Source: Mustelus asterias
Taxonomy: Eukaryota
Reading direction: 5' to 3'
Length of the DNA stretch: 64,000 nt
Assembly: GCF_964213995.1 (NCBI RefSeq)
Contig: NC_135830.1
Location: forward strand, 930,001-994,000
The notes beneath the pieces are model-generated. The model had not been told where the DNA came from, did no database searches, and was given only the letters and a program-made list of their open reading frames with translations. The translations under genes were made by a program, and so were the position numbers. Each line of letters opens with the position of its first letter. The stretch's first letter is position 1. Positions 1-64,000 of this stretch are shown in pieces.

Positions 1-556
1 TTTTTCTCCCTAAAAGAAAGAGTGTTCGCGGGGACCAAGTCGAAGTCGTGTAACTTATGCACGTTTTGAATGGAGAAAATATAGAGATACGGTTTTCACT
101 TATGGAGAAGAGCAAAGCTAAAAGCCATCTACACAATTTAATCATCAATAAATCCAATAGTGTACTTAAAATAATCCTCTTCAGCCAAGTACTTGCACGA
201 ATATGGAAATCGTTAGCACGGGGTGTTGTTATTACTGGAGATACATTCAAGGGGATGCTAAACAAACATTTGAGGGATAAGCAATTAAATGGTTATGATG
301 GAAGATATGATTCAAGAAGGGAAGAGGAGGCTCAAGTGAAGCATTTGCAGTGACATGGTCCCACCATCTGAATGCACTATTTATGTGCCAATTCTCTCAT
401 CGTTGTTTTGTGTGATCCAATGAAAGCGAAAAAAAAGTAAACAATTAATTAAGTTATTCTCTTTGTTGAATAGGCCCATTGAGAGAAATTACCAAAAACA
501 GACGTCTGATTTATAGATCAATTTTACAAATATAATGAGACAACTCACGAGCAAGA

Positions 557-1500
557 ATGTTCAATAACCATGACTTGGATGAAAGCGTATATTGGCGTAT
601 TAGTAAGTTTGCAGACGACACAAAAATAGTTGGAGTTGTGGGTCGTGTAGAATTATGTCAAAGGATACAGCTGGGTATGGATCTGTTGCAGACTTCATTT
701 AATCCGGACAAATGTGAGGTGCTGCACTTTGGGCGATCAAATGTTAAGGGTAAATATAAAGTTAATGGAAGAATCTTGAATATCATTAATATACAGAGGA
801 GCCTTGGAGTTCAAGTCCATATCTTTCTGAAAGTCGGCACACAAGTAGATAGAGTGGTAAAGAAGGTGTATGACATGCTTGTCTTCATTTGTCGGGGCAT
901 TGAATGCAAGGGTTACGATGTCAAGTTACAGCTGTATAAGTCTTTGGTTCGGGCATACTTAGAGTATTGCATTTAATTCTGTTCGCGACATTACAGGAAG
1001 GATGTGGAGGCTTGCACAGTGTGGAGAAGAAGTTTACCAGGAAGCTGCCGGGATTTGAGTATGTGAGTTATAAGTGAGGCTGGAAGATTAGACTTGTTTT
1101 ATCTGGAGCAGTGGAGCCTGAGGAGAGACCTAACGGAAGTCTATACAATTATAAAATTCATAGATGGGGTTGACATTCAGAATCTTTTTCCCAGATTTGA
1201 AATTTCATATAATACTAGGGGGCATGCACTGTAGGTGAGAGGGGGAAAGTTGAAGGGCGATGTGAGGGGTACGTATTTTACACATGGTGGTAAGTTTGTG
1301 GAATGCTTTGTCAACGGTGGTGGTGGAGACAAGTAAGATAGAGGCATTAAAGGAGCTTTTAGACAAGAACATGAATGAAAGGTATATAGGAACATCGGCC
1401 AAAGGCAGAGAGAAGGGATTAGTTTACTTTGGCGTCATGTCCGGCACAACATTCTGGGTCGGAGGGCCTGTTCCTGTGCTTTATGTTCTATGTTATGTAA
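557..1500 (+). mobile_element. 5'-truncated decayed CR1 LINE
   Basis: KFADDTK, DKCEVLHFG and LVRAYLEYC motifs with stops; 3' tail ttctatgttatg. Confidence 0.85.
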
Positions 1501-1814
1501 GGTGAAGTGTCCTGATAGAGAAGTGTTATATTGAATTACGAAGGGTTTCTGGAAAGTAGACGTAACGATGTGATTTCCATTTGTAGGTGCACAACAAGTG
1601 AAAACAAATTAGCTCGAAAACATTAGACATCTATTGTTAAATTCAAGGCGGTGTTCAGGCTGTGCAGACCAAGCCAAAGACGTGATAAGAATGTAACTTG
1701 TTATCACAAGAGGTAATTAAGGCGAACAACAGAGATGTACTTGATCAGAATCTAGGTAATTGTATGGATGAGAAAGTAATTGAGGATACATTCATACTGT
1801 GTGATACAGTAAAG

Positions 1815-2100
1815 CGGCAAGGTGGCACAGTGGTTAGCACTGTTGCCTCACAGGGCCAGAGGCACATCTTCAATTCATCCCTCCAGTGACTGTGTGGAGT
1901 TTGCAGGTTTTTCCCGTGTCTCTGTCGGTTTCCTGTTTCCTTCCACACTCCAAAGAGATTAAGTAGATTGACCATGCTAAATTGAACCTTCGTGCCCGAT
2001 TAGCGGGGTAAATACGTGGGGTGAGGGGAACAAGTAGGATTTTTGTCGGTGCAGGCTCGATGGGCCAAGTGACCTCCTTCTGCACTGTCGGGATTCTATG
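1815..2100 (+). mobile_element. HE1-like tRNA-derived SINE
   Basis: ggcacagtggttagcactg head, gtgtggagtttgca core, LINE-derived tail gggcc...cctccttctgcactg...ttctatga. Confidence 0.8.
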
Positions 2101-2509
2101 AGATTGAATAAAGTGGAAGAGCTTCATAAACACCATAACACACCTGTTTACCTACTTGGCGTGTTACAATGTTTTAAATCGCATTCAATAGCGCTTCTAC
2201 ATAGAAAAATCTACCTTTCATTCCTTTTTTCTTGTCTGTCTAAATGTAATTTGCTAGGTGGAGGGTCTTTCACAATCCACACTTTCCAGGAGTTGAAGTA
2301 TTACTCCATGGCTGATTGGAGAATATAATGGTCGACCATCGTTGAGGCGCTCGAATCTGTCGACAAAGAGAATCTGTCCCCCAGTATTAACCGGGGAGCA
2401 CCGGAAGGAGGAAGAACAGAGCTGCTTACTTTCATCAGGCGAGACTAGCACTGAGTACATACGGGAGAACGGCAAATAATTCACGACTACAGTCCCGGAA
2501 TACAAGTTT

Positions 2510-2800
2510 AAATTTTATTTATTAACGTCACAGGTAGGCTTACATGAACACTGCAATGGCGTGACTGTGAAAATCATCAAGTCGCCACACTCCGCCGATT
2601 GCTCCGGAGCACTGATGAATTTAGCATAACGAATGCACCCAACCAGCATGTATTTCGGATTATGGGAGGGAACTGGAGCACCCGGAGGGAACACGCGGAG
2701 ACATGCGGAGAACATGCAGACTCTGCACAGATAGTGAGCAAAGCTGAGAATCGAAACCGGGTCCCTGACGCTGCGCTAACCACTTGCTGCCCAACAAGAC
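2510..2800 (-). mobile_element. SINE variant (HE1-like head, different 3' tail)
   Basis: Same head and core as the HE1-like SINEs; the tail (ttcacagt...cattgcagtg...taagcctac..gtgac..taataaa) is shared with 17570-17880, ~26420-26485 and ~35420-35545. Confidence 0.7.
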
Positions 2801-3379
2801 ACATGGTAAAGGAATGAAATCCTTACGCATATAAGTGTGATGAATACAGGACAACATTTTTGTGCTAGAATTTTGAAGTGTTATTCTGTAAAATTTGACA
2901 TCGTATTAGAGCATCGTGAAATGACAGTAGCTTGTTCACTGCACGGGTTGTGTGTTCTGACCCGGGCTGGGAGTTTGCAACAAATAATAGGAAACATATC
3001 AAGAATGATAGCGATACTGATGATGAGAAATATCATGTTAATTATGATGATGATGTTCACAATAATAACATTTCGAGACCTTAAAGAAAACTGCCGTTGG
3101 TAATGGCAAGAAATGAGCCAGATGTTTTTGAATCATGGTGATTTCTGTCGTGTGTCCAATTCTTGTTGTGTGTGTGGCTTTGAATATTGTGAAAGGATTC
3201 CAGTTTAAGACAGGTTTGTCTTAGTTCTTCCAATAAAGTCAGGGATTTTGTTTTTAGAAATCAATAATTTACTGGGCAAAACGATGATCTATTGTAACTA
3301 GTTCTCCCAGCGCAGGGTAAATCAATGTTTAATAAAGGAAGCGTGCGAGATCAGGCAGCAATGAGTTAAGGAGCGAAAT

Positions 3380-3873
3380 ACAAAGAACAAAAGAAAAAAG
3401 AACAATACAGCACAGGAACAGGCCCTTCGGCCCTCCAAGCCCACGCCGCTCCTTGGTCCAAACTAGACCATTCTTTTGTATCCCTCCATTCCCACTCCGT
3501 TCATGTGGCTGCCTAGATAAGTCTTAAACGTTCCCAGTGTGTCCGCCTCCACCACCTTGCCTGGCAGCGCATTACAGGCCCCACCACCCTCGGTGTAAAA
3601 TACGTCCTTCTGATATCCGTGTTGAACCTTCCCCCCCCCCCCCCCCCCGCCCCCTCACCTGGAACCTATAGCCCCTCGTGAACGTCACAACCGATCTGGG
3701 AAAAAGCTTCCCACCGTTCACCCTATCTATGCCTTTTATAATTTTATATACCTCTATTAGGTCACCCCTCATCCTCCGTCTTTCCAGTGAGAACAACCCC
3801 AGTTTACCCAATCTCTCCTCATAACTAAGCCCTTCCATGCCAGGCAACATCCTGGTAAACCTCCTCTGCACTC
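3380..3873 (-). mobile_element. 5'-truncated CR1 (TTCTTTG-tail subfamily)
   Basis: [20 protein letters not shown]; near-identical to the 3' part of 9650-10652. Confidence 0.9.
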
Positions 3874-5089
3874 AAAATGTCAAACTGTTTGAGATGCAGC
3901 TTTGGAATTCATCGGGAGAGTGGAATTCATATCTTCAGTAAAATTCCACATATACCTTAATGTTATTGTGCTCAATATATACCGCCCCACTCCGCATCAG
4001 AAATTTTACGGAGCATTCTTTCTCACCCTTTGTGATTCTATATGATGTGGCCGTTATCTGTCTGGGATTAACAGAGAATGATTAATGGCTTCCTTTCCGA
4101 TAACGCGAGCTTGAGAAGTTCAGAGAGTCTGTTCAGGAAACTTGCCTGCTGCTGATAGTGGCCTCGAACAGTTTCCATGGTTACTCACTGTTTAGAAGCA
4201 AAAAGGAAACTGCCTCAGAAGTCACTGATTACCACTGATATGTCGTAAACACAATGGATACAGGAATATGGCATTGCAGTTACTTTGTACCATGAAAAAT
4301 GTTTATCTATTATATTATTCTTTGTGTTTGCCCCAGAGCCCTTTCTCAATGCCATAATAATCCCACATTGCCGCTCTTTTCACATTGTTCTGTATCAATT
4401 AGCAATCTAATTCCACTGTTCCACTCTGCCCCATAGTTCTGTATCAATTTACAAATTAATACAACTTCCTGACACTTTCCCAATGGCTCTCTACCAATTC
4501 AGAAACTAATCTCCAAGCCCACTCTCACCCCATAACATTGCGATATTCTTAAATTAACGGTAGTGGTCTATCTTCGCCACAGAGAATAATTATTCCTCCA
4601 ATCAAAAGCCTCACTCTGCGCTCCATGTCCCTGCTATTTTCCAATTCCTTGCCTCTCTCTGTCACTATCAGTTTCTACGCTCTTTACCATTTATGAGGCT
4701 CAGACAAAACCTATTGCCACACTCTCGCCACGTGATCCAATGTCAATCTGAAAGAAATTGCATGACTCCTGTCCCTCGTAACAACCCTGCACCGATATCA
4801 AGATAACTTAAATGTCTATTTGTCAAAAATTGTCTTGAGCAATCCGAAAATAAACCCAATATCCCGTCTTTCCCCTCGCCCTATATCAATTGCAAACTCA
4901 TTCCACTACTCCTCTCAATTCCCGCAGTCATGTATCAATCTATATTGATCATAATCATAATATCATCATTGGAGCAGCAGATTATTAAAAAGCTCAAGCC
5001 ATAGAATAGGTCCACGGCTTATATGACTGTAACCTTTCCTTCACTGTTTTTACTTTCCTCACAAGAGACGATAATTTACTGCAGCCAAC

Positions 5090-5210
5090 AAAGAACAAAG
5101 AACAAGGAACAAGCACAGGAACAGGCCCTTCGGCCCTCCAAGCCCGTGCCGCTCCCTGGTCCAAACTAGATCATTCTTTTGTATCCCTCCATTCCCACTC
5201 CGTTCATATT
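5090..5210 (-). mobile_element. CR1 3' UTR fragment (TTCTTTG-tail subfamily)
   Basis: caaagaac repeats + gcacaggaacaggcccttcggccctccaagccc. Confidence 0.85.
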
Positions 5211-5957
5211 GCAGTCGATATAAGTTCGTACTGCAGTCTATCTCAGAACCCTGCAGCAAGACCAAACCAATCCAATTACCTCTCCCTGTCTCATTATCCC
5301 TGCATCATTTACATATGAATGCCTCTGCCCCACATACGCACCATTATAGCACTGTATCTTTTCCAGACTAATCCCAGTGTCCGGTGCTGTGCCATAAACC
5401 TCGTATCATTTCCATACTACTCCCACTGCCACAGGTTCATCTATAGCCCTGAAGCTTGCACAGATTAATTGCCCTTCCAGCCTACCTCCCCTGTAGATCC
5501 ATAACAAACCCAAACTAATCCACTATTAATGTCGCTTCCAGTAGTCCGGGGTAAATTACAAAGTAATTATGCATATCAATAACTCCCCATAGCACTGCAT
5601 TAATCCCTAAATAAAATAACGTCACTGCTCTCTGCCCTTCACCATACATAATTCCCAAATTAGTTTCACTGTTCCCTCTTTCAGCATAGTCATTTATCAT
5701 TGATGAACTAGAAATATTGGCCCATCTTCGCTCCCTATATCTTTACAGACTCAAACCTAATGCCGACTGTTCACTTTCTCCAACGGTCCCTGTACATACG
5801 CTAAACTAATCGCACTGCTTCACATCATCTCCATCGTTCTCCATCGATGAGAATATTTTCCCATTTTGGCTACTCTCTCCACATCAACCAGTATTAATTC
5901 CAAACTAAACCTACAGGATCAATCCGAACCTATACACAGCATCGCTTCATCACGAGA

Positions 5958-6297
5958 TCATAGAAGTCATAGAAATCCGACAGTGCAGAAGGAGGCCATT
6001 CGGCCCATCGAGTCTGCACCGACCACAATCCCACCCAGGCCCTTCCCCCACATATTTTACCCGCTAATCCCTCTAACCTACACATCCCAGGACTCTAAGG
6101 GGCAATTTTTTAACCTGGCCAATCAACCTAACCCGCACATCTTTGGACTGTGGGAGGAAACTGGAGCACCCGGAGGAAACCCACGCAGACACGAGGAGAA
6201 TGTGCAAACTCCACACAGACAGTGACCCGAGCCGGGAATAGAACCCGGGACCCTGGAGCTGTGAAGCAGCAGTGCTAACCACTGTGCTACCGTGCCG
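5958..6297 (-). mobile_element. HE1-like SINE, young full-length copy
   Basis: A/B-box head (gtggttagcactg; gggttctattccc), core and ttctatga tail; near-identical to the copies at 11606 and 54301. Confidence 0.9.
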
Positions 6298-6699
6298 ATC
6301 CAAAAAAGATTGCATTATCTCACTTGGTGTCCACAGCTCTGGCCAATCCAAAATGTGCCATGCTGCCATATTATGTCTCACAGTGTTCACATCGAGTTTT
6401 CAACTGAGTACTATTCACATCATTGGAACTCTCACCATAGCTGTATATCAGTAAGAAAATCAACCGTTACAGTCTCTAATCCAAAACCCTTAAATTTATA
6501 GAGAGCTACATTTTCTGCTCCACCCTGCCCGTAGTAAAGTGGGAATCCAAAGCAAACTACAAAGCCCTGTGCATCCTGATAGTTCTGCTAAACTACTAAA
6601 CAAATTCCACAATGCTTCTCTCACTACTTACAAAGAAAACAATCCTAAACTATTCTGTATCCTCTGTTATGACTCAGCAGGATCTGGGCGTGCAGGTTT

Positions 6700-7110
6700 A
6701 CCCTAACAGTGGACAACACAGGGGCCAAGGTGACTAAGTAGGCACATGACATGCATGCCTTCAAAAACCGTGGCAATGAGTAAAGGAGTTGGAAAAACAT
6801 GTTGCACATATATAAAACGTTGGTTCGGCCGCATTTGAAGTTTTGGGTACAGCCCAGAGGGACGTGGAAGTTTGGAGAGAATGCAAAGAAGATTCAGCAG
6901 GATGTTCCCTGGTCTCAAAGGTGTTGTCTAAGAGGAGAGGTTGAATGAACTCGGATTTTCACTGGAAAGACGGAGGCTGAGGGGAGAAATTATGGGATGC
7001 ATAGACAGAGTGGATAGCCAAAGGTTTTTTTCCAAGGGTGGAAATATCAATCACAAGGGGGCACAGATTCAAGATGAGAGGAGGGATGTTTAAGGGAGAT
7101 GTGCGGGGCT
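6700..7110 (+). mobile_element. Decayed CR1 RT 3' fragment
   Basis: ttggagagaatgcaaagaagattcagcaggatgtt and ctggaaagacggaggctgaggggaga match the CR1 ORF2 C-terminal region. Confidence 0.7.
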
Positions 7111-7112
7111 AG

Positions 7113-7146
7113 TGAGCGCATGAGCGCGTGAGCGCATGAGCGCATG
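7113..7146. repeat. 8-bp tandem repeat (tgagcgca)n
   Basis: tgagcgcatgagcgcgtgagcgcatgagcgcatg followed by a T-run. Confidence 0.8.
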
Positions 7147-8108
7147 GCGATTTTTTTTTTTTGGCCAGCTTGTGTCTTTATAAGCAATACTAAATTTCTG
7201 TACTGCCAAGCTAATAACTATGGTACACATTTTAAGAAACAACTTTGGTATTGGACAGCCTACTGTCCATAAGTGCTGCCGATCTCTGTTTCCAGAATGC
7301 ATTAGAAAACATTCCATTCACAAAGAAATGTTAGGCTACAGTACTGCGAATGGAATTAAAGGGAAATTTTCCACTTGTTTAGACCAGTGAGGAAGTAGAA
7401 GACAGACTGAAAGCCCAACGGACCCTGAAAGATATAGTGCTTCAGCACTATCAGTCTTTGGTCTCAGCTATTCATTATATGCCTCAGAATTTGGATAACA
7501 CAATTTAAAATTATATGTCCAAGTTTTCTGATCCCGAAATAGTTGGTGGTATATTAATTATTGTAGATGTAGCATAGAATTACAAAGGAGCATGACAATT
7601 TAGGTGAATGGATTAAATTGTGGATGACCTTCCACATAGGTAAATGCGGGGGCAGCTAATTGGGAATAAAGTAAATGCCGGAATTGTTGAAGTGAATGAA
7701 GAAAACAAATGGGGAAAGTGACTTCCAAAATAGGTTAAGAATCCACGTCAGCAAATGACTAAAATAACGAAAAAAATGAATGAAAATTATTCAAAAATGC
7801 CAACTGCAAGTTAGTCTTCAATAACCACAAGGCTGGACAGAAAAGCAGCAGATATTTTGTGCAGCAACAGAAAGTCCTTCCACGAACAAATCTGGAGCAT
7901 CATGAAAAATAATTTAAAGTAGTCAAGATGGAAGTATTGTCCATGAAATAAACACTTTGCCGAAGATGATTGGTGAGGGTAGGGCAATGGATGTTGTCTG
8001 CATGGACTTCAGTAAGGTATTTGATAAGGTCCCTCATGGCAAACAGGTGCAGAAGTCGCTTGGGATAAGAGATGAGCTGGCAAGGTGGATACAGACCTGG
8101 CTCAATCA

Positions 8109-8292
8109 GTATTCTGTAACTTGATTTTGTGTCTCTGTGCCCAGTTTGAGAGCAGATTTCCACTCCATCTGACGAAGGAGCAGCGCTCCGAAAGCTAATG
8201 GCATTTGCTACCAAATAAACCTGTTGGACTTTAATCTGGTTTTGTTAAAACTCTTACTGTGCTTATCCCAGTCCAAGGCCGGCATCTCCACA
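8109..8292 (+). mobile_element. Solo Penelope-like pseudo-LTR with 7-bp TSD (tcaatca)
   Basis: Ends in ...ccggcatctccacatc, matching the 3' end of the Penelope element at 10653; tcaatca at 8102-8108 and 8293-8299. Confidence 0.8.
8165..8201 (+). ncRNA. Minimal type I hammerhead ribozyme motif
   Basis: ccat-CTGACGA-a-ggagc(agc)gctcc-GAAA-gc-TA-atgg: stem I ccat/atgg, intact core, perfect stem II, palindromic minimal stem III (AGCT). Confidence 0.75.
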
Positions 8293-9649
8293 TCAATCAT
8301 AGAACTCAGAGAGTAGAAGTGGAAGTATGTGTTCCTGAATGGAGGGCTGTGACAAGTGGCGTTCCTCAGGGACCAGTGCTGGGACCTATTTTATTTGTAA
8401 TATATATAAATCATTTGGAGAAAAATGTAACTGGTTTGATTAGTAAGTTTGCAGACAACACAAAGGTTGGTGGATTTGCGAATAGAGATGAGGGCCATCA
8501 GAGGAGACAGCAGGACATAGATATGTTGGAGACTTGGGTAGAAAGAGAGCAGATGGAGCTCAATCCGGACAAATGTGAGTTAATGCATTTTGGGAGGTCT
8601 AATGCAGATTGGAAATATACAATAAATGGCAGAACCCTTAAGATTATTGATAGGCAGAGGGGTCTGAGTGCATAGGTACACAGGTCACTGACAGTGGCAA
8701 TGTGGGTGGAGAAGGGAGTCAAGAAGGCATACGGCATGCTTGCGCTCATCGGCCGGGGCATTGAGTTTAAAAATTGGCAAGTCATGTTGCAGCTTTATAG
8801 AACCTTAGTTAGGGCGCACTTGGAATATAGTGATCAATTCTGGTCGCCACACTACCAGAAGGATGTGGAGGCTTTGGAGAGGGTACAGAAAAGATTTACG
8901 AGGATGTTGCCTGGTATGGAGGGCATTAGCTATGAGGAGTGGTTGGAGAAACATGGTTTATTCTTACTAGAATGACGAAGTTTGAGAGGTGAACTGATAG
9001 AAGTCTACAAGATTATGAGAGGTATGGACGGAATAGATGGTCAGAACATTTTCCCATGGTGGAAGGGTCAATTACTAGGGGGCATAGGCTTAAGGTGTGC
9101 GGGGCAAGGTTTAAAGGAGATGTACGAGGCAAGCTGTTTTACACAGGGGGTGCTGGGTGCCTGGAACTCGCTGCTGGAGGAGTTGTGGAAGCAGATACGA
9201 TAGTGACTTATAAGGGGCGTCTTGACAAATGCATGAATAGGATGGGAATAGTCGGATACGGTCCCCAGAATGGTAGGAGTTTTTAGTTCAGTCAGGCAGC
9301 ATGGTCGATGCAGACTAGGAGGGCCGAAGGGCCTGTTCCTGTGCTGTAATTTTCTTTGTTCTCTTTGATCTTTATTCTATCTCAATGTTAGCAGGCGTCG
9401 CAGTATTACATCATGAATAGAAATTCTAGAAACTCGGCTATTATTCCATGCATTCTAAATTCCTAAATGGGGACTTGATCGCTTTCTTTTAAAAATGAGT
9501 CGATCGAGGCAACCAGACCTTTCTGCTTTTGGAGATGTGCACTGAAGAAAGTGGACATGGTCTCCAGCTGAATGTCAGGCCATTCAGAGCGTTGATATCG
9601 AATGCTTTTTCGTGAAAATTATGGTGGAGCTGAGCAACCCTTTCCAACA

Positions 9650-10652
9650 AACAAAGAACAAAGAACAATACAGCACAGGAACAGGCCCTTCGGCCCTCCA
9701 AGCCCGCGCCGCTCCCTGGTCCAAACTGGACCATTCTTTTGTATCCCTCCATTCCCACTCCGTTCATATGGCTGTCCAGATAAGTCTTAAACGTTCCCAG
9801 TGTGTCCGCCTCCACCACCTTGCCTGGCAGCGCATTCCAGGCCCCCACCACCCTCTGTGTAAAATATGTCCGTCTGATATCTGTGTTAAACCTCCCCCCC
9901 TTCACCTTGAACCTATGACCCCTCGTGAACGTCACCACCGACCTGGGGAAAAGCTTCCCACCGTTCACCCTATCCATGCCTTTCATAATTTTATACACCT
10001 CTATTAAGTTTCCCCTCATCCTCCGTCTTTCCAGGGAGAACAACCCCAGTTTACCCAATCTCTCCTCATAACTAAGCCCCTCCATACCAGGTAACATCCT
10101 GGTAAACCTCCTCTGTACTCTCTCCAAAGCCTCCACGTCCTTCTGGTAGTGTGGCGACCAGAACTGGACGCAGTATTCCAGATGCGGCCGAACCAACGTT
10201 CTATACATCTGCAACATCAGACCCCAACTCTTATACTCTATGCCCCGTCCTATAAAGGCAAGCATGCCATATGCCTTCTTCACCACCTTCTTCACCTGTG
10301 ACGTCACTTTCAAGGATCTGTGGACTTGCACACCCAGGTCTCTCTGCGTACCTACACCCTTTATGGTTCTGCCATTTATCATATAGATCCTCCCTACATT
10401 ATTTCTACCAAAATGCATCACTTCGCATTTATCAGGATTGAACTCCATCTGCCATTTCTTTGCCGAAATTTCCAGCCTATCTATATCCTTCTGTAGCTTC
10501 TGCCAATGCTCCGCACTATCTGCAAGTCCTGCCAATTTTGTGTCATCCGCAAACTTACTGATCACCCCAGTTACACCTTCTTCCAGATCATTTATATAAA
10601 TCACAAACAGCAGAGGTCCCAATACAGAGCCCTGCGGAACACCACTAGTCAT
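9650..10652 (-). mobile_element. 5'-truncated young CR1 (TTCTTTG-tail subfamily), open RT C-terminal half
   Basis: [15 protein letters not shown]...KFADDTK...LVRPHLEYC without stops; (caaagaa)n tail. Confidence 0.95.
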
Positions 10653-11595
10653 GATGTGGAGATGCCGGCGTTGGACTGGGGTAAACACAGTAAGAAGTTT
10701 AACAACACCAGGTTAAAGTCCAACAGGTTTATTTGGTAGCAAAAGCCACACAAGCTTTCGAGGCTCTAAGCCCCTTCTTCAGGTGAGTGGGAATTCTGTT
10801 CACAAACAGAATTTATAAAGACACAGACTCAATTTACATGAATAATGGTTGGAATGCGAATACTTACAACTAATCCAGTCTTTAAGAAACAAAACAATGG
10901 GAGTGGAGAGAGCATCAAGACAGGCTAAAAAGATGTGTATTGTCTCCAGACAAGACAGCCAGTGAAACTCTGCAGGTCCACGCAACTGTGGGAGTTACAA
11001 ATATTGTGACATGAACCCAATATCCCGGTTGAGGCCGTCCTTGTGTGTGCGGAACTTGGCTATCAGTTTCTGCTCAGCGACTCTGCGCTGTCGTGTGTCG
11101 CGAAGGCCGCCTTGGAGAACGCTTACCCGAATATCAGAGGCCGAATGCCCGTGACCGCTGAAGTGCTCCCCAACAGGAAGAGAACAGTCTTGCCTGGTGA
11201 TTGTCGAGCGGTGTTCATTCATCCGTTGTCGCAGCGTCTGCATAGTTTCCCCAATGTACCATGCCTCGGGACATCCTTTCTTGCAGCGTATCAGGTAGAC
11301 AACGTTGGCCGAGTTGCAAGAGTATGTACCGTGTACCTGGTGGATGGTGTTCTCACGTGAGATGATGGCATCTGTGTCGATGATCCGGCACGTCTTGCAG
11401 AGGTTGCTGTGGCAGGGTTGTGTGGTGTCTTGGTCACTGTTCTCCTGAAGGCTGGGTAGTTTGCTGCGGACAATGGTCTGTTTGAGGTTGTGCGGTTGTT
11501 TGAAGGCAAGAAGTGGGGGTGTGGGGATGGCCTTGGCGAGATGTTCGTCTTCATCAATGACATGTTGAAGGCTCCGGAGGAGATGCCGTAGCTGA
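10653..11595 (-). mobile_element. 5'-truncated Penelope-like element (GIY-YIG endonuclease end + pseudo-LTR)
   Basis: ORF part 10995-11592: PLLAFKQPHNLKQ...PCHSNLCKTC...CNSANVVYLIRC...WYIGET...LRQRMNEH...VGEHF...GLNRD, the typical Penelope C-terminus; 3' pLTR at 10653-10800. Confidence 0.9.
10749..10785 (-). ncRNA. Minimal hammerhead ribozyme motif in the Penelope pLTR
   Basis: Minus strand: cac-CTGAAGA-aggggcttagagcctc-GAAA-gc-TT-gtg. Confidence 0.65.
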
Positions 11596-11605
11596 CCGTG
11601 GCGGC

Positions 11606-11947
11606 ACGGCAGCACAGTGGTTAGCACTGCTGCTTCACAGCTCCAGGGTCCCGGGTTCGATTCCCGGCTCGGGTCACTGTCTGTGTGGAGTTTGCTTATT
11701 CTCCTCGTGTCTGCGTGGGTTTCCTCCGGGTGCTCAGGTTTCCTCCCACAGTCCAAAGATGTGCGGGTTAGGTTGATTGGTCAGGTTAAAAATTGCCCCT
11801 GAGAGTCCTGAGATGCATAGGTTAGAGGGATTAGTGGGTAAATATGTGGGGGTAGGGCCTGGGTGGGATTGTGGTCGGTGCAGACTCGATGGGCCGAATG
11901 GCCTCCTTCTGTACTGTAGGGTTTCTATGAGTTCTATGATTTCTATG
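11606..11947 (+). mobile_element. HE1-like SINE, full-length
   Basis: gtggttagcactg A box, gggttcgattccc B box, tail gggccgaatggcctccttctg...ttctatga. Confidence 0.9.
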
Positions 11948-12039
11948 TTCACTGAAGACGACGGATCAGGCACAGGGCTGAAACTTCGAGAGAAGCTATT
12001 CAATGGAGGTGGGAGAAAGCGCTACTTGTGTCAGAACAG

Positions 12040-13290
12040 AGGAATTTCGGAGCAGGAGTAGGTAATTCGTTCCCCTCGATACATCTCTGCATTTTAACTA
12101 GTTCATGCCTGATCATCTACCTCAGAGTCATTCATCCATGTTATCCAACCATGCAAGTATTGTTACCATCCAGAAATATTCTGATCTCTTCCTTAAAGAT
12201 AGTCAATGCCTCAAGACCAAAAGCCTTTTGCAACAGGGAATTCCAAACATTTGCCACCCTCTGAGTGAATAAGTCTTCCTTCTCAAAGTCCTAAATGGCG
12301 TACCCCGATTCTGCAACTGTTTCCTCGAGTTCTAAACACTGCGCTACGGGAAGCATGCTACTTGGATCCACCTTTTTAATGTTTCATTGAGATTGCCCCT
12401 GATTCTTCTAACCTCCAGAGAATACTTACATCAATATTGCCCTCATCCTCTACTCATAGGAAAATTCAGCCTACAGAGGAATTGGTTCACTAAATCTTTA
12501 TTGCACTCCGTCTGTAGTAACATGTATTTCTTCAGCTAATGTGGCAAAACTGTATGCAATACTTCATCACTAATGTTGGATACAGCCGCAGAAAGTATCT
12601 TCAAACATGTACACAAAACCGGTTCAATAAGGGCCAACATATCATTTGTCTTGCTCCTTGCATGATACATCTGAATGTTATTTTTCATTAATATATGGTA
12701 AAAGATAACCTAGTCCATTTGGAAGTAAACATCTCGGCATTTAAATTTGTAGTACGCATTTGTTTATATTTCTATAATAACTAGGTGAATTTATCATATT
12801 TTTCACACATTATTCAATCTGCTCTGTTGGTTCCCTCTCATTTTGCATGCCGAACCCCCTGGACAACTCTTTGTAGCTTGGAAAACTTCAGCACACCTAG
12901 TTTTCTGCCAAAAAGCTCAAAATATTCAATTCTGTCCTCACATCCAGACCATTGATACAGAGTGTGAAACGCTGGGGCTTGAATCTTAATCCGTGCCCAA
13001 CTGCAATAGTCACAGCCTGCCATCTTGGGAATGAGTTGTTTACTCCTACCTTCTGCTTTATCTCTGCCAAGCAAAACCAATTCCATGCCAGAATATTACC
13101 AACAAACCCACTATAATTGTGTTTTATCACGTCTTATCTGGGACCATAGCAAAATCCTTGCGAAAAATAAAAGTACTACATACACTGGCTCACCCACCTT
13201 GAGTCCATTTGCTGCATCATCAGAGCATTGCAATAGTTTTTTTGGAGCATGATTTTCCTTTCATTAATCCATGTGGACTCTTCCAAACCC
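12040..13290 (-). mobile_element. Old decayed CR1/L2-type LINE fragment
   Basis: ttgccaccctctgagtgaa, gcatgattttcctttcattaatccatg and other degenerate RT-region motifs; related to 48765-50160. Confidence 0.6.
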
Positions 13291-15869
13291 AGAATTATTT
13301 TCTAATTTTCAGATATCACATATTTTGTAGTCGCGATGTTCACCACGATTTCTGTCAGGCTAATGATGGCCGTGGGTGGTCGAAGAGATCAACCTCAGAA
13401 AAACACTTATTAACATTAGTTCAATTAGATGATATCTGGAGTAAAGGTAATGATCGACAATCAACAACTTGATTGCCTTAATGGTGTCTTCCATTTCCTC
13501 TGTGGCTGTACATACGTCGAAATTTAAGGAACCCAATCATACGCTTTCCAAACATTCCTCTATCTGTATTTTACAAATCACAATACGTAGTCCTGTATCA
13601 ATCCATAGCTCGACATATTTTACCCCTCTCCCCACCTACCACCACCAATCCCAGAGCTAAGTCTCAATAACAAAGTAGTTGAAACATCACCCCTTCATTA
13701 ATCCTTAACGCGGCATATTCTACCCCCAATCCCATAGTTCAGAATCAATAGCAAAGCAGTTCAAACATCACAAATTTATCCTATACTCCAGCAGTATTGC
13801 CACACTCACGTTGCAGTCCAACTCTCTTCTTGTGACCCTGATTCAATCAGAAAACTACCACATAAATTTCCTCCTGTTCCAACTGTTGTTCCAAATAATA
13901 ACTAAACTCAATCTCCTGGTCTGGAGTTTCATGTACTTCATGTAAACAGAACAGCTAATGTGATTGCAAAATAAATTCTTCATTTCATGCAATTTGGATC
14001 AAGGTGTTGATCACCAACTTGAGATTTATTCTTCATGCACAGAAACCATATGCCTTGCAAAGGAGGAAGGCTGGAATACCACAAACGTTGGGCCTTAATG
14101 ACCACGGAAAATCAGCGAAATATTGAGCAAACCTCATATTTAGAAATCATAGAAATCCTACAGTGCAGAAAGAGGCCAGAAAAAGATCAAATGTTATTTT
14201 TTTAAAAATAAACTCAACAAATGATTTCAAGTAATGGAAAGACTCACACCAAGGATGTAAAATACGTTTTCTGACACGTTCAATGAAAGATTGGAGCTGG
14301 TTCTTGCAACCATGATGTGGAAACAAATGATACTGATGCTCAGTGATATTCGTCGGAACTCACTGCCGGCAATGTATTCCCAAGAGAATGAGGAAATAAC
14401 GGGTCACATATTCACACTCAGGGCGAAAGAAATCTTAAAACATTTGAATTGTGTTACACTCTCTAATATGCTAATGATGGTATTAGATAATCAACAATAT
14501 TGATCATAAATTGACTTTTATTTTCTTTGGTTTGTGATTTATTTTCTCAGGACAGAGAACAGCGCCAGAATGACCTGTGACGGCATCGATGTCTCCATGG
14601 TTACCTGTCTGTACACAAAAGAATAACACTCAGGAAACGGATACCCGCACAAGCAGCATCAACACTCACACACTGCGTCTGGGTCCTTGCTGTGACTTCG
14701 CAGCGGCAGCTTTTTCTTGTGGATGTGGGGAAAGGAAAGTGCTGAGATTGAAAGTCAGGCGAATAGTTTCGAAGCTGATTTTTTTTCTATGTTTTATTAC
14801 TCTTTCAATTATCTTGGTTTAGGGCCATTGTTTCCTGGTCGTGAAGTAACGCTCATAAATTTGCCTTGATGGACCGTTCCCGCAGGGGAATAGGAGAATC
14901 ATCCAGTGTCATTGTCTGTCATCAACTTCAGGCATTTAACTCAAAGGACTGTGAGATTATAGTGAGGGACGTGAGCTGGAACTGATAGTAACAATATGTG
15001 ATGACAAGTTTTACCTTCCGGGAATTTAAAGTACATGTTGAGTAATCGCTTACACATTCACTTTCAAGGATGAAAAGAAAAAGATGCAAACAAAAGCAAT
15101 GAAGTTGAATGTCGGTGGAAGAGAAAGATTTGATGTGATGAACGAAATCCACCAAATACAGAAAGAGGTGGACAAACCAGAGGTGAGATGTCTTGTTTTA
15201 TTTGAGACAGAAAGGTGCACACGTGGCCGAGGCAAAGGGACACCGCGTGCTTGCTGCAAATCTCTGGCGCGCCACCCTGTGGCCAGCCGAGTAAATAGAA
15301 AATATATTGCAGCGCCCTGACTTAATGGACAAGGTCCTGTGCGAGGGAGGACGCTCAGCAAATTACTGTGGTTGGTCCTGGAGATTGAAAAGTGGTAGAG
15401 AAGGATTAGGAAATTGGGCAGATTGTGACAATTACAGACCAAGATGGGAAATGCTGATCACATTCATTATCGAATGGAGAAAAGTATATTCGGACAGGTT
15501 CTGAAAGCCAGCAGACAGGAGCCATAAAATGTAGATAATCTTGAACACAAGTCAATGAATTATGGGGAACTGGTGGTCATGGGGTAGGTTATACAAACAA
15601 AAGTGGTTAGAAAGCTAAATTAAACGTTTACCTTCCACTGAAGGCGGCTGCTATATTGAGGAAGTAAGGTTTCACTGTTCAGAGTGTTGCACAGCCGGAA
15701 TTGGAGTGCATTCATTTCTGATCAGCCTACGTCTCTGCTTGCAGATTTGCCATTCAGACTTAACGAAACAAAATCAACAGAGCTTAAAGAGTTGAATAAT
15801 GAGAAACCTATACATTGTTTCACTATATTTCGAGGGTTCAAATTGTAAAATTCAAATCATTATATTCTC

Positions 15870-16195
15870 GCTTCAATGCAGAAGGCGACCACTAGAGCCA
15901 TCGAGTATGCACCAAATCTGTGACAGAATAAATTTCCCAGGCCCAACACCCCACACTATCCATGTAACCCCACAGATTTTCCATGGCTAATACATCTATT
16001 CTTCCCCTCCTTGGGGAAATAAGGGACAACTTAAATGCCAATCCACAGAACATATCCATCTTTGGAGTGTGAGAGGAAAGCAGAGCACCCAGATGAAACC
16101 CATGACGATACGGGGAGAACGATCAAACTCCACCCAGTCACCCGAGGTCGGAACTGAGTCCGGGTCCTGGGAAATGTACGACAGCAGTGCGAACT
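15870..16195 (-). mobile_element. Decayed HE1-like SINE
   Basis: catctttggagtgtgagaggaaag...aaactccac...cagcagtgc. Confidence 0.7.
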
Positions 16196-17569
16196 AGTTA
16201 AAATATCAAATACAGTGGATATGTTGAGCCTATTTTCTCGGCCTGGATAAATTCACGACAAGGTAGCACAATCATACATTTGTACTATTCGGGCGTGCAC
16301 GTGGAAGGAACTACTTCACAACTATGTTCATGGACGACTAGATCACACAGTCGCACTCTCTCTCTCCCCCACTTTCTCTTCCTTCATCTTTCTCCGACTG
16401 CACAAGACAGATTACAGGGTGGAATTCGGCTTGATAGCTCCTGAATTTCATTGCTTGTTTGGATACATGCCAGAAGGCTACTCAACAGTCATGGAGATTG
16501 ATTTTAGCAAAATAATAAAACCTTTGTTAAACTAGGAAAGATGCACCAGAATATACCACCTCTTCATCCCAATGATACTTTCAGTTATATACAGATCTGT
16601 AAGGCAAGCACAATTTACAGATTCATTCTTCAACATGAATTTTCGTTATAATTTAACAGCCCGTGTAAATCAATAGTCAGAGACATTCATCCTGTGAAAC
16701 CACGTGGTAGATGCCACTCAATTCTACCTCTGTGGTTTGTTCATCAATTCCCCAAGACGCCTGTCATACTCTAAAACTAGCTGACCTTGCTGAAGCTACG
16801 TCCTTCACACGCGAGTTTCCGGTCTCCACTCTCGAAAACCTCGGAATCTTCTCCCGAACGAAATTTTCCCTCTGATGTGGTCACTAAGATTATTCCCTCA
16901 GGGTTGTATCATTTCCGACTGAGGTTCCTTCCCTGCGGATGGCCACGTTCATTTACGTTCCACAATCTGTCAGGTACCCAGACGGACCAAAGGAACTCCA
17001 ATACTCCGGAAGACAAAAATAATATTTCTCCCACCTTTCCGTGCACTTGACATTCTGTGATCTCGCAAAAGCAAAGTTCTTGCACTCCTGCTTCCTACAG
17101 CTTAGAATTTTTTGGAGTATTCTGCTGCTCCTCACACTTAACCACATGGAACATGACCTGTTTCCGATTCCTGTTGATGTTGATCCATTGAAAGGTCTTC
17201 TTGGAACTTTATATTGCCCGCCTGGTTTTGGGACCTTTCTGTGAATCAGTTTGGGACTGTTCTCTGCAGTCTCTCTTCATATCTTTTCCAGCAGACTATG
17301 TGAATAGCTGCTTGATTATAGGCCACTTTCTTTCAACTAAGTTAAAACTACTTTCTGTTTCCTTTGAGAATCAATGTTATTATACATAAGCTAGCTTTAA
17401 ACTCTTTTTTTAAATCCAAATTTGTAGAAGCTCACTAACAATGCAGGCATTTTGTAAAAAAAACGAACCTAAACTTTAGTTTCCTGAAGAATTAACTGCA
17501 GTAATATCAATTACGCTTAAACTGAAAGACACAACTAATGCAAAAAAAAACACATATCCTAACCTAATA

Positions 17570-17880
17570 GGGTCGACACGGTGCCACAGTGATTAGCGCT
17601 GCTGCCTCACACCTCCGGGGACCTGGGTTTGTATCCCGGCTTGTCTCACGGTCTGTGTGGAGACTGCACATTCCCCCCTCCCCCTCCCCCTGTCTGCGTT
17701 CGTTCCATCCGGGTGCTCCGGTTTCCTCTCACAGTCCAAAAATGTGCAGACTCGGTGGATTGGCCATGTGAAATTCTCCCTCAGTGGACCCGAACCCGGA
17801 ATAAGACGACTAGAAGATTTTCACAGTAAACTTCATTGCAGTGTTGATGTAAGCCTACTTATAAAACTAAATAAACTTTT
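17570..17880 (+). mobile_element. SINE variant (alternative tail)
   Basis: cacagtgattagcgctgctgcctcac head; tail ttttcacagtaaacttcattgcagtgttgatgtaagcctact. Confidence 0.75.
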
Positions 17881-18050
17881 AAAAATACTTTAATTTCATT
17901 AAAACTATCTGTGTTTGCTCACAACTTGAAAATAAAATCTCACTGTGAAGGCGAGATAATAATTTGCTTAGCTTACCAAGGCATTAAAATCTCAGGTGTG
18001 TAAATACAGACGAAATATAAAGCAGACATGATCTGTATTGAATCGCATAA

Positions 18051-18351
18051 CCCTGTATTCCTTTATCAGTGACCTAGCAGACTTGGTCGCGAGGTGGCCC
18101 CAAATGCTGTAATATATAAATAAACATCTTGGTTTAAGCACATCAAGAACAAGAGGTCACAAATACAATTTTGGCGACAAACAACCTATCATCCCTTCTC
18201 TTGGTCCTTTAGTTTATTTGATTTAGTTTCGTTCTTCATCGCAATGCCACCTATCATGATTCTGTTTCAGGATAACAGCAAAATACATTCTCCTGAATTC
18301 AGTTTCTGTGATGCTATGTTTTGCGTGAATCCTTCCATTTTAAACTGGTGC
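18051..18351 (+). repeat. Diverged ~300-bp duplicated unit, copy 1
   Basis: Aligns by eye with 23386-23671 (ccctgtatt, ttggtcgc, atgctgtaatatataaa, gcacatcaa-aacaagag, tttctgtgatg, aaactggtgc). Confidence 0.8.
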
Positions 18352-18359
18352 TTTTAGCT

Positions 18360-18505
18360 AGTAAGGAGTTTAACAACACCAGGTTAAAGTCCAACAGGTT
18401 TATTTGGTAGCAAAAGCCACACAAGCTTTCGGAGCCCCAAGCCCCTTCTTCAGGTGAGTCGCCTGAAGAAGGGGCTTAGGGCTCCGAAAGCTTGTGTGGC
18501 TTTTG
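18360..18505. mobile_element. Penelope pLTR-derived fold-back with two head-to-head hammerhead motifs
   Basis: Matches the pLTR at 10689-10787, then inverts. Arms 18411-18457 and 18459-18505 are near-perfect reverse complements. Hammerhead motifs at 18420-18456 (-) and 18460-18496 (+). Confidence 0.8.
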
Positions 18506-18645
18506 TGAGGGAGTGCTGCTCGGGCTGCAGTAGAGTGTGACAGTTGCTGTCTCAGTGAGGGAGTGCTGCTCGGGCTGCAGTAGAGTGTGACAGTTGGTGT
18601 CTCAGTGAGGGAGTGTTGCTCGGGCTGCAGTGGAGAGTGACAGTT
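18506..18645 (+). repeat. 50-bp tandem repeat (~2.8 copies) in the CR1 5' UTR
   Basis: Unit tgagggagtgctgctcgggctgcagtagagtgtgacagttgctgtctcag starts at 18506, 18556 and 18606. Confidence 0.9.
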
Positions 18646-18691
18646 GGGGAAGTGTGGGGAAGTTTTTTGTTTTCTTTTTTTCTTGCTGGTA

Positions 18692-19621
18692 ATGGCTTCA
18701 GGGATGGCAGTTCAGGCAGTATGCTGCATCTCCTGTGGGATGTATGTGGTGAGGAAATCCAGTAGTGTTTCAGGAGATTTTAGTTGTAAGAAGTACATTA
18801 GATTGCAGCTTCTGGAGGAGCGTGTAAAGGAGCTGGAGGGGGAGGTAGAGGAACTCCGCATAATTCGGGAGGCGGAGGTGGAAGTTGATAGGAGTTATAG
18901 AGAAATAGTAACTCCTAGAAATGAGGCTTGGGTCAATGCCAGGAGGAGGGGTAAGAAGCAATCGGGAAGACAATCCCCTGGGGCGGTTCCCCTCCATAAT
19001 AGTTTTTCGGTGCTGGAGGCTACAGTTGAGGAGGAATCAACTGAGCATAGAGAGCAGATCTCTGGGGGTGAGCCGAGTGAGAAAGCTCAGGTGGTTAGGG
19101 GCTGTAAAAGACTGGGCCTTGTGATTGGGGACTCCACAATTAAGGGGACAGATAGGAGGGTCGGAACTAAAGGTAGGGACTCAGGGTTGGTGTGTTGCCT
19201 ACCAGGGGCTGGGGTCCGGGATGTGTCTGACAGGGTATTCAGGACTCTTAGGGGGGAGGGAGATAAACCACAAGTTATTGTACATGTGGGGACACACGAC
19301 ATAGGGAGGATAGGGGAAGGGGAGATTAGGCAGGGATTTATGGAGTTGGGGTGGAAACTAAAGGCCAAGACTGACAGAGTGGTTATCTCTGGACTCTTGC
19401 CTGTACCACGGGATAGTTTAGAGAGTAATAGGGAGAGGGAAGGTTTGAATTCATGGCTGAGGGGATGGTGCAGGAGGGAGGGGTTCAGGTACTTAAGCAA
19501 TTGGGGCTCGTACTGGGGAAGGTGTGACCTCTATGAGAAGGATGGTCTACACCTTAATCAGAAGGGGACCAATATCCTGGGGGGTAAATTTGCTAAGGCC
19601 ATGCAGGGAGGTTTAAACTGA
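18692..19621 (+). CDS. CR1 ORF1p (Zn-finger, coiled coil, SGNH esterase)
   Basis: CISC...CKKY, LQLLEERVKELEGEVEEL coiled coil, and SGNH blocks VIGDS / PGA / HVGTHD / DGLHLN. Confidence 0.9.
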   Translation: MASGMAVQAVCCISCGMYVVRKSSSVSGDFSCKKYIRLQLLEERVKELEGEVEELRIIREAEVEVDRSYREIVTPRNEAWVNARRRGKKQSGRQSPGAVPLHNSFSVLEATVEEESTEHREQISGGEPSEKAQVVRGCKRLGLVIGDSTIKGTDRRVGTKGRDSGLVCCLPGAGVRDVSDRVFRTLRGEGDKPQVIVHVGTHDIGRIGEGEIRQGFMELGWKLKAKTDRVVISGLLPVPRDSLESNREREGLNSWLRGWCRREGFRYLSNWGSYWGRCDLYEKDGLHLNQKGTNILGGKFAKAMQGGLN

Positions 19622-19671
19622 TTCGGGGGGGGGGAGGGATCCTGAGTAGTGGGGCTGAAAGTGAGGGATGC

Positions 19672-22491
19672 ATGGATGGGGACTGCAATGCACGGCATTG
19701 CAGAGGTGGGGTGGAGCAGGGTTTGAAATGTGTATACTTCAATGCCAGGAGTATTCGCAATAAAGTGGGTGAACTTGCAGCGTGGATCAGTACCTGGGAC
19801 TTCGATGTTGTGGCTATTTCAGAGACATGGATAGAGCAGGGGCAGGAATGGATGCTGCAGGTCCCGGGGTTCAAATGTTTTAGTCGAAGTAGGGAAGGAG
19901 GTAGAAGAGGGGGAGGGGTAGCATTATTGGTCAGAGATTGTATCACAGTGTCAGAGAGGAGGTTTGATGAGGACTTATCTGTTGAGGTAGTATGGGCGGA
20001 GATTAGAAATAGGAGAGGAGAGGTCACCCTGTTGGGAGTCTTTTATAGACCTCCTAAAAGTTCTAGAGAGGTTGAGGAAAGGATTGCGGAGTCAATCCTG
20101 CTTAGGAGTGAAAGTAATAGGGCAATTGTTATGGGGGATTTTAACTTGACTAATATTGACTGGAATTGTTATAGCTCTAGCTCGTTAGAGGGGTCAGTTT
20201 TTGTTCAAAGCGTGCAGGAAGGTTTTTTGACTCAGTATGTAGACAGGCCAACTAGAGGTGAGGCTATATTGGATCTGGTGCTGGGAAATGAGCCAGACCA
20301 GGTGCTAGACTTGGAAGTTGGTGTGCATTTTGGTGATAGTGACCACAATTCGGTTACGTTCACCTTAGTGATGGAAAGGGATAGGCATGAACCTCGGGCC
20401 AGTGGTTTTAGCTGGGGGAAGGGTAATTATGAGGCTATTAGGAGAGAATTAGGAAACATAGGTTGGACTAGGAGATTACAGGGACTGGGAACGTCCGACA
20501 TGTGGAGTTTTTGCAAGGAGCAGCTACTGCGAGTCTGTGATAGGTATGTCCCTGTCAGGCAAGGAGGAATTGGTAGGGCTAGGGAACCGTGGTGCACCAA
20601 AAAAGTTTCTTTGTTGGTTAAAAAGAAAAAGGAGGCTTATGTTCGGATGAGACGTGAGCACTCGGGTAGTGCACTAGAAAGCTTTAGATTGGCTAAGAGG
20701 GAGTTGAAGAGCGAGCTTAGAAGGGCTAAAAGGGGACATGAGAAGACTTTGGCGGATAGGGTTAAAGAGAATCCTAAGGCGTTCTATAGGTATGTCAAGA
20801 ACAGAAGGTTGGTTAGGGCAAGTTTAGGGCCAGTTATAGATGGCAGAGGGAAGTTATGTGTGGAACCGGAGGAGATTGGTGAAGCATTGAACCAATATTT
20901 CTCTTCGGTGTTCACGCAAGGGGACATGAATATAGCTGAGGAGGACACTGGGTTGCAAGGGAGTAGAATAGACAGTATTACAGTTGATAAGGAGGATGTG
21001 CAGGATATTCTGGAGGGTCTGAAAATAGATAAATCCCCTGGTCCGGATGGGATTTATCCAAGGATTCTCTGGGAGGCAAGAGAAGTGATTGCAGAGCCTC
21101 TGGCTCTGATCTTCAGGTCGTCGTTGGCCTCTGGTATAGTACCAGAAGATTGGAGGTTAGCGAATGTTGTCCCATTGTTTAAGAAGGGGAACAGAGACTT
21201 CCCCGGGAATTATAGACCGGTGAGTCTCACTTCTGTTGTCGGCAAGATGTTGGAAAAAATTATAAGGGATAGGATTTATAGTTATTTGGAGAGTAATGAA
21301 TTGATAGGTGATAGTCAGCATGGTTTTGTGGCAGGTAGGTCGTGCCTTACTAACCTTATTGAGTTTTTTGAGAAAGTGACCAAGGAGGTGGATGGGGGCA
21401 AGGCAGTGGACGTGGTATATATGGATTTTAGTAAGGCGTTTGATAAGGTTCACCATGGTAGGCTTCTGCAGAAAATGCAGATGTATGGGATTGGGGGTGA
21501 TCTAGGAAATTGGATCAGGAATTGGCTAGCGGATAGGAAACAGAGGGTGGTGGTTGATAGTAAATATTCATCATGGAGTGCGGTTACAAGTGGTGTACCT
21601 CAGGGATCTGTTTTGGGGCCACTGCTGTTTGTAATATTTATTAATGATCTGGATGAGGGTATAGTTGGGTGGATTAGCAAATTTGCTGATGACACCAAAG
21701 TCGGTGGTGTGGTAGACAGTGAGGAAGGGTGTCGTAGTCTGCAGGAAGACTTAGACAGGTTGCAAAGTTGGGCCGAGAGGTGGCGGATGGAGTTTAATGC
21801 GGAGAAGTGTGAGGTAATTCACTTTGGTAGGAATAACAGATGTGTTGAGTATAGGGCTAACGGGAGGACTTTGAATAGTGTGGAGGAGCAGAGGGATCTA
21901 GGTGTATGTGTGCATAGATCCCTGAAAGTTGGGAATCAAGTAGATAAGGTTGTTAAGAAGGCATATGGTGTCTTGGCGTTTATTGGTAGGGGGATTGAAT
22001 TTAGGAGTCGTAGCGTTATGTTGCAACTGTACACAACTCTGGTGCGGCCGCACTTGGAGTACTGTGTGCAGTTCTGGTCCCCACATTACAGGAAGGATGT
22101 GGAGGCTTTGGAGAGGGTGCAGAGGAGGTTTACCAGGATGTTGCCTGGTATGGAGGGGAGATCCTATGAGGAGAGGCTGAGGGATTTGGGATTGTTTTCG
22201 CTGGAAAGGCGGCGGCTAAGAGGGGATCTTATTGAAACATATAAGATGATTAGAGGTTTAGATAGGGTGGATAGTGATAGCCTTTTTCCTCTGATGGAGA
22301 AATCCAGCACGAGGGGGCATGGCTTTAAATTGAGGGGGGGTAGTTATAGAACCGATGTCAGGGGTAGGTTCTTTACCCAGAGGGTGGTGAGGGATTGGAA
22401 TGCCCTGCCAGCATCAGTAGTAAATGCGCCTAGTTTGGGGGCGTTTAAGAGATCCGTAGATAGGTTCATGGACGAAAAGAAATTGGTTTAG
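19672..22491 (+). CDS. CR1 ORF2p (APE endonuclease + reverse transcriptase), uninterrupted 939 aa
   Basis: YFNARS, ISETW, GDFN, SDHN (APE); [36 protein letters not shown] (RT); LVRPHLEYC C-terminal region. Confidence 0.95.
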   Translation: MDGDCNARHCRGGVEQGLKCVYFNARSIRNKVGELAAWISTWDFDVVAISETWIEQGQEWMLQVPGFKCFSRSREGGRRGGGVALLVRDCITVSERRFDEDLSVEVVWAEIRNRRGEVTLLGVFYRPPKSSREVEERIAESILLRSESNRAIVMGDFNLTNIDWNCYSSSSLEGSVFVQSVQEGFLTQYVDRPTRGEAILDLVLGNEPDQVLDLEVGVHFGDSDHNSVTFTLVMERDRHEPRASGFSWGKGNYEAIRRELGNIGWTRRLQGLGTSDMWSFCKEQLLRVCDRYVPVRQGGIGRAREPWCTKKVSLLVKKKKEAYVRMRREHSGSALESFRLAKRELKSELRRAKRGHEKTLADRVKENPKAFYRYVKNRRLVRASLGPVIDGRGKLCVEPEEIGEALNQYFSSVFTQGDMNIAEEDTGLQGSRIDSITVDKEDVQDILEGLKIDKSPGPDGIYPRILWEAREVIAEPLALIFRSSLASGIVPEDWRLANVVPLFKKGNRDFPGNYRPVSLTSVVGKMLEKIIRDRIYSYLESNELIGDSQHGFVAGRSCLTNLIEFFEKVTKEVDGGKAVDVVYMDFSKAFDKVHHGRLLQKMQMYGIGGDLGNWIRNWLADRKQRVVVDSKYSSWSAVTSGVPQGSVLGPLLFVIFINDLDEGIVGWISKFADDTKVGGVVDSEEGCRSLQEDLDRLQSWAERWRMEFNAEKCEVIHFGRNNRCVEYRANGRTLNSVEEQRDLGVCVHRSLKVGNQVDKVVKKAYGVLAFIGRGIEFRSRSVMLQLYTTLVRPHLEYCVQFWSPHYRKDVEALERVQRRFTRMLPGMEGRSYEERLRDLGLFSLERRRLRGDLIETYKMIRGLDRVDSDSLFPLMEKSSTRGHGFKLRGGSYRTDVRGRFFTQRVVRDWNALPASVVNAPSLGAFKRSVDRFMDEKKLV

Positions 22492-23117
22492 GTTGGAGGG
22501 TCACAGTTTTTTTTTAACTGGTCGGTGCAACATCGTGGGCCGAAGGGCCTGTTCTGCGCTGTAATGTTCTATGTTCTATGTTCTATGTTCTAACTTTTGC
22601 GCCGTTTATTCCTTTACAACTGGACTTCGAATTCATGACCTTCAAATGTTCAAGTTAAAACCCTTTTTGCTTTCAGGAACTTTATTAACTTCATAAGATG
22701 TGAACAAATGGCTGTTTCTTTTAACAAACTTCAAAATTCAACTTTACAGTGCACATGAATCCAGTCATTTTCAACTACGCAGCGTTTGTGTCAACATAGC
22801 ACACAAACTCTTCGTTCTTTGTTCTTTAGTTCTCAAAAAGTATGAGCACTGTTTGCTGTAAATTGCATTGAAACATCATTTGGATTAGTTGGAGTGGCAT
22901 TTGACTCTTGGTTGAATTTACACGAGCAAAACGAAAGAAGCTCCAAGCAAGTTACTTTTTTGGGAGTTTTCCTTTTGCCTTGGATTCGGCGTGGCATGGT
23001 TCTTGGTTTGTGGAAAGACTGCCGAAATGCTCTTGTGTCTATTTAATACTTGATTATTAATGCCAATTCAAAACTGTTTTCAGAGTGGCCAAATATATCT
23101 CAGCCATTTTTCCAACC

Positions 23118-23292
23118 TCTCCCTCTCTCTCCTCTTTCTCTCTCTCTCTCTCTCCCTCTCCCAGTCTCTCTCTCTGTGTCTCCCTGTCCCTCCCTGTCGC
23201 TGTCTGTCTTTATCTATGTCCCAGTCTCTGTGTCACTTTCTGTCTCCCTGTCTGTGCTGTCTCATTGCCTCTGTCTGTCTCTTTCTGTCTCC
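23118..23292. repeat. (CT)n/(CTGT)n low-complexity microsatellite
   Basis: ctctctctct...ctgtctgtct tract. Confidence 0.9.
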
Positions 23293-23385
23293 GACTTGAC
23301 AAGATAAATTCAAAGTTGGAAGCTTGCTTGATACACCCTCATTGAATGAAGAAAAGGCTGTGGGATCTGAGTGACCTTTTCATCT

Positions 23386-23671
23386 CCCTGTATTGCTACA
23401 TCACTGAAGTAGCAGTAATTGGTCGCCGGGGAGCCCATAATGCTGTAATATATAAAGTAGCATCTTAATACATGCACATCAAAAACAAGAGTTCATAAAT
23501 AGTGCTCCGGTGATACACATCATCCATTCTATTGGCTCATCCGTTTTTGTTCTATTTTCTAAATTCCATGCATCAAGATTGTGTTGCAGGGTAATAACTA
23601 AAGACATTCTTTTGGATTCAATTTCTGTGATGTTGTGTTGCTACTTCATCCCTTTAATTTGAAACTGGTGC
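23386..23671 (+). repeat. Diverged ~300-bp duplicated unit, copy 2
   Basis: Same colinear blocks as copy 1 at 18051-18351. Confidence 0.8.
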
Positions 23672-24207
23672 AGTTAACCAGTGCAGGCATTGCGCACAGG
23701 GGAACTTCACCATGATATTTAAAATCAGCTGAAGGGTTAGAAGCAAGTTGGTGAACAGCAATACATTAAGAAATTACGAGTACATCATTGATGATTTTTC
23801 ATCTCTGTCTATTCGCCTCCAACTGGATTTGATGTTCAATCCCTTCAGATTTTCCACTTGGTTTTACACTCTTCTTTCCTACATCTTTATTAACTGCGAT
23901 AACATGAAATAACTGATGTCTTCTCAGCATGCTTCCAACAACAACATTGAATCACATGAGCATTTTGTAACTTGGACGTAGTCAGTACTTGCGTCAACCC
24001 TGGACTAGATGCAAATTTGCTTCAAATAGGGAAAACGCTGGTTGCAGGAAATTTCGTTGCAGCACCATCAAGACGGATCGTGGTGGCGTTCAACTTTGGG
24101 TCAAAGATACACGAGAAAACCTGGAAAAGTTCCAAGCAAGTTTATGTGCTGGCATTGACTTCCTCAGCACCGAATTCTGCCTCAGCGTGGTTCTTAATTC
24201 TTGGAAA

Positions 24208-24520
24208 GACAAAACAAAACAAAGAACAAAGAACAATACAGCACAGGAACAGGCCCTTCGGCCCTCCAAGCCCGCGCCGCTCCCTGGTCCAAACTAGACC
24301 ATTCTTTTGTATCCCTCCAATCCCACTCCGTTCATGTGGCTATCCAGATAAGTCTTAAACGTTCCCAGTGTGTCCACCTCCACCACCTTGCCCGGCAGCG
24401 CATTCCAGGCCCCCACCAGCCTCTGTGTAAAATACGTCCTTCTGATATCCGTGTTAACCACCCACCCCCCCCCCGCGTCACCTTGAACCTATGACCCCTG
24501 GTGAACGTCACCACCGACTG
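24208..24520 (-). mobile_element. 5'-truncated CR1 (TTCTTTG-tail subfamily)
   Basis: Near-identical to 9650-9940. Confidence 0.9.
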
Positions 24521-25149
24521 CAGACATACACTCATACTATTTCAAACTTAATTATTAGTACTATTTCATAACTAGTTACAGTGTACAAAAGTATCTGTTG
24601 TGCATCTCCTCCATCCTCCATCTCTCTCTCCCTCTCCATTCATTTCTCTCGTCAAACAGACGATTAGCTTTTCTCAGTGGTGCATCATTAACTTATTCAT
24701 GTACTTACATATTCAATCTTTGAATGCTATATAATCCAGTTCTAACATAGTTGCAAATTAAACCGTAATCGACATATGGCTTAAGCTTAGATGGCTTGCT
24801 GTTAGATATTTGAAAGGACATCAGTGCAGCACGTTGCAAGTTTTTGCAATGGTTGCGTGTGAGTTGAGAATTGCTGGGGAGGCCAGCCAGGCACTCTTTA
24901 TTATTTTTTTGTGAGATGTGGCTGAAGCGAGGCCACCATTCATTATCAATCCTTAGGTACCGTTGAGAAGCAGGTCATGAGGTGCAATCTTGAACCACTG
25001 CAGTCCCAGAGGTGTAGTTACACGATCGTGCCCTTAGAGATGGAATTCCAGGATTTTGACTCAGCAACAGTGAGGAAATGACAATATATTTTCACGTCAA
25101 AATGGTGGGTGACTCGGAGGGGTACCATGTGCTTGTGCTCCCGAGTAAC

Positions 25150-25468
25150 TTGGAAAACCTACAATGCAAAAGGAGGCCATTCGGCCCATCGACCCTGCAC
25201 CGACAACAATCCCATCCTGGCAAGGTCCCCTTAAACCCATGCATTTCACCTCCTAATCTCCCTGCCACCAGGGGGAAATTTAGCATGGCCAATTCACAGG
25301 ACCTGCACATCTTTGAACTGTTGGAGGAAACGGGACACCCAGATGATACGCACACAGACATAGGGAAAATGTGCAAACTCCATACGTACAGTTGCCCAAA
25401 CCAGGAATTGAACACGGTCCCTGGCGCTGTGAGGAAGCAGTGCTAACCACTGTGCCACCGTGCCGCCC
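25150..25468 (-). mobile_element. HE1-like SINE nested in the old LINE
   Basis: ggaggccattcggcccatcga ... gcagtgctaaccactgtgccaccgtgccgccc. Confidence 0.85.
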
Positions 25469-26940
25469 TGCTGTTCATACCCTTTCAGATGGCGTTCGTC
25501 ATGGGTTTGCAAGGTTCTGCCGAATAAACCTGGGTGAGTTTTTGCAGTGCAACCTACAGATGGTACACACCTTTTGCACGATTCGGCAGTGATGGAGGGG
25601 TTCAATGTTTGTGGGTGGGGTGTCAAGCGGGCTGATTCTTCCTGAATAATGTCATTTCATTTACTCTTGTTGGAGCTGCACTCATTCAAGTAACTGGAGA
25701 GTATCCTACTGCAATTCGGACTTGTACATTGTGGATAGTGGACAGGGTTTGGGGATTCAGGATGTGAGATACTCACCTCAGGATTCTTAGCCCTTTACCT
25801 GCTCTATTAGCAACAAATTGTATATGGTTAATCAGTTCAGTTTCTGGTCAATGGTGAGCAAAAGGATGTTGATAGTGGGGAATTCAGCGATGGGAATGGC
25901 ATTGAATACCAAAAGGCAATGTTTCGACCTCTCATGTTGGACATTTTTATTGCCTGCCATCTGAATAGTACGAATATTGCGACTTGTCAGCCCAAGCCTG
26001 GATATTCCCATGCTTTGCGATTTTTGAACATAGATTGCTTCAGTATCTGAGAAGGTACGGATAATATTGAACGTTGTGCAATCATCAGTGAACACCCACT
26101 CTTCGGACCTTATGATGGAAGGAAGGTCATTGATGAAGCAGCTGAAGATAGTTTGGCCTGAGACAATAACCTGAGGAATGCTACGATGATGACCTGGAGC
26201 TGATATAATTGGTTGTCAGTCACTGCAACCATCTTCCTTGGTTCCAGGAAAACTTCAACCAGCAGAGCCCCCTCAATTTCCATTGTCACATCTTTTATTC
26301 GTTCTCCTTGATGCCATACTCTGCCAAATGCTGCCTTGATGCGAAGTGCAGTCAACATCACCTCTCGTCTGGTAATCAGCTGTTTTGTGCATTTTTGAAC
26401 TAAGACTATTTTGGGTATTTTCACAGCAACTTAGTTGCAATGTTAATGTAAGCCTATTTGTGACACTAATGAATAAACTTTAAACTTGAATGATATTAGG
26501 AGCTGAATGATCCCGACAGGACCCAAACTGAGCTTCTGTCAGCAGCTTATTTCTCAGTCAGTGTTCTTGAGAACCACTGTTAATGACCCATTCCATCACT
26601 TTACTGATGATCGACTGTAAACTCATGATCGTTAATTGGCCGGGTTAGATTTCTCCTCTTTATTCTGTACGAGAGGTAACTGACAATTTTCCACATTTCC
26701 ACACAGATGGAAATGCAGCGGTAGAGGAACAGCTCAGCTGGGGACACCGAAACTTCGGAATCTCAAGTCTTTACCACTATTGCTGGAACATTTTGAGGGT
26801 CCACATCCTCTGGTCTCCAGTGCCTTTATTGGTTACTTGATATCGAAATGGCTTAAGAATCAAAATGGCTGAAGACTTACATCTGTGATGCTGGTGACCT
26901 CCCAAGGAGGCCAACATGAATCATGTACTCGGCACATCTG

Positions 26941-27548
26941 TTCATTAACAGGGGGTTTGAGTTTAAGAGCCGTGGGGTTATGCTGCAACTGTACAGTATC
27001 TTGGTGAAACCACATTTGGAATATTGTGTGCAGTTCTGGTCACCTCACTATAAGAAGGATGTGGAGACACTGGAAAGAGTGCAGAGGAGATTTACCAGGA
27101 TGCTGTCTGGTTTGGAGGGTAGGTCTTATGAGGAAAGGTTGAGGGAACTTGGGCTTTTCTCTATGGAGCGAAGGAGGTTGAGAGGAGACTTGATAGAGGT
27201 TTATAAGATGATGAGGGGATAGATAGAGTGAACGTTCAAAGACTATTTCCTCGGGTGAATGGAGTGGTAACTAGGGGGCATAACTATAGTGTTCATGGTG
27301 GGAGATATAGGAAGGATGTCCGAGGTAGGTTTTTTACTCAGAGAGTGGTTGGGGTGTGGAATAGACTGCCTGCAGGGATAGTGGAGTTAGAAACTTTAGG
27401 AACATTTAAGAAGCTATTGGACAGGCACATTGAGTACTTCGGGATGATAGGGAGGAAATACTTGATCTGGGTTTCAGACAAAGCTCGGCACAACATCGTG
27501 GGCCGGAGGGCCTGTTCTGTGCTGCACTGTTCTATGTTCTCTGTTCTA
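26941..27548 (+). mobile_element. 5'-truncated CR1 nested in the old LINE
   Basis: [20 protein letters not shown]; ttctatgttc tail; same subfamily as 30535-34800. Confidence 0.9.
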
Positions 27549-27704
27549 TCTGGCTGAAGATTGTTGCAAGCGCTTTAGCTTTATCTTTCGCAAGTGCTGG
27601 TCTGCTCCATCATTGTGGATGCGGCAATTAGTGAAGCGTCCGCCTCCAGTGAGTTGTTTAATTGTCTACCAGCATTCACAGCTGCATGTGGCAACTGCAG
27701 TGCT

Positions 27705-29720
27705 TAGAACATAGAACATTAGAGCGCAGTACAGGCCCTTCGGCCCTCGATGTTGCGCCGACCAGTGAAACCAATCTAAAGCCCCTCTAATCTACACTAT
27801 TCCAATATTATCCATATGTTTATCCAATAACCATTTGAATGCTCTCAATGTTGACGAGTCCACTATTGCTGCAGGCAGGGCATTCCACGCCCTTACTACT
27901 CTCTGAGTTAAGAACCTACCTCTCACATCTGTCCGATATCTCTCACCCCTCAATTTAAAGCTATGTCCCCTCGTGTTAGCCATCATCATCCGAGGAAAAA
28001 GGCTCTCACTATCAACCCTATCTAATCCTCTAATCATCTTGTATGCCTCCATTAAATCATCTCTTAACCTTCTTCTCTCTAACGAAAACAACCTCAAGCC
28101 CCTCAGCCTTTTCTCATACGATTTTCCCACCATACCAGGCAACATCCTGGTAAATCTCCTCTGCACCCTTTCCAACACTTCCACATCTTTCCTATAATGC
28201 AGCGACCAGAACTGTACGCAATACTCCAAGTGCGGCCAGAGTTTTGTACAGTTGCAGCATGACCTCCTGGCTCCGAAACTCAATCCCTCCACCAATAAAA
28301 GCTGACACACGGTATGCCTTCTTAACAGCCCTATCAACCTGGGTGCCAACTTTCAGGGATCTGTGCACATGGACACCCAGATCCCTCTGTTCATCCACAC
28401 TACCAAGTATCTTACCATTAGCCCAGTACTCTGTATTCCTCTTACTCCTTCCAAAGTGAATCACCTCACACTTTTCCGCATTAAACTCCATTTGCCACCT
28501 CTCAGCCCAGCTCTGCAGTTTATTTATGTCCCTCTGTAACCTGCCACTTCCCTCCACACTGTCTACAACTCCACCGACTTTAGTGTCATCCATCCTTCTA
28601 CGCCCTCATCCAGATCATTAATAAAAATAACAAACAGCAGTGGCCCCAAAACAGATCCTTGCGGCACACCACTAGTAACTGAACTCCAGAATGAATATTT
28701 CCCATCAACCACCACCCTCTGTTTTCCTACAGCTAGCCAATTCCTGCTCCAAACTACTAAATCACCCTCAATCCCATGTGTCCGTATTTTCTGCAAAAGC
28801 TTACCATGAGGAACCTGATCAAACGCTTTGCTGAAATCCATATACACCACATCAACCGCTTTACCCTCATCCACCTCTTTGGTCACCTTCTCAAATAATT
28901 CAATAAGGTTTGTGAGGCACGACCTACCCTTCACAAAACCGTGCTGACTATCCCTAATCAAATTATTCCTTTCCAGGTGATTATAAATCCTATCTCTGAT
29001 AATCCTTTCCAAAACTTTGCCCACAACAGAAGTAAGGCTCACCGGTCTATAATTATCAGGGTTGTCCCTACTCCCCTTCTTGAACAAGGGGACAACATTT
29101 GCTGTCCTCCAGTCTTCTGGCACTGTTCCTGCCGACAATGACGACACAAAGATCAAAGCCAAAGGCTCTGCAATCTCCTCTCGATCCTCCCAGAGAATCC
29201 GAGGATAAATCTCATCCAGCACAGAGGACTTATCTATTTTTACCCTTTCCAGATTTCCTAACACCTCCTCCTTATGAACCTTAATCCCATCCAGTCCAAC
29301 CGCCTGCATCTCAGTATTCCCCTCGACAACACTGTCCCTCTCCTGTGTGAATACCGAAGAAAAATATTCATTTAGTGCCTCTCCTATCTCTTCAGACTCC
29401 ACGCACAACTTCCCAATACTGTCCTTGACTGGCCCTAATCTTACCCGAGTCATTCTTTTACTCCTGACATACCTATAGAAAGCTTTAGGATTTTCCTTGA
29501 TCCGACCTGCCGAAGACTTCTCATGTCCCCTCCTGGCTCTTCTTAACTCTTTCTTTAGGTCCTTCCTGGCTAACTTGTGACTCTCAAGTGCCCTAACTGA
29601 GCCTTCACGTCTCATCTTTACATAAGTCTCCTTCTTCCTCTTCACAAGAGATTCAACCTCCTTAGTAAACCACGGTTGCCTCACACGACTGCTTCCTCCC
29701 TGCCTGACAGATACGTACAG
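27705..29720 (-). mobile_element. 5'-truncated CR1 with frameshifted ORF2
   Basis: Three overlapping ORF pieces (28563-29765, 28192-28593, 27792-28349) carrying RT motifs; agaacatagaac tail. Confidence 0.9.
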
Positions 29721-30534
29721 TCTGTTTTTTGGAAATTTCGTGCAAGACCTGTCGGCATCATCCACAAACTCTAACTTTCTAACTCACAAAGAGGTGCGAG
29801 TGCCTCCTCGAAGACAATGTCCAGCTCACCTTCTCCTTCTGTGATGCTCCACAATTGCACTGTCACAGATTCCTGCTTGTTTTGGTACATCTTAGAAAAA
29901 ATTGTTGTACTCGAATTGTTTTTATCACTTCAAATGAAATAACAGACTTGAGTTGCGAACAATCCTCTTCATGAGTTTAACCTGTTTGTGCAATGAGGAA
30001 CGTGCAACAGTATCCAACGGAACTGCAGCAAAGTTGTTCAACCAGCAGATAGCTGGATTTCTGGCAGAACAAGGCTTTCCACAGATTCCAGCGTACTTCC
30101 GTCACGGTACACCACTGTCACTGCATTGTCTGGCTAACATAATAATCAATTAGTAATTAAATTCTCCAGCTAAACTAATAGCAATCTAACATCCTATATT
30201 TTTCAGCCAAAAGAACAACACCAACCAGCTGCAAGAGGCTCCGTAATTATACAGAAAAAAACATTGGTTCTTGTTCCTCAGCCTCGAGTTCCCCCTTGCA
30301 CTAAATTCTCACACTGGTTCTTCCTTGCAGGGCAACTCTGAAGCTGTTGGCTCAATCCTGTGCTTCTGTAGAGAGCAGATGAATAACTCAAAAGTCGCAA
30401 CTGCCAATTTTGCTTTCAGCAATAGTAAATAAGACACATTGAGGCAGCTTTTGAATGTGACAGAGACTTTAAAGTCAAATAAACTTCTGAACTAGAACAC
30501 AGTTTTGAAGATTCCGGAGAGTGAATGGTAATCT

Positions 30535-33500
30535 AAAACATATAGAACATAGAACAGTACAGCACAGAACAGGCCCTTCGGCCCACGATGTTGTGCCGAG
30601 CTTTATCTGAAACCAAGATCAAGCTATCCCACTCCCTATCATCCTGGTGTGCTCCATGTGCCTATCCAATAAGCGCTTAAATGTTCCTAAAGTGTCTGAC
30701 TCCACTATCACTGCAGGCAGTCCATTCCACACCCCAACCACTCTGAGTAAAGAACCTACCTCTGATATCCTTCCTATATCTCCCACCACGAACCCAATAG
30801 TTATGCCCCCTTGTAATAGCTCCATCCACCCGAGGAAATAGTCTTTGAACGTTCACTCTATCTATCCCCTTCGTCATTTTATAAACCTCTATTAAGTCTC
30901 CCCTCAGCCTCCTCCGCTCCAGAGAGAACAGCCCTAGCTCCCTCAACCTTTCCTCATAAGACCTACCCTCCAAACCAGGCAGCATCCTGGTAAATCTCCT
31001 TTGCACTCTTTCCAGCGCTTCCACATCCTTCTTATAGTGAGGTGACAAGAACTGCACACAATATTCCAAATGTGGTCTCACCAAGGTCCTGTACAGTTGC
31101 AGCATAATCCCACGGCTCTTAAATTCCAACCCCCTGTTAATAAAAGCTAACACACTATAGGCCTTCTTCACAGCTCTATCCACTTGAGTGGCAACCTTTA
31201 GAGATCTGTGGATATGGACCCCAAGATCTCTCTGTTCCTCCACAGTCTTCAGAACCCTATCTTTGACCCTGTAATCCACATTTACATTAGTCCTACCAAA
31301 ATGAATCACCTCACATTCATCAGGCTTAAACTCCATTTGCCATTTTTCAGCCCAGCTTTGCATCCTATCTATGTCTCTTTGCAGCCTACAACAGCCCTCC
31401 ACCTCATCCACTACTCCACCAATCTTGGTGTCATCAGCAAATTTACTGATCCACCCTTCAGCCCCCTCCTCTAAGTCATTAGTAAAAATCACAAAGAGCA
31501 GAGGACCAAGCACTGATCCCTGCGGCACTCCGCTAGCAACCTGCCTCCAATCCGAAAATTTTCCATCGAGCACCACCCTCTGTCTTCGATCAGACAGCCA
31601 GTTACCTGTCCAATCGGCCAACTTTCCCTCTATCCCACACCTCCTCACTTTCATCATAAGCCGTCCATGGGGGACCTTATCAAATGCCTTCCTAAAATCC
31701 ATGTATATGACATCAACTGCCCTACCTTCATCAACACACTTAGTTACCTCCTCAAAAAATTCTATCAAATGTGTGAGGCACGACTTGCCCTTCACGAATC
31801 CGTGCTGCCTACCCCAGATTAATCCGCATCTTTCTAAATGGTCGTAAATCCCATCTCTAAGGACCTTTTCCATCAATTTACCAACCACCAAAGTAAGACT
31901 AACCGGTCTATAATTACCAGGGTCATTTCTATTCCCTTTCTTAAACAGAGGAACAACATTCGCCATTCTCCAGTCCTCTGGCACCATCCCCGTGGACAGC
32001 GAGGACCCAAAGATCAAAGCCAAAGGCTCTGCAATCTCATCCCTTGCCTCCCAAAGAATCCTAGGATACATTTCATCAGGCCCAGGGGACTTATCGACCT
32101 TCAGTTTATTCCAAACTGCCAGGACATCCTCCCTCCGAACATCTATTTCCTCCAGCCTATTAGCCTGTAACACCATCTCTTCCTCAAAAATATGGCCCCT
32201 CTCCTTGGTGAACACTGAAGAAAAGTATTTATTCATCACCTCGCCTATCTCTACTGACTCCATACACAAGTTCCCACTACTGTCCTTGACCGGCCCTAAC
32301 ATCACCCTGGTCATTCTTTTATTCCTCACATAAGAGTAAAGAGCCTTGGGGTTTTCCTTGATCCGACCTGCCAAGGACTTCTCATGTCCCCTCCTAGCTC
32401 TCCTAAGCCCCTTTTTCAGCTCATTCCTTGCTAACTTGTAACCCTCAATCGAGCCATCTGAACCTTGTTTCCTCATCCCTACATCAGCCTCCCTCTTACT
32501 TTTCACAAGACATTCCACCTCTTTCGTGAACCATGGTTCCCTCACTCGGCCATTTCCTCCCTGCCTGACAGGGTCATACCTATCAAGGACATCCAGTCTT
32601 TGTTCCTTGAAAAAGTTCCACTTTTCATCAGTTCCTTTCTCTGACAGTTTCTGTTCCCAACTTATGCCCCCTAATTCTTGCCTAATCGCATCATAATTAC
32701 CTCTCCCCCAATTGTAAACCTTGCCGTGCCGTACGGCCCTATCCCTCTCCATTGCAATAACAAAAGACACCGAATTGTGGTCACTATCTCCAAAGTGCTC
32801 TCCCACAACCAAATCTAACAGTTGGCCCGGTTCATTTCCCAGTACCAAATCCAAAGTGGCCTCACCTCTTGTCGGCCTATCCACATATTGTGTCAGGAAA
32901 CCCTCCTGCACACACTGCACAAAAACTGCCCCATCCGAACTATTTGACCTACAAAGGTTCCATTCAATATTTGGAAAGTTAAAGTCCCCCATGACAACTA
33001 CCCTGTGACCCCCACACATATCCATAATCTGCTTAGCAATTTCTTCCTCCACATCTCTATTACTATTTGGGGGCCTCTTGTAAACTCCTAACAACGTGTC
33101 CGCTCCTTTCCTATTTCTAACCTCAGCCCATATTACCTCAGTGTGCAGATCCCCCTCGAAGTGCCTTTCCGCAGCCGTTAAACTATCCTTCATTAACAAT
33201 GCCACTCCTCCACCTCTTTTACCAGCTTCCCTGCACTTAGTGAAGCATTTATACCCCGGAATGTCCAACAACCATTCCTGTCCTTGTTCTACCCACGTCT
33301 CCGTAATGGCCACAACATCGTAGTCCCAAGTACCAATCCACGCCCCAAGTTCATCTACCTTGTTCCGGATGCTCCTTGCATTGAAGTAGACACACTTCAA
33401 CCCACCTTCCTGTCTACCGGTACCCACCCTTGACCCTGATACCTTCCCCAATACCTCACCACCCTCACTGACTTCTGGACTACAACTCCTTTTCCCACTC

Positions 33501-34800
33501 CCCTGACAAATTAGTTTAAACCCCCCTGAAGAGCCGTAACAAATTTCCCTCCTAGGATATTGGTGCCCCTCTGGTTCAGGTGCACCCCGTCCTGTTTGTA
33601 CAGGTCCCACCTCCCCCAGAATGTGTTCCAATTATCCCCGTATCTGAAGCCCTCCCTCCTACATCATCCCTGCAACCACATGTTTGACTGCACTCTCTCC
33701 CTGTTCCTCAACTCGCTATCACGTGGCACCGGCAACGTACCAGAGATGACCACATGTTTTGTCTTGGCTCTCAGCTTCCAGCCCAGCTCCAGGAATTCCT
33801 GTTTTAAATCCCCGTCCCTTCTCTTACCTATGTCATTGGTACCAATGTGTACCATGACTTGTGACTGTTTCCCCTCCCCCTTCAGAGTCCGGAAAACACG
33901 GTCTGAGACGTCACGGACCTTGGCATCCGGTAGGCAACATACCATCCGTGAGTCTCTTTTGCTGCCACAGAACCTCCTATCTATCCCTCTAACTAACGAG
34001 TCCCCAATAACTCTTGCCCTCCAGCTCTGCCCCTTACCCTCCCGAGCCACAGAGACGACACAGTGCTGGAGATCCTCTCACTGCGGCTCACCACTGGTAT
34101 GTTATCCCCCTCAACCGTATCCAAAGCGGAATACTTGTTGCTAAGGTGAACGACCACCGGGGATCCCTGCACGGACTGCTTCCTCCCAGCCCCTCTCACC
34201 GTCACCCATCTGTTTTCATTCCTCGGAGTAACTGTATTCCTAAAGCTTCTGTCTATGGCCACCTCTGCGTCCCTAATGATCCTAAGTTCATCCAACTCCA
34301 GCTCTAGTTCCCTAACACGGTTTTGGAGGAGCTGCAGATGGGTGCACTTCCCACAGATGGGACACTGTCGTCGTCCCTCACCTCAAACATAGTGCAAGAG
34401 GAACATAGCCCTGCACACCCATCCCCTCTAGCTACCTTGCCAGTACCAGGTAGAAACAGCAAAAATGAATTAAACTCACCCCTGCTCGCCCTTTCTGCCT
34501 AAGCCCTGTGAGCCAAAGCCTTATAGCTCACACTCTGCTTCCCACGCACTCCACTGCCCGCTCCCGACGCTGCCCGCTGTATACTGCAGCCTCCCTTTTA
34601 TACTTCACGCGCTTAAAAAAACCCTTCCCAGACTCCTTAGCAGCCCACTTCCAGTTTTCACTTTAAACTTAAAATACTGCTGCAAAAGTAAAGGCCAAAA
34701 TAAAACACACACTAGCTGACTAATGAAATAAATACACAATTCAATTAATCTCTCACCAGCACTGCTGCCTCCAATCACTCCCTCTCAGCTTGCTCCAATG
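30535..34800 (-). mobile_element. Full-length CR1 LINE with frameshifts (second subfamily)
   Basis: ORF2 open from YFNARS through the RT (track ORF 30677-33631) but frameshifted near the C-terminus (RFFTQ|SGWG). ORF1 is split across frames (33516-34430: VIGDS, HIGTND, DELRIIRDAE). (TTCTATG)n tail at ~30535-30555. Confidence 0.9.
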
Positions 34801-34997
34801 GAACAATATCTTGAAAAACAGACTTAACAGAGAAAATGCTGGTATGACACTTACCATCATGGGAATAATTTTGAATAGATCGAGCTGCTAAACAACTGGG
34901 CAGCCATCAGGGGTGTTGGAAAACTGAAAATGTTTTGGGCCTTGACAATACTAAACCAATCAATTTCCTGTTCTGGAAGGTGTGGACAATAGGGGCC

Positions 34998-35315
34998 ACG
35001 GCGGCATGGCGTCACAGTGGTTAGCCCTGCTGCCTCACAGCGCCAGGGACCCAGGTTCAATGCGGCCTCGATTCACTGTCTGTGTGGAGTTTGCACTTTC
35101 TCTCCATGTCTGTGTGGGTTTCCTCTGGGTGCTCTGGTTTCCTTCACAGCCCAAAGATGTGCAGGTTAGGTTGATCAGCTCTGCTCTTTTGACCCTAGTG
35201 TCAGGGGGATTAGCAGTGAAACTGAGGGTCACTGGAATAGGGCCTGGGTGGGATTGTGGTTGGTACAGACTCGATGGACAGAATGACCTCTTTCCGTGCT
35301 GTAGGGATTATATGA
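34998..35315 (+). mobile_element. HE1-like SINE
   Basis: cacagtggttagccctgctgcctcacagcgccagggacccaggttcaa head; conserved core and tail. Confidence 0.85.
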
Positions 35316-35599
35316 TAAAATTATATCCTGGTTTGAATTGATGAATGGCAAGTAATATTCGTTCCATACAAGTGTCAGCCAATAGCCATTTCCAACATCT
35401 CCAGACCTGCTGGTTAGTCGCATTTATCATGCTAAAATTTCCCTCAGTGGACGCCAGCTGACGCCAGAGTGTGCAGACTCGGGGATTTTCACAGTAACTT
35501 CATTGCAGTGTTAACGTAAGGCTACTTGTGACAATAAATACATAAACGTGTTTACTTTAAAAATTAGTTAAACAATAGAAAATGAAATCATCTCCACCC

Positions 35600-36190
35600 A
35601 CCATTTTATGGCCTAAAAATCGCTAATACCCACCATCAACATTATGGGGATTACTACTGGTGAGAGACTGAACTGGGCCAGCCAATTGGATCTTGTCAGA
35701 AAGAGCATGTCACAGGCTGTGCACTGTGCTGTGAGCAAATCAGCTGAGGACTCCCCATCATCGACAAGTGCAGCCCAGGAGTGTGATGGAATACTGATCA
35801 ATTACCTGTGTGAATGCAGCTCCAACAATATTCAATAAACCCAACATCATCCAGCAAAATGGTGGCCGCTGGATTGGCACTCTCTCCACCACTTTATTCA
35901 TTCACTCCCTCAATCAGCAGTATGCACCACGACAAGATGCACACTGCAACAACACACCAGGTTCACTAAGACATCTATGACCGCAACCGACACATTTCTG
36001 TCCAGCAAATAATTTGCCTTTCATTCGTTGCTGCTGGACAAAACTCTTCTTGTGGCCTTCCGAATATCAGTGAGGTTATGCCTGAACCACACGGACCACA
36101 GCGGTTCATTGAACTGGACCGCCACCACCGTTAAAGGCTATTTAGACATGGTCAATAAATGATGTTCTACGTAGCGACGACCCGTGAACA
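35600..36190 (+). mobile_element. Old LINE 3' fragment (family related to 24900-26900, 50560-50880 and 56200-56560)
   Basis: cccaccatcaacatt, gaactgggccag, gtgtgatggaatact, ctcaccaccacc-like 3' region. Confidence 0.55.
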
Positions 36191-38424
36191 AATTAATGTT
36201 TCCCAACTGCACTGATATTCGAACTTCATTCCCATTCCTGTTCCAAAATGGCGTACTCGCCTCACGTTGTGCTCCTGCAAAACATACTTTATAATTTGAA
36301 ATCTACCGAACTACAAAAATGCACAGGCTATGTTCATTGGCCATGCCAAAATACCCCTTAGTGTCAGGGGCATTAGCAGGCTAAATACGTGGGATTACGG
36401 TGTTAAGGCTTGGGTGGGATTGTTGTCGCTGCATGCTCGATGGTTCGGTGTCCTTAATTTGCACCGTAAGGCTTATATGAAGTGCAAGCTGGACTATAGT
36501 AAATCAGATTGTTAATTTATCAAAATAATTATCAGAGCGGAGCTCGTAAGTGTTGATATTGAAGTCATGGAGTGTCTTTTAATAACTATTATACTTCCGA
36601 ATAGATAGATGTGTTCAACGTTCCAGGTTATTACCAACGATCACGCAACATGTCCGAGTCTATGCTGTGCTGGTCCATTAAATGGCCCGTGCAAATAAAT
36701 GGGGCTTACAAAGCTAGTTGCTGACTTAAACTTTATGTGTTCGTGCTTTATTTGTTTTTCATGTTTCAGCATTTACAATGTGTATGCATGAGATTCACTG
36801 AGTTAATCATCGAAGCACGATGTTTACCAGAAAAGCATATGTTAGATATACACTGGTACATTCAATGGAAAGTAACACAGAATCTCAGTCCGAAACACAT
36901 ACTTTATTACATTTTACATCTTTTACATTTCGAGAGTCTAGAAATTGCGACTACACAAGAATACTGCATCAAAATTTGAAACAACAATTAGCACAAAATC
37001 TATTGAAGAGAATATGCAACACCCACACGTCCACCAATTGGGCAAAAATTTATAATATTTCTGTCATTTCACTGAGACAAGTCAGTGCAAATATTAAATT
37101 TCAGGTAAAATCAACAAACGATATTAGGCACAAAGTTAAGGTACATGTCACACATTGTCTAATATAAAGGCCAATTATTGTGCAGAATGCACAAAATTCG
37201 CATTGCAAACACAAAATATTCCTTATTTATAACGTTCATTCATTTTACATAACAATTGCTAAGAACATGAAAAGTTAGGATTTGTGCCTAAAATTATATA
37301 TAGAGGAGAATCTATCTTCTCGCTTTGGGCAATTATGCTTTACAGGATATGCTGCAGGTTCTACCTCATATTATTGTGAACAGTTACTCTTAAAATGCGT
37401 TATAATTGTGCTCATACTCAGAGAAATGAGCGTGGAAGCTCTCTTGATCATAAAATAGCAAGGTTCCTGAAGAATTCGGAAGCATGCTTTGAATCAAGAA
37501 TCAGCATTTAAATTGCTGTTCCTTGAGAAATATGAGTAGCTAGTCAGTGGGCATTTCAGCGTTTCGATTCCATTTGGTGTCTGCAAGTGTGGAGTATTGT
37601 CAGTATGTCGGAAACAATTGTGTATCCTAAGCATGTGCCCATGGTAAGCTATGGTGCAATCTTGTGCTCTTCTGGGTTCTGCATGTGAGCTATGTACACA
37701 CAATTCTTGAAAATGTCTCACTCTCCAATTCAAACATGCTACACTCAGCTATGATATGTTAACAATTGTGAGAAAAATGTCAAACAAAGACAATATTTCC
37801 TTACACAACTGGATTGTAAAGTAGGGTTGTACAAGAGAAATACGTCTTCCTCTTGAGAAACCTGTCTCCAATCTGCTCAACGAATGTCATTTGTTGATTA
37901 CTCCAGTGTGTTTTATTCATAGAGAATGCTTCGACCTTCTGTTGCACCTGACGAGCATAAACTCATCCAAGATCAAGGACAAGTTCTACAACAACAGCGG
38001 TTTGTCGATGTGATCGGGACGTGGTAAGGACATTTATAGTTTCACATCTTTCAATTTAATTCGACAGGAAATGTTCAACACATAAAGGAGCTAAGCAAGG
38101 CAGCTTCTATTTCAAAAGCACAATCAACTTAGCGCATAATTCAGTGACGTATTTACAGGTAATTTGAATTGGCTTCATGGGATTTTCCTGAAACACTGCT
38201 TTGTTGAACCAATAATGCTTAACCAAACATTGTGAGCCAATTAAAGGAAATGAAGCAAAAGTTGACATGGATTGCATGAGAATAGATAGGAACAAATGAT
38301 GAGAGGTCACTGTGGAGCAGCAGTACTTCTGATAGGGTGAGGCAATTCGAAACAAGCAGGGTTCGGAATTAGACAGAAATTCCCTTTGAATATGTGCCAG
38401 AAGTCTCTTCAAGCCAAGCAGCCG

Positions 38425-38433
38425 CTATTTCAC
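38425..38433 (-). CDS. IgNAR: IgNAR TM2 exon coding part (VK-stop), giving a KVK cytoplasmic tail
   Basis: Strong acceptor (T-run then cctccactgtag) followed by GTG AAA TAG in phase 0, as in the canonical IgH TM2 exon. Followed by about 1.5 kb of unique AT-rich sequence with candidate AATAAA signals at 37912-37917, 36903-36908 and 36747-36752. Confidence 0.75.
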   Translation of the reverse strand: MK

Positions 38434-39124
38434 CTACAGTGGAGGAAAAAAACATTGCATTCAAACCTCGTGAGTTATTTAAGGAGACAGACGATGTACA
38501 ATCCAAGGGAACAATCCAGAGAGTACAGACACAGTATTCAATATATTAGGTATAATGGTAGTGAAAGATGAAGAGGATTCTGGATTCGGGCACCTATCAT
38601 CCACAATCAACAATCGTAACCCGAAGTAGACAAAATCTCACCAAGTCATGTGTCTTCTTAACCTTATAAATGAGAATTGAATTGTATGATTTCACTTTTA
38701 TGAATACAACACTAATTTAGAATGTTTCGGGGTGGGGGGGGGGGGAATGTGATGATTCTTCGAATAAGTGATTGTCTGTTAGCACACCTGGAGCTGTCTA
38801 TCTGGATTTGATATGATCTGAACATGCAATTTCAAATTTGATGTGATTCACCATTTTCTAAAACTTTCTGCTCACTGAATATCTGTTGGTCTGAAAAAAA
38901 TCTCAATCTCTTTCCTATGTTTGGTCAATCGCTGGATTTGAAGCAATCTGCTGTCTGGCTATCTGCACATTACATTTCCGTTTCTGTGTTATTCTGACTT
39001 ACTATTCCTATCCGCAGAACAATATATCCTCAAAAGTGTTTCCATACACAGAATGTGTCATTCCTTTATGTACAAGCTGTATGTGTCTGCATTATTGAAA
39101 TGCTTTTCATTTTCTTTTAACAAT

Positions 39125-40370
39125 CTAATGCACCACCATCGTTACTTTTGCCAGTGACCGTTTATGCTCTCTCACGCCACGACCCTCACCCCCTTCCCTC
39201 CCTCCTAGACCAAGGATGGAGTCCCCTTTGGTCTCACATTTCACCGCCCCAGCCTGCGCATGCAAAGCATAATCCTCTGCCATTTTCGCCAACTCCAGTG
39301 TGATGCCGCCAGCGAACACATCATCCCTTCACTCCCTCTGTCAGCATTCCGGAGAGACCGCTTCCTTCGGGATAACCTTGTCCACTCCTCCACTATACCC
39401 AGCACCACTGCCGTCACTCATGGCACCTGCCCATGCAATCGCAGAAGGTGTAACACTTGCCCCTTTATCTCTTCCATGCTGACCATCCAAGGGCCACAAC
39501 ACAATTTCCAGGTTAAGCAGTTTCACTTGCACCTCTTTCAATTTGCTGTATTGCATTCGCTGCTCCCAATGTGGGCCCCTCTATTTCGGAGAGACCAAGC
39601 GTAGACTGGGTGATGTCTTTGCTGTGCAACTTCAGTCTGTGTGAAATCAGGACCCTAACCAACCATTGCTTGCCATTTTAACACATGATCCTGCTCCCAT
39701 GCTCACATGTCTGTCCTTGGCCTGATGGAATGTTCCAGTGAAGCTCAACGCAAACTGGAGGAACAGCATCTCATCTTCTGGCTCGGCACTTTACAGTCTT
39801 CCGGTCTCAACATCGAATTTAGCAACTTCAGATGATTAGCTCTACCCCACCTCGAACCCTTTGTTTTCATTTTATTTAACTCTTCACTTGTTTAACACTT
39901 CACTGTTCCGTACCTTTCATTTCTTTATTGCCTTTCTTCATTTTCCTCCCCCCGGCAAATCTTTCCCCTACTTCATCCTCCCTTTCCTTACCCTTTCAAC
40001 CTTTACTTCCCCTTTTCTATATTTTAACTCTCTCCCACCCATTCCCCCCTGCCCCCATATCTCCATCTATCACAGCTTACCCTCTGATTTCAGACTATCT
40101 GCCGTTTGGCCATTCACACCCTTTATTCTCTCTATGGACTGCCATTACTCGTCTTTTCCCCTGGTTGCTGTGGCTATGGTTCATCTTTCATTCCGTCACC
40201 CTGCAGCATAAATATCTCCCACTTTCTCTGTCTTTTAGCTTTGACAAAGGGTCATCTGGATTCGAAACGTCAGCTCTTTTCTCTCCTTACAGATGCTGCT
40301 GGACCTGCTGAGATTTTCCAGCATTTTCTCTTTGGTTTCAGATTCCAGCATCCGCAGTAATTTGCTTTTA
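39125..40370 (+). mobile_element. 5'-truncated Penelope-like element, second family, frameshifted, in the TM1-TM2 intron
   Basis: PLSAFRRDRFLRDNLVHS...PCNRRRCNTCP..., then YCIRCSQCGPLYFGETK (GIY-YIG) in another frame; pyrimidine-rich 3' UTR; pLTR ending gatgctgctggacctgctgag...ttccagcatccgcagtaatttgctttt. Confidence 0.85.
40237..40275 (+). ncRNA. Variant or degenerate hammerhead motif in the second Penelope pLTR
   Basis: agct-TTGACAA-agggtc(atct)ggattc-GAAA-cg-TC-agct; the core deviates from CUGANGA. Confidence 0.45.
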
Positions 40371-42347
40371 ACCGTATATACTTCCCCTTCAGTTCTTTCC
40401 ACTTCATGAAATTTTTAAAGATGCAAGTGGCTGAATTTTCCACTTTAATGTGGCAGAGATGGCCGAAGATGCAGTAAATACGTTGATGGTTCATGAGCAG
40501 TATTATAGATACATTGAAAAATGTGCAGTATTGCATCTGGAGATAAGTGTACTAGCTGGTTTATGCATCGTGTTCTGTAGCATTATCGGAGTGGATAGTA
40601 ATATTGCAAAGAAGTAGCGAAGCATTTTTATCCGTTTATATACGCAGTCACTGCCTGATTGTTGCAAGTTGACAATCTATGTTACAAATGTGGAATTAGA
40701 CATTTAGTATGCCGACAGGAAAATAAAGTCACAGAGACTGACTTTGGAAATTGAACTGGATTATGTACTTTGTAAAGTTATCTTTAAATATCTATCTGAG
40801 AAGGCAACACTTTGGCTGCACTCTCCCTGCACAATGCAGGAACGTCGTGTCTGTGTACGAGAGGAATAGAATTAGTTAGATACTGATATAAAAAGATAGC
40901 TCGAGATTAATAAATAAAGAGGCGGCACTGATAAACAGCTGGATAATAAATATAGCGCGTGGGAAAGAAACAGTTGGAATTTGAAGGTTTAATTGTTCAT
41001 AATTCCATGCCTAACTACGTGCATAATTCCAGACATATCCGTTGTCTTGATCTCTGTGCAAAATAGTCGCTCTCCTCCAGGATTATAGAGAGAGATTTAG
41101 AGAATGAAATCTTTGGATCAAGTTTATATTAAAAATAACAGATAAGTGAATAAACATTTCGGCAAATAGAAAGATTATTACTGATTAATAGAGAGAAACA
41201 TGTGTTAAGTACATGAATTCATTTACTGAGTGCTTTTAACCTCAAATATAACGTCCGAAGTACCTTTCGGGCCGAGAAATGATTACAGACTATGCAATTT
41301 TCCATCTACAGATCACGGCAGTCAATTTGTAAACAGCACACTGCAACAATTTTCAATGTGAAAATAACCACTTCAGCTTGTTTTCTATATTAAGTGAAAT
41401 ATAAATGTTTGCCGGGACACCGAGGACAGCCCCCCAGCTTTTTTAAACATAAGGCCAGAGGATGGTTTACGTCTGCCTGATGTTAAATATCTCACGATAG
41501 AAGGGGCCAACATTTCCATTCAATAAAGATTACAAAATAAATAGATGTTGAGTTCCTTGGAACTCAAAAAATGTAAACATATTGAGGAAAAGCTAGATTT
41601 AGTAAGCTCAGACAATCTCGAGGAAAGCAGTTATCCCAGGAGGCAGTCAGTCTGAAAATCCAGTGCTCAAAATATTCGTAAGTGAATAGTCATCTGTTAG
41701 TTTAGGAAATGCTGAGGATACAGAAATCCTCTGAGATTATTGCATATTCAGATCTCTTTGCAGGGCTTGGCCTGGTGCTGCCAAATGCTCCTGCACGGCA
41801 CTTTGGGGAATTTATAAAACAACGATGAAATCGCCAAGTGTAAAAATGAAATGCCTGAGGGAAGTTGGTCGTCAAATTGACTGGTGTTTCTGCAACAAGA
41901 AACACGAGTTTCTCATGGCAGGTTGTCTCAGTGGTGCGAAGGTGAGTAACATCACTGCATACTGAAGATAATATTGTGAAGTGAAAAAATTCACAGTCCA
42001 TTTTTCAGGCAATCATCTGAGGGGAAGTAACGATGAAAGTACTCTGGAAGTAGCATCGACATCTGCAGAAAAACATTGAAGAAAGCAATCTCTCGATTAC
42101 ACCCTGTGTTCAGGGATAGTCAGTGCAGGAGCAGTGAAGTAAAATATTTTAACATGTGAGCTGTGAATTTTTTGAACAGATGTTTCACATTGCAAGGGCA
42201 TTGGCATCAGTTTGGGGTCGGTCGAAATATGGCACACCTCCAGGGTTGCAACTAATTTACCCGCAAGAATATTCAGAAATGCCGTGGCAGAAAGTTTCAG
42301 CTAATATGGAAGAGAAGGGCTAACAAGACACATCAAATGAAGAATTA

Positions 42348-42790
42348 GATGACAAGTGTAAGATGGAAGGATTTAGCTTCTGGAGGCATTGGAACCGATT
42401 CTCGAGAAGGTGCGACCTGTACAAGCGGCATGGGCTGCATTCCAGCAGAAAAAAAACAATCAGGATCCTCGATTGGTTATTTGCGTGTAATGCTGGGAAT
42501 GGGAACCTGTGCGTGGAGACAGGAGAGTGGCAAACAAAGATAGAATTGAAATAAATAAAATAAAGCAAAGATAGAAGGTTGCAAGTGAGGCCATTGTACA
42601 AAATATCGCGTGTAAAATGTTAGAAGGACTTGTTAGAAGGACCAGCATTACTCGCAAATCAACAATCGAGGATCCTGATTATTTTCTTTCTGCTGGAGTG
42701 CAGCCCATGCCGCTTATATAGGTCGCCCCTTCTCGAGAATCGGTTCCAATGCCTCCAGAAGCTAAATCCTTCCATCTTACACTTGTCATC
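42348..42790. repeat. Inverted repeat: 149-bp arms (42348-42496, 42642-42790), 145-bp spacer
   Basis: Arm 2 is the reverse complement of arm 1 with about 9 mismatches counted by eye. Confidence 0.9.
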
Positions 42791-44139
42791 GAAAAGCACT
42801 ACATCTGATTGCACTGATCATTCACAGTAATGAAGCTGAATTAACAGGCAAATAGATATAACCGGGTATGATATCATTGTGATCACAGATAGCTGCAGAG
42901 TGGCCAATGTTTGGAAGTGAATGAACAAGTGTTCTCGATGTTTAGGAAAGATAGACATAAAGGGAAAGAGATGACAGGTGTTGGTAGTTAAGGATTAAAT
43001 CAGTGCATTACCCGAGAGGGTATTAGGTCAGAAAATCTAAAAGTTGAATCAGTCTGGGTGGAGATAAGAAGCAACAAGGGGCAGATAAATAGTCTGAGTT
43101 TTCTACAAGCCTCCAAATAGTAATGACAAAGTTGAGGGTGGCATTTAAACAAGGAATATGAGATATACGTAACAATGGGTGCTACAGTAATCATGGGTGA
43201 CTTTAACCTGCACATAGATTGAGCTAATAAAATTAGCAGCAATACTGTGGCTGATGAATTCCTGGAGTGTGTACGATTTTCCTTTTTCCCAGAAAAAGGG
43301 AAAATTAAATTACGTACCTTCACGCCAGTAGTGGAGGAAGTTTCAAATACCATTACTCAAGTGTGGTCACCAATGTTGAGTCGTATCCTTCAGCATGTTT
43401 AGACTTAGGTAGAACAGCAATAATATTAACCAGAATAGTATCAGGAATGAAAGTCGACAGCTATGGGGAGACAATGGAGAATAATAGGACAGGGGTGTTT
43501 CTGAGGAATTTTAAGTAATAAATGGAAACAACTTCCCATGACGGAATTGACACCACGGGGGAAACATCTGAATTGCACCAATCTCCAACATATTTATTAA
43601 CGAGTTATGATGAAGGAGAGCCACAAACAAAAGTTGCTGACAATGTAATGGTAAACAGATGTAGATATGATGCAGAGTGGAAATAATCTTTGCAAATGTG
43701 AGAATGGGGTCAGAGGGTGCTCAATGGTATATGAAATCCCTTATAGTAACGTGATGACATCGAGTTTGAAACAAAAAATTGAAGTCCTAGTTATGTTATA
43801 AACAATTAGATGATTGAAACTGTCGAGGATCTGAGATGTTTAGCTTTCCTTTCACATGAATCTACAAAGCTAAATGGCAATGGTTACAATAGCTAAAAGA
43901 CAAATTGAGCATTTGTTTTGACTCCGGGTGGGGGGAGGTCTGATACAAGGAGGTAGAAGTTTTGCTTCAGTTGTATAAATCACTGGTTATCGAGTTCAGG
44001 TCTGGGGAGAAACAACCCAGGAAGTACTTAGAGGAATACAACACAAGTTCTCCAGAATGACACCGGAAATTAAGGAGTTAACATTATGCCGACATGACTT
44101 CATATTCGGCTTCCTTTGCCATGGAAGTTACAGGCTGGT

Positions 44140-44460
44140 CTCATAGAATCCGTACAGTGCAGGAGGCCATTCGGTCTATTTAAATTACACCGACTCCCTG
44201 ACATAATATCTTACCCTGACCCTCTCCCCGTTTACTGGGCGAATTCATTTAACCTACATATCTTGGGACACTAAGAGACAATTTTGCATGGCAAGTCTAC
44301 TTAAACTGCATACTTCTGGATTGTGCAAGGAAACTGGTGCATCCGGTGGAAACCGACACAGACACAAGTAGAATGTGAAAATTATATGCACAAAGTCGCC
44401 CAAGGATGGAATTAAACCTGGGTCCCTGGCGCTGTGAGGCAGCAGTGCTAACTACTGTGG
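44140..44460 (-). mobile_element. HE1-like SINE (older copy)
   Basis: tcatagaatccgtacagtgcaggaggccattcgg ... gtccctggcgctgtgaggcagcagtgctaactactgtg. Confidence 0.85.
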
Positions 44461-45716
44461 AATCGTTTCACTGAATTTAATGATAGCAATTGATATGTCT
44501 TTTAATGTAGACATTTTCTCTGGAGAAATACGAGAAAAGCTCGGAAATAAACCTAAAACTCACCTTTGTTTTCTGGGATGACGTCAGAAAAATGTTCTTC
44601 ACACATTGAGTGGACAGAATTTGTAACTCTTCCCACGCAAAACAAAAGCAAACAAACTGATGTGGCTCGGCCAGCTTCGTTTTGAAAACGGAGCTTCATA
44701 GACTTTTTTTAAGTAAGCATATTAATAAAGCTGGTGACGATGTGTTATTAATCAGTTAAAATACTGAACAGCCATTATAAATGTGTGGTGGACGAGGTAA
44801 AACAGCCAATTTTCAAAATTCCCATTTTCTTTGCCTGGACATAAACTTTCTATGTTTAATTCCATTTACTTCGCTTTGATCTGAGAATGATATAATATCT
44901 GTTTGATTGCTTGTTGTTTTCATGCCCACAGATTGCCGTCTCCTACTGGTTGTCTATCAAGTTGGAGGCTGATATTTTTTCCAATACTTCTGTTGTCAAT
45001 GTTTTTTTGTCATCTGTCAACAATTTTCTCATCTCCCATCCTTCCATCAGAAATGTTTACCTCGTCTATCCAACATGCCGCAAGATTTCCTCAGCTACCC
45101 TTTCCTCATCATTTCATAATGATACAGCTCGCAATTTGTCAGTCAGTGTTTTCCTCACCCATTCACAATATTCTAAATTCCATCCTTCCATTATCAAGAA
45201 TTTCCACGTATTTTCACATTGATCCATCTCCTCTCATCCTGGAATCAATGCTTTCTTCATCTCTGCACAAAGATCCACATCGCCATGTGAAGGCATTGTT
45301 TGCAGATTCACCTCTCAATAGACGAGACTGCTGACATATCATTCTCAATGCTACTTGCTTTTTTCACGACATCACTAATTGGATCATTACTCAGAAACAT
45401 CATTTTTGTACGTGTCTAATGATTTGCAATCTGGATTCAATGTATTTATTCATTATTTACTGATTTCCCGTTTTCCCTCTAATGTCCGGATGCATTCCAT
45501 CTTCTCTTTAATCTTCATGTTCTGGAGGTTTATGAATTATTTCAATGCATCACACGGGAACGAACATTAAATTCAATTGAGAGAGTGGTAACGGTACAAA
45601 TTGTGTGTATGCTGGAATATTTAGTGAACCATTTGTGCTTCAGCAATATAGGGGAATGACCTCAATTTATGAACATATATTTACAATGTTACTGTACAAT
45701 TGTGGGCCATTATTAC

Positions 45717-45874
45717 CTTGACGGCGGTCACATATGCGCTGTACATCATACTGAGAACGAACAAGATGACGAAGGCAACTACTGTTGATGAAGTGCTGAG
45801 ATTTTCATCAAAGTTTTCCAATCCGTCTTCCACTACCACTTGGTTATCCACTAATTCCGTTATTGGAGAGGTTT
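45717..45874 (-). CDS. IgNAR: IgNAR transmembrane exon TM1
   Basis: Acceptor ttgattatag|AA (phase 1, compatible with the C5 internal donor and the C3 donor) and donor AAG|gtaata (phase 0). ETSPITELVDNQVVVEDGLENFDENLSTSSTVVAFVILFVLSMMYSAYVTAVK: acidic spacer plus the antigen-receptor TM motif F..LF.LS..YS..VT. Confidence 0.9.
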
Positions 45875-47539
45875 CTATAATCAATAGATGAATATTTTTG
45901 TCAATTGAATCATGTTGAAAATAGACTAGGTATAACTCATTGTTGCATTGTATACTGAAATAATGGAACATGAAAAGGCCTGAAGACGATTGAGATAAAT
46001 TTGAGAAAACATGGAGATACGTGTTGGTTGGCAATAATTGAAGGCTAATAGGGCACAGAGGGCAGGTGAATTATTTTAAATGACATGTGTGTGTCTCCTT
46101 CCCACATTCCCGTGAAAAGAGACAATCACACGCGTTGCATTTTACTTCATTTTTTTCAGCCGTCATCATCAAAATCTATTTATAAGCTGAACTCGATTCC
46201 ATTCTGAACAGAAGGGTTGAGTGGGGCTCAAATCGTGTGCTGTTCACATGCTAAGTTAACATGAGAACTGAATATTAGAACTGGGAATGAGTCATTTTGC
46301 AGCTGAAGATTTGAGGGCTTCTAATTAGTGCAGATTGTCTTCGCATCTGTTAGGTTATTGACATTTTACGGCAAAAGTCACTCATAGGATAAACTATTTC
46401 ACGCGACTGCAAACCGGCAAAGTATGTCTACTTCTGCACAATGGCGTTCAACAATGCCCATTGTCATTGGAGTTATTTGTTACTCATAATATTAGAATTG
46501 CCATACGGCCAGACTTTGTAACGCTGTTCTGACATATTACAGTTACATTTCTCTGTTGACTAGGTTAGTGAGATCTCATGGAATCTGTACGTTTCTCTAT
46601 AATGGCTCTAGTATTTAGTCATTGAAAAATTCTCAGGTGTGGATGCACTGTCTTTTTTTTATGGGTTTCTGAATTACAAAGGGCATCAACAATTCTCTCA
46701 ATCTCCTGAAGGCATCACTACGATCAAAGTCGATTTTTTCAAAGTGCTATTTTGGATAATGCTGGTCGATATTTTCCAGAGGGTGTAATGGTTTTATGCT
46801 TGCATTAATGTTTACAGTTACTTGTAAAGCATCATAATCTTAGCATTAACTGCCCTACGGCAGGTTTTATTTTGTCATTTTGTTCGAAATTTAATATTAT
46901 ATAATTTAATATCTTCTGGAACATGAAAGTTTATTGAACTGCCATGCCACATGTTCTAAATAACAGTGTTAGGAAGGGAAAATGCCACTTCAAAACAAGG
47001 CCTTCCAATAATGCAAGATAAACGTGACTGCTGCTCCTACTAGACATGCTCGACACTGAGCCATACCAAACTACATGCCCTTTAATAGTGTGAGCGAATG
47101 AAACAGAGTAAGATCCAGCGACCTGGTGGTGGATCAGTAATAGAGTAAAACAGCTGTGTATCCTGTTCAGCCGAATGTAAATCAACGTAAGTACACAGAT
47201 ACAAATTGTATTCACTATATTTGATTAGTTGAACTTTTGTCAAGTAGGCGTTTGTCACCGTGTAAAATATTTCACCCAGACAATGCGGCATGGATAGATG
47301 GGCCAAATATCCTTATTCTGTGCTGGATAAATTCCACTCAATCTAAAGCTACCAAACCCATTAGACGAGTGTTTCCCTCACACAGCGAGACATCCCCCAG
47401 CATGGAGAAACACCACAGCACAAACAGCAGCAGCAACAATTACTGGAGGCACAGTGTCTCAGCAATATCTGTTTAACTCTTCGTCAGTTAAGGCAGGTAG
47501 ACACAGCTAGTCACTTCAACACTTGTTCTCCAACCTGCG

Positions 47540-47970
47540 CGCACATGCATTATTGTATATCCCAGCTGACATTGATGAATTAATGGATTCCTGCACTGTT
47601 TCTGAGCCAAGACATTAAGTTCCATGAGAATACACTCTCCAGGAGGGAGCAATGCAATGATCCCTGATTTGCATAATTTCTTGTCTGCAAAGTTTATTCC
47701 GTATCTTAAGAATGCGAGGAATATTCATGCATTGGCTGGTAAAGAGATTTCCTGACATATGCCATTGGTGTCAGTGCATTTTCCAACATCACGAAATCAA
47801 TAATGAACTGATGCACCATGGGAATGAGAAGCAGCTCTACTGTTTGTGGCAAGGAATCAAGCAGCTGATTCCCTCGAAATATTCAGCTGTTCATGCTTCC
47901 CCTTGCCGTTGCATAAACTGACAGATGCTGTACTCTGTTTTACATCATGTGAGTTTAGCCAGGTGACGAT
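47540..47970. promoter_or_regulatory. Candidate B-cell enhancer (octamer plus E-box cluster) in the C5-TM1 intron
   Basis: ATTTGCAT at 47667-47674 and eight CANNTG boxes (47542, 47563, 47756, 47862, 47884, 47922, 47946, 47960) in non-repetitive sequence. Confidence 0.4.
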
Positions 47971-48764
47971 CATGGCAACATATAAATATGTTGCTTCATA
48001 GGTCGTCATTCATTGGTTGCCGAAGGTTTTTAAGCAAACAATTTCATTTTAAATTGTTCCTGTTAAATCTGTACAGCAGATTTACCTCTCATAAGATGTG
48101 ACAAAAATAAAGCCATGTTGCAATTAATGGGACGTCAGTGAATACAATGCTGCTATAGGCCATACATTGGGAGGGATCGCTGCTCCAGCAATTCACCAAA
48201 AGAATATTCAACATGCAATCGGTTCAGGCCAGGAAGAAATGTTTCGATTAAAACACTGCACTATTATGGCTGTAGCAATACAAAGAATGTCGAGCTGCAT
48301 TAGTCACCTTGATGAAAGGGCAAAATGTTGGATAGGATCTTGAATGAAACAACTTCTGAGGCAGAAATTTCTTCAATATCCACGATAGAATCTGGGCCTT
48401 TAACGACAGGGTGATACATTCAAAGTCAATCCATATTCCAAATTCGACATTTGGAGCTTGCATACATCAGTAGTTCAATGCGCAACAACATCAAGTTCCA
48501 TTTTTACAGCATTTTAAGAGCTGTAAAAGGCTCCAAATTGCTTTTTGTGGCCATCATCCCACAAGCTTTGTTGCCGAGTCAAATAAGCGGACAAGAGCTT
48601 AAGTGAATGAACACTTTGCAAAATAATGGTGATTTATAGATCTTGTTAAATTAAGAGTTTAGACTGGAGGACACGTATAGCAATGCAATTCTATTCCGTC
48701 GGACTTGGACAACTGAAATCAGAAAGCTTTATCTACCCGTACACATGGAAAGATAGTGATAATA

Positions 48765-50160
48765 TAGAAACATAAAATAGAAGCAGCAGTAAGCCATTAG
48801 TCTCTTAGACCCTGCTCCGCCATTCATTTTCATCATTGCTGATCATCAAATTCAATAACCTGATCCCCCTACCACCCATAACCCTTGATACCGTTAGCCC
48901 CAAGAGATATTTAATTTGTCCTTGAAATCACGCAACGTTTTGACCTCAACCACTTACTGTGGTAATAAATTCCACAGATACACCATTCGCTGTGTGATAA
49001 AATTTCTCCTCAACTCTGTCTCAAAAGGCCCTTATCCTCAAACTAGTAAACTTAGTCTGAACTCACCCACCATTGGGAATATTCTTTCTGAATCCACTCT
49101 GTTAGAATTTTATAAGTAACTATGAGATCCCCTCTCATGATTCTGAACTTCAATTAATATAATTCTCACAGACATAGACACTCCTCATATGACAGACATG
49201 CCATCCCAGGAATCAGCCCGGTAAAGCTTTGGTGCACTGCCACTATAGATAAGGACACCAACACTGTACAGTTCTCCAGGTGTGGCGTGACCAACGCCCT
49301 ATACTTTTGCAGCAAACATCCCTATCCCTATTCTCAGATCTTCTCGCTGTGAAGGCAAACACAGCATTTGGTTTCTTTACTGCCTGCTGCACCTGTGTGC
49401 TTACTTTCAGAGACTGCTACACGAGGACACCAAGGTGTCGCTGAGTATTTACCTCTCCCAATTTACATCTATTCAAATAATAGTCTGCCTCCCTATTATT
49501 GGATATATGGAAAGCCTCACATTCACTCACACTATACTATAATGCATCGGCCATGCATATGCCCATTCACTCAGTCGGTCCTACTCACGCTGAAGCTTCA
49601 CTGCATCCTCCTTACAGCTCAACAGCCCCCAAACACCCGAATTTTATCATCTGCACATTTGGAGATAAAACGTTTATTTTTCTCTTCCAAATCATTAATA
49701 TAAAATATGAACAGTTTCAGTCCTAGCATTGATCCCCACTTATTCCCACTTGTCACATCCAGCCGAGGGGAAAAAAGACCAATTTATGCCAGCATGTTGC
49801 TCCCAGTCTGCTAACCGGCTTTCTATCCATCTCAAGACAATATCCACAATCCATGCACATTAACTTTATATAGTAGTCCATTTTGTTAGACCTTGTCCAG
49901 GGCCTTCTGAAATTACAAATATAGCACATCCACCAGTTCTCCTTGGTCATCTTTTCTGGTTACATCCTACAAGAATTCCAACAGGCTCGTCAAGCATGAT
50001 TTCCCGTTCGTAAATCCATGCTCACTTTGTCTGATTATACCACTGTTTTCAAATGTTGTGCTATGAAGCCCTTGGTAATGAACTCTGGCAACTGCCTCAG
50101 TCCTGGCGTTAGGCTGCTTGGTCTATAGTTCCCTATTTTCTCTCTCCCTCCCTTTCAAAA
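48765..50160 (-). mobile_element. Decayed CR1/L2-type LINE fragment in the C5-TM1 intron
   Basis: tagaaacataaaatagaagcagcagtaagccatt tail; caagcatgatttcccgttcgtaaatccatg (QHGF region); ggtctatagttccc (NYRP). Confidence 0.75.
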
Positions 50161-51748
50161 TAGTAACTTGGTAAAACAGAGGTTTTAGCAATGGTGAGCC
50201 ATTAGAACGTTCATCAATTATTGAAAAAAATTATGTTCACCAATGTGATAAGATAAGGAAATCTGCCATCCTTCCATGATGTGTCCTCCAAGTGATTTCA
50301 GACGCACAGCAATTTTTCACTCATAACTGCCCTCTGCCATGGTCTAGAAAATGACATGCAAGGGCAACTTGTGGTGGGCAACCAATATTGGCCTTCCCAG
50401 CGACTTCCCATGAAATAATAAAATAGAAAGAAAACGAGGATCGATACAAGTTCTGAATTGGAGGCACATCGAGTTTGGAGAGGAGTGATTAACTCAAGAA
50501 CGGGATTGGAAAAGCCTGCTTGATTGGCAATGCGTTCACATTTCCAAACAATTTCTTTCCCCTCACTCTGATGCGCAGTGGCAGCAGTGTGGACGTTCTA
50601 CAGCAAACACTGCAACCACTCCCCATGGGTCCTTAGATAGCTGCTTCCAAACCCAAGATCTCTACCGCATAATGGACAACAGCGACAGACGCAAAGGACG
50701 TTCACCACTACAAAATCACCCTGGAAGTTACACACCATCTGTTTCTGGATCAAAATCCTATAATACCTTACAGCGACGTGCGCCCGCATACACCATATGT
50801 GTACACCAAATGGCTCGCCACCATCATCTCAAGGGAAATTACGGATGAGCAACAGATTCTGGTCATTCCAGCAGCATTAACAAATCCAGAAGGAATACAA
50901 TAAACTGTTGACAGAGCATAGAAGCCATGGACAGATTTAAAAACAGGAGTTACAATTTTCAAGTCACGTTGCTATTAGACATTGGAGGCATTAGAGGCGA
51001 ACAGGCACAGGGTGACAGATTAATAGGTATATGCAATGAATTAGGAAGGGGATGAAAACTTTTGGATGGTTCTGGTTGGAATCGGTAACATGAGAATGAG
51101 TCTTCAGTGGGTACACAGACTATAATTTTGCTGCTCTCGAAATTAAACTCATGATTTGACAGTCTCTGTCCATCTAATGCTGCGCCAAATATGCAACGTC
51201 AAAAATGAGGAGCAGTGGAGCGTATAGACAGAACGCAATGTGATAGTGCTGGTTGGCATTTGTAAGCAAGTGCAATGTAAAAAAGTGGCTTTGAATTTGG
51301 TGATTGAGAAGCAGCATCCAGTTGTAGAATGTGAGGGGATTAATGTTGTGGAAACAGAAGGCATTTCACTGAAACAGGTTGCCTTTCTCGAACTGGATTA
51401 AACAGAGTTACACCAGACAACCAGTGTTGGTGAATGAATGTCAGTATATAGGTTGAACAGATGTTCCTCCACCTTCATTCATTCCATTCTATGGGTAAAA
51501 GCTTTATGGTCAAGGAATAAATCACAATATCACTTGTCAGTGCAGCTGCCAAGAATGCTTAAAGTTTAGTTTGATCAGGTGGCAGAAGCCCTAAGTTTTT
51601 TTTTAAGTGGGTAAACACAAAGGTATTGCACAGTTGGAACTTTGCAGCATAGACATAATTTATCTTTTCCTGAAAATATAAATCATCAGCCCAAATATAT
51701 CACACACATAAACCATGAATAGGCAAGTCCGAAAGTTTTCATTTTGCA

Positions 51749-51754
51749 TTTATT
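51749..51754 (-). terminator. Candidate polyadenylation signal (AATAAA) for secreted IgNAR mRNA
   Basis: tttatt on the plus strand, about 300 nt downstream of the secretory stop codon. Confidence 0.6.
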
Positions 51755-52057
51755 GCATCTTGTTAGGCTTATACATATCGAAAAAGGACACTGAAACCTC
51801 CAAGAGGTCTTTGACAAAATGACAACTTGTATCAAATATTACGAAGCTTATTTGAGGATATCAGATTCTAAACACAATTACCCTTCATTGAATGGTATCG
51901 TTTATGTGTTAGCAAAATGACAAAGCAAGTATTTGCTGCTCTAAAGCGTGATTGTGCCTTCATATGATTGGGAGATTTGCTGGTTCCAATTATCAAAAAA
52001 ATATGAACCGAAAGGTGGTGACACTTTTACAGAAAATAACAATTCAATCGTGGCGGG

Positions 52058-52440
52058 CTATGCACAAGATTGAAAACTGTCAGCGAGGGCAAGTGAAACA
52101 TTAACTAAAGTAGGTTTACCATAAGATTTATTTATACTTCGGATTAAATTCCTTTCAAGGGACGGGTGTCCCACTAAACAGGAATAAGTTGTGCCAGTGT
52201 TCCACTCCGCCGCTGTGAGCCTCAATCTGCTGGCAATGAAGCTGGAACCATTTCCGTCCTCGCTCACTGGTTGACTGGGGAAACCCGAATCTAAAAGCGT
52301 GTCATTGGCCAACCAAGCGGTATAAATTTCAGCAGGATAAAAGCCAGTGGCGAGACACATCAAAGTTGCCGTCTTCTCTGAGTCAATTTCGGCCACTGAT
52401 GGTGGCAGAACGTACACTTTAGGACTATTCATTGCACCAA
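52058..52440 (-). CDS. IgNAR: IgNAR constant exon C5 plus secretory tailpiece (C5 domain 52120-52440; tail 52058-52119)
   Basis: Acceptor tctttttacag|TT. VGAMNSPKVYVLPPS...ATLMCLATGFYPAEI...TYSCLVGHPSL...NKSY, then the tailpiece GKPTLVNVSLALADSFQSCA* with an NVS glycosylation site and penultimate Cys. Internal donor TATG|gtaaac at 52120/52119 serves the membrane form. Confidence 0.95.
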
Positions 52441-52871
52441 CTGTAAAAAGAGAAAAATGCATACATTTCGTTAACCAAATCTTTTTATTTCCTTTTTTTT
52501 CTATACAGTTACCTCTCTTAGAAATATTATATACTGCAAATGTGTAATGCTTCCTATCCCTCAGAGTTTTAAGGCGTGTTTCCTTGTTCATGGGGATCAT
52601 TAATATTCGTTCATTCGTTGTGGTTTGATGTTATTTTGAACAGATTTAGAGAAATAACTTATAAAGGTACGGACATTTTTTGAGTTTGCAGCTCAGCAGA
52701 TTCTCATCTGTTGCATTTTTCATGGCAGTCTTTATCCATGTGGCGACTATTGGGTTCCAGGACTATGTGAAGTGTGTTATACGAGCATTTAATGATAGAA
52801 TCAGATTTTTGTTTTCGTTTAACAACATTGATAATTGAACCAGTCTCTGAACGAGTATTATCTACGCTTAC

Positions 52872-53192
52872 CCTTTATTTTCCGAGTGGACTGTTTCTTT
52901 GGTGTTGGTAATTCACTTCCTTCTGCAAGGCAGACATACTCCACCCCAGTGTCCCACTCTGCTGCTGTGACTTTCAGTTTACTCATGATCGTTGTTTTAC
53001 TTCCACTCCATTCAGGAGTTTGGGTCTCAACTCCTTCCGTTCTCATTCTCCCATCCACTTGCCAGGAGACACTGACGTTTTCTAACACAGTGTAACGGAT
53101 TTCACAAACAATTGTCGCTGTCTTTTGGACCCAAATCTCCTCAAATGAAGGGTTCAATATATTTACGGAAATGTCTTCCTCGTAGCAATCAG
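52872..53192 (-). CDS. IgNAR: IgNAR constant exon C4
   Basis: Acceptor cttcttcctag|CT and donor AAGG|gtaagc; 321 bp. ADCYEEDISVNILNPSFEEIWVQKTATIVCEI...GVETQTPEWSGSKTTIMSKLKV...EYVCLAEGSELPTP; keeps the N-terminal Cys that links the two IgNAR chains. Confidence 0.95.
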
Positions 53193-54300
53193 CTAGGAAG
53201 AAGGTGAAGGGTTATTTGAATGTTTCATGTTGAAATCACTGTTGGCAACAACTACTACATGCTAACAAAAAATAAATGTGGAAAATACTTACTGCAATAT
53301 GCTTTGAGATTGTATTATCTTGTTGCAGCTGAGCTGATGAGTTTCTATGTGCTCCTTGTCCCATTAACTTCCTTCTTATGGCTCATTCCAATCATTTCCC
53401 AATGCATACATATATGCAATCAAATGATCAAATAAAGTAAAAAAAAATGTTCCCTGCATTTCAGATGAGATTAAACCCCTAAAGGACTTGCCCTCCATAT
53501 GATTTTGCAGCTTTGCCTCATTATTTGACACAAAGTTTACTTTCGCGTCGAGTTTGGTGAAGTTAAAGGGGAAAGCAAATGCCAGTTAAGTTCAGAATGA
53601 GCATTGCTGGAATTTTTAAGTAAATCAAACATATTTGTTTTCAAATGTAGAATGGCCACATATATATTATTACGCTGATAGGCCTGGCCCTGAGGTTCTC
53701 AACATTTATGTGTCTGAAAATGGGCAGGCCCTCTGTTTCACATTCCATACTACCCGTTCATTAACAACGAGACAGCAATACCAACCAAAATGGGAAATAA
53801 GCCATTTAAATTCAGGTTAAAGAAGTATCTCTGGCCAGAGAATAAGAACATCAGGTGCAGTTAGCACTGCTGCCTCACAGCGCCAGGGATCCAAAGGAGA
53901 TGGATTCCTCTCCTTTAATATATGGAGATTAAAGCCCCCTCCCCCACCCCCACCACGACAATCACATCCACAATAATTGTATTGCATTTGTTAGAAGCTT
54001 GTGTTGCATTTTCCTTAATGTTATGTCCACGAGTTTCACTATAGGAAACGAGTCAATAAAGATCTCCAAAAAAAAGCTTCTATTTCACGTTCGCTATTCT
54101 TAATCTCCATCAATTCTAATTCAACCTCCAAGTCTTTTCATCCTTTCTGCGACTGTACTTATGTCATCATTTACTCTGATTGTCACTTCTGCCACTTCTG
54201 CAATCATTTGACCTTTGTGGATTGGTGTTTGCCTGACAATATTAATGTCAATTGTTATCATCTTTAAACATGCTTCTATAAGTACATTTACATCTAAACC

Positions 54301-54647
54301 ACATAGAATCATAGAAACCCTGCAGTGCAGAAAGAGGCCATTTGGCCCATCGAGTCTGCACCGACCAGAATCCCACCCAGGCCCTACCCCCATACCCATA
54401 CATATTTTACCCACTAATCCCTCTAATCTACGCATCTCAGGACTCTAAGGGGCAATTTTACCATAGCCAATCAACCTAACCCGCACATCTTTGGACTGTG
54501 GGAGGAAACCGGAGCACCCGGAGAAAACCCACGCAGAAACGAGGAGAATGTGCAAACTCCGCACAGACAGTGACCCAAGCCGGGAATCGAACCCAGGTCC
54601 CTGGAGCTGTGAAGCAGCAGTGCTAACCACTGTGCTACCGTGCCGCC
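54301..54647 (-). mobile_element. HE1-like SINE, young full-length copy, in the C3-C4 intron
   Basis: Near-identical to 5958-6297. Confidence 0.9.
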
Positions 54648-54963
54648 ATTTCACATTTTTCTTTGCCGCCACATATTTGTCTTTGTGCCATTAGGTTATC
54701 TAGCTGATTGCGAAACCTTTGTGCATTCAGATATAAATGCTTCAACTTGCTTAATATTACGTTTATTTGTATTAATTCGCCAATGCATGATTAATGTTAC
54801 ACTCTCTGACTTCCTCTCCCAACCTGCTTACCTTTAACCAAATGACTACTCTCCTCTACTGCTGAAACTATCGGTCTTCAGCTCACAACTCTGCCATCAC
54901 CCGAATCCTCTTTCTCCTTTAGTTTTAAAACATAACCACATCCAAAATGGTGATAACTTTGTG

Positions 54964-55115
54964 ATGTGGAGATGCCGGCGTTGGACTGGGGTAAACACAG
55001 TAAGGACTCTAACAACACCAGGTTAAAGTCCAACAGGTTTACTTGGGAGCAAACGCCACTTTTGCTACCAAATAAACCTGTTGGGCTTTAACCTGGTGTT
55101 GTTCAACTCCTAACT
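54964..55115. mobile_element. Penelope pLTR-derived fold-back mini-element with ~14-bp TSD
   Basis: Begins atgtggagatgccggcgttggactggggtaaacacag (matches the element end at 10653), internal inverted repeat ~54996-55118, flanked by gtgataactttgtg at 54950-54963 and 55116-55129. Confidence 0.85.
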
Positions 55116-57812
55116 GTGATAACTTTGTGCACATGCATAAATTCTAAATCACTGCACATTCTTCCCTTTTTCTGTCAGCGAGAAACATACAGCATCTCTC
55201 TGAAACTGACGTTCAATATACTCTCCGAATTTACAAACATGCCTACAATGGAACGGACTGAAATGTCTATTATGCATGTCCATTAGTGTAACTTTGTTTT
55301 CGTGCTTACAATAAACCTGTTTCATTCCTCCCAATATCAATATTCTACACGAAAGTTCTTAAGAAAATGTGATCATTCTAATTACTATGACTTACGTTTT
55401 GCCTCCTTCCAGAGTGTCAGATGTGAACAGGTTCATCTCTGGTGGGATCTCTGATTAAATCATTATATTTCTTCTCTTAACCTTCACTTCTTCAAGAATG
55501 TAACTGACTAACTCTACCAGGAAGAAACTGCATAATTCATTTGTGCATTTTCCCGAAGACCTTCGCATAAGATTTACTGCCCAGAATTAGGCACCCGATT
55601 CAATTTTAGTTCAAAGCTGTGTTGAATAAAGTTTGAACAGCATGTCCTTGATCAAGAGCGAAGTGTTTCTGTTTGAACAGCCCGAGATCTTGTTTTCTTT
55701 AACAATTTTCTCAACCTTCCCGGCACTCCTCACTGATTTGCACACATGCATCGCTAACTCCGCCTGTTCCTAAAAACGTTTTTGGAACGGCAACCTTTTT
55801 TTATATTGGTTTTCCTGAATTGGCGTCAACATAAAACATTAGGAGGGGAAGAAGCCACGAAAAGTTTGGAAGTTTCACTGAAATATAACGACCCATCGAG
55901 TTAATTTGAAACAACAGAGCACCAACGTGAACGCATTTTGCAACAAAATAGCAGACAGTAAAATCCCCGTGCATCAAACAGATTGGATTCACCAACTGGA
56001 ATCTTCAGGTAATCCCCCTCGTCATTCTTCTGAGATGCATTTGGTTTATTTCCCAACAGTTAACTTGGAACTATATGAGGAAGCGTGAAACCTTTAACAG
56101 TCTCGTTTAAACATTGTTTTCTGTTATTACATCTAACAAGGAAGGTCACTTTGCGTGTCTCTGCCAAATGCCCTTTTGAATCTGTTCCTCGGCAAAAATA
56201 AGCGCCCATCCCTAATTGTCTTTCAGAAGGTAATGGTGAGTCACCTTCCTGAAATGCTGCCATCAATGTGGTGTTGGTACGTCCATAGTGCAGTTATGAT
56301 GGGGTTTACATGATTTTGCCTCAGGGAAAATGAAGAAAAGGACCCATATATTTCCAAGTCAGGATGTATTGTGTATTGGAAATATACTGCCTCCTTTTAA
56401 TATCGCTGGGCCAAAATCCTGGATGTCCCTCCCCAACAGAACTGTGGGTATACTTCAACCGCGTGGATTGCAGCCGCTCAAGAAGGCAGCTCACCCCTAT
56501 CTTCTCAAGGGTATTCAGCGATGAGAAATAAATGTTGGCCCAGCCAGCGACGCCCACAGATTGTTCCCGGATATCTGTGTGAAGCCAGGATATCAACAGT
56601 CTAATTTAACTCGAATGCATCAGAGCCACGTGAAGTCTTTACTTCATCAGAAGTGGAAACATGCCAGCTCCCAAAATGGCCCTTTTGGTCGTAGGATGGT
56701 GAAAGAATTGGTCCCACCATATTTTCTGGATTTGACTAGACTACTGTAACTTCCAGCAGCTACTGTGTTAATGTCGATAACCTGGTGAAGCACAGCAGCC
56801 GAACTTGGGAGCTATTACATTGCATAGGAAGGTATTACAACCTAATGATGCTTCCCAATCGTATATGCTCCATTTTACCAGCTTGGCAAGCGTTAGTCAG
56901 TTTTGTTCGTGTAATTGTAAGGTGGGTGCCTCGGTTATTGTAGCCAAAGGACTTTCCTCATGTGTCAACATGTGCAGCAAAGACCAGTGATCACTGTACA
57001 ATGAGAGCATCACAAGTTAATTGGATTTTCATTTGATTGGAACTCGTACATGGCAAGATATACTAAATAGAGAATTGAACTATTATTTATTGCTACTGTA
57101 CAAATAAATGGTGGCTGGAGACGGGATAGAGAACAGACAAGATCAATTAAACCATCAAATGCCAGAGCATAACCTGATATTCTGGGAAGTTTTAATTTTT
57201 CCCGCTATTGTAGAGATGCCGGTGCAATTATTGCAGAGATAATGCTTTTATCCTGAAAGAAAAATCCAATCAAAAATGAAAAGTAAATCATGAGAGGTGA
57301 TTTCTTCGATCAAAAGCGCTGGTCACTTGATTAGTTTTAGGGCATGAAAACTGTATTTGATTCGACCCTGTGACATCTATCCCACTTGTTACTGTACTTT
57401 TAAGACTAGAAATGTGCGCATTTCTTTCCATTATTTGGTTGAATTCCATAACAGTTGGTTGTTTCTGCCTTTCAGTTGGCTGAATCGGAGCACACAGTAT
57501 TGTGCTGCATTAAAACAGCAAGTTCAGCATGTTCTCATCAGCAGAAAACTGCGCAATTAATTAACAGACATTTTTATCCTTCAGCTGTTCATTTCACTGG
57601 ATTCTCAGGTAGCTTGCCTGGGCCTACCAATTGAGTATTGACTATCGTCTCCTTTCCGAGGAGAAGACACATTAATTGGTGTCCAAACATTTTGGATTTG
57701 CTGGACTCTACTTCGATCTGCTCGTTAGTATATTATCTTTTGGATATTGTGGCCGGATTAACTGCAAAGTCTTATTTTTGTAAAAAAAAACATTCCAACA
57801 AACTGTGCTTAC

Positions 57813-58130
57813 CTTTCGGGCTGTTGATCGTCCTCTTTCCGGTGAATTTTGTAGCTGGATGTGAAGCGGTACAGGTGTATTTTGCTCCTGTCTTCCATTC
57901 CCCTGCCGGTAAAATGAGGAGGCTGCTTGTGCTGAAGGTCTGGTCCTGTTCCAGAGCAGTGGGGAAGCGAGTGATGTTCGAGCTCAAAACAGTTCCGTCC
58001 TTCTCCCAGGAAATGGATATTTTGTCCGGGTAGAATCCTCTTATCAAACAAGTGAGAGTAGCGACGCTGGAACTTTGAATCTCCTCTGCTGATGGAGGCA
58101 GGAGTCGGAGATTGGGCTTCGATGGCTGGA
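57813..58130 (-). CDS. IgNAR: IgNAR constant exon C3
   Basis: Acceptor tctgttgcag|TC and donor AAAG|gtaagc; 318 bp; 88-bp intron to C2. VQPSKPNLRLLPPSAEEIQSSSVATLTCLIRGFYPDKI...FPTALEQDQTFST...EWKTGAKYTCTASHP, matching IgNAR C3. Confidence 0.95.
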
Positions 58131-58218
58131 CTGCAACAGAATAACAACCAATGATTTCCATCCCTCCGTTGTCATTCAGAAAAGAATGATTGTGTTTGCA
58201 CATCGTGCTATAACTCAC

Positions 58219-58521
58219 CTCTTAACTTTTGTGTTTGCTTTGAGACCAGAGTCGATGATTCGCCCTGCTGTGCTGAACAGTTGTATTCAGCCCCACGATC
58301 CCACTCCTCCACACTGCTGGTCAAGCGGCTGATGGTCAGATATTGGTTTCGCCCTTGTTGATGTCCTTCAATTTGAACACCTTCGGTCCTTTTCTTACCA
58401 TCCACTGTCCAAGTGATCCCAACCACACTGGGAACTGTGGAGACCACTTCACAAATGAGTGTGACAGTTTTCTTTATCCAAATTTCTTCAAGTGAGGGGT
58501 CTCTGAGAAATACTGTGATTT
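58219..58521 (-). CDS. IgNAR: IgNAR constant exon C2
   Basis: Acceptor ttttccattgacag|AA and donor AGAG|gtgagt; 303 bp, phase 1/1. EITVFLRDPSLEEIWIKKTVTLICEV...QYLTISRLTSSVEEWDRGAEYNCSAQQ..., matching IgNAR C2. Confidence 0.95.
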
Positions 58522-58699
58522 CTGTCAATGGAAAATAACATAAATCCCGAATCAATGGGAGGCTTTAATGGTAATGATTTCATTTATAACGAGAATTTTA
58601 ATCTCAATGCCAACCGTTAGCCTGGCAATTTTTGTCTTTAGTGGGTTTTCTTGAATGTGAACTATAATTCTGCAGTTTGGCAAGATGCTGATATGAAAC

Positions 58700-59685
58700 A
58701 AAACAGGGATCTTTTCTGGGACCCTTGCTGTTTGTCATTTTCATAAATGACCTGGATGAGGAAGCGGAGGGATGGGTTGGTAAGTTTGCCAACGACACGA
58801 AGGTTGGTGGGGTTGTGGATAGTTTGGAGGGATGTCAGAAGTTACAGAGGGACATAGATAGGATGCAAGACTGGGCGGAGAAGTGGCAGATGGACTTCGA
58901 CCCAGATAATTGTGCAGTGGTCCATTTTGGCAGGTCAAATGGGATGAAGGAGTACAATATAAAGTGAAAGACTCTTAGTACTGCAGAGGATCAGAAGGAC
59001 CTTGGGGTCCGGGTCCATAGGACTCTAAAATCGGCCCCGCAGGTGGAGGAGGTGGTTAAGAAGGCGTGTGGTGTGCTGGCCTTTATCAATCGAGAGATTG
59101 AGTTGAGGAGTCCGGGACAATGTTGCAGCTATATAAGACCCTCGTCAGACCCCACTTGGAGTACTGTGCTCAGTTCTGGTTGCCTCATTACAGGAAGGAT
59201 GTGGAAAAGATTGAAAGGGTGCAGAGGAGATTTACAAGGATGTTGCCTGGATTGAGTGGCATGCCTTGTGAGGAGAGGCTGAGGGAGCTCGGTCTTTTCT
59301 CCTTGGAGAGACGTAGAATGAGAGGAGACCTAATAGAGGTAGATAAGATGTTGAGAGGCATAGATCGGGTGGACTCTCAGAGGCTTTTTCCCAGAGTGGA
59401 AATGGCTGCTACGAGAGGACACAGGTTTAAGGTGCTGGGGTGAAGGTACAGGGGAAATGTTCGGGGGAAGTTTTTCACACAGAGGGTGGTGGGCGAGTGG
59501 AATCGGCTGCCGTCAGTGGTGGTGGAGGCAAACTCAATAGGGTATTTTAAGAGACTCCTGGATGAGTACATGGGACTTAATAGGATGGTGGGTTATAGGT
59601 AGGCCTAAAAGGTAGGGATATGTTCGGCACAACTTGTGGGGCCGAAGGGCCTGTTTTGAGCTGTAGTTTTTCTATGTTTCTATGT
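58700..59685 (+). mobile_element. 5'-truncated CR1 in the C1-C2 intron
   Basis: [11 protein letters not shown]...KFANDTK...LVRPHLEYC with stops and frameshifts; tttctatg tail. Confidence 0.9.
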
Positions 59686-60479
59686 TTCTAAAATTCTGAA
59701 CGGTGAATTGAGACTGTGCAACTGGCTAAGGGGCACTGGCATACAGTAAGGCATAAAGAAATGCAACAGAAAGTGCCATAGTGTAGCAAGATTTAGAAAC
59801 ATAAATTTAGAAAGAAACAATAAAACAGGGAGCAGGAGAAAGTGAGACGGAGAGGGGGGAAGCTGCAGGAACAGGGAGTCAGGAAAATACGTGAAGAGGA
59901 TATGAGATTGGAATTTCACCTCTTGGATGCCGAGTTCTCAAACGGTTTGTTTCTGCTTGAGACAGTGGTGCGAGAAATCAAGTGGCAGAGAGAGATACAC
60001 AGAGAGAAAAGAGAACGAGTTTCTTTGTATGTGTGTGTGTGTTTATGTTTGTGTGATAGAGTGGGGGTGGGGGGGGGGGGGGGCAGAATCGGAAAAAATA
60101 GCAGGAGGAAGAAATAACGATCTATGTTTCTGTTCTATTCCACCTAGATTGATTTGGTGACCTGTCGCTATATTTTCGTCATATATTGTAAATCGATTAT
60201 ACTCAATACATTCTTTACCCAAAGCATAACATTCGTGAGAAAGCGTCTGAGAATTGTCTTTTGCAACATTCTCCCAATTGTAATCAACATTGCGTACTTC
60301 AGCCACCGTAGTTGAAAAGGAGAAAGATAGACAGCAAAATGAGGATGTTCAGCCTTTCAAAACCTCATGATCTCTTATGAAAAGCATTATTAAGCAGCTT
60401 GGCCATTACTGCTGAATGAATTCCAAGCAATTTTACTGTAGTATTTAACTGCAACATTGAGTCTAACTGATCACACTCA

Positions 60480-61320
60480 CAGGAAGATCAATGGTCAGAT
60501 AAGTGGCAGATGGAATGTAACCATGAAAAGTGTGACGTGATACACGTTGAAATGAGTCATTTGACAAATAAGTATTGATTGAACGACATGACACGAGGAA
60601 GTTATGTCGAACAAAGGAACCTTGGTGTATATGTCCATAAATCCCTGAAGACCGAAGGGCATGATAGCAAGGTGGTGAAAAAAGGCATTTGGACACTTGT
60701 CTTCCTCCATCGAGGTATACATTACAAAATCAGGGAAATCATGTTAGAGTTGTATAGAACTTTGGTGAGGCCATAGCTAGTGCAGTGTGTGCAGTTCTGG
60801 TGGCCAGATTGTAGGAAGAATGTGATTGAACTGGAGGGGTGCAGAGGAGATTCACCAGGATGCTGCCTGGCTTGCAACATTTAATTTACGACGAGAGGAT
60901 GGATAGGCTTAGGTTGATTTCTTTGGAGCAGAGAGAAATGAGGGCTGTCCTGATCGAGGCATACAAGATTATGAGGGGCATGGGCAGAGTGGAGAAGGAA
61001 AGCTGTGCCCTTATTTAAAGGATCAGTCAGGAGGGGTTAGAAGTTCAAGCTGAAGGATAGGAATTTTACGATGATTTGAGGAAAGACGATTTACTCCCAG
61101 ATTGTGATGATGGTCTGGCCTGCACTGCCTAAGAGGAAGGTAGAGGTGGTTTGCCTCACATCCTTTTAAAAAGTGTCTGCATGTGCACTTGTCATGTGAT
61201 CACATTCAAGGCTATGGGGACAACTGCTGGTGAATGGGATTACGCGGGAGTTCATGCTTCTTTGGTGTCCCTACAGACGCCAGAGGCCGAAGGGCCTATT
61301 CTGCAATGCATGTGCTATGA
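60480..61320 (+). mobile_element. Decayed CR1 in the C1-C2 intron
   Basis: EQRNLGVYVHKSLK...MLELYRTLVRP; ggccgaagggcctattctg 3' motif. Confidence 0.8.
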
Positions 61321-61606
61321 ATATATGATTCAATTGGTCTGCTCCAGGATCTCCAAGAACAAAATATGTGAAATTCTGTGAAATGAAATTTGAAAAAAAC
61401 AGAAATTCTAAAGATGATTCCAAAGTCTTACTGCTTCCCTCGTCAAAGATATTGCCGAGTTTTCACAACATTTTCTGGGTTTTCTTTCTCGGATTTTTAA
61501 TGCTTATCGAATAGTTTATGTGCCAGCTTCCCAATGAATTGAAACCTGAAAATAAAATAAGATTGTATGACATCTGGAAGTTTGTGAGTTGGTTCCATTT
61601 CCTCAC

Positions 61607-61918
61607 CTGATGTTGATCTAATTTCTTTTCGTTTGTTGCTGTTGGTAGCAGAATGGGTCACTTGGCAGCTGTACGTGGAACCGCTGTTCCATTCCTGAAG
61701 CGGCAACTTAAGGATGCTCCTGGATTGGAATTCTCCTTTTGCTGTTTTACATGGGGACGTAGTGGTGAAGCCAGACTGTAGGGCGTTTCCATTCTTCTCC
61801 CAGCGCACTCCAATGCTTTCTGGTTTGTACTCGCTGATCAAACAAATCAACTGCACAAACCCCTTTGCTCTCAACTCATCAGTTTCAGAGAAGAGACTGA
61901 TGATTGGGGGAGTCGGTC
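61607..61918 (-). CDS. IgNAR: IgNAR heavy chain constant exon C1
   Basis: Acceptor ttttgtaattttag|GA and donor TCAG|gtgagg; 312 bp, phase 1/1. Translates (G)PTPPIISLFSETDELRAKGFVQLICLISEYKPESIGVRWEKNG...EWNSGSTYSCQVTHSATNSNKRKEIRSTS, a C1-set Ig domain (C...W...YxC) closely resembling shark IgNAR C1 (FVQLxCLI, LQEW, RKEIRSTS). Confidence 0.95.
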
Positions 61919-64000
61919 CTAAAATTACAAAACAGGTCTTAGTCCCTCATATGACTAAAATTAAATCGTTTACAACATGGTTAGCCAAAATTTATTCCTG
62001 AACCAACATCGAAATCAAAATCAAATAATTCTGGCAGGATCAAATTGCTGTATGTGAGAGCACATTAACTGCAGCATCTGTCTGAGTGAATCAGTGCCGA
62101 TATTCGAAAGATATTTCGTGGTCAGTATAACATTTGTGGCGTTATGAGGACGTGAAAGCGGGTTAAAATATTTTATTTTTTCTTCGTTTACCTACTTAAT
62201 CCATTGTCGTGTATTACTTGCCATTTATATCATTAGCCTAACAAACTTTACAACACTTGAATTGTTTTCATAAATACAGGCCACATATTTTTGTGTAAGG
62301 TGACATGATTGACTCTCGGCACTGAGTTGAGAAAGTTGATATCGTTGACACATCACAGAATACTTGCACTAACAACTACAATTGTATTCCCACTGACCCG
62401 TTCCTATTCATCATTGCAGTTGCCTGGAATTTCCTGCCATTGAAAAGTTCAGCGTTATTGTGGGACATAACTGAGACGCATCTTACAGGGTGTAAATTCA
62501 TGCTGTCATCAGGAAATTGCGTTTTGCCTCCAACAGCTTGAGAAAAACTGCATGCTGCAGATACTAGTGGACCTGCATTTCGAGAACATTAATTGAGTTC
62601 ACAGAAATTTCCAAGCTGCTTAATGTATTTTACATATTTATGGTCAATGCTAGCAGGTACAGGTTCAACTCAGAATTGTACCTTCGTTTGGCTGCGCATT
62701 GGCAATCTGAATTTGAGATTTATTTTAAGACGTATCTCAATTTTCTCTGGCAAATTGCAACGGGGCATTGAGTGTTTCCCAAGGTGTTTGATAAGATGTT
62801 CAATTTCATTTAAAAAAATAACCGTAACAGGTATGAAACTCTCTGGATAGTTACTGTGCACATTTATCTACTGATGAATAGCTGTGAGGGAACAGATAGG
62901 GAGCTGGTTCCCGTACTGTAAAGCTACGTTTTGATAATCTGTTGATAACTACTGACAATCTGGTTACTAACAGAATTAAGAAAATATCAAGTCAACATTA
63001 GGGCAGTCAGCTCCATATCTACCCCCCAGCCGCCAGTTATCGGCAGAATATTCGGGTATGGACAATGTGTTAAAGGAATTGAGATGATAATGAACATTTA
63101 AATTTGCTTGTCATCACTTAAATTGATAAGCAAATGATTGTGAATTCAATGTGTCAAACATTTCATTCTTTTTGACTTGGCGGAAAGTGGTTGTTTAAAA
63201 TTATCTGTACCTTGAATTCTTTTTTTCCTCTCATATATGTTTTTACTTCTTATATCAATGTGCGCCTCGGCGACATCATCTGACACCAGAACGAGACTAT
63301 GCACCTGTAAATTGACAACCCTACACTGCCACAAGTAGCGATTGTTCAAATGTCACTGAATTGACCGATTGTCCAACATCCAGCACTGCAATGCAGCAGT
63401 TCCCTTAAAATAAACTTTCGCAATGCAGAGATCATCAGATTCTACTGTAGAACCCACTTTCCGTCTGAGGCCAAACTAGACGGATGACAACAATGGAATA
63501 TTGTTTTGACCACAAGACCACCAAGTATTCATTTCATTTCTCAAGACCGTTAGGTTTCACCACAGATACAACGTCCAACTTCACTTTCACCTGAGCACAA
63601 GCGCTGCTGAAATCATCATTCATTAATTTCCTTTCTCTATTCGAATCCATTCTAACCCATCACACTACATTCTCCCTTCTGTGAATTTAAAGCCACCAGA
63701 GCCACTATCGACCCATTTTTAACCATGCTAAGTATCTTTGTCCCATGACTTCGATGCTCGGTAACCTACACCATGCCCAGGACAATCAACACATTTAACT
63801 TAAAATTTGTATCCTTCTCTGCAAATCTTTCCATTACCGCCTCCTCCTAGATCACAGAACACAACTGCTGTTCCACAAACTACAGAGTAACTGTGCACAT
63901 TTATTTGAGTCTGATTTCAATTGCTCCAATATTGGTCGCCTTCCAATTAGCAGCCGTTCCTCATGTTCTGTAATTCTCTCCGGAAGTTTCACCGCCCATC

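What the first reader, a model, noticed from the sequence alone, without database searches (positions are those of the whole stretch)
8109..8292. Hammerhead-ribozyme-bearing Penelope pseudo-LTR inserted as a solo ~185-bp unit
Seen: a short insert in a CR1, flanked by a tcaatca duplication, contains a clean minimal hammerhead (ccat CTGACGA a ggagc-agc-gctcc GAAA gc TA atgg). Its 3' end matches the Penelope element at 10653, but its stems I and II differ while still base-pairing (ccat/atgg here vs cac/gtg there). Established: Penelope-like elements carry minimal hammerheads in their pLTRs; these have a palindromic stem III and are thought to cleave as dimers. Inference: the compensatory differences suggest selection on the fold, and the pLTR may be mobilised alone as a small non-autonomous, retrozyme-like element in this shark.
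Basis: partly seen in the sequence, partly recalled or inferred. Interest (0 to 1): 0.7.

Follow-up and report, generated by a model that had tools for sequence, protein, structure and literature searches.

The report
Truncated Penelope copy, not a retrozyme
This 184-base insert is one shortened copy of a very abundant protein-coding Penelope-like jumping gene with an already known tiny hammerhead motif, not a self-spreading mini-element, but other copies of the family often begin near the predicted cut site (one is joined there to a U6atac RNA copy), which likely records the ribozyme cutting in living cells.

Summary
The hammerhead motif (8165-8201), the 7-bp duplication and the CR1 host are real. 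The reading as a discrete, non-autonomous ~185-bp unit is not supported. The motif has 8,740 exact genomic copies and ends an RT + GIY-YIG Penelope-like family (Neptune/Nematis-type linker). Of the 29 closest copies, 28 continue upstream of 8109. In two samples of 100 copies, only 3 each begin at 179-199 nt, which is the background rate (3.3 expected). The window copy is a random 5' truncation joined through 5- and 3-nt microhomologies. Stem covariation separates subfamilies; copies within the subfamily decay one-sidedly. Two length classes are enriched elsewhere: about 130-149 nt (5-fold, just upstream of the hammerhead, likely the transcription start) and about 91-100 nt (4-fold, around the predicted cut). 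One insertion joins U6atac exactly at the cut. This suggests cleavage in vivo, but the hump is broad, reverse-transcriptase stalling is not excluded, and other positions were not searched for chimeras. Verdict: an ordinary member of a known class, with a modest family-level lead.

The parts
8102..8108 (+). Left copy of the 7-bp target-site duplication; 8104-8108 is also element sequence (5' microhomology)
8109..8292 (+). 5'-truncated 3' end (pLTR, tail included) of Penelope-like subfamily A; 184 nt, 189 with the 5' microhomology
8150..8158 (+). Zone where family 5' ends pile up (135-143 nt from the 3' end); inferred transcription start. The window copy runs about 45 nt past it
   Evidence: the transcription-start reading is inferred
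8165..8201 (+). Minimal type-I hammerhead motif; palindromic AGCT at 8193-8196 would form helix III in a dimer; predicted cut 8197/8198
   Evidence: 8,740 exact copies and 0 for the reversed control; cleavage untested
8258..8295 (+). Optional tail of about 31-36 nt between the two 3' end classes; 8293-8295 is shared with the right duplication
   Evidence: bimodal 3' ends, 51 with and 45 without tail of 100
8293..8299 (+). Right copy of the target-site duplication. The empty site reads CTG-16 nt-CAG (8097-8099 and 8307-8309)
7940..9373 (+). Host: decayed CR1-type LINE RT fragment, interrupted by the insert (limits approximate; the CR1 name is recalled from the translated motifs)
10652..11598 (-). 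Subfamily B Penelope-like copy with GIY-YIG remnant, hammerhead at 10749-10785 and a TATA-like hexamer at 10812-10817, 29 nt upstream of the base (10788) where B 5' ends peak

Best explanation
The insert is a 5'-truncated copy of the 3' end of an abundant RT- and endonuclease-encoding Penelope-like family, likely made by that family's own target-primed reverse transcription. Shown: family identity, copy number, colinearity with RT and GIY-YIG, two 3' end classes, a continuous spread of 5' ends, the duplication and the microhomologies. Inferred mechanism: the endonuclease made a 7-nt staggered cut inside a CR1; RT started at the outer (tail) initiation site, copied 184-189 nt of a transcript that extended upstream of the pLTR start, stopped at an arbitrary point and joined through 5 nt of microhomology. 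The hammerhead came along as a passenger. As a lone monomer with no helix III and no partner it is predicted to be inactive. At family level, the two enriched short classes likely mark real RNA 5' ends: the transcription start (about 135-143 nt) and, in a minority of templates, the hammerhead cut (95 nt).
For: 28 of the 29 closest copies continue upstream of 8109. L121 carries RT (Pfam RVT_1, 42.4 bits, above cut-off) and GIY-YIG (17.7 bits, below cut-off; the window B copy passes at 23.5) colinear with this pLTR. 5' ends span 131 to >1,740 nt in 100 hammerhead-anchored copies and 77 to >1,740 nt in 100 3'-anchored copies; 179-199 nt holds 3 copies against 3.3 expected. 32 of 100 reach the ORF stop; 65 of 100 have an inverted partner arm; 51 carry and 45 lack the tail. 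All of these are described features of Penelope insertions (PMC8557442, PMC3846280, PMC11167929). Within 208 A-type motifs no pair shows a two-sided change and most departures look like CpG decay (one of nine pairs was fixed by my filter).
Against: Both samples are the first 100 matches on one chromosome and require an exact anchor, so they favour young copies. The two arms of one insertion were counted separately. About 36 of 100 copies fall in two short enriched classes, so truncation is not purely random. No full-length intact copy was recovered (the longest stretch used has frameshifts and covers about 1,740 nt), so present-day autonomy is not shown.
Confidence: 0.9

Rival explanations
1. 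The pLTR moves by itself as a discrete ~185-nt non-autonomous, retrozyme-like element.
For: The window copy has no ORF, a clean duplication and an intact motif. Xenopus retrozymes are related to pLTRs (bioRxiv 10.64898/2026.07.22.740005). One head-to-tail 153-nt unit behind a longer copy was seen (L083).
Against: No excess at this length (3 vs 3.3). None of the 29 closest copies shares the boundary. A same-strand second hammerhead is present in only 2 of 100 copies and an opposite-strand one in 40 of 100 (downstream flank only about 300 nt for most loci). The 5' boundary is explained by microhomology.
Confidence: 0.05
2. Family level: the 91-100-nt class records hammerhead self-cleavage in vivo, with RT running off the 5'-OH end of the cut RNA.
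For: 4.3-fold excess in the 3'-anchored sample (13 vs 3.0). In 100 of 2,695 filtered copies, 38 of 89 non-deletion junctions lie at 94-97 and 22 are spread over 102-125. In subfamily B, whose cut lies 2 nt further out, hand-counted modes are 95 and 97 (8 and 7 of 34). One head-to-head insertion has U6atac plus five T joined to the first base after the cut in both arms, the junction expected from ligation of a cyclic-phosphate RNA to a 5'-OH end (PMC6789731).
Against: A second filter gives a broad hump, not a spike: 11, 19, 17, 16, 13, 10, 6, 6 at 93-100 nt plus 2 deletions (hand count, 100 of 668), so many ends lie beyond the cut. A short inverted repeat at the cut favours fold-back there regardless of cleavage. 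The mismatch filters admit or exclude perfect fold-back classes wholesale. The U6atac case is one locus, found by looking only at the cut. No such chimera appeared at the B cut (100 of 156 hits viewed, 20 loci scanned with Rfam). For anole PAc, cleavage was dispensable in vitro and no reads began at the cut (PMC11167929).
Confidence: 0.6
3. Family level: both enriched classes come from RT pausing and fold-back at structured or palindromic RNA around the hammerhead, with no cleavage and no transcription start involved.
For: Many junctions in both zones are near-perfect palindromes. The 93-100 hump has a tail past the cut. A stall would also shift with the motif in B.
Against: Copies without an inverted arm are also enriched (5 of 35 at 93-95, one of them an internal deletion; 7 at 138-143). 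Ends are scarce inside the strongest stem (109-129 nt: 1 of 78 at risk). The B upstream peak sits 29 nt from a TATA-like hexamer (hand count 14 of 100). The U6atac junction is not a fold-back.
Confidence: 0.3

Closest known systems
Minimal hammerheads in pLTRs of metazoan Penelope-like elements (Cervera and De la Pena 2014, PMC4209133; parts 1-2 of 4 read)
   Same: No helix III, palindromic 15.2-16.2, extra base between 9 and 10.1, G10.1-C11.1, short helix I; thousands of single motifs per vertebrate genome attributed to truncated elements; covarying consensus families
   Different: Helix II here is 5-6 bp rather than 7-8. In the parts I read they list fish, coelacanth, frog and reptiles, no cartilaginous fish, and state that there is no in vivo evidence of cleavage; supplements not seen.
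EN+ Penelope-like insertions of the Neptune/Nematis type (PMC8557442 and PMC3846280, passages read)
   Same: C-terminal GIY-YIG with a CX4CxxC linker, frequent 5' truncation, inverted partner arm, optional 30-40 bp tail, solo pLTRs, microhomology 5' junctions, TATA plus initiator in the pLTR
   Different: The pile-ups of 5' ends at the motif's upstream edge and near the cut are not described in the passages read. The clade was assigned by motif, not by tree.
Anole Poseidon PAc (Frangieh et al. 2024, PMC11167929; parts 1-2 of 4 read)
   Same: Two internal RT start sites that define the tail; both strands cut and extended
   Different: The PAc ORF starts inside its hammerhead, whereas here the ATG after the cut meets a stop after 6 codons. 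PAc RNA-seq showed no reads at the cut; here genomic ends are enriched near it.
Animal non-LTR retrozymes (bioRxiv 10.64898/2026.07.22.740005; parts 1-3 of 5 read)
   Same: Type-I hammerhead in a pLTR-related, non-coding sequence
   Different: They are defined as tandem repeats with at least two consecutive hammerhead units. This is a single copy of no fixed length from a coding family.
U6/L1 and U6atac/L1 chimeric pseudogenes (Moldovan et al. 2019, PMC6789731, passages read)
   Same: Full-length snRNA plus five T joined to a 5'-truncated retroelement (locus L413)
   Different: The partner is a Penelope-like element and the junction is the predicted ribozyme cut; one locus only.

Membership tests
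EN+ Penelope-like element | RT followed by a C-terminal GIY-YIG in the family | tested here: met
   L121 RVT_1 above cut-off; GIY-YIG below cut-off in L121 and above it in the window B copy, about 90% identical in protein
EN+ Penelope-like element | 5' truncation, inverted partner arm, optional 30-40 bp tail | tested here: met
EN+ Penelope-like element | RT groups with PLE clades in a tree | not tested
   No named PLE references on hand; clade from the linker motif only
Neptune/Nematis type | CX2-5CxxC motif in the RT-EN linker | tested here: met
   CX4CxxC in L121 and the window B copy; definition in PMC8557442
Minimal type-I hammerhead | Conserved core, helices I and II, palindromic 15.2-16.2, G10.1-C11.1, extra base after 9 | tested here: met
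Minimal type-I hammerhead | Self-cleavage as a dimer | not testable with these tools
   Only indirect genomic signs; the predicted dimer fold did not give the catalytic form
Non-LTR retrozyme | Tandem array with at least two consecutive hammerhead units | tested here: not met
   Window copy is single; 2 of 100 copies have a same-strand second motif in the DNA held
Non-LTR retrozyme / non-autonomous element | Discrete unit length with no coding parent sequence upstream | tested here: not met
Non-LTR retrozyme | Circular RNA expression | not testable with these tools
   No raw RNA reads available
RtcB-type snRNA chimera (locus L413) | Full-length U6-class RNA ending in 4-5 T joined directly to the retroelement | tested here: met
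   Rfam U6atac 118.4 bits, model 1-126; ligation itself not testable

The most novel reading that the evidence does not exclude
The family's dead copies are a base-resolution record of its RNA ends. RT starting at the pLTR tail of unit-length transcripts runs off either at the transcription start just upstream of the hammerhead or at the hammerhead cut, so short solo pLTRs are strong-stop-like by-products. The cut end is a real 5'-OH that was ligated to U6atac. That would be genomic proof that a metazoan Penelope minimal hammerhead cleaves in the germ line.
Probability: 0.5. Interest if true: 0.65.

Novelty: new member of a known kind. Interest (0 to 1): 0.38.

Why it matters
The insert itself is ordinary: one of tens of thousands of truncated Penelope ends. 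What could matter is the family-level record. Whether these weak minimal hammerheads cleave in vivo is stated as open (PMC4209133), and the one biochemical study found cleavage dispensable and saw no cut-site reads (PMC11167929). An excess of genomic starts near the scissile bond, plus a U6atac fusion at that bond, makes the question testable from genome data alone and names the exact bond and start site to look for in RNA.

Tried and rejected
Rfam at gathering and E-value thresholds found no hammerhead family; uninformative for motifs without helix III. Folding z-scores were not significant. The two-copy fold did not return the catalytic dimer; uninformative. Sequencing runs: no RNA holder listed and no raw reads, so no reads were laid. 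Automatic duplication calling found 6 nt or more in only 10 of 31 non-inverted copies, partly because short inverted tail pieces hide the boundary, so it was not used. One B pattern had a wrong spacer and gave 4 hits (corrected). The first narrow B list was 66% a full-length 2-nt-shorter variant, leaving 34 usable junctions. A cap-derived extra G at the upstream ends was considered; it is confounded by G templated from inverted arms, so I dropped it. No snRNA chimera at the B cut among 100 of 156 hits viewed and 20 loci scanned. Lunse et al. 2017 was not held; I know it only through a review (PMC6765202, section 11 part 2 and passages). Paper searches listed no report of Penelope 5' ends mapping to the cut or of U6atac-Penelope fusions; subscription papers and supplements were not seen.

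Full report
Observation. The sequence at 8109-8292 is as described. The hammerhead motif spans 8165-8201 and the predicted cut lies between 8197 and 8198, 95 nt from the element's 3' end at 8292. Below, length means the distance from a copy's 5' end to that 3' end; the window copy is 184. Rfam finds no hammerhead and the fold is not unusually stable, so the identification rests on the motif's match to the published minimal type (PMC4209133) and on its family. The duplication is real: 4 of the 5 closest uninterrupted CR1 relatives give a 7-nt overlap, one gives 8, among 19 pairings. The empty site reads CTG-16 nt-CAG, the target signature noted in earlier scan notes.

Family. The genome is 3.68 Gb. 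The 37-nt motif has 8,740 exact copies with 0 for the reversed control, and a 32-nt anchor nearer the 3' end has 21,008. The 40 scored best matches are 94-100% identical. Of the 29 closest other copies, 28 continue upstream of 8109 with shared sequence, and the last 5 nt of the window's left duplication are that shared sequence; the first 3 nt of the right one are the element's end. Upstream lies a GIY-YIG domain and then RT, with a CX4CxxC linker that marks the Neptune/Nematis type. The copy at 10652 belongs to a sister subfamily (B), 80.6% identical over the whole insert.

Test of the discrete unit. Among the first 100 motif-bearing copies on contig C1, lengths run from 131 to more than 1,740 and 3 fall at 179-199. 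Among the first 100 3'-anchored copies, lengths run from 77 to more than 1,740 and 3 fall at 179-199, against 3.3 expected from the 150-600 baseline. Of these 100, 32 reach the ORF stop, 65 have an inverted partner arm, 51 carry the tail and 45 lack it. These are the described marks of Penelope insertions (PMC8557442; PMC3846280, which also reports solo pLTRs; PMC11167929). A second same-strand motif was found for 2 of 100 copies, so the tandem criterion for retrozymes is not met. Both samples favour young copies and count the two arms of one insertion separately.

Covariation. Among 314 distinct motifs in the fetched loci, subfamily classes keep the core invariant and the stems paired; two pairs change on both sides, loops vary, and one outer pair is broken in B1. 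Within 208 A-type motifs no two-sided change occurs and most departures look like CpG decay (one pair was fixed by the filter). Selection therefore acted on active parent elements, as already reported for other genomes, and not visibly on inserted copies. The window copy differs from the majority at 5 positions, none in the motif.

Where 5' ends do pile up. Two zones are enriched in the 3'-anchored sample: 130-149 (23 vs 4.5 expected) and 91-100 (13 vs 3.0). The first lies just upstream of the motif, with about 29 of 100 motif-bearing copies at 135-143 and a mode at 138-139 (one is a mis-call of a longer copy); 2,892 copies pass a filter for this zone. In B the matching peak is 6 nt before the core (14 of 100 by hand count, 10 at 7, 7 at 5), 29 nt from a TATA-like hexamer in the window's B copy. 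I infer a transcription start, in line with pLTR promoters (PMC2377424). A second B class ends at a 6-bp palindrome and is plain fold-back.

The cut-site zone. In 100 of 2,695 filtered A copies, 11 were set aside as deletions or direct repeats. Of the other 89, 38 begin at 94-97, none at 98-101, 22 at 102-125, and 18 at 91, many of them mirror arms of the same junctions. A second filter, which excludes the main fold-back class, gives a broad hump: 11, 19, 17, 16, 13, 10, 6, 6 at 93-100 plus 2 deletions (hand count, 100 of 668). So many ends lie beyond the cut and cannot come from cleaved RNA. In B, cuts are predicted at 97 (B1) and 95 (B2); hand-counted modes are 97 and 95 (7 and 8 of 34), a weak shift that a stall would also give. 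Looking for a T-run at the A cut gave 18 hits; two are the arms of one insertion with a 7-bp duplication in which U6atac plus five T is joined to the first base after the cut. That is the form made when a cyclic-phosphate snRNA is ligated to a 5'-OH end (PMC6789731). It is one locus, other positions were not searched, and none was seen at the B cut. I put in vivo cleavage of a minority of templates at 0.6.

Mechanism. Shown: family, architecture, end distributions, junctions. Inferred: the element's nuclease cut the CR1 with a 7-nt stagger; RT began at the tail site, copied a transcript that reached upstream of the pLTR start, stopped at random about 45 nt beyond that start and joined by microhomology. 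The motif is a passenger, predicted to be inactive as a monomer (PMC4209133; review PMC6765202). The short enriched classes would be run-offs at the RNA's 5' end, capped or cut.

Novelty. The insert is a new member of a known kind. Seven paper searches listed no report of cut-site-mapped Penelope ends or U6atac-Penelope fusions; Lunse et al. 2017 was not held and no supplements were read, so such data may exist there. Earlier unchecked scan notes report the cut-site excess in this genome, the upstream pile-up elsewhere and U6 fusions in another genome; I reached the two pile-ups before consulting them, and the U6 note prompted the search that found the U6atac locus. Interest 0.38.

Noticed in passing
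L413:1220-1600 (same locus as L412): Head-to-head Penelope insertion with a 7-bp duplication; both arms carry U6atac joined by five T to the first base after the predicted cut. The arms differ by an 8-nt gap in U6atac, one substitution there, and the A/B diagnostic site (such mixed pairs were 5 of 167 counted), which might mean two RNA templates.
   Followed up: partly
window 54962-55118: Small inverted Penelope pair with a duplication of about 13 bp; one arm begins at or next to the predicted cut of a B2/C-type motif.
   Followed up: partly
window 18360-18505: Inverted B pair whose junction lies at the base where B 5' ends peak (6 nt before the core); the same junction class recurs about 6 times in 100 listed hits.
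   Followed up: partly
window 8097-8309: The empty target reads CTG-16 nt-CAG, matching the spaced palindromic target reported in earlier scan notes; here the duplication is 7 bp.
   Followed up: partly
L044, L058, L096, L158, L181: Copies scored as non-inverted often have 10-15 nt of the reverse-complement tail at their 5' junction, suggesting priming from both cut strands even for apparently single copies.
   Followed up: no
L083: A 153-nt subfamily A unit sits head-to-tail directly behind a longer copy of an older subfamily, giving two same-strand hammerheads 153 nt apart, a natural candidate for dimer cleavage.
   Followed up: no
window 5954-6297, 11602-11943, 54302-54648 and others: A ~340-bp repeat with a tRNA-like head and CR1-like tail occurs many times in the window (SINE; family name not tested).
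   Followed up: no
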